54,017 nt of DNA, from contig CAINXS010000067.1 of the NCBI GenBank assembly GCA_903854995.1, positions 1 to 54,017 of the forward strand. The letters are read 5' to 3'. The position numbers and the translations under genes were made by a program. Positions within the stretch are counted from its first letter, which is position 1. Each line of letters starts with the position of its first letter. The notes beneath the pieces were generated by a model. The model did no database searches. It had not been told where the DNA came from and saw nothing but the letters and a program-made list of their open reading frames with translations. Positions 1 to 54,017 of the stretch are shown one piece after another. Source of the DNA: Candidatus Moraniibacteriota bacterium. GTDB lineage: Bacteria; Patescibacteriota; Minisyncoccia; Moranbacterales; UBA1568.

Positions 1-118
1 AGACGGTGGAATATGTATTACAATGATTTGGAGCACTGCGGATTGAACGGAAAGAGTCCGAACGAATTTCTGAAAGAATTCGAATTAATAAATCCGCCAA
101 ATGTGTGTACTTAAAACA
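1..118 (+). mobile_element. 3' end of an IS481-like element: partial DDE transposase (1..114) plus ...ACA terminus
   Basis: Frame 1 reads RRWNMYYNDLEHCGLNGKSPNEFLKEF...NVCT* (TAA 112-114), resembling the W..YYN...H..L.GK.P tail of IS481/IS3 integrase cores. ACA at 116-118 fits the TGT...ACA ends of IS481. Confidence 0.6.
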
Positions 119-223
119 TTCTGGCCTTGTGACCCGTTTCCGTTGTGTATGGGTCGGGACATTTTTTCGGGTAGGTATTTTTCGCAATGGACAAAAAGAA
201 GAAGCCGTCCTGGTTCGGGCGGC
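117..223. repeat. 107-bp direct repeat, copy 1
   Basis: Identical to 691..797 except G136/A710; contains a GC hairpin followed by a T-rich run on the minus strand. Confidence 0.95.
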
Positions 224-249
224 TTCTACGGTTTGTGGGGCAGAGTGGT

Positions 250-600
250 TTAACTCTTTTTTTTGGCGGGTTTGTTCTCTGGTGGCGTGTCATTGATCTC
301 GATCAGTTCGTTTTTTTCGGGCTCCCTGACGAGCGGGACCCTGAACTGTGTATCGGACGCGATTTCCAGCACATTGTCGCAGAGGGGAGAAAGACCCTCT
401 TTTGATGTCGGCTCGGTGATCTGTTTCGATATCATTGGTGCTATTTTCAGTAAATGGTACTCAAACACCAATGTGGCATAGCCTGACGATTTACTATAGA
501 GTGTAAGCACGATCGGATTTCCGTTGAAGCCCAGATCTATCCTGGCACTTACGATCCGGTATTTCCCTTCAAGGGCGGACGGCTTTACTGTTTTCTTCAT
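250..600 (-). CDS. hypothetical protein (116 aa)
   Basis: ATG at 600 preceded by GAGGAG; minus-strand TTGACT-17-TAGCCT promoter upstream; terminator hairpin in repeat copy 1 downstream. Confidence 0.65.
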   Translation of the reverse strand: MKKTVKPSALEGKYRIVSARIDLGFNGNPIVLTLYSKSSGYATLVFEYHLLKIAPMISKQITEPTSKEGLSPLCDNVLEIASDTQFRVPLVREPEKNELIEINDTPPENKPAKKKS

Positions 601-690
601 GGAAGTGTCTCCTCGATATTTTTGATTGACGAATTGATAAAGAAAAACTGTTTCAGAGGAGGCTATCATCCCGCGAAGGGAAAGTCAAGG

Positions 691-797
691 CATTCTGGCC
701 TTGTGACCCATTTCCGTTGTGTATGGGTCGGGACATTTTTTCGGGTAGGTATTTTTCGCAATGGACAAAAAGAAGAAGCCGTCCTGGTTCGGGCGGC
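691..797. repeat. 107-bp direct repeat, copy 2
   Basis: Matches 117..223 at 106 of 107 positions. Confidence 0.95.
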
Positions 798-970
798 CTC
801 TCGTTTTGGTGTGATTTGTGGGAAAGAGGGTAGTCGAGCTTTCGGGAGCGGGGCATCGCCTCGTCCTTTCGCCTTTCCCGAATACTTGACTGAAGAGCGA
901 AAATATGCTATGTTTTCAGTCAGTTGCTCAAAAAATGAATATTTTTTCACCGAAGTTCAAAGGAGGAGTT

Positions 971-1615
971 ATGTTGATCTGTAGACGTGAAGTAAGGCCG
1001 AATGGTGTTATCATCGCCGTTGACCAGTACCCTTTTCTGAAGAGCGGTCTTCGGGGTATCTTTCCGGAAGGAACTGTTTCGGAGGATAGTTCGATTCCGA
1101 AGTATAGAGGAGTGGTTAATCACAAGAATCCCACGAAAACTATTCGCGAAATAGCGGAACAATTGGCGGGAAATATCTCCAGCCGTCATGCCGACCAAAT
1201 TGTCGTTTCTGTGGCAACGCTCGCATTGTATGCCGGTTTTTCTCTCGACGTCGTCTTGACGGACCCGGATGCACGTGATGATCTCGACGATCTGCGTGAG
1301 GAAGACACGTTTATACTTCTCATGGCTGTCACGGTCGTTGTTCCGGGATCCGACTCGATGACGAAGACTTTTCGGAGAAGGATGCTCATCGATATTCCGG
1401 AATCCTGCGATGACTTTGACTTGGAGTCTTTGAGCGACGCGGATTTCCGCTCTTCCTCGCCAGGTAAGCCGTTTACGGGATACTTTCGTAATTTGGTTCT
1501 TCAGATTTTGAGAGACGAAGAATATCTCCTGGAATCCGTAAGCTGTTTTGTGAAGGCTTGCTGTTTGCGAGAAGGAGCTAGACATCTGTTGCGTGAAAAC
1601 GCTGTCGTTGCGTGA
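971..1615 (+). CDS. hypothetical protein
   Basis: Long ORF; AGGAGG at 961-966 before ATG 971; TTGACT...TGcTATGTT promoter upstream; no recognised domain. Confidence 0.7.
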   Translation: MLICRREVRPNGVIIAVDQYPFLKSGLRGIFPEGTVSEDSSIPKYRGVVNHKNPTKTIREIAEQLAGNISSRHADQIVVSVATLALYAGFSLDVVLTDPDARDDLDDLREEDTFILLMAVTVVVPGSDSMTKTFRRRMLIDIPESCDDFDLESLSDADFRSSSPGKPFTGYFRNLVLQILRDEEYLLESVSCFVKACCLREGARHLLRENAVVA

Positions 1616-1696
1616 TGGAAAGTCGTGAGTCGTTTCGATTATGGCCGCGCATCATGCTTATATGGTGCCGGCCGCTTTTATTTTCTTCTCCGGAGC

Positions 1697-1768
1697 TGTC
1701 ATTCTACGCTTCGCCATAGACGGGTCTTGTAAGGTGAGACTGGATTCCGGATCAAGTCCGGAATGACA
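1697..1768. repeat. small palindromic REP/MITE-like element
   Basis: TGTCATTC (1697) ... GAATGACA (1768) termini with inner hairpin ATTCCGGA-TCAAG-TCCGGAAT. Confidence 0.5.
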
Positions 1769-1879
1769 AGTCAGGGATACCATATGGTTTACAGAGGATT
1801 TTCATCTCCTTGACTTTCCGGCGGCTCGCGGGTAGGAAGGAGGAAAGAGAAAAAAGAAGATGCCGACCGCGGGGCTTCC

Positions 1880-2416
1880 GTGGGAACCAAACCGTTCATT
1901 ATCATGTGGGTTTTGCAAGAAGGCATTTCCCCCGTAGTCGCCATAACGTTGCGGGATGTCATGAATCTCCTGCTCCGGGAACGATGTTTCGACGGATGGC
2001 GTTCCGCGGAGCTCGGGAAACTGTTCGAGATGATAACCGGAGAAGAAGAGGTCATTGCAAAGTATGGGGACGAGGTCGCGAAGATGATAGCGAATTACGT
2101 CCTCCTCTGTCTCCCGGATCTTCCCGGTATGGTTCCTTTGATGGAGGACCCGATCGAAGCGATCGCCTATATCCGCAGGAATTCGCGCGATCGGAATGAT
2201 GCCTATGAGGATGCGTGGAACCGGTTTGGCACGGCGATCAGTGCGCTTGAGGCCGGTTTCGGAAAGATTTTCCTGATTCCGAAGACGCAACTGGTGTTCG
2301 AAGAGTCGGATGGGAACGACGCTTCGGATCGGCCGGATAATGACGTTCGGTGGAAAGGGCCTGAAGACGGCCCGGACGATACGTCATGTCTCGGTGGTGC
2401 GGGAGTGCCCGTATGA
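1880..2416 (+). CDS. hypothetical protein
   Basis: 178-aa ORF with protein-like composition; start uncertain. Confidence 0.55.
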   Translation: MGTKPFIIMWVLQEGISPVVAITLRDVMNLLLRERCFDGWRSAELGKLFEMITGEEEVIAKYGDEVAKMIANYVLLCLPDLPGMVPLMEDPIEAIAYIRRNSRDRNDAYEDAWNRFGTAISALEAGFGKIFLIPKTQLVFEESDGNDASDRPDNDVRWKGPEDGPDDTSCLGGAGVPV

Positions 2417-2602
2417 ATATCATTGAGAGGAATGGCCCGTCGCGGATGTGACGGGCTCTTTGTTTTTTGAAAAATGTGACCTGAAAGGTATCCCGTCCGG
2501 GCGGTCGCGCGAAAAGGCGGAAAATGCTATACTCGGGTTAATTGCGGAACCGGGAATAATCCGTTCCCGGAGTGTCGTCGTGATACGTTCAATCATCTCG
2601 AT

Positions 2603-5008
2603 ATGGGAAGGAAACAACAGGAAGAGAGACCGAGGAGGGGCCGACCGAGAAAGGAAGCCGAAGAAGAAACGTCTGAGGCGAAATCGGGATGGGGAGATGC
2701 ACTCGGAGGGGATGCGAAGCGGAGTATCGCGGCGATTTTCCTGGTGGCGTTTTCCATCCTGTTCCTCTTCGCGTTTTTCGGTGCCGGAAGCAGGCTTGGA
2801 GGTTGGCTGGACAGCGGCGTGGGGGCGCTTTTCGGTTGGGGAAAGTGGCTCTTTCCTCTTCTGCTTCTCGTCTCCGCGGTCTTTCTCCTGAGACGCCGGA
2901 CGACGACCCTTTCGGATGTCGTGAAATTCATCGGACTCGGAATCGTGTTTTTTTCCGTTCTCGGTTTTTTCCATCTGTTTCTCGGCGATTCCGCCAAGGA
3001 AATGCTTTCCTTCGCGAAGAAGGGATCGGGAGGCGGGTATGTCGGGTACGGCATCGCCGCGTTCCTGTTCACGTTCACGGGGCGTGCCGCCGCCGCGGTC
3101 ATTCTTGCGGCCCTGCTTTCGTCCGGTGTCGTGGCCGCATTCAACGTTTCGCTGATCCATTTCCTGTCATTTATCAAGGGAAAACTGTCCGATATGCGGA
3201 GGCCTCGCGGTGTCGACGAATCAGTCGTGGACGAGGCTCCTCGGGATCCGGCTCCGGAAGTAGAGATTCCTTGTGCGGCGCCGGATCCGTTACCGGCCAT
3301 CGCTGAGGGATACGGCAACATAGGGACGATAGATTTTCCCGAAGATCGTCCGGAGGGGATCGAACCGGAAGAGGAAGCCGACGAAGAAGAGCCGGAGATG
3401 CCGGCGCCGAAGAAACGACGGAAAAGTACAGTATCCGTATGGCGCCAGCCCGACCCGGATTTTTTCCGTGGAAAGAGCGGACAGGCCGACTCGGGAGACC
3501 TCGAGCGGACGAAGCAGATAATCCAGAGCACGTTGAAATATTTCAACATATCGGGAGAGATGGGGGAGACGACCGTCGGTCCGACGGTGACCCAGTATAC
3601 GTTCAGTCCGGCGTTCGGGACCAAGCTTTCGAAGATAGTCGGATTGTCGAACGACCTCGCGCTCGCGCTCGCCAAGCACCCGATCCGCATCGAGGCCCCG
3701 ATTCCGAACAAGTCTTTGGTCGGCATCGAGGTTCCGAACACCAAGCAGGCGAGTGTCCGCATGCGGGACATCCTGGAGAGCGCCGCGTACGACGCCCGGA
3801 AGTCGAACCTGTCGTTCGTGCTCGGGGAATCCGTCTCGGGAGACTTCGAGATCGCGGATCTCGAATCCATGCCGCACCTTCTCATCGCCGGGCGTACGGG
3901 ATCCGGGAAAAGCGTCTGTATCAACTCGGTCATTCTCTCGCTTCTTTATCAGAATTCACCGGAAGAGCTTCAGCTCATACTTATCGACCCGAAACGCGTC
4001 GAGCTCTCGCTGTATAACGGGATACCGCATCTGAAAAGCGGCCGGGTGATAACGGATTCGAAGCATGTCGTGAACGCGCTCAAGTATGCCATCGGAGAGA
4101 TGGAGAAACGGTTGCGTATATTCGAATCGGTACGGGTGCGCGATCTGGCATCCTATCGCGAAAAGGAACGCCGGGGCGAAACGTACGTAGACAAGAACGG
4201 ACCCGACGGGCGGCCGCGTACGATGCCCTTGGAGCCGCTTCCGTATATCGTCATCGTCATCGACGAGATGGCGGATCTTATGATGTCGCATGGCAAGGAA
4301 GTGGAAGGGGCGATCGTCCGGCTCGCGCAGATGTCCCGGGCGGCCGGCATACATCTCGTCCTGGCGACGCAGAAACCGGTAGCGGACGTCGTTACCGGCC
4401 TCATCAAGTCGAACATTCCCGGAAAGATCGCATTCGCGGTCTCGAACCAGATGGACTCGCGCATCATCCTCGATACGGGCGGCGCGGAAAAACTCATCGG
4501 CAAGGGGGATATGCTGTATGCGCCCCCGGAATCGTCCCAGCCGAAACGAATCCAGGGCGTATATGTCGACGACCGGGAAGTGAAGGATGTCGTGAAATTT
4601 TTCATCGATCAGAAAAAGGATCTCGGTGAGGAGAACCTGGACGAGGATTTCGACGGAGGCGAGCGGGAGGAGGGTGTCGGCGATCCGTTCTCTTCCGGTG
4701 ATGTCGATTTTACGGCATCGGCGGACGATCCGAACGACCTGGATGACAAATACGGCGAAGCCCGGCAGCTTGTCATCGAATCGGGACGGGCCGCGACGAC
4801 GTTTCTGCAGAGACGCCTGTCCGTCGGGTATGGTCGCGCCGCGAAACTCCTCGATCTGCTTGAGGAGAACGGCGTTGTCGGCCCGCCGGAAGGCGCGAAC
4901 AAGGGACGCCCGGTCCTTATCGGCAAGTTTGCGGGTCGTGAGGACATTCCCGAGTATGAAGATCCTATGGCGGACCAGTCGGCCCGGGACAAATGGCAGG
5001 TCGAATGA
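2603..5008 (+). CDS. ftsK: DNA translocase FtsK/SpoIIIE
   Basis: N-terminal TM helices, MPHLLIAGRTGSGKS Walker A, IVIDEMADL, GAEKLIGKGDML, C-terminal gamma domain LQRRLSVGYGRAAKLLD. Confidence 0.97.
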   Translation: MGRKQQEERPRRGRPRKEAEEETSEAKSGWGDALGGDAKRSIAAIFLVAFSILFLFAFFGAGSRLGGWLDSGVGALFGWGKWLFPLLLLVSAVFLLRRRTTTLSDVVKFIGLGIVFFSVLGFFHLFLGDSAKEMLSFAKKGSGGGYVGYGIAAFLFTFTGRAAAAVILAALLSSGVVAAFNVSLIHFLSFIKGKLSDMRRPRGVDESVVDEAPRDPAPEVEIPCAAPDPLPAIAEGYGNIGTIDFPEDRPEGIEPEEEADEEEPEMPAPKKRRKSTVSVWRQPDPDFFRGKSGQADSGDLERTKQIIQSTLKYFNISGEMGETTVGPTVTQYTFSPAFGTKLSKIVGLSNDLALALAKHPIRIEAPIPNKSLVGIEVPNTKQASVRMRDILESAAYDARKSNLSFVLGESVSGDFEIADLESMPHLLIAGRTGSGKSVCINSVILSLLYQNSPEELQLILIDPKRVELSLYNGIPHLKSGRVITDSKHVVNALKYAIGEMEKRLRIFESVRVRDLASYREKERRGETYVDKNGPDGRPRTMPLEPLPYIVIVIDEMADLMMSHGKEVEGAIVRLAQMSRAAGIHLVLATQKPVADVVTGLIKSNIPGKIAFAVSNQMDSRIILDTGGAEKLIGKGDMLYAPPESSQPKRIQGVYVDDREVKDVVKFFIDQKKDLGEENLDEDFDGGEREEGVGDPFSSGDVDFTASADDPNDLDDKYGEARQLVIESGRAATTFLQRRLSVGYGRAAKLLDLLEENGVVGPPEGANKGRPVLIGKFAGREDIPEYEDPMADQSARDKWQVE

Positions 5009-5195
5009 TACGAACGGGAAGTCTCATGGCCCGGGGCGTGTTCGGGAGGAGGGAACGGATCATGATGCGTTGAGCCGGATAAGCCGTCGACATGGGTCGG
5101 CGGCTTTTTATCCGGGCGGTTTCCGGTAAGATAAGGCGATTTGCTTCTATTTACACATCCTTTGCCCTTCGATTCGGACGTGCTAAAATGAGGGC

Positions 5196-6173
5196 ATGAC
5201 AGCGGCAAATTTCACCAGAAAACGGGTCGGTTCGCTCACGCTCGGGGAGAAGCTTCGAAAGGTCAGGAACGACAATCGGATCAGTCTCGCGGAGGTTTCG
5301 CGCGCCACGAAAATACAGGTGAAGTATCTCGAGGCGCTCGAAGCCGGAGCGTATGAGAAGCTTCCACCGGAGGTGTATGTGCGCGGGTTTCTTCGGGGGT
5401 ATGCCGCACATCTGGGTATTCCCGAGGATGCGATACTGAGGTTGTACGAACGTGAGCGGAGCATACGGAAGAATCTCGGGAAGACGGAGGCGCCGGCCCG
5501 TTTTCAACTCGGAGGCGGGATGCCGATCCGCATACCGCTTTCCCCGCGCGGCGTCGTCGTGTCCGTGATCGCTCTTGTCATAGTCGGTTTCTTCTCGTAT
5601 CTTTTCTTCGAGTTCCGTTCCTTCGTTTCCGAACCGCGTCTGGTTATCCTTTCGCCGTCGGACGGAGATACGGTAGCGGAGGCGGAAGTGCTCGTTCGGG
5701 GAGAGACGGACCCCCGGGCGGAGGTCCGTATCAACGGCGAAGGGACGACCGTCGATGAGCGTGGAGCGTTTTCCGAGGGGCTGTCGCTCGATTCCGGACT
5801 CAACGTGATCACGATCTCGTCCACGAACCGATTCGGTAAGACGCGGGAACGGACGGTTTCGGTGAACGCCGCACTTCCCGAGCGTACCGACGAGGGCGGC
5901 GCATTGATGGATCCGACACCGCCACCGACGGTGCACGTGACGCTTCGGACGGTCCGGTCGACCTCGGTTTCGGTCGGTGTCGACGGCGTGACCGTGTGGA
6001 GCGGGAAACTCCCGGTCGGCGAGGAAAAGACGTTCGATGCGCGGGAGCGGGTCGAAGTGTCGTCCGATGAAGGAAACGCGGTCATGATCCGTGAGGGTGA
6101 TACGACAGAGGCGGCCCTTTCGGGTGATGCCCGTCCGGCGATGGCGGTCTTCGGATCGGACGGAAGAAAGTGA
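5196..6173 (+). CDS. RodZ-like HTH membrane protein
   Basis: N-terminal HTH (LGEKLRKVR...YLEALE...VYVRGFLRGYA), one TM helix, beta-rich C-terminus; lies between ftsK and recA. Confidence 0.85.
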   Translation: MTAANFTRKRVGSLTLGEKLRKVRNDNRISLAEVSRATKIQVKYLEALEAGAYEKLPPEVYVRGFLRGYAAHLGIPEDAILRLYERERSIRKNLGKTEAPARFQLGGGMPIRIPLSPRGVVVSVIALVIVGFFSYLFFEFRSFVSEPRLVILSPSDGDTVAEAEVLVRGETDPRAEVRINGEGTTVDERGAFSEGLSLDSGLNVITISSTNRFGKTRERTVSVNAALPERTDEGGALMDPTPPPTVHVTLRTVRSTSVSVGVDGVTVWSGKLPVGEEKTFDARERVEVSSDEGNAVMIREGDTTEAALSGDARPAMAVFGSDGRK

Positions 6174-6217
6174 ACGAATCGTTTCAAGAGGAAAGCTAAT
6201 CATCGAACAGAAGACAT

Positions 6218-7252
6218 ATGGCGACAAAAGACGTGAACGCGAAGCAGGAGAAGCGTGGCGGCAAGGACGGTTTGGATGCGGTGATGGGGACGATCAAGGA
6301 GAAATTCGGGGACGAGATGATCATGAAACTCGGCGAGGTCCGGAAGGTGGACATCGAGGCGATTCCGACGGGATCGATATCCCTCGACCTGGCTCTCGGT
6401 ATCGGAGGCGTTCCCCGCGGTCGGGTGATAGAGGTGTATGGACCGGAATCTTCCGGAAAGACGACCTTGGCGCTGCATATCATCGCGAATGCCCAGCGGA
6501 TGGGAGGCACGGCCGCCTTCATCGACGCGGAGCATGCGCTTGATCCGGAATACGCCAAGAAGCTCGGTGTGAAGACGGCGGACCTGCTTATCTCGCAGCC
6601 GGACGCCGGCGAACAGGCGCTCGACATCGTTGAGACGCTCGTCCGCTCGAACGCGCTCGACGTGATCGTCGTCGACTCCGTCGCGGCGCTCGTGCCTCGG
6701 GCGGAAATCGAGGGGGAGATGGGTGACCAGCATGTGGGACGGCAGGCGAGACTCATGTCCCAGGCGCTTCGGAAACTTACGCCGATCATGGCGAAATCGA
6801 ATACCGTGGTCATCTTCATCAATCAGCTCCGCATGAAGATCGGTGTCATGTTCGGCAACCCGGAAACGACGACCGGCGGTCAGGCGCTCAAGTTCTATTC
6901 CTCGGTTCGGATCGAGGTCCGACGCGCGGCGCAGATCAAGAAGGGCGAGGAAGTGGTCGGCAACCGCGTAAAGGTCAAAGTCGTGAAGAACAAGGTCGCT
7001 CCGCCGTTTAGGACGACCGAGTTCGACATCATGTACAACGAGGGGGTCTCGGCATCCGGCGACCTGTTGGATACGGGAGTCCGTCTGGAGATCATCAAGA
7101 AATCGGGCAATTCATATCTCTTCGGGGAAACGAAACTCGGTGTCGGTCGCGAGGCGGCCAAGGCGTTCCTCAAGGAAAATCCGAAAGTCTCCGAGGGAAT
7201 CGGTAAGGCCATCATGAAGCGGGCAAAGGAAGACGCCGCCGCGCTCCTGTAG
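6218..7252 (+). CDS. recA: recombinase RecA
   Basis: [37 protein letters not shown]. Confidence 0.99.
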
Positions 7253-7269
7253 CCTCGGACTCATTCGCG

Positions 7270-7304
7270 AAAGGACCGTCCGGATCATCGGGCGGTCCTT
7301 TTTT
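7270..7304 (+). terminator. intrinsic terminator after recA
   Basis: AAAGGACCGTCCG/CGGGCGGTCCTTT stem followed by T run. Confidence 0.8.
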
Positions 7305-7350
7305 GTCGGTCATCCTACCGTCCGGTTCATATCCGTGGTATGATATGGCT

Positions 7351-8619
7351 ATGAAATCCGTACTCAGGATAGGTTCGTTTGTTTTTGTCTTCGCTGTCAC
7401 TTTCGTTACGGTGATGCCGGTTTTTTTTGCGCATGCTGAAGACGCCGCATCGATTCAGAAGGATCTGGAGAAGACGTTGGAGAAGCTGAAGCGTGCGGAG
7501 GCGGAGAAGGCCGCGCTTGCGAACGAACTGAGTCGGATCAATTCTTCTCTGACGGCGGCACAGACAGCGATAGCCGGTGCGAAAGCGAGAATCGCTTCGG
7601 CTACGAACGATATCGAACGGAAGCAGGCTGAGATAGACCTGATCCAGGAGCGAATCGAAGGAAACAGGATAATCCTGGCCGGGCTGGTTCGGGAGATGCA
7701 GGCCGAATCGAACGAGCCGCTTTTCAGCGCGGTGCTGTCGGCGGAAGACGTGACACGGTCCCTTAATGATCCGGACCGGCTCCAGTCGGTCGGGGAGCGC
7801 ATGAACGCGATTTTGGCCGACATCCATTCCTCGCAGGAACAGACCGTTCAGGAACAGCAAAGCCTCGAGAAACTGAAGCAGGCGCATGAGGCGGCGCTCG
7901 GCGACAAGCTGGAAGAGAAACAGGCGCTTGCCTCCGACCAGCAGGAGACGCAGGCGGACCTCGCTGAACAGAGCAAGATCGTCTCCCGCTTGGAAAAGGA
8001 GATCAAAGAATTGCAAAGCGACCTTTCAAAACTGACCGGGAAGTCGTATGACGCGAAAGATATCCGCGAGGCCGTCGAATTTGCCAGCGATCGTACCGGA
8101 GTTCCCGAGGGCGTACTGTACGGCTTTCTCAAGATGGAAACCAATCTCGGTGCCAATACCGGTCAGTGTACGTATGCGGAAGTGGAGAAAGTATCCGTGG
8201 CAAGATATAAGAAATACGGTTCGAAATACAAGGCGTCCATCGCCAAGCTATACGAGCGAAGGGATATTTTCTATGATATCGTAGATGACCTCGGGTACAG
8301 CAGAAGCAAGAAAGTGTCGTGTTCTCCGAGCGGGTACATCGGACAGGGCGGGGCCATGGGCGTTTCGCAGTTCATGTCGGACGTCTGGAAGGGATATGAA
8401 TCACAGATTTCCGCTAAGACAGGACACGGTAAGCCTGACCCTTGGAATCTTACGGACGGAGTAATGGCCATGGCGCTCAAGCTGAAAAAGGCGGGAGCGA
8501 CCTCGAACAAGGAATCGGTCATCAAAAGCGCCTCCATCAGTTATCTCGGCGGGTTCAATGCCGGGTATTATAACGGCATTGTCTATTGGTCGAAGAATTA
8601 TAAACTTCTCTTCAAATAG
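7351..8619 (+). CDS. secreted coiled-coil protein with C-terminal lytic murein transglycosylase (SLT/MltB-like) domain
   Basis: Signal peptide ending AHA-E, long heptad coiled coil, LKMETNLG, GAMGVSQFMSDVW, DPWNLTDG motifs. Confidence 0.8.
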   Translation: MKSVLRIGSFVFVFAVTFVTVMPVFFAHAEDAASIQKDLEKTLEKLKRAEAEKAALANELSRINSSLTAAQTAIAGAKARIASATNDIERKQAEIDLIQERIEGNRIILAGLVREMQAESNEPLFSAVLSAEDVTRSLNDPDRLQSVGERMNAILADIHSSQEQTVQEQQSLEKLKQAHEAALGDKLEEKQALASDQQETQADLAEQSKIVSRLEKEIKELQSDLSKLTGKSYDAKDIREAVEFASDRTGVPEGVLYGFLKMETNLGANTGQCTYAEVEKVSVARYKKYGSKYKASIAKLYERRDIFYDIVDDLGYSRSKKVSCSPSGYIGQGGAMGVSQFMSDVWKGYESQISAKTGHGKPDPWNLTDGVMAMALKLKKAGATSNKESVIKSASISYLGGFNAGYYNGIVYWSKNYKLLFK

Positions 8620-8719
8620 CGTCATAAGCCGACGAATCCGGCTACGGGCCGGGGATGACGGTTCGAAGGACGATGATATGCGAACGGTGGTCAATACGGT
8701 GTCAATCGCAGAGAAACAT

Positions 8720-9178
8720 ATGAAACAGCTCAGGATGAAATCGAGTCAGAATGGTTCCGTGCTCGTCTTTTCGCTGGTCATCCTTTCGCTGATGCTCGTG
8801 ACTTCGCTCACGCTGCTTTCTTCCGTGTCGCTTGATCAGAAGGCCTCGCTCTCGACCGGCAACTCGACCCGTTCCTTTCAGGTCGCCGATTCGGGAGTCG
8901 AGCAGGTTCTCTATCAGATATACAAGAAGAGCAACGCGACGATCGGGGACCTCAGCGACAGCATCACTGACACGACATGTACCGACGGTTTCGTCGTTTC
9001 CAGCGACGGGTGGACCGTCGCGTTCTATACGGGGGATGACGGTGATGTCAGGATCGACTCGTGTTCCGCGACCGACTGGCGAACGCTGGTCACCAAGATC
9101 AAATCCCAGGGGACGCTCAGCGGGACCACACGCGCGGTCGAGGTTTCGGTGAAGTCGCCCCTTATGATGACCCCGTAG
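8720..9178 (+). CDS. PilX-like minor type IV pilin
   Basis: QNG/SVLVFSLVILSLML prepilin-like N-terminus, SFQVADSGVE, C-terminal TTRAVEV. Confidence 0.75.
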   Translation: MKQLRMKSSQNGSVLVFSLVILSLMLVTSLTLLSSVSLDQKASLSTGNSTRSFQVADSGVEQVLYQIYKKSNATIGDLSDSITDTTCTDGFVVSSDGWTVAFYTGDDGDVRIDSCSATDWRTLVTKIKSQGTLSGTTRAVEVSVKSPLMMTP

Positions 9179-9260
9179 GCCACCATGACTGATCGTCGTG
9201 CGGTTCCGATACGCACATCGTTTTTCATGAGGCGAACGAAGGTGTCGATAGCCCCGGTTC

Positions 9261-9289
9261 TTGCCAGAATCCGAAAACCCTGGTAGGAT
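9261..9289 (+). promoter_or_regulatory. sigma70-type promoter of rpsF-ssb-rpsR
   Basis: TTGCCA-17-TAGGAT with TGn extension. Confidence 0.55.
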
Positions 9290-9496
9290 TCGGAGACAAA
9301 AGAGAAAGTCCGACGCGTCGCTCCGCTTCATTCCGAAGACCAGGGCGGGCAGAAACCGCACAGGGGCCCTCTTTTGGCGGTTTTAGTATCTCTCTCAAAT
9401 CTCATTTCGGGCTGCAAATCCGAAATTTTCGGCTTCTGATCGCGGTGAGATTTGAGAGAGATGCGGAGCATAATTTGTGGTAATCAACCATACCGT

Positions 9497-10075
9497 ATGG
9501 CAGCCAAGGATACGAGGGAATACGAGCTTTTTTATCTCGTCGGTGATTCGAAGGAGGCCGAGCTTCCGACGATTCGGACCGAGGTGGAGAAGATCGTGAC
9601 GGACTTCGGAGGAACGTTCCTGCCCGAGGAGACGGAGGAAAAGAGGAATCTTGCGTATGAGATTCTGGACGAGCGCCGCGGTACGTATGTGGCGCGCCGT
9701 TTCACGATGCCGGAAGCCGGTGACGAACCGTTCTCCGCGGAGGCGCCGGAAAAAGTGAATGCGATCGACGGGATGACCCGACTGCTTCAGCTGTACAAGC
9801 CGGTTTCGCGATTCATCCTGATCCGGGCTGAGAAACTCCCGGAGCTCAAGGCGATTCCGCGCGAGGAACGTGCGAAGCCGGTCCGACGTGACGATCGTCG
9901 TAGCAGTGGCGGAGGGCGCCGCTTCCCGGATCGCGGAGGGGAGCGCCGGTCCGTGGAGCCGGTCCGTGCCGAGAAGCCGACGGTGAAGGAGGAAGAAAAG
10001 CCGGTTGAAAACGAGAAGAAGCCGATCGCGCAGGAAGACCTCGATAAGCAGCTGAAGGAAGTGCTCGATATCTAA
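9497..10075 (+). CDS. rpsF: 30S ribosomal protein bS6 with long C-terminal extension
   Basis: REYELFYL...KRNLAYEI...GTY; position before ssb-rpsR. Confidence 0.9.
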   Translation: MAAKDTREYELFYLVGDSKEAELPTIRTEVEKIVTDFGGTFLPEETEEKRNLAYEILDERRGTYVARRFTMPEAGDEPFSAEAPEKVNAIDGMTRLLQLYKPVSRFILIRAEKLPELKAIPREERAKPVRRDDRRSSGGGRRFPDRGGERRSVEPVRAEKPTVKEEEKPVENEKKPIAQEDLDKQLKEVLDI

Positions 10076-10220
10076 AAGAAGTCACTAGCCACAAGTCGAA
10101 AGTCCATAAAGTCGGAACGGGAAAAAAGAAACACTCGGTTAACGGGTCAACGCGCTGAGCGCGGGATGTGATTGAAAACAATGAAAAGATCTAACAATAC
10201 GTAATCGGTAATCAAAATAT

Positions 10221-10739
10221 ATGAACGTGAACAGAGTGATCCTGGTGGGACGTCTGACACGCGATCCCGACATACGGACGACGCAGACCGGTCAGACGGT
10301 CGCGACCATCGGAATGGCGACAAACCATCACTGGACCGACAAGGCCGGCCAGAAACAGGAGAAGACCGAATTTCATACGGTCGTCCTCTGGGGGCGACTC
10401 GCGGAGATCGCCGGACAGTACCTTACGAAGGGCATGGAAGCGTTTTTCGAAGGGAGACTCCAGACCCGTTCGTTCGTGGGCAAGGACGGCGTGGAGCGAA
10501 AGACGACCGAAATCGTCGGCGAATCCATGCAGATCGGGTCTCGACCGCAGGGGAATCAGGGCGGCGGATATGCGCCGAGACAGGGCGGTTATTCCCAGGC
10601 TCCGGCCGGCGGCGGATCCGTGGCAGGTCCGCGTCCCGCGGCGCAGCGATCGGCGCCGGCCGCGATCGAAGACGAAATTCCGACCATCAACCTCGATGAC
10701 GAGAAAGACGAGATCCGGATCGAGGACGTCCCGTTCTAA
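10221..10739 (+). CDS. ssb: single-stranded DNA-binding protein
   Basis: NRVILVGRLTRDP; acidic tail EDVPF. Confidence 0.98.
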   Translation: MNVNRVILVGRLTRDPDIRTTQTGQTVATIGMATNHHWTDKAGQKQEKTEFHTVVLWGRLAEIAGQYLTKGMEAFFEGRLQTRSFVGKDGVERKTTEIVGESMQIGSRPQGNQGGGYAPRQGGYSQAPAGGGSVAGPRPAAQRSAPAAIEDEIPTINLDDEKDEIRIEDVPF

Positions 10740-10821
10740 ACAGGACTTACAACTTACAACCGACAACCAGCAGCAATGATGAAGCGAGTTGTTCGGGATA
10801 ATTCGTTCGAATATCATATCT

Positions 10822-11016
10822 ATGGAAGACGCGATGCAGAAAAAGCTCGATCACCTCGATTACAAGGACGCCTATTTTCTTCGGAAGTTCCTGAACTCCC
10901 AGGGAAAGATCTATCCGCCGAAGCGGTACGGACTGTCGGCGAAGCAGCAGAAGGACGTGTCGCTCGCGATCAAGCGTGCGCGGTTCATGGGACTCATCCC
11001 GTACGTGGTGAAGTAG
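10822..11016 (+). CDS. rpsR: 30S ribosomal protein bS18 (no Zn-binding cysteines)
   Basis: LDYKDAYFLRKFL...GKI...AIKRARFMGLIPY. Confidence 0.95.
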   Translation: MEDAMQKKLDHLDYKDAYFLRKFLNSQGKIYPPKRYGLSAKQQKDVSLAIKRARFMGLIPYVVK

Positions 11017-11181
11017 GTCATAGAACAGATAACAAAAAATTCATATATTCTTTTGGGTTTTTGTTTTCTTCGGCTGTTCGATGATATGCTTATTGTTATC
11101 TGACTGTCGTTCCATGTACCTGTTTAACGTTATCTGCTCATCGACTCCCGTTAGCCGTTAATTGATTTCTGCTGACCGCTT

Positions 11182-11739
11182 ATGCTCGGACTGAGCGACA
11201 TCAAGACCGGAAAAAAGATAGTATGGGACGGACAGCCGTTCGTCGTGCTCGATTACCAGCATTCCAAGACGGGACGTGCCGGCGCCGTCATGCGCACGAA
11301 GCTTCGCAATATCATCACCGGCGCGACGATCGAATACACGTTCCAGGACAAGGACAAGTTCGAGGAGGCGGAAACCTCGAAGTCCTCGGCCCAGTACCTG
11401 TATCCGGAAGGGGACGAGTATCATTTCATGGATTCGGAAAGTTACGAGCAGTTCGCCCTTTCCGCCGAGACGCTCGGCGATGCCGCGAAGTATCTTATCG
11501 AAGGGACCGAAGTCGTCATACTCAACTACGCCGGTCGCGCGATCAACGTCGAACTTCCCGTGAAGATGACGCTCGAGGTCGTCGATGCGCCGCCGGGACT
11601 CAAGGGCGATACGGCCTCGGGCGGCGACAAGGTCGTCACGCTCGAGAACGGGCTCAAACTGACCGTACCGCTCTTCATCTCCGCCGGAGACAAGGTGATA
11701 GTGAATACCGAGAAGGGGGCATACGTGTCACGGGCATAA
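11182..11739 (+). CDS. efp: elongation factor P
   Basis: HSKTGRAGA (Arg-type loop), PPGLKGDTASGG, VPLFI. Confidence 0.97.
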   Translation: MLGLSDIKTGKKIVWDGQPFVVLDYQHSKTGRAGAVMRTKLRNIITGATIEYTFQDKDKFEEAETSKSSAQYLYPEGDEYHFMDSESYEQFALSAETLGDAAKYLIEGTEVVILNYAGRAINVELPVKMTLEVVDAPPGLKGDTASGGDKVVTLENGLKLTVPLFISAGDKVIVNTEKGAYVSRA

Positions 11740-11838
11740 GCGCCGAACTGACAACTCACAACTGACAACGGAATCCGGAAGAAAGAATCAAGAATCAAGA
11801 ACGCACAGCACAAAGAAAGCCGCCCACGTGGGTGGTTT

Positions 11839-11955
11839 TTAGACTTTTTGTAGATACTTTTGGGAATAATTTCACATTCGGATCTCCGCTTCGGTCATGG
11901 TTTTTCGAAGTGTTCGTGCTCGGGATTTCAGGATGATTTTCCTATCGGATGGCAT
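11839..11955 (-). pseudogene. remnant of a DUF559/Vsr-like endonuclease gene
   Basis: LKSRARTLRKTMTEAEIRM*NY resembles the DUF559 N-terminus (RARELRKNMT.AE..LW); TGA at the Trp position; truncated afterwards. Confidence 0.6.
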
Positions 11956-12000
11956 AAGTTTTACCTTTTTTTTTGGCTTTCCATTCTTCCAACCCCTCCT

Positions 12001-12110
12001 GTCACGTCGTTCGCGAACGACGTGACTGTCCTCCCCTTGGGACAAGGGGAGAGAACGTTTTATTATTACCTGTTCTCTATCCTGTGTTTTCTCCTTTGGG
12101 ACAAAGGAGA
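12001..12110. repeat. palindromic REP-like cluster
   Basis: Perfect 26-bp palindrome GTCACGTCGTTCGCGAACGACGTGAC (12001-12026); hairpins CTCCCCTTG-GGA-CAAGGGGAG and TCTCCTTTG-GGA-CAAAGGAGA. Confidence 0.8.
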
Positions 12111-12141
12111 AGCAAAGAGGATTGGGGAATAGCAACAGCGA

Positions 12142-12666
12142 CTATTCTGAGTCAAGTTTTTTCTCTATCTCCAAAAAAGTCTTCCGAAGCGCAATAAGTT
12201 CCTCCTCCGAAAAAGGCGATAGCACGTAGGCGTCGGCGGGAATGTTTTCCGGCGGACGGCCGATGCCGATGCGGATGCGCGTGAAATCCTTGGTACCGAG
12301 TTTCTCGATAAGGTCGGCGACACCGTTGTGTCCCGCGGCTCCGGACCCCTTGGTGATCTTGAACGTACCTGAAGCGATGTCGAGGTCGTCATGAATGACG
12401 ATGATATCGTCGACGGGAATCTTGAAGAAGTCCATGACGGATCGGACGGACTCCCCGGAGCGGTTCATGAATGTTTCGGGCTTGAGAAGGATGGTCTTTT
12501 CGCCGTCATGCATGCCTGCCGAGACGGAACCCTTCCATTTTGTGTTCGGTTGAAACGGCTCGAGGCCCCACGTTTCGCTCAGGAAATCAAGAAACAAGAA
12601 CCCGGCATTGTGGCGGGTCTTTTCGTATTCTTTTCCCGGATTGCCGAGGCCGACGATGAGTTTCAT
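12142..12666 (-). CDS. pth: peptidyl-tRNA hydrolase
   Basis: LIVGLGNPG...TRHNAG, KPETFMNRSG, HDDLD, GHNG. Confidence 0.98.
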   Translation of the reverse strand: MKLIVGLGNPGKEYEKTRHNAGFLFLDFLSETWGLEPFQPNTKWKGSVSAGMHDGEKTILLKPETFMNRSGESVRSVMDFFKIPVDDIIVIHDDLDIASGTFKITKGSGAAGHNGVADLIEKLGTKDFTRIRIGIGRPPENIPADAYVLSPFSEEELIALRKTFLEIEKKLDSE

Positions 12667-12835
12667 AGACATTTTATTATGTATTTATCATACCATTATA
12701 ATCGTTCCAGGAGTCGAATTGTATCCGTATGTCAGAAATTATTTCGTTAACGCGTTAACGAGTTTTTCCGCCAATCGATTTCTGTTTCCCTGTTTTCTGC
12801 CTTCTGTTAACTGTTATCTGCTCTCTGTTATCTGA

Positions 12836-14281
12836 CTATCGTGTCTGCGGCGTGAAATATTCCGAGAAGGGGTCGTCGCCGGCCGCGTCGGACGAGTCGC
12901 TGCCGAGCGATGCCTCCGGCAGAGGGTGTTCTTTCACGTCGTTCCCGATGACGATGACAAAGTCCGCATCCTTGGTCCCGGCCGGGAGTGTCGGCATGTC
13001 GGCGGTCCTCTCAAGCGAGAACGTGCCGAGGAGCGAGTCGAGCGTGAACGGTTTGCCGAGATTCGTACGGTCGAAGACGGCACTCTTCGGGGACATCCTT
13101 ATCGTGTTTTCCGTCGAAACCCGGATGTCCTCGGCGGGAACGGCATCATTGAGCGCGGCCGCGAACCGGCTCGCGACGGACGCCTCTTCGGGTCGTGACA
13201 GGATGAGGATGGATGCCTTCTCCTGTTCCATCCCGCCGCGTTTCCGATCGAGTTCCTGCTTGTCGAATATGTTGGAAGCGAGATCGCGGATCTCGTTCCA
13301 GTTTCCGGTACGCGGAACGAGAATGAACGCCCGGATCCCGTTCATGTCCATATGTGAGACCCTGAGGAGACTCTCCTTTTTCCACGCGTCGACGACCGCC
13401 GTCGAGGCGTTGCGGAGATCGGTCGTCTTTCCAATCTCGATAAGACTCCCGATCTGGCTCATCGTCAGATTCGTACGGACGCTGTCACCCAGGGTGTCGA
13501 GCAGCCGGTTCGCGGTGAAAACATCGAGATATGTCCTGATCGAAAGGGCCTTTTCCTGAAACGCCTTTATGATCTGCTGCTGGCGTTTCGCCCGGCCGAA
13601 ATCGCCTTCGGGGTCGTCGTGCCGTTCCCGGGCGTATTTGAGCGCCGTCGCCCCGTCGAGCGTATGCCATCCGGCCGAAAGTTCGAATGTCTCGTAGCTG
13701 TAATTTTTTCCGGGATAGCGGGTGTCGAGTATGTCGCGTGCCGATTCGACGCGGATGCCGCCGATGTCGTCGATGACCTTTTCGAATCCGTCGAAGTCGA
13801 GCGCCGCATAGTAGGGGATGTCCTGCCCCGTCAGTTCTTCCACGGCACCGATGACCGAATCGGCGCCATCGCCCTGGTTGAGTCCGTACTGGTAGACGGA
13901 GTTGAGTTTGGTATACAGGCCCGAACCCGGAATCGGTACGAACAGATCGCGCGGAATGGAGAGGAACGCGGCGCGATGTTCGCGGGTGTCGATACTCGCA
14001 AGCATGATCGTGTCGGTCAGATTCTGGCCGGGATAGTTTTTTCCGGCACGACCGAGGAGCAGGATGTTGACCCTCCCGTTTTCCTCGCCTTTGAGCGGCT
14101 CGCGCTTTCCTCCCGGAAGAACGGATGCGAGGTTCCCGAACGCTCCGGACGATGACGCATTGTCGACGTGGATCTTTTCCGCGGTTCGGAGCACCCGGAT
14201 CCCGAGGAAAAGCAGTGCTACCGTCGGAACGGCGATCACTGCGGCGATCAGGTATCTTATGCTGTTTTTCCCTTTATCCAT
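12836..14281 (-). CDS. LCP (LytR-CpsA-Psr) family protein
   Basis: N-terminal TM, NILLLG, TDTIML, LSIPRDL, ALKYARER, GDFGRAKRQQ. Confidence 0.95.
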   Translation of the reverse strand: MDKGKNSIRYLIAAVIAVPTVALLFLGIRVLRTAEKIHVDNASSSGAFGNLASVLPGGKREPLKGEENGRVNILLLGRAGKNYPGQNLTDTIMLASIDTREHRAAFLSIPRDLFVPIPGSGLYTKLNSVYQYGLNQGDGADSVIGAVEELTGQDIPYYAALDFDGFEKVIDDIGGIRVESARDILDTRYPGKNYSYETFELSAGWHTLDGATALKYARERHDDPEGDFGRAKRQQQIIKAFQEKALSIRTYLDVFTANRLLDTLGDSVRTNLTMSQIGSLIEIGKTTDLRNASTAVVDAWKKESLLRVSHMDMNGIRAFILVPRTGNWNEIRDLASNIFDKQELDRKRGGMEQEKASILILSRPEEASVASRFAAALNDAVPAEDIRVSTENTIRMSPKSAVFDRTNLGKPFTLDSLLGTFSLERTADMPTLPAGTKDADFVIVIGNDVKEHPLPEASLGSDSSDAAGDDPFSEYFTPQTR

Positions 14282-14390
14282 GGTATTTTACGGAGTGTTT
14301 CGGATGCTTGATTTTCCGTCGGAAACGTGATATCATGGCAACGTTTGATTCTCATTCACGGAGGAATGACTCCTCCTGATTTTCTTCATT

Positions 14391-15047
14391 ATGATCGCGA
14401 ACCCCGACCGACCGGGTCTTCCGAAGCGTGAAGCCGACTCGAAAAACGGAAGCGAGGAGGAGCTCTCCGCCGGACAATTCTTTCTCGAGATGGTGAAGGT
14501 GTTCCTGTTGGCCGCCGTCATCATCATACCAGTACGTGTCTTTCTCTTCCAGCCGTTCTTCGTTCAGGGTTCGAGCATGCAGCCGAATTTCGAAAACGGC
14601 GAGTATCTCGTCGTCAACGAATTCGGGTACAAGAAGACCCGGGTAGGTCTTCCCGAAACCCCGTTCTTCACGGTCTCGCCGTTTTATTCGCTGACGCGGC
14701 AGGAACCGATAGTCTTCCGATCCCCGCAGAAAGAAGGCTTGTACCTGATCAAGCGCGTCATCGGTCTTCCGGGTGAAACCGTGCGGATCGAACATTCGAA
14801 CATCATCATCACGGACGCCGAGCATCCGGACGGGTTCAGGCTCGACGAATCATCGTATCTCGCATCGTCGGTCATAACGACGGATATGAAACCGCTGACC
14901 CTCGGGGCCGACCAGTATTTCGTTCTCGGCGACAACCGCATGAACAGCCTCGATTCCCGCGTATTCGGTCCCGTCGATCGGGGGCTCGTCGTCGGGAAGG
15001 TGCTCTTCCGGGCGTGGCCGATTACGCGGGGCGAGTGGTACCGGTGA
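14391..15047 (+). CDS. lepB: signal peptidase I
   Basis: VQGSSMQPN, LIKRVIGLPGE, YFVLGDNRMNSLDSR. Confidence 0.97.
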   Translation: MIANPDRPGLPKREADSKNGSEEELSAGQFFLEMVKVFLLAAVIIIPVRVFLFQPFFVQGSSMQPNFENGEYLVVNEFGYKKTRVGLPETPFFTVSPFYSLTRQEPIVFRSPQKEGLYLIKRVIGLPGETVRIEHSNIIITDAEHPDGFRLDESSYLASSVITTDMKPLTLGADQYFVLGDNRMNSLDSRVFGPVDRGLVVGKVLFRAWPITRGEWYR

Positions 15048-15096
15048 ACCGACGTTTCGGATATTTTCGTAATAAAGCAGCATAAGCGACCCGTCT

Positions 15097-16539
15097 ATGA
15101 CTCCGAAGAAGACCGTGCTCCCGAAGAAGGCCAAACCGGCGGCGAAGAAGCCGGTGGCAAAGTCCGCCGTGAAGCCGGAAAAGAAGTCCGTGGCGAAAGC
15201 CGCTCCGGCACCGCTCGTTTCCGAGAACGAGCTCCTCATGCAGTCATTGCGCGGCATGCGCGATATTCTGCCCGACGAGCAGCCGTATTGGGAGCGCGTG
15301 AGGCGGAGCCTATCCACGGCCGCGCAGGACTACGGGTTCCAGCGTATCGATACGCCGACAGTCGAATACCTGCATCTTTTCGTGCGTTCCATCAAGGAAG
15401 GGACGGACATCATAGACAAGGAGATCTACTCGTTCCAGACCCGTGGCGGAGACCGCGTGGCGCTCCGGCCCGAGTTCACCGCCGGAATCGGTCGCGCCTA
15501 CATCCAGCACGGGATGAGTGTGCTTCCGAAGCCGATCCGCCTCTTCTCCATGGGACCGGTGTTCCGTTATGACCGGCCTCAGGAGGGACGATATCGCGAA
15601 TTATGGCAGGGGGACTTCGAAGTGTTCGGCGAGGCCGATCCGATATTGGATGCCCAGGTGATGCAGGTCGCGTACCGTGTCGTCCGGGAGCTCGGTCTCA
15701 AGGATGTCGAATTTCAGGTGAACTCCATCGGAACGCCCGAATCGCGCAAGCGATATGAGAAGGCTCTGGTCCGGTTCCTCGAGTCCCAGAAGCACAAGCT
15801 CTGTCAGGTGTGTCGCGAGCGTCTTACGACGAACCCGATGCGCATCCTCGACTGCAAGGAGGACAAGTGCGTGCAACTGACCTCGCAGGTCCCGCAGGCG
15901 CTCGATTTCCTCGACGACGAGTCACGCGCGCACTTCAAATCGTTGCTCGAGTATCTGGACGAGCTCGAACTTCCGTATTCCATCAATCCTCGTCTCGTCC
16001 GCGGACTCGACTATTACACGCGGACCGTGTTCGAGATCTGGTCGACCGACCGTGAGGGGAAGAAATACGCGCTCGGTGGCGGTGGCCGGTACGACAACCT
16101 CATACAGGAGCTCGGTGGCGAGCCGACGCCGGCGATCGGTTTCGGCCTCGGTCTCGACCGCGTCGTGCTTGAGATGAAGCGTACCCAGGTGCGGCCGTAC
16201 GAATTTCCGAAGCCACGCGTGTTTCTCGCGCAGCTCGGCGATCTTGCGAAGAAGAAAAGCCTCAGGCTGTTTTCCGAACTTGAGAAGCACGGCATCCTGA
16301 CGACGGAGAGCTTCGGTCGCGGAAGTCTCAAGGCGCAGATGCGCGTCGCGGGACGGCTCGGCGTGGAGGTGACGATCATCCTCGGTCAGAAGGAAGCCCT
16401 TGATGGCACGGCCATCGTGAAGGATATGGTGTCGGGGACGCAGGAGACCGTCACGCAGGAACGACTCGTGGATGCCGTGAAAAAAATCCTCAAGACGAAC
16501 GTGACGCTTGCACATCCGCCCGTGAAATCCGAAAAGTGA
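15097..16539 (+). CDS. hisS: histidine--tRNA ligase with Lys/Ala/Pro-rich N-terminal extension
   Basis: RGMRDILP, LRPEFTA, FRYDRPQEGRYRE, LVRGLDYYTRT, GGGRYD. Confidence 0.98.
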   Translation: MTPKKTVLPKKAKPAAKKPVAKSAVKPEKKSVAKAAPAPLVSENELLMQSLRGMRDILPDEQPYWERVRRSLSTAAQDYGFQRIDTPTVEYLHLFVRSIKEGTDIIDKEIYSFQTRGGDRVALRPEFTAGIGRAYIQHGMSVLPKPIRLFSMGPVFRYDRPQEGRYRELWQGDFEVFGEADPILDAQVMQVAYRVVRELGLKDVEFQVNSIGTPESRKRYEKALVRFLESQKHKLCQVCRERLTTNPMRILDCKEDKCVQLTSQVPQALDFLDDESRAHFKSLLEYLDELELPYSINPRLVRGLDYYTRTVFEIWSTDREGKKYALGGGGRYDNLIQELGGEPTPAIGFGLGLDRVVLEMKRTQVRPYEFPKPRVFLAQLGDLAKKKSLRLFSELEKHGILTTESFGRGSLKAQMRVAGRLGVEVTIILGQKEALDGTAIVKDMVSGTQETVTQERLVDAVKKILKTNVTLAHPPVKSEK

Positions 16540-16554
16540 TCGTTCCGACGCAGT

Positions 16555-16908
16555 ATGGAAGAGACCGTTTTCGACAAAATCATACGGAAAGAGATTCCGG
16601 CGGACATCGTGCTCGAGACGGACGAGCTGATCGCGTTTCACGATATTCATCCGCTCGCGCCTGTGCACGTCCTCATCATCCCGAAACGTCGAATCGAGAC
16701 TATCGACGACCTTGAGGACGGGGACGCGGGGCTTGCGGGGCGCATGATCATCGCTGCGCGCGATATCGCGAGGGACTTGAACATTTCCCGGAAAGGGTAT
16801 AAGCTTCTGTTTCGGGTCGGTCATGACGGCGGGCAGGAAATCCCGCATATTCATCTGCACCTGATCGGCGGGGCCAGGCTCTCGGAAGGGATCCGACCCG
16901 CGAAATGA
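16555..16908 (+). CDS. HIT family nucleotide hydrolase
   Basis: FDKIIRKEIPA; HIHLH histidine triad. Confidence 0.95.
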   Translation: MEETVFDKIIRKEIPADIVLETDELIAFHDIHPLAPVHVLIIPKRRIETIDDLEDGDAGLAGRMIIAARDIARDLNISRKGYKLLFRVGHDGGQEIPHIHLHLIGGARLSEGIRPAK

Positions 16909-16961
16909 AAGAGACGCCCGAAAGGGCCGGGATGAGGCGGAAATTCAATCGATATCACTAG

Positions 16962-16971
16962 GAAAGGAGGT
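16962..16971 (+). promoter_or_regulatory. extended Shine-Dalgarno of rpsU
   Basis: GAAAGGAGGT ending 8 nt before ATG 16980. Confidence 0.85.
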
Positions 16972-16979
16972 CGGTATAC

Positions 16980-17234
16980 ATGATACAGGTACGTAAGAAG
17001 GAAAAGGAGACGCCGGAAAGCATGATCCGTCGTTTTTCTCGGCGTGTCCAGCAGAGCGGCACGCTTCAGCGCGCGCGAAAGCTTCGCTTCCGTCGCGAGG
17101 AGAAGAGCAAGACCGAGCGTCGCAATGAGGCGCTCTACAAGACGAAGATCCGCAAGGAAATCGGCCGGCTGAAGAAATTCGGAAAATTCGACGATGAATC
17201 GCTCCGCGAGATCAAGAAAAAACTCAACCGCTAA
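16980..17234 (+). CDS. rpsU: 30S ribosomal protein bS21 (84 aa, C-terminally extended)
   Basis: VRKKEKETPESMIRRFSRRVQQSG; conserved rpsU-yqeY synteny. Confidence 0.85.
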   Translation: MIQVRKKEKETPESMIRRFSRRVQQSGTLQRARKLRFRREEKSKTERRNEALYKTKIRKEIGRLKKFGKFDDESLREIKKKLNR

Positions 17235-17247
17235 ACCATAGTCCGCT

Positions 17248-17700
17248 ATGACCCTCTACGAAACGATCCAGGGCGACCTCAAGGAGGCCATGAAGGCGGG
17301 GGACGCCGTACGACGCGACGTGATCCGTATGGTCGGGAGCGCGCTCAAGAACGAGGCGATCGAACTCCGGAAGCCAGCGGTCGAGCTGACCGATGCCGAG
17401 TCGGTTGCCGTTTTGCGACGGCTGGCCAAGCAGCGTCGCGAGAGCATCGCGAGCTTTCTCGCGGGCGGTCGTCCGGAACTTGCCGAGCAGGAAGAGTCCG
17501 AGCTTTCGGTCATCGGCGCGTATCTCCCGGCGAATCTTCCTGATGATGAAATCCGGAAGCTTGTCGCCGAAGCGAAAGCCGAGACCGGAGCCGCGTCGAA
17601 AGCCGACTTCGGAAAGCTCATGGGAGCCGTATCGAAGAAGGTCGCCGGTCGCGCGGACGGGAACGCCGTCAAAGTCCTCGTCGAGGAAACGCTTTCCTAG
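17248..17700 (+). CDS. GatB/YqeY domain protein
   Basis: DLKEAMKAGD...KQRRESI...GRPELAEQE...YLP...GKLMG...GRADG. Confidence 0.95.
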   Translation: MTLYETIQGDLKEAMKAGDAVRRDVIRMVGSALKNEAIELRKPAVELTDAESVAVLRRLAKQRRESIASFLAGGRPELAEQEESELSVIGAYLPANLPDDEIRKLVAEAKAETGAASKADFGKLMGAVSKKVAGRADGNAVKVLVEETLS

Positions 17701-17704
17701 TCGC

Positions 17705-18157
17705 ATGGAACCCGAACTCGACATCGTGAGGAATATCGATTGCGAGTCTGACGATGATTTTTTTGTCGCGGTCGTGAAAGAGACGATAGCCCGATCCGGG
17801 CTGTCGTCTCTTTCCTCGTACCGCACCGTATCCGCGGGTATCGCGCTCGTGACCGACGAGGCGATCGCGGAACTCAACGGGACGTATCGGGGCAAGGCCG
17901 TGCCGACCGACGTCCTGTCGTTTTCGGAACACGAGGGGGAGGAGATCCGTCCCGATGCGGACGGGAACATATTTCTCGGCGATCTCGTGATCGCGCCCGA
18001 CTTCGTGCGCCGTGCGGCGGCGGGGGATGGCGTTCCGTTCCGTATGGAACTCGCGTTCGTCTGTTCGCATGGCATACTCCACCTCCTCGGATTCGATCAT
18101 TCTCCCGAAATGTTCCGGATCCAGGATGAAGTGACGGAGACATTCTTTCCCCGCTGA
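17705..18157 (+). CDS. ybeY: rRNA maturation endoribonuclease YbeY
   Basis: LNGTYRGK..PTDVLSF, LGDLVI, HGILHLLGFDH. Confidence 0.95.
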   Translation: MEPELDIVRNIDCESDDDFFVAVVKETIARSGLSSLSSYRTVSAGIALVTDEAIAELNGTYRGKAVPTDVLSFSEHEGEEIRPDADGNIFLGDLVIAPDFVRRAAAGDGVPFRMELAFVCSHGILHLLGFDHSPEMFRIQDEVTETFFPR

Positions 18158-18229
18158 TATCCGCGCGCGTTGGCGGGGCGCGCCGTTCCATTGTAAAATA
18201 TCCGACGACGGTCCGAATCATTTTTTCCT

Positions 18230-18589
18230 ATGATGAAATTCGTAAAAAGTTTTCGACATGCCGCGGACGGGATCCGCAGTGCGGCGTCGACGGAACGGAA
18301 TTTCCGTATCGAGCTCGTGTTGGCGGCGGGAGCATTCGCGCTTTCCTGGGTCCTCCCTCTTTCCGTGACGGAGCGGGCCATGGTGTTTCTGACTATCGGT
18401 ATCATTCTCGCGCTCGAGCTGCTGAATACCGCTTTCGAACAGTTGACCGATATGCTGAGCCCGCAGTTTCATGAAAAGGTGAAGACCATCAAGGATCTTG
18501 CCGCCGGCGCGGTGCTGCTTTCGTCTTTCAGCGCGGTTCTCGTCGGGCTTGTCATCTTCGCACCGCATCTCGTGGCGCTGTTTTCGTGA
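18230..18589 (+). CDS. dgkA: diacylglycerol/undecaprenol kinase family protein
   Basis: SFRHAADGI...ERNFRI, ELLNTAFE, KDLAAGAVL. Confidence 0.9.
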   Translation: MMKFVKSFRHAADGIRSAASTERNFRIELVLAAGAFALSWVLPLSVTERAMVFLTIGIILALELLNTAFEQLTDMLSPQFHEKVKTIKDLAAGAVLLSSFSAVLVGLVIFAPHLVALFS

Positions 18590-18671
18590 CATCGAGCCGA
18601 TATCTTCCGAATCTTCCGACCAAAATTCGTAGAGACGAGGCATGCCTCATTTCTACGTTCGTGCTCGCGGT

Positions 18672-18700
18672 TTGACAAAAAAATCATCCTGGTCTATTCT
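18672..18700 (+). promoter_or_regulatory. near-consensus sigma70 promoter
   Basis: TTGACA-17-TATTCT. Confidence 0.75.
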
Positions 18701-18768
18701 TGTATTGGAAGGCTGGTTCGTTTAACAGTTTTCCCGTTTTCAAAACTTTTTAACAAAAGGAGTTAGCC

Positions 18769-18939
18769 ATGAATCATGGAACTGGAACTCTGTCGTTACT
18801 GCTGACCAACGGCGGAAAGACGGGCAGGTTAATCGACAACGGCGATAAAAGGATTGAGGGTGGCCTGAACCGCATCTTCCCAGGCAACTCTTCCATCGCT
18901 GTCGCTGACCTCGGCCAGAACTACTCTACCGCTGCTTGA
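18769..18939 (+). CDS. small hypothetical protein (56 aa)
   Basis: AAAGGAG SD, ATG 18769, TGA 18937-18939, with its own promoter and terminator; below the ORF-track cutoff. Confidence 0.65.
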   Translation: MNHGTGTLSLLLTNGGKTGRLIDNGDKRIEGGLNRIFPGNSSIAVADLGQNYSTAA

Positions 18940-18960
18940 GGTAAAATAACCTGGCAGCTT

Positions 18961-19000
18961 GGCACCGCGCGCTTATTGCGTCGCGGTGCCGATTTTTTTT
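18961..19000 (+). terminator. intrinsic terminator
   Basis: GGCACCGCG...CGCGGTGCC stem followed by T8. Confidence 0.8.
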
Positions 19001-19165
19001 GTAGAGGCCGTGCCGAATTTTCGGCTAGAAATAGGCATGAAATGTTTTGCAGATTACCGAGCGTCGTTTTGTACACCGAAATCCGAAACGAATTCTGGCA
19101 CGGTGAATGGAACAGGTTTCCGGCGGGCAATTCGCGATTCCTACTGATGGCGGGTTGTCACATCT

Positions 19166-19642
19166 CTATTCTCCCGTCGTTTTCATCGACGGGTTTTCCG
19201 GATAGTTTTCCTTTTCCAGGGTTTCAAAAAGGAAGAGAATCTTTTCGTATTTTTCCTTGACGCGATCCATATATTCGTCATCGGGATGTTCCGGCAGGCC
19301 GACCTGTTCCGACGGACGTTCGGAGCCTTCTTGCGCGGCTTTTTCGGGAGCGGACGGGAAGACGACCGATTCGAATTCTTCGATCGCTAACTTCACTTTC
19401 TCGGACGTTCCCTCCGGGAACTTTGTCGCTTTCGCACTCACAAAGAGGTCGCGTATCCGTTTTTCGGCCTCCCCCCTGTGGCTCGGGTCGTCAACGGATG
19501 CCGCCCGTATCGCCATGACGATATGGCTGAGGCAGTGCCGGATTTTTCCCTCGTCGCCCGTCCCCCGGGCCAGCTCTTTACGGTACTCTTTGAGGGCATC
19601 CTGCACCTTCGGATTTAGAAAGTGAGGGGATTCTGTTGGCAT
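19166..19642 (-). CDS. hypothetical protein
   Basis: 158-aa charged, helical-looking ORF filling the gap. Confidence 0.6.
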   Translation of the reverse strand: MPTESPHFLNPKVQDALKEYRKELARGTGDEGKIRHCLSHIVMAIRAASVDDPSHRGEAEKRIRDLFVSAKATKFPEGTSEKVKLAIEEFESVVFPSAPEKAAQEGSERPSEQVGLPEHPDDEYMDRVKEKYEKILFLFETLEKENYPENPSMKTTGE

Positions 19643-20011
19643 AGGAGTTGCATTATGGATGCATATCCTTCATGTTCTCTCATTTTCGAGAAAAAATAAA
19701 GCCTCCGTCGCGACTTCGGATGATGATGGTCCGACGTCTCACCGATTCTGACCGTAGCCGGTCCCGAAACCTCTCCGTTTTCTCATGCGGCGTGATGATG
19801 CCGAGACGGACTGGCGAAGCGGCGTAGCGCATCGGATCGGATTATGGCGACAGGCGACGATATCGGAAAGCGAAATTCGGAACCGGCGAGCGGATTCTCA
19901 TCATCCGATCTTCGGAATGTCTCTTCCGGCATTGTGCACCATGGTCGTTTCGGGGTATACTATTTCCCATAAGCAGGATTTTCGCTGGGAAGGAATTCCC
20001 CGGTTGTCTGT

Positions 20012-21292
20012 ATGCCGAAAACGGAAAATTATCTCGGAATCGACATCGGTTCGGCGCATGTACGCGCGGTCATGGCGCAGGAAATAGCCGGCGAGGAGTC
20101 CTTGCGTGTTCTTGGCGCCGTCTCCATGCCGTCGGAAGGCATGCGTCGCGGAAGCGTCATCGACGCGTCCGCGGTCGCCGGTGCCGTCGCAAAGGCGGTG
20201 TCGCATGCGGAGCGCATGTCGGGCGTCACGTCCGATGTCGTAGGCGTAGGTATTTCCGGAACGGATATCTTCTGTCAGAAAACGCTCGGAGTCATCGCCG
20301 TCAGCCGTCCCGACGGCGAGGTCGCCGAAGAGGACGTGGAACGCGCGATGGCGGAAGTCGAGGCGCGCGTCATGCTTCCCTCGAATCGGGAAGTGTTGCA
20401 CGTCATCCCGAAAAGTTATCGGCTCGACGACCAGAAAGACATCAAGGATCCGATCGGCATGCGCGGTGTGCGGCTCGAGGCCGAGGCGTTCGTCGTCGGC
20501 ACGAGCATGAACCAGATGAAGGGCATCGGACGCATACTCGACCAGGTCGGTATCCGGCCGGATTTCCACGCCGTGGAGCCGCTTGCCGCCGCCGAAGCGG
20601 TGCTTAATCCGAAGCAGAAAGAGCTTGGTGTCGTGCTGGTCGACATCGGTGGAAGCACGACGTCGGTCACGGTGTACGAGGAGGGGGAGCTGGTTCACCT
20701 CGCGACACTGCCGGTCGGCGGAGCGCACGTCACGAACGACATCGCGATAGGACTTCGCGCGTCCATTGACACCGCGGAACAGGTGAAGCTCCAATACGGC
20801 ACGGCACTTCCGGATACCGTCGGAAAACGCGAGGAAATCGACCTTTCCAGTTTCGATTCCCATGAGACGGAATCCGTCTCGCGACATCATGTCGCCGAAA
20901 TCATCGAGGCTCGGATGGATGAACTCCTGCGTTTCGTCAATTCCGAACTCGCGAAGTGCGGGCGGGAAGGATTGCTGCCGGCGGGGGTGGTGCTTACCGG
21001 AGGCGGTGCATTGCTGCCGGGAGCCGTCGAGTTGGCGAAGGATATCCTCCGATTGCCATCGCATGTCGGATATCCGAAGCCGCTCGGAGGGATCCTCGAC
21101 CAGGTGGACAGTCCGGACTTCGCGACCGCCGTCGGGCTCGTTTTACTGGCGCGGGAGCGGAGGAAGTCCCACGGGAACATCGCGGGTATAGGGTTCCTGG
21201 CAGAGGGTGCGAAACGGGCCGTTCCGGATTGGATGCTTTCGGTCGGAAACAAAACGAAGGACTGGCTCCGGAAGTTTCTCCCGCTCGACTGA
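20012..21292 (+). CDS. ftsA: cell division protein FtsA
   Basis: GIDIGSA, DPIGMRGVRLE, LVDIGGSTT, VVLTGGGALL; precedes ftsZ. Confidence 0.97.
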   Translation: MPKTENYLGIDIGSAHVRAVMAQEIAGEESLRVLGAVSMPSEGMRRGSVIDASAVAGAVAKAVSHAERMSGVTSDVVGVGISGTDIFCQKTLGVIAVSRPDGEVAEEDVERAMAEVEARVMLPSNREVLHVIPKSYRLDDQKDIKDPIGMRGVRLEAEAFVVGTSMNQMKGIGRILDQVGIRPDFHAVEPLAAAEAVLNPKQKELGVVLVDIGGSTTSVTVYEEGELVHLATLPVGGAHVTNDIAIGLRASIDTAEQVKLQYGTALPDTVGKREEIDLSSFDSHETESVSRHHVAEIIEARMDELLRFVNSELAKCGREGLLPAGVVLTGGGALLPGAVELAKDILRLPSHVGYPKPLGGILDQVDSPDFATAVGLVLLARERRKSHGNIAGIGFLAEGAKRAVPDWMLSVGNKTKDWLRKFLPLD

Positions 21293-21332
21293 AAACAGAC
21301 AGAAAAATGCGACAAAAACGGAAAAAATCCGC

Positions 21333-21362
21333 TTGACACACGCTTTTTCCGCGTGCTAAAGT
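21333..21362 (+). promoter_or_regulatory. ftsZ promoter
   Basis: TTGACA-18-TAAAGT with TGn extension. Confidence 0.6.
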
Positions 21363-21423
21363 AGGACTTCGAAAACAAAAGCCGGGTGAAACCTTTCGAT
21401 TATCCTTTTAGCACCCCTTCCGT

Positions 21424-22689
21424 ATGGCTGAAATCAAACCCGACATCGAAACATTCGCCAAGATTAAAGTCGTTGGCGTCGGTGGGGCCGGCGGCAATGC
21501 CGTCTCCAGGATGATCGACTCCAAGATTAAGGGAGTCGAGTTCGTGGTAATCAATACCGATGCGCAGGCACTTCATAATTCGAAGGCGGCCGAGAAGGTG
21601 CATATCGGAAAGAACCTGACGAAAGGACTCGGGGCGGGAATGAATCCGGAAATCGGCCGGCAGGCCGCGGAGGAGAACCGCGACGAGATACAGGAAGTGC
21701 TCAAGGGTGCGGACATGGTGTTCGTCGCGTGCGGACTCGGAGGCGGGACCGGTTCCGGGGCGGCGCCGATCGTCGCTGAGACGGCGAAGGAACTCGGCGC
21801 GCTGACCATCGGAATCGTGACGAAGCCGTTCACCTTCGAAGGTGCGCAGCGTCGGGCGATAGGTGAGGAGGCCCTCTCGAACCTTCGTGACCGCGTCGAT
21901 TCGCTCATCACCATCCCGAATGACAAGCTGCTTTCCATCATCGACAAGAAGACCTCGCTCATCAACGCGTTCCGCATCGTCGATGACGTGCTCCGCCAGG
22001 GTGTTCAGGGCATCTCGGACCTCATCACGAAGCCGGGTATCGTGAACGTCGATTTCGCGGACGTACGCACCATCATGGAGGACAGCGGCAGCGCTCTCAT
22101 GGGTATCGGTATCGCCTCCGGAGAAAACCGTGCCGAGGAGGCGGCGCGTGCGGCCATCAACAGCCCGTTGCTCGAGCTTTCCATCGACGGGGCGAAGGGA
22201 GTCCTCATAAATATTTCCGGTTCCGCGGATCTCGGCATGCTCGAGATCAACGAGGCGGCGAACATCATTACCGAAAGCATCGATCCGAACGCGAAGGTCA
22301 TCTTCGGGGCCGTCGTCGACGATCAGGTCCACAAGGGAGACATCCAGATTACGGTGGTCGCGACCGGATTCGACGCGGGCCGCGTACGCGAACGCAACCC
22401 GGTCGGTTTCATCTCCCGGGCGGCCTCCGCTCCCGCTCCCGCAGTCGCGGCGCCCTCGCGATCCGTCGTCGAGCCGGAACCGGCGAAGTCTGCCGAGCAG
22501 GAAGAAGAGGATATCTTTTCGCGGAGTGCCTTCGAAAGCACCCGGCGCATGGTTGAAAAGCCGGCGATGATCATCGAGGAGAAGATTCAGCCGACTCAGG
22601 CTCCGCTTCGTTCCGAGACGAAAGAGTTTGCCGAGGAGGGAGACGACCTTGAGATACCGGCCTTCATACGTCGTAAGATGAAGAAATAA
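21424..22689 (+). CDS. ftsZ: cell division protein FtsZ
   Basis: GVGGAGGNAV, GGGTGSG, NVDFADV, C-terminal LEIPAFIRR. Confidence 0.99.
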   Translation: MAEIKPDIETFAKIKVVGVGGAGGNAVSRMIDSKIKGVEFVVINTDAQALHNSKAAEKVHIGKNLTKGLGAGMNPEIGRQAAEENRDEIQEVLKGADMVFVACGLGGGTGSGAAPIVAETAKELGALTIGIVTKPFTFEGAQRRAIGEEALSNLRDRVDSLITIPNDKLLSIIDKKTSLINAFRIVDDVLRQGVQGISDLITKPGIVNVDFADVRTIMEDSGSALMGIGIASGENRAEEAARAAINSPLLELSIDGAKGVLINISGSADLGMLEINEAANIITESIDPNAKVIFGAVVDDQVHKGDIQITVVATGFDAGRVRERNPVGFISRAASAPAPAVAAPSRSVVEPEPAKSAEQEEEDIFSRSAFESTRRMVEKPAMIIEEKIQPTQAPLRSETKEFAEEGDDLEIPAFIRRKMKK

Positions 22690-22710
22690 TCCCGGACGTT
22701 CCATCGTACT

Positions 22711-22746
22711 GAAAGGAGGGTGCCGGGCGCCCTCCTTTCCTTTTTT
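22711..22746 (+). terminator. intrinsic terminator after ftsZ
   Basis: GAAAGGAGGGTGC/GCGCCCTCCTTTC stem followed by T run. Confidence 0.75.
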
Positions 22747-22797
22747 GCGGGATGTGGTAGATTGTTCTCGAGAGGGGTTTTTTGATGCCTGAATCGT

Positions 22798-23244
22798 ATG
22801 AGGTGCCCGTTCTGCGGCCATGATGAGACCAAGGTCGTCGATTCGCGCGAGACGAAGGAAGGACGCGCGATACGGCGGAGGCGCGAGTGCGAAAAGTGCT
22901 CGGGCCGGTTCAGCACGTACGAGGAGGCGGAAACGATGGGTATATCCGTCGTGAAAAAGGACGGTCGCAAGGAGGAATACGATCGCAAGAAGATCGAGGT
23001 CGGGCTCAGGCGCGCGCTCGAGAAGCGGCCGGGGAACGAGGAGAAGGCTGAGAAAATTCTCGAGGAAATCGAATACGAGCTGCATGCGAGGCGCGAGCCC
23101 GAGGTCTCCAGCAAGGAAATCGGTAACATGGTGCTCGAAAAGCTCCGAGCCGTGGATGAGGTCGCCTATCTCCGGTTCGTGAGCGTATACAAATCCTTCG
23201 GTTCCGTGAAAAGCTTCAAGAAGGCGATCGAGAACCTCGAGTAA
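22798..23244 (+). CDS. nrdR: transcriptional repressor NrdR
   Basis: MRCPFC..TKVVDSR, RRRRECEKC, ATP-cone, VAYLRFVSVY. Confidence 0.98.
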   Translation: MRCPFCGHDETKVVDSRETKEGRAIRRRRECEKCSGRFSTYEEAETMGISVVKKDGRKEEYDRKKIEVGLRRALEKRPGNEEKAEKILEEIEYELHARREPEVSSKEIGNMVLEKLRAVDEVAYLRFVSVYKSFGSVKSFKKAIENLE

Positions 23245-23257
23245 CGTGATTGTTCCC

Positions 23258-23282
23258 AAACCCCGGATCAGCCGGGGTTTTT
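23258..23282 (+). terminator. intrinsic terminator after nrdR
   Basis: AAACCCCGG-ATCAG-CCGGGGTTTTT. Confidence 0.7.
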
Positions 23283-23340
23283 GTTATTCGGAAAAAGAGA
23301 AAATGCCGTGTCGTCCGGAATTCGCGATCCGATTCCTCCT

Positions 23341-24918
23341 ATGTCGGATGTGACATCCCTGTTGCGTCGTTCTTTCCCGGCGGTGATTCCGGGTGTTTTT
23401 ATCGGGTCGCTGTTTCCCTCGTGGTCGCCGGTCGTTCCATTGCTCGCAGTCGCGACTGGTGTGGCGATCGTCATGGTATGGCCTCGACGGAAAGGAGTGC
23501 TCATCTGTTCATGTCTTTTCGCCTGTTCCCTCGGTATCTTCCTGTCTGGGGAACGGGAAGCGGCGTGGGACAAGTCTCGCCCTTCGGGACGCGTGAACGG
23601 AACGGCCACGATCGTGAGAAATCCGGAGTCCGACGACAACGGGCGGGCAGCGGTGTTCCGATTCGATTCATGTTCTGACGGCCCGGTTTGTCCTCGGGAG
23701 CTTGTCATGGGAACGTTTCCGATACGGTCCGGCGTCCTTTACGGGGATACCGGGAGTCTGACGTGCGCGCTGGAGACTCCGGATGAGGAATGGCGCATGT
23801 ATTACGCGAAAGACGGGATCGCATACAGGTGTCGGATCTCGTCGTGGGAAAAGACGGGATCACGTTATGTCGTGCGTCGGGCGCTTTTCGGATTTTCCGG
23901 GGCGTTTCAGGAGGCGCTCTCGCAGGCGCTCACCGAGCCGGAGGCCGGACTCGCCGCCGGATTGCTCATCGGGGGAAGCAAGCAGCTTCCGGATTCGGTC
24001 GTCGCGGATTTCCGGTCCGCCGGGCTTTCTCATATCGTCGCCGTTTCCGGATACAACATTTCCATCATTGCCGCGTGTTTCCTGCTTCTCGGAGTCGTGT
24101 GTCTCCTGCCTCGACCGAAAGCTGCCGTCTTCTCGCTTTTCGCGACGGCCGCGTTCGTGATCATTTCCGGGGCCCCGGCGTCCGCAGTCCGAGCGTTCGG
24201 GATGTCGTCCGTCCTGGTTTCGGCCGGGTGGTTCGGCCGGCGGTATGCGTCGGTTCAGGCGATCGTCCTCGTCGCCTCCCTCATGCTTCTGTGGAATCCG
24301 CTTCTGCTTCGTCATGATATCGGTTTCCTTTTGTCGTTCGCCGCGACGGTCGGTATCGCACTCACGTCGCCGCTTATCGGTCGGGTTGTCAAACGTGTTT
24401 CGTTCGGCGGATTCTTCGTCGAGGCCGCCCTGCTTACGTTCTCCGCGAACCTGTTCGTCATGCCGGTCATTTTCGCGAACTTCGGAACGTTTTCTCCCGT
24501 TTCCTTCCTGGCGAACGCCGTCATCCTGCCGCTCGTGCCGTATGCGATGCTGCTCTCGGCCATTACCGGGGCCGCCGGCCTGGCGTCGCCGTTTCTGGGA
24601 AACCTGTTCGCATTCCCGGCATACGCGACAATACGACCGATCATCCTCGGTACGGAATATATGGCCGTCCTTTCGAGAAGGGTGATGATCCGCGCGGAAT
24701 TCGGGTGGGCGTCGTCGTTCGTCTGGTATCTGTCGCTTTGGGTGGCGCTTCGATTCTCTTATCTTGCGATGAGGTATCGCGGAGGGTATCCTGGAGCAGG
24801 GCCGTCCTTTTCAGGTATGCTTGCGTTCCTGAAGACGGAATCGTTGTCGTCGATCTCGCGTTTCGTGAAAGCGGAATCGAAGGCGACTGATCCAGACGGA
24901 TCGTCGGGTACGGAGTGA
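23341..24918 (+). CDS. comEC: ComEC/Rec2 competence membrane channel
   Basis: GLSHIVAVSGYNI, ASAVRA, DIGFLLSFAAT; many TM helices. Confidence 0.93.
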   Translation: MSDVTSLLRRSFPAVIPGVFIGSLFPSWSPVVPLLAVATGVAIVMVWPRRKGVLICSCLFACSLGIFLSGEREAAWDKSRPSGRVNGTATIVRNPESDDNGRAAVFRFDSCSDGPVCPRELVMGTFPIRSGVLYGDTGSLTCALETPDEEWRMYYAKDGIAYRCRISSWEKTGSRYVVRRALFGFSGAFQEALSQALTEPEAGLAAGLLIGGSKQLPDSVVADFRSAGLSHIVAVSGYNISIIAACFLLLGVVCLLPRPKAAVFSLFATAAFVIISGAPASAVRAFGMSSVLVSAGWFGRRYASVQAIVLVASLMLLWNPLLLRHDIGFLLSFAATVGIALTSPLIGRVVKRVSFGGFFVEAALLTFSANLFVMPVIFANFGTFSPVSFLANAVILPLVPYAMLLSAITGAAGLASPFLGNLFAFPAYATIRPIILGTEYMAVLSRRVMIRAEFGWASSFVWYLSLWVALRFSYLAMRYRGGYPGAGPSFSGMLAFLKTESLSSISRFVKAESKATDPDGSSGTE

Positions 24919-24937
24919 TCGTACTTTTCGCACATGT

Positions 24938-25798
24938 ATGGGCAAGCTTTTCTTTCGATTCCTGTTCATCATCCTCATCCTTTCCGCGTTCGTCGGCGGA
25001 GTGTTCTCCCTTTGGGCGTGGCAAAATGCCCGGGAGACCAGGGTCGTCTTTCTCGACGTGGAGCAAGGGGACGCGGTTCTCATCTCACAGGGTGGGAATC
25101 AGATACTGATCGATGGCGGCCGGAGCGGCAAACTCCTTCTTTCCCGGTTATCGAGATATGTCCCGTTCTGGGATCGGACCATCGAGACGGTCGTCATGAC
25201 ACATCCCGATGCGGACCATATCGGCGGACTGCCGGATCTGATCGGAAACTATCGGGTACGTGAGTTCGTGTCGACCGGAGCCGTCTCGTCTTCGGAAATA
25301 TTCAAGCTGCTTCAGGACAGGCTGAATGCCGGTTCGGACCTTCCGGAACGGGTCGACGCGAAAGAGGGACTCTCCCTTTCGTTACCCGAAGGCGGCGTGC
25401 TGCGCGTGCTGTATCCGCGTGGCGATCTTTCGGATGCGACCGAATCGAACGAGGGGAGCGTAGTCTCGCGGTTTTCATACGGAGAGACGGATTTCCTCTC
25501 GGCCGGAGATCTTCCGAGGGAGGAGTCGTTCCTTCCGAACGTTCCCGAGACCGAAATTCTCAAACTGTCCCATCATGGTTCGAAATATTCTTCAAGTGAG
25601 AAATTTCTCTCCCTGGTCAGACCGAAGGAAGCGGTTATTTCGGTCGGAAAAAATTCCTACGGCCATCCGTCGCCGGAAGTCATTTCCAGGGTCTCGTCGG
25701 TTGGAGCGTCGATCCGCCGGACCGATATGTCCGGTGATATTTCTTATCGTTGCTCGACGGCGCTTAAAGGATGTGTCTTTTCCGGTTCGACGAGGTGA
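24938..25798 (+). CDS. ComEC-associated metallo-beta-lactamase-fold nuclease
   Basis: FLDVEQGDA, THPDADHIGG, LKLSHHGS, NSYGHP. Confidence 0.93.
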   Translation: MGKLFFRFLFIILILSAFVGGVFSLWAWQNARETRVVFLDVEQGDAVLISQGGNQILIDGGRSGKLLLSRLSRYVPFWDRTIETVVMTHPDADHIGGLPDLIGNYRVREFVSTGAVSSSEIFKLLQDRLNAGSDLPERVDAKEGLSLSLPEGGVLRVLYPRGDLSDATESNEGSVVSRFSYGETDFLSAGDLPREESFLPNVPETEILKLSHHGSKYSSSEKFLSLVRPKEAVISVGKNSYGHPSPEVISRVSSVGASIRRTDMSGDISYRCSTALKGCVFSGSTR

Positions 25799-25860
25799 TT
25801 TATTGCCTTGAATCGGCTTTCATGATATCAATGGAAGGAATGTATCCTTATCACGACGTT

Positions 25861-26475
25861 ATGGAGAATACACATCCGAAGAAAGAACGGACGCTGGTCA
25901 TTATCAAGCCGGACGGCGTCCAGCGGTCGCTCATCGGTGAGATCGTCCGCCGGTATGAGCGGACCGGACTCAAGCTTGTGGCCACGAAGATGCTCATACC
26001 GACTTCGGAGATGGCAACCGAGCATTATATGGTTGGCGGCGAGGAATGGCTTGAGGCCGTCGGAGAAAAAGCCGCGGCGGCGTATGCGAAGAAAGGTCAG
26101 AAATCACCCTTCTCCACGTACCGTGAGAACGGACTTGCGATTCTGAAGGCGAACGCGACGTATCTTTCCGCCGGACCGGTCGTTGCCATGGTCTGGGAGG
26201 GGAACGGTGCTATCGGGGTCGTACGCAAGATTACCGGATCGACCGAGCCGATGTCGAGTGACGTAGGAACTATCAGAGGGGACTTCACCGTTGATTCGTA
26301 TCAGATTTCCGACGTCGACAGCAGGTCGATCCGGAACCTTATCCATGCGTCCGGCAATGCCGAGGAGGCGGAGAAGGAAATCCCGATCTGGTTCAAGGAG
26401 AACGAGCTTCTGAATTATCGGCACCTGAACGAGGCAATCCTGTATGACGTAAACCTGGACGGCATACTGGAATAG
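25861..26475 (+). CDS. ndk: nucleoside-diphosphate kinase
   Basis: ERTLVIIKPDGVQR, GPVVAMVWEG, GTIRGDF, NLIHAS. Confidence 0.97.
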   Translation: MENTHPKKERTLVIIKPDGVQRSLIGEIVRRYERTGLKLVATKMLIPTSEMATEHYMVGGEEWLEAVGEKAAAAYAKKGQKSPFSTYRENGLAILKANATYLSAGPVVAMVWEGNGAIGVVRKITGSTEPMSSDVGTIRGDFTVDSYQISDVDSRSIRNLIHASGNAEEAEKEIPIWFKENELLNYRHLNEAILYDVNLDGILE

Positions 26476-26670
26476 TCCAAGTCACAAGTCTGAAAGTCGA
26501 AAGTCAAAGAAAGGAGTCATTTTGTTAACGGGTTCACGAGTTACGAAGAAACAGAAGAATAAGTCGAAAGCATGTCTTGTAATCGCATCCCGCGATTATA
26601 CGGGGCGGGGGAGAGGATGATTCGCCCTGCATGCGCAGGGCTTCGTCCCGTGCCGTACGGCACGGGACTC

Positions 26671-26841
26671 CGGGCCGTCGTATAGTGGTAGTACGCGTCC
26701 ATGGGGGTGAAACATGAATGATTTCATGTTCACGGGCGTTTCCACTCCGAGGTTTCCGAGGCAAGAAATGAAACGTTCTGGAGCATGTGGTCCGGGTTCG
26801 TCCGGCATTCGCCGGACGCCCCGCGTATGCGGGGCGATTCC
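26671..26841 (+). pseudogene. interrupted or degenerate tRNA-Pro(GGG) copy
   Basis: 26671-26706 matches the 5' half of the intact tRNA at 32/36; 26783-26800 matches at 16/18; ATTCC at 26837; pieces separated by inserts, two of them clear hairpins. Confidence 0.65.
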
Positions 26842-26855
26842 AAGCAGACAGTGAA

Positions 26856-26926
26856 CGGGCTGTAGTATAGTGGTAGTACGCATGCATGGGGTGCATGTAG
26901 TTCGGGTTCGATTCCCGACAGCCCGA
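26856..26926 (+). tRNA. tRNA-Pro(GGG), CCA not encoded
   Basis: Acceptor CGGGCTG/CAGCCCG, anticodon stem CATGC/GCATG with loop ATGGGGT, T arm TCGGG-TTCGATT-CCCGA. Confidence 0.95.
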
Positions 26927-26932
26927 CAGAAG

Positions 26933-26963
26933 AAACGGGCCCGGCGGTAGCCGGGGCCGTTTT
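26933..26963 (+). terminator. terminator after tRNA-Pro
   Basis: AAACGGGCCCGGC/GCCGGGGCCGTTTT hairpin. Confidence 0.65.
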
Positions 26964-27022
26964 CGTATTCCGCTTCCGTCCGCGCCCGCTTCGCGGTATA
27001 CTGATACTGAAAATACATCTTC

Positions 27023-28741
27023 ATGGATATCATCACGTTCTCCATAAACGGACGCAAGGTCTCGGTCGAGAAAGGAGTCACCATTCTCGAAGCCGCGAAA
27101 AAGGCGGGTATTACGATCCCTACGCTCTGTAACCATCCGGACCTGCCACCGTCGGGAACGTGCGGCATGTGTTCGGTATCCGTCGCGGGTCGTGAAGGAA
27201 CGGTGCGCTCGTGTGCGACGATGGTCGAGGAGGGGATGGAAGTAACGACCGACACCCCGGAGCTCACGCGAGAGCGGAAGGGGAATCTCGAGACGCTTCT
27301 CGGGCATCATGTGCTCGAATGCGACGACTGTGTTTTTCTTCAGAAGTGCCATCTGCTCGAACTCGTCCGGGAGTATGGGGCGAAGCCGACCGGAAAAAAG
27401 CGGGAAACCGATCGTGTGCTCCGCTCGGGGACGATCGTGTTCGATCAGACCAAATGTATCGGGTGCGGAAACTGCACGAAGGTCTGCCCGACGGGGTATC
27501 TCTCGATAGACCCTTCCACCGGGAAGCTGAAGCTGTCCGATGATCCGGACGTGGAGTGTATCAACTGCGGACAGTGCATCACGCATTGTCCGGTTGGTGC
27601 CATCGAGGGAGTCGGGGAATTCGAGGAGCTCGAACGGATCTTCGATGATGCGGGCAAAATCGTCGTCGTGCAGTTCGCACCGTCGATCCGGACGAGTATC
27701 GGCGAGGAGTTCGGCATGGAAGCCGGATCGGTCGCCACGGGACAACTGGTCGCCGCGCTCCGGAAGGTCGGTTTCAGATACGTGTTCGATACCGCGGCGG
27801 GGGCTGACTTTACGACGATGGAAGAGGCGGCGGAAGTCGTGGGGCGGATCCGCGCAGGCGGTCCGCTTCCGGCAATGACGTCGTGCTGCCCGTCGTGGGT
27901 GAAGTTCGTCGAGTTCTATTATCCCGAATTCATTCCGAACCTCGCGTCGTCGCGTTCCCCGCAGATCATGCTCGGCGGTATCGTGAAGGAATACTGGAGT
28001 CGCGAAACGGGGATCCGTCCCGAGGATATCGAGATGGTCTCGATCATGCCGTGCGTCGCCAAGAAGGCGGAAGTGAAACGCGACGAGCTGAAGATCGACG
28101 GACGGTTTCCGGTCGATCGGGTGCTGACTACGCGCGAGCTCGCCCGGCTCTTCCGCAAACGCGGTATCGATCTTTCGAAACTCGAGCCGGAAGCCGCGGA
28201 CGATCCGTTCGGTGTGCCGTCGGGTGCCGGCGTGATTTACGGATCTTCGGGCGGCGTGTTCGAATCCGCGTTCCGTACTGCCTATTACCTGATGACCAAA
28301 GAGGAGCTTCCCGAGGACGCGATGCAGGAAATCCGCGGTATCGACGGGCGAAAGGAGAAGACGGTGACCATCGGCGAGACGACGATCCGGATCTGCGTGG
28401 TGAGCGGGCTCGATAACGCGCGGAGGGTGCTCGAGGAGCTCAAGGAAGATCCGCATAAGTATGACGCGCTCGAGGTGATGACCTGTCCCGGCGGATGCAT
28501 CGGCGGCGGCGGGCAGCCTATCCCTACCTCGGCCGAAATCGTGAAGAAACGTTCCGCAGGGCTGTATTCGATCGACAAGAAAGGGTCGCTCCGCGTCGCG
28601 CATCGGAGCAAACCGGTGCAGGCCGTCTATCGCGAGTACTTCAATACCGAAGCCACGAGAAAGAAGGTCCTCCATACGAGGTATGTGGGTCGGAAAAAAA
28701 CCGAAGTCGAATCATTAAGGGATTCAAAACAATATGAATAA
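27023..28741 (+). CDS. hydA: [FeFe]-hydrogenase, group A, with 2Fe-2S, His-ligated 4Fe-4S and 2x4Fe-4S domains
   Basis: H-cluster motifs TSCCPSW, MPCVAKKAE, EVMTCPGGCIGGGGQP; HVLECDDC.....C; CIGCGNC..VCP; CINCGQC..HCP. Confidence 0.95.
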   Translation: MDIITFSINGRKVSVEKGVTILEAAKKAGITIPTLCNHPDLPPSGTCGMCSVSVAGREGTVRSCATMVEEGMEVTTDTPELTRERKGNLETLLGHHVLECDDCVFLQKCHLLELVREYGAKPTGKKRETDRVLRSGTIVFDQTKCIGCGNCTKVCPTGYLSIDPSTGKLKLSDDPDVECINCGQCITHCPVGAIEGVGEFEELERIFDDAGKIVVVQFAPSIRTSIGEEFGMEAGSVATGQLVAALRKVGFRYVFDTAAGADFTTMEEAAEVVGRIRAGGPLPAMTSCCPSWVKFVEFYYPEFIPNLASSRSPQIMLGGIVKEYWSRETGIRPEDIEMVSIMPCVAKKAEVKRDELKIDGRFPVDRVLTTRELARLFRKRGIDLSKLEPEAADDPFGVPSGAGVIYGSSGGVFESAFRTAYYLMTKEELPEDAMQEIRGIDGRKEKTVTIGETTIRICVVSGLDNARRVLEELKEDPHKYDALEVMTCPGGCIGGGGQPIPTSAEIVKKRSAGLYSIDKKGSLRVAHRSKPVQAVYREYFNTEATRKKVLHTRYVGRKKTEVESLRDSKQYE

Positions 28742-29288
28742 GCGAAATGTCGGTGTCGGTGAAGAGGCGGGAACGCTTTCGTTGGAAAATTCCGGGACGA
28801 TGAGAATGTTCCGATTCGCGTTCCTTTCCGCGATCGTGCTGGCGTCTCCTTTGGTGTTCTCGCAGCCGATTACCGGATCGTTCGTGAACGCGGCGCTTTT
28901 CCTGTCGGCAGCCTACTTCGGATTCCGGAAGGAATCGTTCGCGATAGCGGTCGTGCCGAGCGTGGTAGCTCTCGCGACGGGCCAGCTTCCCGTGGCGTTC
29001 GCCCCGCTCGTTCCGTTCATCATGACGGGCAACCTGCTGCTCGTTTATCTGGCCGCGCTCGGATTCGAAAAAGGGAGGAATTATTTCGTGACGGCGGCAT
29101 CCGCCGCAGTCGCGAAGTCCGCATTGCTGTTCGCGGTCGGCGTAACGTTCTCGGGGACGCTTTATAGCGGGACGGCCGTGGCCGGAAAGATGCTCACGAT
29201 GTTCGGCTGGCTCCAGCTCGCGACCGCGCTTGCCGGTGCTGCCATCGCTTTCGGTGTCTTGCGGATCCTTCGTCGGGAAGAGCGATAA
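28734..29288 (+). CDS. membrane protein, ECF-transporter S-component-like
   Basis: QPITGSFVNAALF, PFIMTGN, QLATALAG; about 5 TM helices; overlaps the hydrogenase stop. Confidence 0.6.
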   Translation: MNKRNVGVGEEAGTLSLENSGTMRMFRFAFLSAIVLASPLVFSQPITGSFVNAALFLSAAYFGFRKESFAIAVVPSVVALATGQLPVAFAPLVPFIMTGNLLLVYLAALGFEKGRNYFVTAASAAVAKSALLFAVGVTFSGTLYSGTAVAGKMLTMFGWLQLATALAGAAIAFGVLRILRREER

Positions 29289-29292
29289 CCGT

Positions 29293-29688
29293 ATGGACCA
29301 ATTTTCCTGGTATGCGTCTCTGGTGAAGCCTTCGTGGGCGCCGCCCGCGTGGTTGTTCGGTCCGGCCTGGACCGTACTATATGTTCTTATCGCGGTTTCA
29401 TTCGGAAACGTCGCGCGCCTTTTCTTCAACGGGAAGATTCCGTTTATTATCGTGCTGCCGTTCGCGCTGAACCTCGTTTTCAATTTCGCGTTCTCGCCGA
29501 TCCAGTTCGGGATGCGGAACAACGTTCTTGCTGCCGTTGATATTCTCTTATTGCTCATGACTCTTGTCTGGGCGTTGATAGCGATCTGGCCGTATGCCCG
29601 GTGGGTCACGCTCATGAATATCCCGTATCTTTGTTGGGTCCTGTTCGCGACCGCACTCCAGCTGACCGTGACGGCGATGAACCGGTAA
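29293..29688 (+). CDS. tspO: TspO/MBR tryptophan-rich sensory protein
   Basis: WYASLVKPSWAPPAWLFGPAWTVLY, PYLCWVLFA. Confidence 0.93.
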   Translation: MDQFSWYASLVKPSWAPPAWLFGPAWTVLYVLIAVSFGNVARLFFNGKIPFIIVLPFALNLVFNFAFSPIQFGMRNNVLAAVDILLLLMTLVWALIAIWPYARWVTLMNIPYLCWVLFATALQLTVTAMNR

Positions 29689-29787
29689 GGATGGGAATAT
29701 TGGTTTTTTTGACGATTGACGTACGCCTCCTTTCCTGCTAGAAAGGAGGCAATTTCAGTCTTACTTAACAATCAGCCCCAATATGCG

Positions 29788-30738
29788 ATGCAACATCAGA
29801 CGGCTTCTATTTCGGGTAAAGAGGGAGGCTTGCCTTCTTCGGAACTGCTTTCACGCACCATCGAATCGCTTAAGTTTTTTTCTGAGCGGCACGGGCTTAC
29901 ACCGACAGAAAGCGACTCAATCGCAGCTCTTATCAAAAACTCGTATCTTTCCGAAACCGGATTCAGTGTTTCCGATAAACACTTTCTGCCGCATTCCGAA
30001 ATCGCGAGAGAGCTTATCGATTCCTTGTTAGGCAAGATGGTGACCTTGTCAAAAGTGATCGGACTGGACTATCTGCGGCTGGCGATCTCAAGCGGAAAGA
30101 GGATTATCATCGCTTTCAATCACATCAGCCATACCGATGCCTTGCTTGTGCGTTACCTGCTTGTTCATGCCGGGTTTACCGATGATGAGATACTTTGGGT
30201 CGCCGGGCATAAGGTTTGGGAACTGCCGGAAGTGAGGGCGTATTCCAGGTGCGTTCCGATGTTTACCATCTACTCTGACAAGTACAAGTCGGAGGAAAAA
30301 AGGAACCAAAACGAAGCCGAATATCTACGGATGATGAGGCACAACGCGGGAACGCTCCGTGAGATAGCGACAACCGAAGGTTTGATAGGTTATTTCCCCG
30401 GCGGGAGGCGTGATGATTCCGAAGATATTCCGAACCTCTCGGGAGATCCTGAATCGGTGAAACTTCTCGAGATGGTGAGTGCCGGTTCCAAAAAAGGCTT
30501 ACTCATAATTCCGGCGCGACACTTCGGAAGCGGACACATCCTTGATCAAAGCAGCGATAAGGCATCGAATGATTTTCTTCGGTATACGAACAGCGGCCCG
30601 GCCAGTCTGGTTTTCGGTAAACCGATAGAATGGGCCGATATCTGGCCTGTCGACATAAGAAAAGAGGGAAAGCCCGCTGCGCGTATCACGACCGTCCGTC
30701 ACGTAATGGGGCTCATCGCGGCACTGGAAGCCGTATGA
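29788..30738 (+). CDS. glycerol-3-phosphate/lysophospholipid acyltransferase family protein
   Basis: HX4D motif (FNHISHTD), VAGHKV, IYSDKY, YFPGGRRD. Confidence 0.7.
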   Translation: MQHQTASISGKEGGLPSSELLSRTIESLKFFSERHGLTPTESDSIAALIKNSYLSETGFSVSDKHFLPHSEIARELIDSLLGKMVTLSKVIGLDYLRLAISSGKRIIIAFNHISHTDALLVRYLLVHAGFTDDEILWVAGHKVWELPEVRAYSRCVPMFTIYSDKYKSEEKRNQNEAEYLRMMRHNAGTLREIATTEGLIGYFPGGRRDDSEDIPNLSGDPESVKLLEMVSAGSKKGLLIIPARHFGSGHILDQSSDKASNDFLRYTNSGPASLVFGKPIEWADIWPVDIRKEGKPAARITTVRHVMGLIAALEAV

Positions 30739-30803
30739 GATGTGACAGTTTCAGAAATCAGCTCCGGAATCCCCATTCCGGAGTTAAAACTTTCTATACG
30801 AAA

Positions 30804-30827
30804 CCCCGCCCTTCGCGAAGGGCGGGG
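30804..30827. terminator. palindromic hairpin between convergent genes
   Basis: Perfect 24-bp palindrome CCCCGCCCTTCGCGAAGGGCGGGG. Confidence 0.65.
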
Positions 30828-30863
30828 CGGGGTGCTTCAAATCGATTTCCTTTACTCGCTTGG

Positions 30864-31046
30864 CTATTTCGTCGCCGCCTGCTTGGCGAGCGTCTTGATG
30901 GCCTTGGCGGAGAGGCGGACGCGCTTGCCGTCCACTACTTTCGTCTGGAGGTTCACCGCGAATTTCCGCTTGGTGGCGATATTGGAATGGCTTCGGGAGT
31001 TACCGGAACGGGTCCCACGGCCGGTCAGCTGACACACTCGGCTCAT
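30864..31046 (-). CDS. rpmB: 50S ribosomal protein bL28
   Basis: MSRVCQLTG...[20 protein letters not shown]. Confidence 0.97.
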
Positions 31047-31154
31047 AGTCGGGGTCTTGAGATATTACAGGGGCTACGGTATCATGGGAATCGGTTCCTG
31101 GCAAGAGGCGGTGAGTAATTTCGACTTTTAACTTTCGACTCGCGACTTCTGCTT

Positions 31155-31877
31155 ATGGCGAACGAACTCGTTTTGGTCGGCTTCTATTTCCTGACGCTCA
31201 TCTATTCGATCATCATCCACGAAGTGTCGCACGGATGGATGGCTCTGTGGCTCGGGGACCTGACGGCGAAGTATGCCGGTCGCCTCGACCTGAATCCGAT
31301 CAAGCACATCGATCCGATCGGCTCCATCGTGGTTCCCATCACGCTGTTTTTCCTGACGGGGATGTCGTTCGGCTGGGCAAAACCCGTCCCATACAATCCG
31401 TACAACCTGAGGAACCAGAAGTGGGGTCCGGCACTCGTCGCCCTTGCGGGACCGCTTTCGAACATAGTACTCGCCACCTTGGCTATCGCGGTCGGACGTA
31501 TGTTGCCGATCAGTCTGGTCGAGCGTCGCGACGTGTTCGCCCATTTTGCAGGCGTACTGTCGGGGCAAGGGGGATTTCTCGACCGATGGGCCGGATTTTC
31601 CGACGCGCTGTCCGGTTCGATCCCGCATGTCGTGTTCGGGCTTTGTCTTCTGGTCGTTTTCTGGAACGTGTTGCTCGCTTTCTTCAATCTGATCCCGATT
31701 CCGCCCCTGGACGGTTCGAAAATCCTCTATGCAACATTTTCGTTCCGTCCGGAAACCGTCATGTTTCTGGAGCGGTACAGCTTTTTGCTCCTGGTGCTCG
31801 TCCTGTTCCTGTTTCCGGCACCGATATCCTTCGTTCTCGATACCGCGCTCGGTTTCTTCTTCGGCCTGGCGGTATAG
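31155..31877 (+). CDS. site-2 protease (M50) family protein
   Basis: HEVSH, HIDPIG, FGWAKPVP, FNLIPIPPLDGSK. Confidence 0.95.
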   Translation: MANELVLVGFYFLTLIYSIIIHEVSHGWMALWLGDLTAKYAGRLDLNPIKHIDPIGSIVVPITLFFLTGMSFGWAKPVPYNPYNLRNQKWGPALVALAGPLSNIVLATLAIAVGRMLPISLVERRDVFAHFAGVLSGQGGFLDRWAGFSDALSGSIPHVVFGLCLLVVFWNVLLAFFNLIPIPPLDGSKILYATFSFRPETVMFLERYSFLLLVLVLFLFPAPISFVLDTALGFFFGLAV

Positions 31878-31901
31878 GATTCCGGTCCGAGAACGGCGCT
31901 G

Positions 31902-31930
31902 TTGACAAGTTTCTCGCTTTCCCTTACCAT
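31902..31930 (+). promoter_or_regulatory. str operon promoter
   Basis: TTGACA-17-TACCAT. Confidence 0.75.
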
Positions 31931-31974
31931 GTTTTCACAGCGTGACAACTCGCTTTTCATTTTGTTTCACCGCA

Positions 31975-32397
31975 ATGGCAACGATCAATCAGCTCGTCAA
32001 GCGTCCGAGGAAGACATCCGCGAAGAAGTCCAAGTCTCCGGCGATGACGTTCATCCAGAACACCATTCATAACCGGAAGACCCTGACGCAGAGCCCGTTC
32101 AAGCGCGGTGTCTGCACCAAGGTGACGACGGTCACCCCGAAGAAACCGAACTCCGCTCTCCGCAAGATCGCCCGTGTCCGGCTCACGAACGGAATGGAAG
32201 TCTCGGCATATATCCCGGGAGAGGGGCACAATCTTCAGGAGCACTCGATCGTGATGATTCGCGGCGGCCGTGTGAAGGATCTTCCGGGTGTGCGGTATCA
32301 TATCGTCCGCGGCGTGCTCGACTCGGCCGGCGTGGCGAAGCGGAACAGGAGCCGATCGAAGTACGGAGCGAAGCGCCCGAAGGCGGCGAAGGAATAA
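31975..32397 (+). CDS. rpsL: 30S ribosomal protein uS12
   Basis: [28 protein letters not shown]. Confidence 0.99.
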
Positions 32398-32398
32398 T

Positions 32399-32521
32399 AC
32401 TCAACTAACAACCAACAACGAACAACCAACAACCCAGAGCGAACAAACGGAGACATACCATGTCTGAAGATCGGAACGACATGTTCCCCGTTGTAAGTTG
32501 TAAGTTGTAAGTTGTAAGTTG
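32399..32521. repeat. paired inverted heptamer arrays (CAACnAA-type, then GTTGTAA x4)
   Basis: 32402-32434 CAACTAA-CAACCAA-CAACGAA-CAACCAA-CAACC; 32490-32521 (GTTGTAA)4GTTG. Confidence 0.9.
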
Positions 32522-32529
32522 CGCAGCAT

Positions 32530-32997
32530 ATGCCACGAAGGAAACGGCAATACGACAAGACCTGGAAATCGGATTCGAAGTACGACAGCCCGCTCGTCGG
32601 TCATTTCATCGGTCTCATCATGTGGGACGGGAAGAAGAGTGTGGCCGAGAAGATCGTGTACGACGCGTTCGATATCATCCACGAGCGGACGAAAAAGGGC
32701 GGTCTGAACATTTTCGAACAGGCGATCAAGAACATCTCCCCCTTGCTCGAGCTCAAGAGCCGACGCGTCGGAGGCGCGAACTATCAGGTGCCGATTCCGG
32801 TGTCCGGAGACCGTCGCCAGACGCTCGCGATGCGATGGATCCGCGAGGCCTGCCGCAAGCGCAAGGGAAAGCCGATGGCCGAGCGGTTGGCGGACGAACT
32901 CATCGAGGCTTCGAACAAGGCGGGTGTCGCCATGAAGAAGCGCGACGAGGTGCATCGCATGGCCGATGCCAACAAGGCGTTCGCGCACTTCGCCTAA
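32530..32997 (+). CDS. rpsG: 30S ribosomal protein uS7
   Basis: [34 protein letters not shown]. Confidence 0.99.
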
Positions 32998-33148
32998 CCA
33001 GATCATTTCCGGAGGGCGCCGCGGGGCGGCCGGACGAGAAGGGGAGCCTTGTGCGGCCTCTTCTCGTTTTTATACGGAAGCATCGTCGGCATCCTCCCGT
33101 TCCCTTTTTTTATCTCATCGACTAACAAAACCGTTAACCTTTCGTCCT

Positions 33149-35257
33149 ATGGCCCGTCTCAAGCCTATCGAGAAGATTCGTAATATCGGTATTATCGCGC
33201 ATATCGACGCGGGAAAGACGACGACGACGGAACGCGTCCTTTTCTATACCGGCATCACGCACAAGATCGGAGAGGTGCATGAGGGCGAGGCGACCATGGA
33301 CTGGATGGAACAGGAGCGAGAGCGCGGCATTACGATCACCAGCGCCGCGACGACCTGTTTTTGGAAGGACCATCAGATCAACATCATCGATACCCCGGGG
33401 CACGTCGACTTCACCGTGGAGGTGGAGCGTTCTTTGCGCGTCCTCGACGGCGGAGTGGTCGTCTTCGACGGCAAGGAGGGCGTGGAGCCGCAGTCCGAGA
33501 CCGTGTGGCGCCAGGCGGAGAAGTACAAGGTGCCGCGCATGTGCTTCATCAACAAGATCGACAAGGAGGGTGCCGATTTCACCGTGGCGCTCGAATCCAT
33601 CTGGAACCGGCTTACGCCGCACGCGGTCGCGATGCAGATCCCGATGGGGGAGCGCGGGGATTTCTACGGCGTCGTCGACCTTCTCAAGATGAAAGGGTAT
33701 ACCTTCGACGGCCCGATGGGCGAAATCGTGATCGAAGGCGAGATTCCGGCGGAACTGGCCGACAAGGCAAAAGAATGGCGCGAAAGACTCGTGGAGAAGG
33801 TCGCCGAGACCGACGACGCGCTCACCGAAAAGTTCCTCGGCGGCGAGGAGATTTCCGTCGACGAACTCAAGGCGGCAATTCGCAAGGCCGTCATCGCGAC
33901 GCGTCTCGTGCCGGTCTACACCGGAACGGCGCTTCGCAACAAGGGCGTGCAGCTCGTGCTCGACGCGGTCGTGGATTTCCTCCCGTCTCCGATAGACGTT
34001 CCGCCGATGGCCGGCGAGGACGTGAAGACCGGTGAGGCGATGACACGCAAGCCGAGCGACGACGAACCGTTTTCCGCGCTCGCGTTCAAGATCGCGACCG
34101 ATCCGTTCATTGGACAGCTGACGTTCTTCCGCGTGTATTCCGGCTCTCTCAAGACGGGAAGCTATGTGCTCAACGCCTCCAAGGGGGAGCGGGAGCGTGT
34201 CGGACGCATCGTCCGGATGCATGCGAGCCATCGTGAGGAGATCGAGGACATCTACGCGGGCGACATCGGCGCGCTCGTCGGCATGAAGGCGACGACGACC
34301 GGCGATACGCTCTGTGACGTCGATCATCCGGTACTGCTCGAATCGATCACCTTTCCGGAGCCGGTCATCGACATTGCCATCGAACCGAAGACCAAGGCTG
34401 ACCAGGAAAAAATGGGCGTCGCGCTCAAGAAGCTCGCCGAGGAGGATCCGACCTTCCGCGTGCATACCGACGAGGAGAGCGGCCAGACCATCCTTTCCGG
34501 TATGGGCGAACTGCACCTCGACATCATCGTCGATCGCATGAAACGGGAATTCAAGGTCGAAGTGAACGTCGGCCGTCCGCAGGTGGCATACCGTGAGACG
34601 ATCCGCGAGACCGCCCAGGCGGAAGGGAAATATATCCGTCAGTCCGGCGGTCGCGGTCAGTACGGTCATTGCTGGCTCCGCGTCGAGCCGCTTGAGACCG
34701 GCAAGGGCTACGAGTTCGAGGACGAGATCAAGGGAGGTGTCATTCCGGGAGAGTTCATCAAGCCGATCAACCGCGGAGCGTTCGAGGCGGCCTAGTCCGG
34801 CGTGCTTGCCGGGTACCCGATGGTCGACGTGAAGGTCGTCGTCTACGACGGATCCTTCCACGATGTCGACTCTTCGGAAGCGGCCTTCAAGATCGCGGGC
34901 TCCATGGCGTTCAAGGAAGCGACCCGCCGCGCGAAGCCGGTCATTCTCGAACCGATCATGAACGTCATCGTCATCACTCCGGAAGCGTTCATGGGCGATA
35001 TCGTGGGAGATATCAATTCGAAGCGCGGCATGATCAAGGAGATGACCGACCGTGGGGAAGGGAACGCCCGCGTGAAGGAAATTCATGCCGATGTGCCGCT
35101 CGCCTCGATGTTCGGATACGCGACGCAGCTCCGGTCCATGTCCCAGGGACGGTCGAACTATTCCATGGAATTCGGCCATTATGCCGAGGTTCCGACGAAT
35201 ATCGCGACCGAGATCATCGGGAGCCGGCAGGGGGTCGTCGGGAAGCGGGTGGAATAG
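33149..35257 (+). CDS. fusA: elongation factor G, interrupted by an in-frame TAG at 34793-34795
   Basis: [35 protein letters not shown]; the same frame continues SGVLAGYP...[11 protein letters not shown]...LEPIM after the TAG. Confidence 0.95.
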
Positions 35258-35280
35258 GAACGTCGACGATATTCCCGCGC

Positions 35281-35309
35281 TTGACACGTCGGAATATTGT
35301 TGGTACGAT
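35281..35309 (+). promoter_or_regulatory. tuf promoter
   Basis: TTGACA-17-TACGAT with TGn extension. Confidence 0.8.
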
Positions 35310-35441
35310 TCCCATTGATGTCCTCTTCCGACCGCATGCGGCCGGTAATGACGGTTTTCATCAGCTAAAAAAATAATTCATTAGTTTCAGGATTGTGCGG
35401 TCGAGGCGTATGCGCTTCCCCGACGCGGTCCCAAAATTCGT

Positions 35442-36635
<1,194 letters not shown>

Positions 36636-36717
36636 TCTCGACGGTTCATGGAATCGCGCGGGCGGAACCGCTTCCGCCCGCAACCATTCCCTGAATGTAA
36701 TCCCAAGGATCACGGCA

Positions 36718-37053
36718 ATGGCAAAAGCAAAGAAAACGACGAATGAATCCGAGTCCCGGATGCGCGTGAAGATCAAGGCGTACGATCACAAGGTCATCGA
36801 CCAGTCGGCCCGAAAGATCGTCGAGACGGCGGAGCGCAGCGGCGCCACGGTCGTCGGACCGGTACCGCTCCCGACCGAGATTCACAAGGTGACGGTCAAT
36901 CGATCGACGTTCGTGCACAAGAACTCGCGAGACCAGTATGAGATGCGGGTGCACAAACGGCTTATCGATGTCGTGAACCCGACGCCGAAGACCATTGACC
37001 TCATGACGAACCTCGATCTCCCGACCGGAGTCGACGTGGAAATAAAAATGTAG
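36718..37053 (+). CDS. rpsJ: 30S ribosomal protein uS10
   Basis: [28 protein letters not shown]. Confidence 0.98.
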
Positions 37054-37224
37054 ATTCACTCGTTAAAGTCCTTTCGCCCGTCGTTTCGCGGGGCGTTGTG
37101 GTCAGGCCGATGGTGGCCCGTCCGCATCGCTACGTGAATCGTCGCTGGCGGGGATACTGAACGGGCCAGGCGCGAGAGCGGTTTGGCTGGGAAACCGGCT
37201 TTTTGTTTTACCAGAGAAAACGGT

Positions 37225-37845
37225 ATGAAATTCATCATCGGGAAGAAACTCGGAATGACCTCGCTCCACGAAGGTCTGACCTCGGAGAACGTGACGGTCA
37301 TCACGTGCGGACCGAATACGGTATCGCAGGTCCGGACGGTCGAGAAGGACGGCTATGCCGCGGTCCAGGTGGAGACGGACAAGACGTCGCGCCGAAAGGT
37401 CCGAAAGGAGTTCCGACCGCCTTTCTTCGCGAAGGGGAAGGATGAGGCGGGTGCCGAAGCTTTTTTGGGGGAGGTGAAGGTCGGTGATACGCTCAGCGTC
37501 AGCACGTTTGAGGTCGGCGATATCGTCGATATCTCCGGAGTCACCAAGGCGAAGGGTTTCCAGGGTGTCGTGAAGCGACACGGATTTGCGGGTGCGCCGG
37601 CGAGCCATGGACGCAAGCATGATATGCGTAAGCCCGGTTCCATCGGTGCGACGTTTCCAGAGCATGTCGTGAAGGGTCGCCGGATGGCTGGGCGGATGGG
37701 CGGCGAGAATTTCACGGTTCGCGGTCTCCGGGTGGTCCTGGTTGACGCGGAGAAGAACCTTATTGCGGTACGCGGCGCGGTTCCCGGAAACAACGGAGGC
37801 GTCGTCGGTATCCGCGGACTCGGTCAGAAAGTCGGTAAGGCGTAA
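37225..37845 (+). CDS. rplC: 50S ribosomal protein uL3
   Basis: GKKLGMT, DGYAAVQ, KGFQGVVKRH, GRRMAGRMG. Confidence 0.98.
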   Translation: MKFIIGKKLGMTSLHEGLTSENVTVITCGPNTVSQVRTVEKDGYAAVQVETDKTSRRKVRKEFRPPFFAKGKDEAGAEAFLGEVKVGDTLSVSTFEVGDIVDISGVTKAKGFQGVVKRHGFAGAPASHGRKHDMRKPGSIGATFPEHVVKGRRMAGRMGGENFTVRGLRVVLVDAEKNLIAVRGAVPGNNGGVVGIRGLGQKVGKA

Positions 37846-37877
37846 CCCAGGGCAATCCAGAACTCACAGGAACGATT

Positions 37878-38537
37878 ATGATCAAGGCTCCGCTCTACAA
37901 CGTGAAAGGCGAGAAGACAGGGGAAATCGAACTCCCCGAAGCCGTGTTCGCCGTGCCGAGTAACGACACGTTGCTCCATCAGGTCTACGTGGCCATTTCG
38001 GCGAATCTTCGTTCCCCGATCGCCCATACGAAGGACCGTGCGGAGCGCGCCGGTTCCGGAAAGAAGCCGTGGAGGCAGAAGGGGACCGGTCGTGCCCGTA
38101 TCGGACAGGTCCGCGCTCCTCACTGGCGGAAAGGCGGTATCGTGTTCGGTCCGACGAAGGATCGGAATTTTTCCAAGGAGGCGAACAGAAAGATGCGCCA
38201 GAAGGCGCTTCGTATCGCCCTCTCAGAGAAACTTCGCGGAGACAAGGTCCGGTTCGTGGAGGGATTCGCGTTTGAAGATCGGAAGACGAAGTCGTTTTCG
38301 GCGCTGCTGGCCGGTCTCGGTATCGGTGCCGGGAAACGGACGCTCGTCGGGTTCGCCCGTGAAGAACGGGAGACGGAACGGATGAGTCGAAATATCGATC
38401 GCGTCGAGAACGTGCTTTCCGAGAACATGAGCGTATACGATCTGCTCCAGAGCGAATACCTTGTCGTCACGAAACAGTCGGTCGCGATGTTCGCGGAGCG
38501 CTTTTCCGGGAAGGAAGAGACGTCGGTCAAGAACTAG
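37878..38537 (+). CDS. rplD: 50S ribosomal protein uL4
   Basis: KPWRQKGTGRAR, WRKGGIVFGP. Confidence 0.98.
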   Translation: MIKAPLYNVKGEKTGEIELPEAVFAVPSNDTLLHQVYVAISANLRSPIAHTKDRAERAGSGKKPWRQKGTGRARIGQVRAPHWRKGGIVFGPTKDRNFSKEANRKMRQKALRIALSEKLRGDKVRFVEGFAFEDRKTKSFSALLAGLGIGAGKRTLVGFAREERETERMSRNIDRVENVLSENMSVYDLLQSEYLVVTKQSVAMFAERFSGKEETSVKN

Positions 38538-38546
38538 GAAACGAAT

Positions 38547-38912
38547 ATGGCACTCATCAAGAAAGACGCGATAAGGAAAGCGGTGAAGCGCGAGGCTCCG
38601 AAAGGCGGGGACACGCTTCAGGGACAGTCGCACGCCGGGCGTGTCCTGTTGTCCGCCCGCATGACGGAGAAGGCGTATGTCCTGAACTCGCTCAACCAGT
38701 ACGTGTTCCGGGTCGCGAAGGATGCCACGAAGGAAGACGTGAAACGGGCGGTCGGGGTCGCCTACGGCGTTCATGCGGAAAAGGTCCGGATGATCAACGT
38801 TTCGGCTCGGAAGAGGGCTTTCGGACGGACGGTCGGAACCACGTCGGGAATGAAGAAAGCGATCGTCACGCTGCCGAAGGGCGAAGAGATCGTCCTGTTC
38901 AAGGGAGCCTAG
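38547..38912 (+). CDS. rplW: 50S ribosomal protein uL23
   Basis: TEKA...NQYVFRV...ATK, KKAIVTL. Confidence 0.95.
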   Translation: MALIKKDAIRKAVKREAPKGGDTLQGQSHAGRVLLSARMTEKAYVLNSLNQYVFRVAKDATKEDVKRAVGVAYGVHAEKVRMINVSARKRAFGRTVGTTSGMKKAIVTLPKGEEIVLFKGA

Positions 38913-38937
38913 CACGCAACACTAGAATCGAACGAAT

Positions 38938-39771
38938 ATGGCCATCAGGATCTACAAGAAGAACCACGCGGGACGCCGCTTCATGACTATCGTGAAGCCG
39001 GACCAGGTGACGCCGGGCGCGAAGTCCGAGAAGTCGCTCATGCGTCCGATCAAGCAGCTCGCCGGTCGCGGCGGAGGGAAGATCTCCGTCCGTCATCAGG
39101 GGGGCGGGCACAAACGCGCGTATCGTCTCATCGATTTCCGCCAGGACAAGCATGGTATTCCGGCGAAAATCGCGCAGATCGAACGCGATCCGAACCGGTC
39201 GGCGCTTATCGCGCTCCTCAATTTCGCGGACGGAGAGAAGCGCTATATCCTCGCGACATCCGGCATGAAGGTCGGTCAGCAGATCCTGTCCGGGCCGGAG
39301 GCGCCGGTCGCGGAAGGGAACCGACTCCGTATCAACGACATCCCTGCGGGAACGGTCATCTGCAACATCGAGATGAAGATCGGCCGAGGCGGGCAGATCG
39401 TCCGGAGTGCCGGAACGAGCGCGACCCTGATGGCTCTCGAGGGAGGAATGGCACAGGTGAAGCTGACATCCGGCGAGGTCCGGCTCGTGTCCAAGGAATG
39501 CTACGCGACCATCGGACAAGTGAGCAACTTCGAACACGGTGTCGAACGGATCGGTAAGGCGGGACGCAACCGCTGGAAGGGCATCCGCCCGTCGGTCCGC
39601 GGAACGGTTATGAACCCGGTCGACCATCCGCACGGAGGAGGAGAAGGTTGTCAGCCGATCGGTCTCAAGGGGCCGAAGACGCCGTGGGGTAAGCCGGCTC
39701 TCGGCAAGAAGACCCGCAAGCGCAAGAAGGCGAGCAACAAGTACATCGTGAAACGTCGGGCGAAGAAGTAA
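38938..39771 (+). CDS. rplB: 50S ribosomal protein uL2
   Basis: [28 protein letters not shown]. Confidence 0.99.
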
Positions 39772-39782
39772 TCTGCCAGTGG

Positions 39783-39881
39783 ACTCACAACTGACGACTC
39801 ACAACTTATAACCAACCAGGAACGGGAACGAAGGAGTTGTTTGTAGGGTCGTAAAAAGTTGTATGTTGTAAGTTGTAAGTT
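39783..39881. repeat. paired inverted heptamer arrays
   Basis: ACTCACA-ACTGACG-ACTCACA-ACTTATA, then GTTGTAT-GTTGTAA-GTTGTAA-GT. Confidence 0.8.
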
Positions 39882-39893
39882 TAGAGAAACGAT

Positions 39894-40241
39894 ATGTCTC
39901 GAAGCCTCAAGAAAGGACCATACGTAGATCCGAGAGTGACTAAAAAGCTCGAGGGTCGAAAGATCGGTGACAAGACCGTCATCAAGACGTGGTCCCGAGC
40001 CTGCACGATCTCGCCGGAAATGGTCGGATTCACCTTCGGCGTCCACAACGGAAAGGATTTCATCCCGGTGTACGCGACGGAGGAGATGGTCGGCCACAAG
40101 CTCGGTGAGTTCTCTCCGACGAGGAAGTTCCAGCGGCATGGCGGCAAGATCCAGAAGGAAATGGATTCGGCGGCGAAACAGCGCGACCTCGAGGCGAACA
40201 AGGCGGCAAAGGCGGCAGCAGGAGGTCCGAAGAAGAAATAA
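39894..40241 (+). CDS. rpsS: 30S ribosomal protein uS19
   Basis: [21 protein letters not shown]. Confidence 0.98.
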
Positions 40242-40272
40242 TTCCAGGTGATTCGAATCTGAGAACACGGTT

Positions 40273-40803
40273 ATGCAGGTAACAGCAAGACTCAACAACC
40301 TGAAGATCGCCCCCCGGAAAGTCCGTCTCGTGGCTCATGTGATCAAGGGAATGTCCGCCGATGCGGCGCTCATCGAGCTTTCCAAGCAGGTGAAGCGTTC
40401 GTCGGAGCCCATGAGCAAGCTCCTTCGGAGCGCGATCGCGAACGCGGAGCACAACTTCGGGATCGATCCCTCGAACCTTTTCGTCCGTTCCGTCCTTGTG
40501 GGCGACGGCAAGCGCCTCAAACGCTGGCAGCCCCGGGCATTCGGACGGGCCAACCAAATCCTTCACCGTCTTTCGAACGTATCCCTCGTCGTAGAGGAGC
40601 GGATCGAAGGATTGAACCGCAAGGAGGTCCGGAGGGAGGAGGCGAAGAAGGCCACCCTGCCGAAAAAGACGAAGGAGACGGAAGGAAAGGTGGTCCTCGC
40701 GGCGGACGAACGGAAAGAGACGAAGAAGGACTCGTCCGTGAAACAGGAAATGAAGGAGAGAAAGAACGCCGTCAAACGGGTTTATCAGAGGAAATCGATC
40801 TAA
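40273..40803 (+). CDS. rplV: 50S ribosomal protein uL22 with C-terminal extension
   Basis: APRKVRLVA, SAIANAEHN, PRAFGRA. Confidence 0.97.
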   Translation: MQVTARLNNLKIAPRKVRLVAHVIKGMSADAALIELSKQVKRSSEPMSKLLRSAIANAEHNFGIDPSNLFVRSVLVGDGKRLKRWQPRAFGRANQILHRLSNVSLVVEERIEGLNRKEVRREEAKKATLPKKTKETEGKVVLAADERKETKKDSSVKQEMKERKNAVKRVYQRKSI

Positions 40804-40813
40804 CACACTCGCT

Positions 40814-41482
40814 ATGGGACAGAAGATTCATCCGATCGGGTTCCGGCTCGGCGTGACCGCGGGATGGAAATCGCGCTGGTTCGACTCGAGGAACTTCCAG
40901 AAGACGCTCCGCGAGGACGTCGAAATCCGTGAGTTCATCACGAGGAAGTGGAAGGCCGCCGCGATCGCCGACGTGCATATCGAACGCTCCGCGAACACGC
41001 TTCGGATCATCATCAACACTTCCCGCCCGGGCGTGCTTATCGGACGTGGCGGTACGGGAGTCGAGGACCTGACCCGTGTCATGAAAGCGCGATTCTTCCG
41101 CGGACGGAAAGTCGACCTCAAGATCGATATCATCGAGGTCAAGTCGCCGGACCAGAACGCCTCGCTGGTCGCACAGGCCGTCGCGGAACAGCTCGAGAAG
41201 CGTATGCCGTTCCGTCGGATACTCAAGGGTACGATCGAGACCATCATGAAGCAGCGTGAGGTGAAGGGGGCGAAGATCGAAATTTCCGGACGGCTCGGCG
41301 GCGCCGAAATGTCCCGTCGGGAATGGACTTCCAAGGGAGAGATTCCGCTTCATACGCTCCGCGCGGACATCGATTTCTCGAAAGCCGAAGCGAGGACGAC
41401 CTATGGGACGATCGGAGTGAAGGTCTGGATCAACAAGGGGGAGAAATTCGAGGATCGCGAGGCGAAGGAATCCGCGGAATAA
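40814..41482 (+). CDS. rpsC: 30S ribosomal protein uS3
   Basis: [30 protein letters not shown]. Confidence 0.99.
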
Positions 41483-41519
41483 GACCGAACGACGCTACAA
41501 GAAGATTGAAGACAACCGT

Positions 41520-41942
41520 ATGTTGCTCATGCCACGAAAAGTGAAACACCGGAAAGCCCATCGCGGCGGATGGCCGAAAGGCCCGACCGACAAAGGGGCT
41601 CGCGTCAGCTTCGGAAGCTTCGGCCTGAAGGCCATGGAGACCGGGCTCATCTCCGCGAGGCAAATCGAGGCGGCACGACGTGCCATCACTCGGCATATCC
41701 TCCGCGGCGGAAAGGTCTGGATCCGCATTTTCCCGGACAAGCCGATCACCAAGAAGGGTGAGCAGACCCCGATGGGTAAGGGAAAGGGAAGTGTCGACCA
41801 CTATGTGGCGAAGGTACAGGCCGGAAAGGTGCTCTTCGAACTCGACGGCGTTTCGCGGGAGGCGGCGGCGGAAGCGATGCGGCTTGCGTCACACAAGCTG
41901 TCGGTAAAGACGAAGTTCGTCGACCGACACGGAACCGAATAA
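41520..41942 (+). CDS. rplP: 50S ribosomal protein uL16
   Basis: [24 protein letters not shown]. Confidence 0.98.
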
Positions 41943-41952
41943 GGGCAACCGT

Positions 41953-42147
41953 ATGAAGATGAAAGAACTCCGTGAGAAAAGCCGTGGTGAGCGCGAGAAA
42001 CTCCTTCTCGACCTCCGAACGAAGGTCCGCGAACTCCGGTTCTCGGTCGCCGGACGGGAGACGAAGAATCACCGCGAATATCGGGCCCTGAAAAAGGACG
42101 TCGCACGGGTGATGACCCTCGGGCACGAAGAGGAATTAAACGCATAG
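41953..42147 (+). CDS. rpmC: 50S ribosomal protein uL29
   Basis: KELREKS...LRF...KKDVARVMT; operon position. Confidence 0.93.
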   Translation: MKMKELREKSRGEREKLLLDLRTKVRELRFSVAGRETKNHREYRALKKDVARVMTLGHEEELNA

Positions 42148-42154
42148 AAGACCT

Positions 42155-42427
42155 ATGGCAACCACGAAGCAGACAACCGAACAAACGACCTCGAAGGCGC
42201 CGACGCTGCGTGGGACCGTGACGAGCGCCAAAGCGGCGAAGACGATCACGGTCGAGGTGAAGACCCTCAAGGTCCATCCGAAGTACGGGAAGCGGTACCG
42301 CTCCTCGAAGAAGTACCTCGTGCATGCGCCGGAAGGGACATACGCGGAGGGCGATACGGTGACGTTCCGCGAGTGCCGACCGCTTTCCAGCAGGAAGAGA
42401 CACGAGGTGGTCACGGACGCGAAGTAA
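42155..42427 (+). CDS. rpsQ: 30S ribosomal protein uS17
   Basis: KTITV, HPKYGK, ECRPLS. Confidence 0.97.
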   Translation: MATTKQTTEQTTSKAPTLRGTVTSAKAAKTITVEVKTLKVHPKYGKRYRSSKKYLVHAPEGTYAEGDTVTFRECRPLSSRKRHEVVTDAK

Positions 42428-42453
42428 GTCATGAAGACGGCTGAAGCACGCAT

Positions 42454-42825
42454 ATGATACAGGCAGAAACACGGCTCAGAGTGGCCGACAATTCCGGAGC
42501 GAAGGTGATCGAGTGCTTCAAGGTGCTCGGTGGGACGAGACGACGCTATGCCGCCATCGGTGATATCGTGGTCGCGTCCGTGAAATCCGCCGAACCGCGT
42601 GGCGCGGTGAAGAAGGGCGACAAGGTTCGGGCCGTTATCGTCCGACAGACGCGGGAGTATCGCCGGAAGGACAACTCCTATATCCGATTCGACGAGAACG
42701 CCGCGGTCATCCTCGATGCGAACGGCGTCGATCCGAAGGGTACCCGTATTTTCGGTCCGGTCGCGCGCGAGCTTCGCGAAAAGGGATTCTCGAAGATCGT
42801 CTCGCTTGCGCAGGAGGTGCTCTAA
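42454..42825 (+). CDS. rplN: 50S ribosomal protein uL14
   Basis: [27 protein letters not shown]. Confidence 0.99.
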
Positions 42826-42828
42826 CGT

Positions 42829-42947
42829 AAGCTTCCGTAGCTTCGAGAGCTTCATAAGCTTCGTTCGAAAGAAAGAAGTTGATGAGGCTTAAGAAGTTGG
42901 GAGCCGGGAAGCTTGGAAGCTCGAGGAAGCTAATGAAGCTAACGAAG
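42829..42947. repeat. paired inverted ~9-nt arrays (AGCTTC units, then GAAGCT units)
   Basis: AGCTTC four times at 9-nt spacing, followed by multiple GAAGCT/GAAGTT units. Confidence 0.85.
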
Positions 42948-42955
42948 TCAGGATT

Positions 42956-43261
42956 ATGAAACTGAAGAAAGGAGACGAAATCGAGGTGATCGCCGGAAAG
43001 GACCGCGGAAAGCGCGGGAAGGTTTCGAGCATCATCACCAAGGAAGACAAGGTGATCGTCGAGGGCGTGAACGTCATGACGAAGCACGTCAAGGCGGGGC
43101 GTGACGGAAGCAAGGGAGAGCGTATCGAGAGGCCGTTCCCGATACATGTCTCGAACGTGATGCTTGTCTGCCCCCATACCGGAAAGCCGACGCGCGTCGG
43201 ATATGCCGTCGAGGGCGGGGAGAAGGTCCGTGTGAGCCGGCGTTCCGGCAAGGCGATCTAA
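42956..43261 (+). CDS. rplX: 50S ribosomal protein uL24
   Basis: KKGDEIEVIAGKDRGK, PIHVSNV. Confidence 0.98.
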   Translation: MKLKKGDEIEVIAGKDRGKRGKVSSIITKEDKVIVEGVNVMTKHVKAGRDGSKGERIERPFPIHVSNVMLVCPHTGKPTRVGYAVEGGEKVRVSRRSGKAI

Positions 43262-43292
43262 CGAGAGCGATTATCCGAACAACCGATTGAGT

Positions 43293-43847
43293 ATGAACCA
43301 GCCGATCATGAAAACGAAATACCGGGAAATCCTTCCGGAGCTCGGAACAGCCCTGGGTGCGAAGAACGCGCTGGCTCTTCCGCGTATCATGAAGGTGACG
43401 GTGAACGTCGGAATCGGGAAGTTCCAGAAGGAGCAGGCCCGTGTCGATGAGATACTTGCGGCATTGACGGCCATCACCGGGCAGAAGCCGGTCCTCGCCA
43501 AGGCGCGCAAGGCCATCGCCGGCTTCAAGATCCGTGAAGGACTCGAAGTCGGTACGCGAGTGACGCTTCGCGGTCGCCGCATGTGGCAGTTCCTCGATCG
43601 GTTCTTCTACGCGACGCTTCCCCGAACCCGTGACTTCCAGGGTATTCCGGTTTCCTCGGTGGACGCCTCCGGGAACTGCAATATCGGACTTCGGGAGCAT
43701 ATGATCTTTCCGGAAGTCGTTCCCGAAAAGGTGCAGACGGTCTTCGGTCTCCAGGTCACGATAACGACGACGGCGAAGAATCGGGAAGGCGGACTGGAGC
43801 TGTTCCGGAAACTCGGACTCCCGTTCCGGACCGAGGAAACTAAGTAA
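43293..43847 (+). CDS. rplE: 50S ribosomal protein uL5
   Basis: ITGQKP, FKIREG, VTLRG, LPRTRDFQG. Confidence 0.98.
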   Translation: MNQPIMKTKYREILPELGTALGAKNALALPRIMKVTVNVGIGKFQKEQARVDEILAALTAITGQKPVLAKARKAIAGFKIREGLEVGTRVTLRGRRMWQFLDRFFYATLPRTRDFQGIPVSSVDASGNCNIGLREHMIFPEVVPEKVQTVFGLQVTITTTAKNREGGLELFRKLGLPFRTEETK

Positions 43848-43871
43848 CGACGACCCCTAAATGTATCTCTT

Positions 43872-44057
43872 ATGGCGAAGACTTCAGTAATAGCGAGGGC
43901 ACTCAAGCATCCGAAGTTCTCCACGCGCATCGTGAGGCGGTGCTGGAAGTGTGGTCGGAAGCACGGGTATCTCCGCCGCTACGATCTCTGCCGGATCTGC
44001 TTCCGTGAACTCGCGTCGAAAGGCGAGATTCCGGGAGTCAGGAAATCCTCGTGGTAA
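43872..44057 (+). CDS. rpsN: 30S ribosomal protein uS14 (Zn-binding type Z)
   Basis: [23 protein letters not shown]. Confidence 0.98.
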
Positions 44058-44149
44058 TCGGGATCGGTTTCCAGGTCCGACCCTTCGGGAAGCGAAGAGG
44101 GGCTCGGAAACGGGAAGTCGATGAATGCTATACAGTAAGAACCTAGACT

Positions 44150-44560
44150 ATGTTGGACCCAATCGCAGACATGCTCACCAGGATTCGAAACGCGCAGCGC
44201 GCCGGACACAAGACGGTCTCGGTGCCCGCTTCGAAGCTGAAGTTCGCCATCGCGGAGACGCTCCTTTCGCGCGGTTTCATCGAGGCCGTCGAGAAGCAGC
44301 GTGACGAGACCGGAAAGAAGGAATCCCTCGAGATCACGCTCAAGTACGTCGAGCGGTCGTTGCTTCGACGTGATCCGGCCATCATCGGGATACGACGTAT
44401 CAGCAAGGAGGGATGCCGCGTGTACGCGAAGAAGGGCGAGATCCGCAAGGTGAAGAACGGATACGGCCTGGCGATCGTCTCGACCTCGAAGGGCGTGATG
44501 AGCGGTGAGGAGGCGTATACCAAAGGACTCGGAGGAGAGTATATCTGTGAGGTCTGGTAA
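44150..44560 (+). CDS. rpsH: 30S ribosomal protein uS8
   Basis: DPIADMLTRIRNA, IVSTSKGVM, GGE. Confidence 0.98.
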   Translation: MLDPIADMLTRIRNAQRAGHKTVSVPASKLKFAIAETLLSRGFIEAVEKQRDETGKKESLEITLKYVERSLLRRDPAIIGIRRISKEGCRVYAKKGEIRKVKNGYGLAIVSTSKGVMSGEEAYTKGLGGEYICEVW

Positions 44561-44662
44561 TATTCAAGTCGAAAGTCTAAAAGTCAAAAGTCGAAAGTCA
44601 CGAGCGGACAGGCTTGGGATCGGCGGAATGACTGAGAAGATAATGAAGCTAATGAAGCCGTT

Positions 44663-45199
44663 ATGAGTCGAATAGGAAAAAAACCGGTTCACGTCACGAA
44701 GGGCGTTGAGGCATCCGTGAAGGCGAACGTCGTGACCGTAAAGGGCCCGAAAGGTGAGCTTTCCTTCGCGCATCATATCGATGTCGAGGTCGCTCTCGCG
44801 GAAGAGACGTTTACCGTGACCAAGCGAGGCGAGTCGAAACGCGCTGCGGCCGTCTGGGGAACGACCGCCAAGGTGCTTTCGAACATGATCGAAGGTGTAA
44901 CGAACGGTTTTCAGAAGCAGCTCGAGCTCAACGGCGTCGGATACCGTATGGCGGTCGCGGGAAAGAAGATCAATCTCGCGCTCGGTTTCTCTCATCCGGT
45001 CGAGGTGGCCATTCCGGCAGGCATCGAGGCGAAGATCGAGGGAAACGTCTTGACGATAACCGGCATCGACAAGCGGGCGGTCGGACAGTTCGCCGCGGAA
45101 ATCCGTCGCCTGAAACCGGTGGAACCGTACAAGGGGAAAGGCTTCAAGTACGTCGGCGAAATCGTCCGTCGGAAGGAAGGGAAGAAGTCATCTTCCTAA
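44663..45199 (+). CDS. rplF: 50S ribosomal protein uL6
   Basis: MSRIGKKP, GVGYR, LGFSHP, EPYKGKG. Confidence 0.99.
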   Translation: MSRIGKKPVHVTKGVEASVKANVVTVKGPKGELSFAHHIDVEVALAEETFTVTKRGESKRAAAVWGTTAKVLSNMIEGVTNGFQKQLELNGVGYRMAVAGKKINLALGFSHPVEVAIPAGIEAKIEGNVLTITGIDKRAVGQFAAEIRRLKPVEPYKGKGFKYVGEIVRRKEGKKSSS

Positions 45200-45227
45200 T
45201 CGTGAATAGATTGTTTTTCATACGCAT

Positions 45228-45584
45228 ATGCTGAAGCAGATACTGAGGAACCAGGAACGGAGAAGGCGGGCGCGTCGCGTGCGCGCGAAGGTGTCCGGCA
45301 CCGCCGAGCGGCCGAGACTTTCGGTTTTCCGGAGTCTTCGGAACCTGACCGTCCAGGTCATCGACGATATTTCCGGGAAAACGGTCCTGGCCGTCAGCAT
45401 CCGCGATTTGGGAAAGGACGCGAAGAACACCGTCGAAAGCGCCGTTCTTCTCGGGAAGAAAGTCGGCGAGAAGTGTCTCGCTGCCGGCATCCAGACGGTC
45501 GTGTTCGATCGTTCCGGATATCGTTATCACGGGAAGGTGAAGGCCGTTGCCGATGGGGCGCGCGAGGCCGGACTCCGGTTCTAA
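45228..45584 (+). CDS. rplR: 50S ribosomal protein uL18
   Basis: RPRLSVFRS, FDRSGYRYHGKV. Confidence 0.98.
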   Translation: MLKQILRNQERRRRARRVRAKVSGTAERPRLSVFRSLRNLTVQVIDDISGKTVLAVSIRDLGKDAKNTVESAVLLGKKVGEKCLAAGIQTVVFDRSGYRYHGKVKAVADGAREAGLRF

Positions 45585-45602
45585 GCAATTCCGAACAACG
45601 TT

Positions 45603-46157
45603 ATGGCAATGAAACAACAGTCGAAGGGACGGCGCGGCGGCGGACGCCGGGAAAAGCCGGAATATGATCAGAAACTTCTGTCGCTCGCGCGCGTGACCCG
45701 CGTCGTGAAAGGCGGTCGCCGGTTCCGTTTCCGCGCGACACTCGTGATTGGGAACCGCAACGGAAAGGTCGGCGTCGGCGTCGCAAAGGGAAACGATGTC
45801 TCGGATGCCATCCAGAAGGCCTTCAACGACGCGAAGAAGAACATCGTCTCGGTTCCGCTCGTCAACGGGACAATCGCCCATGACGTGTACGCGAAGGAAG
45901 GCAGCGCGAAGGTACTTCTCAAACCGGGTAAGGAGGGTCGCGGACTCATCGCCGGCGGGGCGGTCCGTGCCGTGTCCGATCTGCTCGGGGTGAAGGATAT
46001 CGTCTCTAAGTCGCTCGGCTCCTCGAACGCGCTCAATCTCTCCCGCGCCACGGTCCGCGCGTTCGGTCAGCTCAAGAACGAACCGCCTGCGGCCAAGGAA
46101 GTCTCGACCGAGACCGAAGCCAAGGCCGAAGCGCCGTCGACCGAATCGAACCAGTAA
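45603..46157 (+). CDS. rpsE: 30S ribosomal protein uS5
   Basis: RVTRVVKGGRRFRF, IAGGAVRAV, KSLGSSN. Confidence 0.98.
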   Translation: MAMKQQSKGRRGGGRREKPEYDQKLLSLARVTRVVKGGRRFRFRATLVIGNRNGKVGVGVAKGNDVSDAIQKAFNDAKKNIVSVPLVNGTIAHDVYAKEGSAKVLLKPGKEGRGLIAGGAVRAVSDLLGVKDIVSKSLGSSNALNLSRATVRAFGQLKNEPPAAKEVSTETEAKAEAPSTESNQ

Positions 46158-46169
46158 GAGAAGAACCGT

Positions 46170-46610
46170 ATGCAGATCCATTCCTTATCCGTCGAGAAGA
46201 AGCCGGGACGCAAGCGTGTCGGCCGTGGTGGTAACCGGGGCAAGACCGCCGGACGCGGAACGAAGGGACAGAAATCCCGTTCCGGAGCCTCCGTCGATCC
46301 GCTGTTCGAAGGCGGACGATCTTCAATCATCGATCGCTTGAAAAAGGTGAAGGGATTCAAATCCCCGCACGCGAAGCGCGTCACATTGACCCTTTCCTTT
46401 CTCGAGCGACATTTCGACGCCGGCCAGGAAGTCAGCCGGGAAACGTTGCTCGCGAAGAAGCTGTTCTCGCCTAAGTGCGTGACCGGCGGATTCAAGGTCG
46501 TCGGGGGTGGAGAACTTTCCAAGGCGCTCGTCTTTGATTCCCGTATCCGCTTTTCCGATACCGCGCTCGAGGCCGTGAAGAAAGTCGGGGGGACTATCCG
46601 TGAGGACTAG
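46170..46610 (+). CDS. rplO: 50S ribosomal protein uL15
   Basis: RVGRGG..GKTAGRGTKGQKSRSG, FEGG. Confidence 0.98.
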   Translation: MQIHSLSVEKKPGRKRVGRGGNRGKTAGRGTKGQKSRSGASVDPLFEGGRSSIIDRLKKVKGFKSPHAKRVTLTLSFLERHFDAGQEVSRETLLAKKLFSPKCVTGGFKVVGGGELSKALVFDSRIRFSDTALEAVKKVGGTIRED

Positions 46611-46651
46611 TTTTCCGCTATACTGGGAACGTAACCCTTTCCGATACCCTC

Positions 46652-47923
46652 ATGATGCGCGCGTTCCGACAGGTATTCGCCGTCTCCGAACTCCGGGAGA
46701 AGATTCTCTTCATCCTCGGAGTTCTTGTCGTATACCGATTTGCCGCCAATATTCCGATGCCGGGAGTCAATATGGCCGTCCTTTCGAACCTCTTCGATCA
46801 GAACAGCATGCTCGGACTCCTGAATGCCTTTTCCGGAGGTGGCTTGAAGGGCGTTTCCGTCGTCATTCTCGGAGTGGCGCCGTACATTTCCGCTTCCATC
46901 ATCATGCAGCTTCTGACCATGGCCGTACCGGCGTTGGAACGGATCCAGAAGGAAGAGGGTGAGGCCGGTCGCCGAAAATTTACGATGTGGACGAGATGGA
47001 TCACTCTGCCACTCGCGGCCGTACAGGCGTTCGGCATGATCACCCTGCTCAAATCGCAGGGAGTCATCGCGGTGTCGTCTCCGGCGACGCTCGCGGTGAT
47101 GATCGTGACAGCCGTGGCCGGAACGGTCTTTCTCATGTGGCTCGGCGAGCTCATAACCGAGAAGGGTCTTGGAAACGGCGTTTCCATGATGATTTTCGCC
47201 GGCATCATCGCCGGACTGCCGGTATCGTTCGCTAGGTTCCTCTCGACATGGGACCCGGCTCAAATCTTTTCCTACCTGCTTTTCCTCGCGGTCGCCGTCA
47301 TAACGATCGCGGGAGTCGTTTTCGTGAACGACGGACAGCGGGTCATTCCGGTGTCATATGCGAAACGGATGCGCGGGGCCCGGGTATACGGCGGGGCGTC
47401 GACCCATCTGCCGCTCCGGGTGAACCAGGCCGGCGTCATTCCGATCATCTTCGCCGTGTCGATCATCCTGATTCCGAAAATGGCGGCGAGCTACCTTTCG
47501 CAGTCGGGGTCCGGTCGCGTCGCCGACATCGCCTTCGCGGTCAACGCGTTCCTGGCCGATCAGTGGGTCTACGCCGGACTGTATTTCCTCCTGGTCGTCG
47601 TCTTCACGTATTTCTATACGGCCGTCGTCTTCGATCCGTTCAAAATCGCGGAAAACCTTCAGAAACAGGGAGGATTCATTCCGGGAATCCGTCCCGGAAC
47701 CGCTACGGCGGAATATCTCGGGCGCGTCATCAATCGTATCACGCTCGGAGGGGCGTTGTTCCTCGGCGTCATCGCGGTTCTGCCGTCCGTCATCCAGAAC
47801 GTGACGAACATCCAGTCGCTCACCCTCGGAGGCGTGTCGATACTCATCGTGGTGTCCGTCGTGCTCGAGCTCATGAAGCACGTCGAAGGGCAGCTTTCCA
47901 TGCGCAGCTACGAAGGGTTTTAG
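46652..47923 (+). CDS. secY: preprotein translocase subunit SecY
   Basis: LGVAPYISASIIMQLL, WLGELITEKGLGNG, AGVIPIIFA, FIPGIRPG. Confidence 0.99.
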   Translation: MMRAFRQVFAVSELREKILFILGVLVVYRFAANIPMPGVNMAVLSNLFDQNSMLGLLNAFSGGGLKGVSVVILGVAPYISASIIMQLLTMAVPALERIQKEEGEAGRRKFTMWTRWITLPLAAVQAFGMITLLKSQGVIAVSSPATLAVMIVTAVAGTVFLMWLGELITEKGLGNGVSMMIFAGIIAGLPVSFARFLSTWDPAQIFSYLLFLAVAVITIAGVVFVNDGQRVIPVSYAKRMRGARVYGGASTHLPLRVNQAGVIPIIFAVSIILIPKMAASYLSQSGSGRVADIAFAVNAFLADQWVYAGLYFLLVVVFTYFYTAVVFDPFKIAENLQKQGGFIPGIRPGTATAEYLGRVINRITLGGALFLGVIAVLPSVIQNVTNIQSLTLGGVSILIVVSVVLELMKHVEGQLSMRSYEGF

Positions 47924-48033
47924 ACTGTCAAAAAAGTCGATAGTCTGAAAGTCGGAAGTCCGAACGTCAGGAGACGAAATCGTACGTGTGGTCTGTCCGG
48001 GCTTTTGACGTGTAACTTATGACTGGTGACATT

Positions 48034-48699
48034 ATGGATTCTCATCCGGACGCCTATATCCTTCTCGGGCCGCCGGGGAGCGGAAAAAGCACTCAAGCGG
48101 ACCTTTTTGGCCGCGAGTTCGGAGCCGCGCACATCGATATGGGGGCCGCATTGCGGGCCGCCGCCGGAGAACGGACTCCGTTCGGCGAGGCTCTTTCCGA
48201 TATTATCAACAAACGTCGGGAACTCGTGCCTGACGGGATTGTCCGTTCCATCCTGGAGAACGAACTGAAGCGCGTCGGCCCGTCGCGACCGGTGGTCATA
48301 GACGGCGCGCCTCGGCGCGAGAGCCAGATTCAGGCGGTACTGTCGGCGATTCACGGATCCGGTCGGGAGCTTCGGAAAGCTATTTTTATCGATCTGTCGG
48401 AAGCGGGGTCGGTCGAGCGAATCTCGAAACGATTTTCTTGCGCCTCGTGCGGAAGGAAGCTCATACTCGGCTCCGACCTGCCGGCGGCGGGCGGGCCCTG
48501 TCCGTTCTGTGGAGGAGTCGCTTCCCAGCGGGCGGATGATACGGAAGACGGGGTCCGGACACGTTATCGCATATTCCGCGAAGAGACGATGCCGGTCATA
48601 TCGCATTTCAAGGAAGAGGGGACGTTGCTTCATATTCCCGGCGACCAGGCATCCGACGCGATTTTCAAGGAAATACTGAGTGCACTCGAAACGGTATGA
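48034..48699 (+). CDS. adk: adenylate kinase (Cys-rich LID)
   Basis: LGPPGSGKSTQA, LVPD, IDGAPR, CASC...CPFC, QRADD; follows secY. Confidence 0.9.
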   Translation: MDSHPDAYILLGPPGSGKSTQADLFGREFGAAHIDMGAALRAAAGERTPFGEALSDIINKRRELVPDGIVRSILENELKRVGPSRPVVIDGAPRRESQIQAVLSAIHGSGRELRKAIFIDLSEAGSVERISKRFSCASCGRKLILGSDLPAAGGPCPFCGGVASQRADDTEDGVRTRYRIFREETMPVISHFKEEGTLLHIPGDQASDAIFKEILSALETV

Positions 48700-49475
48700 A
48701 CGAATTCATCAAAACCGAATTGGAGCTCGAAAATATCCGCGAATCAGGGGCCAGGCTTGCCGCGGTCATGGAGGAGCTTCTTTTTGCCGCCGTTCCCGGT
48801 GTTTCGACCGGTGCCATCGGCGATATGGCCGAAGAACTTATTCGAAAACAGGGCGGTATACCGATTTTCAAGGGATATGGAGCGGAATGGGGGAAGCCGT
48901 TTCCGGCGGCCGTCTGTGTCTCTCTTAACGACGAAGTCGTTCATGGTATCCCGTCATCCGACCGCATTCTCAAGGAGGGCGATCTGTTGAAGCTCGATCT
49001 CGGTATGATGTTTCAGGGAATGGTTTCGGACATGGCCCGTACGAAAGCGATCGGTACGGTCTCGGCGGAGGCGGCCCGATTGCTTTCGGTCACGCGCGAG
49101 TCTCTTGATCGCGGTATCGCCAAGATCCGTTCCGGGGCAAAACTGTCCGATTTCGCGATGGCAGTGGATCGCAGGGTTCGCCAAGACGGTTTTTCCGTTG
49201 TTCGGGACCTTGTCGGGCATGGGGTCGGTCGAGAATTGCACGAGGATCCGCAGATTCCGAACTATTTCGATCAGGGTATGCCGGATTTTTCCTTTCGGAA
49301 GGGGATGACCGTCGCGCTGGAACCGATGGTGAACGTCGGCGGGCATTCGATCCGCCTCGCGAAGGACGGATGGACGTATGTGACGCGTGACGGGAGCCTG
49401 TCGGCACACTTCGAAGACACCGTGATCGTCACGGAGCGCGGAACGGAGATCGTGACGAGACGAATAGGCAGATAA
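48696..49475 (+). CDS. map: type I methionine aminopeptidase
   Basis: SLNDEVVHGIP, GHGVGRELHEDP, ALEPMV, SAHFEDT. Confidence 0.98.
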   Translation: MNEFIKTELELENIRESGARLAAVMEELLFAAVPGVSTGAIGDMAEELIRKQGGIPIFKGYGAEWGKPFPAAVCVSLNDEVVHGIPSSDRILKEGDLLKLDLGMMFQGMVSDMARTKAIGTVSAEAARLLSVTRESLDRGIAKIRSGAKLSDFAMAVDRRVRQDGFSVVRDLVGHGVGRELHEDPQIPNYFDQGMPDFSFRKGMTVALEPMVNVGGHSIRLAKDGWTYVTRDGSLSAHFEDTVIVTERGTEIVTRRIGR

Positions 49476-49577
49476 CGTTAACAGAGAGCAGTTAACATAA
49501 GACACACGACAGGAGTCATATTGAGCGGTCTCCGTTCCCGCTCCCTCGTTATCTGCTCGCTGTTTACTGATATTGAT

Positions 49578-49982
49578 ATGGGTGAAAACTATCTCGGTAT
49601 CGATTGGGGGGCGTCGTACGTCGGTATCGCTTTCTCCGACTCGGAAACGCGGATGGCGTTCGCGGTGTGCGCGATCAGAAACGATAAGACGCTTCTTGCC
49701 AAACTCGGCGAGCTGTTTTCGGAGCGGGAAATCGGTACCGTCGTCATAGGTATTCCGTCGCACGTGAATCGTCAGGATGCCGTATACGGAGGCGAGATCC
49801 TCGGTGAAGCGATCCGCAAGGAATTCCTGTCGATCCGAATCGAATTTCAGGACGAGATGTTCACGACGAAGATGGCATCTGCGAATCTTCGCGAACATGG
49901 GATCCGGAACATCGCCCGATTCGACGATCAGGAGGCGGCGCGCATCATCTTGCAGGAGTGGCTGGATTCCAGGAATACATGA
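49578..49982 (+). CDS. YqgF/RuvX family nuclease
   Basis: YLGIDWG..VGIAFSD, VVIGIP, DEMFTT, DDQEAARIILQ. Confidence 0.93.
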   Translation: MGENYLGIDWGASYVGIAFSDSETRMAFAVCAIRNDKTLLAKLGELFSEREIGTVVIGIPSHVNRQDAVYGGEILGEAIRKEFLSIRIEFQDEMFTTKMASANLREHGIRNIARFDDQEAARIILQEWLDSRNT

Positions 49983-50051
49983 CCGTCTGATTCTGATTTC
50001 GTCATAGTTTTAAGGCTCTTTAAAGCCATTTTCTTTCGACTTTTCCCATTT

Positions 50052-50095
50052 CAACAAAAAACCGCCCAATGCCGTTCGGGCGGTTTTTTTTGTTG
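50052..50095. terminator. bidirectional terminator
   Basis: CAACAAAAAACCGCCC...GGGCGGTTTTTTTTGTTG between convergent genes. Confidence 0.85.
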
Positions 50096-50105
50096 CTTCA
50101 GGCAG

Positions 50106-51191
50106 TTAGAGAAGATCCTCGCGCCCGCGATCCTTCAGCTCGGAAATAAGTTTCTTGATGTCCGCCGCACGTTCCCGGCTGGTGACGAGCAGGGCATCGT
50201 CGGTATCAACGACGACGAGGTCGTCGACCCCGAACAACGCGATGACTTTCTTCCCGTTTCCGTACACGAGATTTCCGGACCCTTCGAGCTCAACGGTTTC
50301 GCCAAATAGGAAACTCTCACTTTTATACCTGTGCGCGAGAACATCGAAAAGAGAACTCCAGGTCCCGATATCGCTCCATCGTATCGGGGCCGGAACGACG
50401 ATCCGTGATTCGGCCGGGAGTTTCTCTACGACGATCGGCTCGATTGCCTCGACTTCGATGTCGTCGTATGCGCTCTTGTCCGCGGTACCGTTTCCGATAG
50501 CCGTGAGGACTTCCGAAAGCTTCGGCGCGTATTTCGCGATCCATCCGAGCATGGCGTCCGCGGAAAAAATGAAATATCCGGCGTTCCAAAGGTATCGCCA
50601 ATCGGCGAGGTAGGCCTCAGCCGTTTTTTGATTCGGTTTTTCCTTGAATTCGTCGGCGTAGAACGTCCGTTCCCGACCGGAATCCGTAAATTCTTCTCCC
50701 ATCCTGATATAGCCGAGTCCCGTATCCGGTGTTGTCGGGTTGATGCCGACGACCGCGAGCTTGTCCGGATGGCGCGCGATGGTCTCGAGCCCGGAGCGAA
50801 GCGCCGCGACGAACGCCTCGTCGTTCTCGATAGCGTGGTCGGACGCGATTGTCGCAATCGTCACGCCAGGCAGTCGATTCCCGAGTACGGTCGCAATAAG
50901 ACCGAGTGCCGGGCCGGTTCCCTTTGCCGAAGGTTCGAGGAGTATCTGCTCTTCGGGAACTCCGGGAAGGATGGTCCGTATCCGGCTTCCATATTTTTCG
51001 CTGCTTGCTACGAAAACACGATTTACAGGAACGACTTGCTTCACGCGGTCGTACGTTTCTTCGAGAAGAGTCTTGTCCGAGACGAATGACTGGAACTGCT
51101 TTGGCGATTCCTTTCGGGATAGAGGCCAGAGCCTGGTTCCCGACCCACCCGCGATGATGACGATCGCCAAATTTTTTTCCTGCGTTTTCAT
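50106..51191 (-). CDS. manC: mannose-1-phosphate guanylyltransferase
   Basis: IAGGSGTRLWPLSR...PKQF, LEP, SDH, FKEKP, WNAG, WSDIGTW. Confidence 0.93.
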   Translation of the reverse strand: MKTQEKNLAIVIIAGGSGTRLWPLSRKESPKQFQSFVSDKTLLEETYDRVKQVVPVNRVFVASSEKYGSRIRTILPGVPEEQILLEPSAKGTGPALGLIATVLGNRLPGVTIATIASDHAIENDEAFVAALRSGLETIARHPDKLAVVGINPTTPDTGLGYIRMGEEFTDSGRERTFYADEFKEKPNQKTAEAYLADWRYLWNAGYFIFSADAMLGWIAKYAPKLSEVLTAIGNGTADKSAYDDIEVEAIEPIVVEKLPAESRIVVPAPIRWSDIGTWSSLFDVLAHRYKSESFLFGETVELEGSGNLVYGNGKKVIALFGVDDLVVVDTDDALLVTSRERAADIKKLISELKDRGREDLL

Positions 51192-51356
51192 AGGATTTTT
51201 CGTTATTTCCGAACCGGTTTCCTCGGCGCCAGCATACCTCGAAACGGCCTGCCGATACAAGGGCGGGCGTGTTGCCGCGACCCCGTTCGAAAAACATTCA
51301 TCGTCATGGTAGAATGTGACGGTGCGGTGCGGGAGTCATCATCTTGAGGCGGACAT

Positions 51357-52043
51357 ATGGACGGTTCGTGGGCAAAAATCTTTTCCGGCGCGAACGACGT
51401 CGACAAACGTCCGCATCGGCGGATCGTTTTGGCGGTCATTTTATCGGTCTCCGTGTTGATTGCGGGCGGAGTCTTTTCGCGGTTTCGTTTCCGGTCGACG
51501 GGACCGACCGAGGCCACCCCGGTCGTCATAAAGACGGAGACGCCCCTTTCGGTTTCGCCGGTACAGGAACCGCCCGCTCCCGAAGTCGGTACGGACGCCC
51601 CGTATCAGAGCGAGCATTACCGTGCCGAAGAAATAGCGATCGGTGGCGAAATGGGCCTGTTCGTTCCGGAGTCGGACCCATCACCGCTTTCGATCGGTTT
51701 CGTGCGCGGAGAGGCGTTTTCCGCGAACGGGAAGAACGGGTCCAAGTTGGTCGTCACCTGGGAAACGAATAAGCCTGCCAGATCGCGGATATCGTACGGG
51801 AAAGGCGTCGGACAGGCGGAAGCGGTAATCGAGGAGACGGAGTATGGCACGAATCACAGCGTTATCATTCCGGATGTCACGCCTGCCTCGACGTACGTGT
51901 ACGTGATTTCCGTCACGGACAAATGGGGGGGATCGGCCCAGTCTGATCCATATGCGGTCTATACCGGTGCCAAAACCGTTTCACTTTTCGAACTCATCGC
52001 GGGAGCGGTCGGGGAAGTGTTCGGGTGGGCGGTCAAAAAATGA
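51357..52043 (+). CDS. membrane-anchored fibronectin-III-like protein
   Basis: N-terminal TM; VTWETNKPA.S.I.YG...HSV.I..VTP.STY.Y. Confidence 0.7.
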   Translation: MDGSWAKIFSGANDVDKRPHRRIVLAVILSVSVLIAGGVFSRFRFRSTGPTEATPVVIKTETPLSVSPVQEPPAPEVGTDAPYQSEHYRAEEIAIGGEMGLFVPESDPSPLSIGFVRGEAFSANGKNGSKLVVTWETNKPARSRISYGKGVGQAEAVIEETEYGTNHSVIIPDVTPASTYVYVISVTDKWGGSAQSDPYAVYTGAKTVSLFELIAGAVGEVFGWAVKK

Positions 52044-52356
52044 GGCGGCGGGCGTATCGGGATGATGGTGAAAAATGTATTCTTACGTCGATCGAGACTC
52101 TCCCAAGGGCCTCGATTTTTTACTGTTTCGGAGTCCGTTTCGTATTCCGAATTCGACGCACGATGTCCTCGCGGCGTGAATCGGCGTCATGTCGGAGGGC
52201 AGAAAAACAAAGGTTTCGTCGGCATGCGTCGAGCCGATTTTTATGGTCCGTGAAAATACCGTTGACAAGATATAAAATCGTTTTTAAAAACCGATTTTTT
52301 GTGCTAGTATTATTGGAGTAATCTATCCGTTTTTTCGGATCGGATATGGCATCCGC

Positions 52357-54017
52357 ATGACGAAGTATGTAACACAAAAAACCTGGAAAATTTTCGTACC
52401 CTTCCTCGTCGCGATAATAAGCGCGGGGATGCACATATGGTGGCAGGCCGGCCTGCGACCCGTTTTCGCGCAGTCACTTGATCAGATAAACGTCTCTCTT
52501 TCGGTTTTTGATGCCAAGAACGAGGCTGTTAACGGAACGTTCCAAGTCCGTTTCGCGATTTACAATGTCGACAGGTCGACTGTCAACGCTTCGGAAACGG
52601 CGGGAAGAGTGTGGGAAGAGACGAAACAGGTCGAGGTGAGAAACGGAATCGTCAGGACCTCGCTCGGTGATACGAACGTTCTTCCTGCGGGATTGTTTTC
52701 CGATGCTTCGCAAAGCTACTACCTCGGTGTGCGTATAGGCCAGGATTCGGAGATGGTCCCGCGCAAAAAAATATCGTCGGTTCCATCGGCACTCAATGCC
52801 ATCAGTGCTGCGGACTCCAGGTCGCTCGACGGGAAGGTCGTCGGTATGAGGTCGGGTAACATACCCGTACTCGGGACCGGTGGTAAGATCGCAATAAACC
52901 TGCTACCTACCGGAACCGGTACGAAGCAACTCGTGTTGGGGAACGACGGACGTCTGCACAACCAGAATACCGATACGGGAACCTCCGCGGATTCCTTCGT
53001 GATCGGTTCGAACACCGGGCTCGGTTCCGCAAGCTTCGATCTCTCGGTATCAAGCGCGTCCTCCAAGCCTACGCTGCGGTACGATTCGTCCGCCGGTGTC
53101 TGGCAGCTCTCGAACGACGGCACTTCGTACAGTCAGATCCTTACCGGAGCTTCCGGATCGTTCCTTCCGCTTACGGGCGGAACCATGACGGGGTCCATCG
53201 TTTTCGATCCGTCACAGACATTCGGCGGAGCGACGATCACCGAACTCGGGTATCTCTCCGGGACGACGGGGAGCATCCAATCCCAACTTAATTCGAAAGC
53301 TGATGCTTCGCACGCGCATGCCGCGAACGATATAACGTCCGGCACGCTTGGCGTCGCACGTGGCGGCACCGGAGTCTCGTCGTATAGTACCGGCGACATG
53401 CTTTATGCTAGCGGGACATCCACATTGACCACGCTCGGTATCGGTGTCGATGGCGAATGCATCGTGGTTTCCGGGGGCATGCCGGTATGGGGTGCCTGTT
53501 CCGGATTGGGCGGGAGTTCGCACGGACTTCTTTCCGCGACCCATACCGATACCGTTACTGGAACGGTTCTTCGAGGCGATCTCATTACCGGTCAGGGGAC
53601 GACCGCGAAATGGACGCGGCTCGCGATCGGTGCCATCGGGAGCATATTGCGTTCCGACGGGACCGACGCCGCCTGGGCTACGCTATCGAAGTCGGATTTC
53701 GGTCTCGGCAATGTCGAGAATACGGCTCTCTCGACATGGGGTGGTTCCGTGAATATCGCTACTCTTGGAACCGTGACATCCGGTACGTGGAGTGGAAATG
53801 CCGTCGGTGCGGCACATGGCGGTACGGGAATCACTTCTTCGGGAGCGGCTGGCAACCTTCTTCGGTCGGATGGGACCGGGTGGACCAGTTGGACGCCGAC
53901 CTACCTCTCCTCCGAAGCCGACACCCTCGCCACCGTCACCGGACGCGGCGCCACGACCTCGACCGCATCCTCCTTCACGGGCGGCGCCACCATCCGCTCG
54001 CTCACGGTCGACACCGC
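52357..54017 (+). CDS. large secreted tail-fibre-like/adhesin protein (runs off the window)
   Basis: Frame open from ATG 52357 to the window end; signal peptide ending VFA-Q; G/S/T-rich with FLPLTGGTMTG, SHAHAANDITSG, DFGLGNVEN, DTLATVTGRG; absent from the ORF track because no stop is reached. Confidence 0.85.
   Translation, partial: MTKYVTQKTWKIFVPFLVAIISAGMHIWWQAGLRPVFAQSLDQINVSLSVFDAKNEAVNGTFQVRFAIYNVDRSTVNASETAGRVWEETKQVEVRNGIVRTSLGDTNVLPAGLFSDASQSYYLGVRIGQDSEMVPRKKISSVPSALNAISAADSRSLDGKVVGMRSGNIPVLGTGGKIAINLLPTGTGTKQLVLGNDGRLHNQNTDTGTSADSFVIGSNTGLGSASFDLSVSSASSKPTLRYDSSAGVWQLSNDGTSYSQILTGASGSFLPLTGGTMTGSIVFDPSQTFGGATITELGYLSGTTGSIQSQLNSKADASHAHAANDITSGTLGVARGGTGVSSYSTGDMLYASGTSTLTTLGIGVDGECIVVSGGMPVWGACSGLGGSSHGLLSATHTDTVTGTVLRGDLITGQGTTAKWTRLAIGAIGSILRSDGTDAAWATLSKSDFGLGNVENTALSTWGGSVNIATLGTVTSGTWSGNAVGAAHGGTGITSSGAAGNLLRSDGTGWTSWTPTYLSSEADTLATVTGRGATTSTASSFTGGATIRSLTVDT

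What the first reader, a model, noticed from the sequence alone, without database searches (positions are those of the whole stretch)
16955..17234. rpsU alone has a full Shine-Dalgarno: candidate bS21 anti-SD-sequestration autoregulation in a CPR bacterium
Seen: GAAAGGAGGT (10 nt complementary to the canonical 16S 3' end) precedes rpsU. The other ~25 ribosomal-protein and factor genes here have no SD or at most AGGA/AAGGA, and typically start ...(cg/ca/c/t)TATG. bS21 (84 aa) and bS6 both have C-terminal extensions. Established: in Flavobacterium johnsoniae (Bacteroidia) the anti-SD is occluded by bS21/bS18/bS6 and rpsU carries a uniquely strong SD, so bS21-lacking ribosomes upregulate it. Inference: the same feedback circuit may operate in Parcubacteria; I do not know of it being described there. 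A few accessory genes (600, 971, 18769) also carry SDs and could be co-regulated.
Basis: partly seen in the sequence, partly recalled or inferred. Interest (0 to 1): 0.75.

Follow-up and report, generated by a model that had tools for sequence, protein, structure and literature searches.

The report
Conserved extended ribosome-binding site on rpsU
In a tiny-genome (CPR) bacterium whose core genes lack the classical ribosome-binding signal, the gene for ribosomal protein bS21 keeps a long, conserved one that changes together with the 16S rRNA tail in related lineages, which likely lets bS21 throttle its own synthesis, as proven so far only in Flavobacterium.

Summary
Observation largely confirmed. 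rpsU has an 11-bp Shine-Dalgarno (SD) match to the genome's own 16S tail (-16.6 kcal/mol); 27 other ribosomal-protein and factor genes in the window reach at most -3.6. It is not alone genome-wide: four non-ribosomal genes (two pilins, DUF378, a Lys/Ala-rich peptide) are stronger. The genome groups with Moranbacterales. The site is at or below -13 in 36 of 39 relatives and 74 of 80 named genomes, against 5 of 818 neighbouring genes. Across the class it follows the anti-SD: 24 of 27 genomes with intact CCUCC have it, 2 of 47 without. That pattern rests on only about five changes and is not significant phylogenetically. Stronger evidence is compensatory change: G070's variant tail has a 15-nt perfect complement before rpsU, unique in that genome; G142/G339 show a weaker case. 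Pairing is therefore well supported. Autoregulation is inferred (0.6). The Bacteroidia pocket is only partly present: a Tyr54-like residue and bS18 Asn56/Gln58 are there, the bS18 N-terminal contacts and the bS6 helix are not. I found nothing in print for CPR. This scan noted the same phenomenon earlier on other CPR DNA.

The parts
16961..16971 (+). Extended Shine-Dalgarno GGAAAGGAGGT, 11 bp with 16S nt 1534-1544 (one G-U), -16.6 kcal/mol
   Evidence: conserved in relatives
16972..16979 (+). 8-nt spacer to the start codon; sequence and length vary among relatives
16980..17234 (+). rpsU, bS21, 84 aa; invariant Tyr53; predicted extra C-terminal helix 72-83
9497..10075 (+). rpsF, bS6, 192 aa, long extension ending in an acidic motif; no SD
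10822..11016 (+). rpsR, bS18, 64 aa; Phe19/Asn25/Gln27 align with F. johnsoniae Phe50/Asn56/Gln58; no SD
15097..18589 (+). Gene cluster hisS-hit-rpsU-yqeY-ybeY-dgkA around rpsU; the five other genes have no SD (0 to -1.2)

Best explanation
rpsU carries a conserved extended Shine-Dalgarno that is complementary to the 3' tail of the cell's own 16S rRNA, in a genome whose core genes have none, and this likely makes bS21 synthesis self-limiting: 30S subunits lacking bS21 would form the long helix and translate rpsU, while bS21-loaded subunits would do so poorly. Shown: the site, its conservation, its rarity among core genes, its co-loss and compensatory change with the 16S tail. Inferred: that initiation on rpsU needs the pairing; that bound bS21 (Tyr53, long C-terminal helices) blocks the tail or clashes with the long helix; that this gives negative feedback. 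The blocking surface is probably not a copy of the Bacteroidia bS21/bS18/bS6 pocket.
For: Rank 1 among ribosomal-protein genes and below -13, the two published criteria. Conservation: 36 of 39 relatives read and 74 of 80 named genomes at or below -13, against 1 of 368 and 5 of 818 neighbours. Class: 24 of 27 with intact CCUCC against 2 of 47. Compensatory cases: G070, 15-nt perfect complement, -14.4 with its own tail against -1.3 with the canonical tail, 0 of 2000 shuffles, and the only such site before a start codon in that genome; G142 -12.1 and G339 -9.3 against -7.1. Most intermediate sites are 11-13-nt helices with one bulge or mismatch: 23 of 27 reach -13 or lower by duplexfold. In other classes SD-bearing rpsU often starts GTG/TTG, 23 of 39 against 1 of 21, which fits dependence rather than maximal output. 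EF-Tu, HU and stand-alone ribosomal-protein genes have no SD (names by eye). Tyr53 in 80 of 80. The bS21 tail shrinks from a median 15 to 3 residues where CCUCC is gone. Era is not found above cut-off in G000 or four other genomes. In F. johnsoniae the extended helix and bS21 are mutually exclusive (PMC13000457).
Against: No expression, structural or genetic data. Four non-ribosomal genes have stronger SDs, and rpsU does not pass the extrapolated chance intercept. Phylogenetic correction leaves 5 changes per trait and 3 supported independent pairs, p 0.5. Three genomes keep CCUCC without an rpsU SD (G134, G160, G077); in other classes 9 of 42 with an intact anti-SD have none. bS18 lacks Tyr32, Arg34 and Lys37 counterparts; Phe50 occurs in 2 of 6 order members; Gln58 is common also without an anti-SD. 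The Tyr is order-specific, 6 of 40 SD-bearing class genomes, and its match to Tyr54 rests on a one-residue offset in profile alignments, not on an alignment with F. johnsoniae bS21. G070 is a single genome with no relative found. The G142 case is weak (40 of 2000 shuffles).
Confidence: 0.6

Rival explanations
1. The anti-SD is always accessible and the strong SD only boosts output: rpsU sits in a housekeeping cluster and needs stronger initiation to match other ribosomal proteins, like the pilins. No feedback.
For: The stronger SDs belong to likely abundant small structural proteins. rpsU lies inside hisS-hit-rpsU-yqeY-ybeY-dgkA with no consensus promoter found just upstream. Co-loss and compensation with the 16S tail are expected under this model too. 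All 80 named genomes use ATG.
Against: EF-Tu, HU, bS20, uS15, bL27, bL28, bL31 and bL33 have no SD (by eye except bL28). One of three pilin paralogue loci on C32 with the same N-terminus has no SD. SD-bearing rpsU genes in other classes often use weak start codons. It does not explain why the gene singled out encodes the protein next to the SD helix, as in Bacteroidota.
Confidence: 0.22
2. The pairing matters but does another job, such as loading a 30S subunit that protects the mRNA or opening a local hairpin; bS21 levels do not gate it.
For: The local fold buries part of the SD. SD-mediated mRNA stabilisation is known from Firmicutes (recalled, not checked).
Against: Spacing stays in the initiation range in 80 of 80 named genomes; flanks diverge freely while the site is kept.
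Confidence: 0.1
3. Chance, or a neutral remnant from an SD-using ancestor.
For: rpsU does not pass the genome-wide extrapolated intercept. Some accessory genes carry SDs even around SD-less rpsU genes.
Against: Kept across 12 families while flanks change, with G-U-preserving substitutions; compensatory change in G070; mock windows give 0 hits at or below -15.
Confidence: 0.03

Closest known systems
rpsU (bS21) translational autoregulation with anti-SD sequestration in Flavobacterium johnsoniae and other Bacteroidota (PMC7797042, PMC9976891, PMC13000453, PMC13000457)
   Same: SD-poor genome with an intact anti-SD; extended SD on rpsU reaching the tail end, below -13 and best among ribosomal-protein genes; compensatory changes where the anti-SD varies (G070's core UCUCU is the same as the published ASD3); a Tyr near position 54; bS18 Asn56/Gln58.
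   Different: Unrelated phylum. rpsU is not the only strong-SD gene. It lies inside a gene cluster rather than standing alone. bS18 lacks the N-terminal contacts and the bS6 extension is different. bS21 is 20 residues longer, with a predicted extra helix whose length follows anti-SD retention. Many sister lineages have lost both the site and the anti-SD.
Predicted rpsU autoregulation in Chlorobia (PMC9976891)
   Same: Inferred from sequence by the same two criteria; pocket residues differ from F. johnsoniae.
   Different: Chlorobia keep 11 pocket residues but not Tyr54; here a Tyr is present and fewer pocket residues are.
Anti-SD loss in a subgroup of Parcubacteria (PMC9297842)
   Same: Same lineage; the paper found the motif in 48% of Parcubacteria and left the reason open.
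   Different: The passages read do not link it to rpsU and call bS21 frequently absent; I found bS21 in 147 of 151 class genomes.

Membership tests
Bacteroidota-type bS21 autoregulation | 16S rRNA keeps a canonical anti-SD | tested here: met
   G000 tail UCACCUCCUUUCU; same in 28 of 29 tails printed for relatives, the other looking eukaryotic. The mature 3' end was not mapped.
Bacteroidota-type bS21 autoregulation | Most genes lack SDs (SD hits no more than mock hits) | tested here: met
   SD hits are below mock hits from -1 to -5 (82 against 91 at -5), with a small excess beyond (32 against 22 at -8), 994 genes
Bacteroidota-type bS21 autoregulation | rpsU best among ribosomal-protein genes and below -13 kcal/mol | tested here: met
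   -16.6; no ribosomal-protein start is stronger in the called or all-start scans. Energies are my ViennaRNA scan, not free_scan.
Bacteroidota-type bS21 autoregulation (Flavobacteriales pattern) | rpsU is the single gene beyond the chance intercept | tested here: not met
   Intercept -17.1; three called genes and one miscalled pilin exceed it, rpsU does not
Bacteroidota-type bS21 autoregulation | rpsU SD covaries with variant anti-SD | tested here: met
   G070 (15 nt) and G142/G339; 2 of 41 non-CCUCC genomes tested with their own tail, plus G339
Bacteroidia anti-SD pocket | bS21 Tyr54 | tested here: inconclusive
   Tyr53 in 80 of 80; profile ranges suggest a one-residue offset; no direct alignment to F. 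johnsoniae bS21; fold search uninformative
Bacteroidia anti-SD pocket | bS18 Phe50, Asn56, Gln58 | tested here: met
   All three in G000, whose best PDB hit is 7jil; order-wide Asn 6 of 6, Gln 5 of 6, Phe 2 of 6
Bacteroidia anti-SD pocket | bS18 Tyr32, Arg34, Lys37, Ser38 | tested here: not met
   The 64-aa protein begins at about position 32 with other residues, by extending the ungapped alignment
Bacteroidia anti-SD pocket | bS6 C-terminal helix with Trp100, Arg103, Lys107 | tested here: not met
   Long linker without Trp, ending in an acidic motif also found in anti-SD-less genomes; F. johnsoniae bS6 not among the PDB hits
Bacteroidota-type bS21 autoregulation | Tail sequestered in vacant 30S; bS21 loss raises rpsU translation | not testable with these tools
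   Needs cryo-EM or reporter work

The most novel reading that the evidence does not exclude
Patescibacteria evolved their own bS21 gate on the 16S tail, using a lineage-specific C-terminal helix. bS21-free ribosomes translate a small extended-SD regulon (rpsU, a type IV pilin, a T4SS-type pilin, a Lys/Ala-rich peptide). This circuit is the last job of the anti-SD, so lineages that dropped the rpsU site then lost the anti-SD and the bS21 tail, explaining anti-SD loss in half of Parcubacteria.
Probability: 0.2. Interest if true: 0.85.

Novelty: new variant of a known kind. Interest (0 to 1): 0.62.

Why it matters
It would extend the clearest bacterial case of specialised ribosomes to a second, unrelated phylum, with a different protein surface. 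It also offers a testable reason for a published puzzle: why about half of Parcubacteria lost the nearly universal anti-SD. The class holds the whole series (site plus anti-SD, compensated variants, anti-SD without site, both lost), a natural experiment on how SD-free initiation takes over.

Tried and rejected
Pfam and NCBIfam do not recognise this bS21. A mis-sized 16S pattern returned 0 of 151 and was redone. AlphaFold gave a helical model (pLDDT 80.5), but the fold search listed only generic helical matches. No RNA holder was listed. Relatives of G070: its family holds one genome, and two metagenome scans found no related rpsU (0 of 116 loci, from a scan stopped after 5 of 64 parts). An apparent A-rich complement in family f23 was rejected (-4.1 or weaker). 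G148's SD (-8.7 canonical) is not supported by its own tail (607 of 2000 shuffles). The bS6 extension and bS18 Gln58 were rejected as markers because they persist without an anti-SD. The DUF378 SD is not kept in G021, G056 or G112. Era as the reason for keeping the anti-SD: no match over cut-off in 5 of 5 genomes. The genome-level Fisher test (p 5e-14) was set aside because kin are not independent. No complex prediction was run, since the tool cannot place the rRNA tail.

Full report
The site. GGAAAGGAGGT lies at 16961-16971, 8 nt before the ATG of ORF 16980-17234. The ORF is bS21: all 22 PDB matches are bS21 and homologues are named S21, several from Candidatus Moranbacteria; Pfam and NCBIfam miss it. 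The genome has one 16S gene ending ...UCACCUCCUUUCU. I scored ungapped pairing to these 13 nt with ViennaRNA (no dangles, initiation included). This is close to, but not the same as, the free_scan method behind the published -13 threshold.

Rank in the genome. No gene caller was installed, so I trained one without an SD term. Of 1017 called genes, 994 had enough upstream sequence. SD hits are below mock-window hits from -1 to -5 and in small excess beyond. rpsU scores -16.6 and ranks 4th. Stronger are a T4SS-type pilin (-21.1), a 39-aa Lys/Ala-rich peptide (-19.5) and DUF378 (-18.3); a type IV pilin whose start I had miscalled scores -20.2. The exponential extrapolation used for Flavobacteriales gives -17.1, which rpsU does not pass. 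The 27 other ribosomal-protein and factor genes called in the window reach at most -3.6, and those recognised elsewhere at most -3.7 (names by eye except S6, S18, L28). So rpsU is alone among translation genes, not in the genome.

Conservation in the order. All 41 genomes searched have bS21. Of 40 relatives, 39 could be read and 36 score -13 or lower; the exceptions are G034 (-8.7), G029 and G040 (-11.6). Flanks diverge freely and substitutions mostly keep pairing through G-U. The 16S tail is identical in 28 of 29 printed, the other looking eukaryotic. rpsU had the best site in 16 of 18 loci where it was called; 1 of 368 neighbours reached -13. In the best 80 of 424 named-collection matches, 80 reach -10 and 74 reach -13, against 5 of 818 neighbours. 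These sets may overlap and are not additive.

The class. bS21 was found in 147 of 151 genomes. I fetched 105 and read 104; the values are bimodal (25 at or below -13, 41 at or below -7, the rest -3.0 or weaker). For 74 genomes both the rpsU leader and the 16S end were read. With intact CCUCC, 24 of 27 have a site at or below -8; with C1535U, 1 of 4; with other tails, 1 of 43. On a five-protein tree (78 of 86 rows kept) each trait changes 5 times, with 3 supported independent pairs, none discordant, p 0.5. The co-loss is consistent but not statistically independent evidence.

Compensation. Scoring 45 variant or lost tails against their own rpsU leaders gave three strong pairings. G070's tail lacks CCUCC (core UCUCU), and its rpsU leader holds a perfect 15-nt complement: -14.4 against -1.3 with the canonical tail, 0 of 2000 shuffles, 0 of 103 other leaders. 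A 12-nt piece of it followed by a start codon occurs once in that genome, at rpsU. G142 (-12.1, 40 of 2000 shuffles) and its congener G339 (-9.3) pair better with their own tail than with the canonical one (-7.1); G168 has the same tail and no site. G075 keeps 11 bp with a C1535U tail. This mirrors the ASD2/ASD3 covariation in Flavobacteriales (PMC13000453). G070 is one genome and I found no relative.

Other classes. bS21 was found in 145 of 161 genomes. One genome from each of 60 families: 33 at or below -8 and 23 at or below -13. Of 42 with an intact anti-SD, 27 have a site and 9 have none. Most intermediate scores are long helices with one bulge or mismatch (23 of 27 at -13 or lower by duplexfold, which adds dangles), and SD-bearing genes often start GTG/TTG, 23 of 39 against 1 of 21. 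Neighbour controls exist for only 20 of the 60.

The platform. Tyr53 is invariant in the order and probably matches Tyr54, but I never saw a direct alignment to F. johnsoniae bS21, and only 6 of 40 SD-bearing class genomes have it. The model predicts an extra helix at 72-83. The tail after the conserved KxG motif has a median of 15 residues with intact CCUCC and 3 without (kin not independent). bS18's best PDB hit is F. johnsoniae, with Phe50, Asn56 and Gln58 matched. Across 34 of 40 loci read, Asn56 is fixed in the order (6 of 6) and absent from 11 of 11 anti-SD-less genomes, but Gln58 is general and Phe50 sporadic. The N-terminal contacts are missing. The bS6 extension ends in an acidic motif that is present with or without an anti-SD. 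Era was not found above cut-off in 5 of 5 genomes.

Mechanism. The comparative data show that the site is selected for pairing with the 16S tail. In F. johnsoniae such a helix excludes bS21 sterically and initiation on rpsU depends on it. I infer the same logic here, with a different surface (0.6). The main rival is a plain output boost on an accessible anti-SD (0.22): the pilin sites favour it; the SD-less EF-Tu, HU and stand-alone ribosomal-protein genes and the weak start codons count against it.

Literature. Searches and term look-ups in PMC9976891, PMC13000457, PMC10783764 and PMC12641178 found no report of an rpsU SD in CPR. The library lacks most subscription papers. Seen: PMC9976891 passages and sections 20, 33 and the first part of 34; PMC7797042 passages; PMC13000457 passages and section 17; PMC13000453 abstract and Discussion; PMC9297842, PMC10783764, PMC12123416 and PMC12641178 passages; PMC12281837 search listing only. 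No supplements were read; the organism table and residue figures of PMC9976891 may bear on novelty and on the pocket comparison. This scan's own notes report the phenomenon in Dojkabacteria, another CPR genome and Opitutales; they are unchecked and not counted as support. Two further look-ups on this protein and on compensatory change returned nothing.

Verdict. A real, conserved element that pairs with the 16S tail. It works like the Bacteroidota rpsU site but is not a member of the Bacteroidia pocket family. Autoregulation is likely but unshown. New variant of a known kind; interest 0.62.

Noticed in passing
window 34793-34795: In-frame TAG splits the EF-G gene; five same-genus genomes have an open frame there, so it is probably an assembly error or a strain mutation.
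   Followed up: partly
G000:C64 16S 3' end; L368-L413, L457-L465: The 16S tail and the following precursor bases form a small hairpin that is kept by compensatory changes in many variant tails, even after CCUCC is lost; possibly a processing signal.
   Followed up: partly
G000:C16:3978-4343 (-), C73:50169-50558 (+), C87:9366-9485 (-), C70:18016-18222 (+): Type IV pilin, T4SS-type pilin, Lys/Ala-rich peptide and DUF378 carry SDs stronger than rpsU's; a similar peptide in L051 also has an SD (-9.0).
   Followed up: partly
L109-L188: Accessory genes with strong canonical SDs occur at similar rates around SD-less rpsU genes (29 of 920 at or below -10) and SD-bearing ones (13 of 407), including genomes with no anti-SD.
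   Followed up: no
class and phylum searches: bS21 is present in 147 of 151 class and 145 of 161 phylum genomes, although Pfam misses this one and a paper calls it frequently absent from Parcubacteria; family f97 had none in 7 of 7.
   Followed up: partly
window 9497-10075; L189-L227: bS6 ends in a conserved acidic motif on a long variable linker across the class; function unknown.
   Followed up: no
L060 (G030:C160): An rRNA 3' end that looks eukaryotic, probably contamination of that bin.
   Followed up: no
G049:C31, G198, G233: Genomes with two bS21 matches; G049's second copy has no SD.
   Followed up: no
window 16915-16931: Small predicted hairpin between hit and the rpsU SD; conservation not tested.
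   Followed up: no
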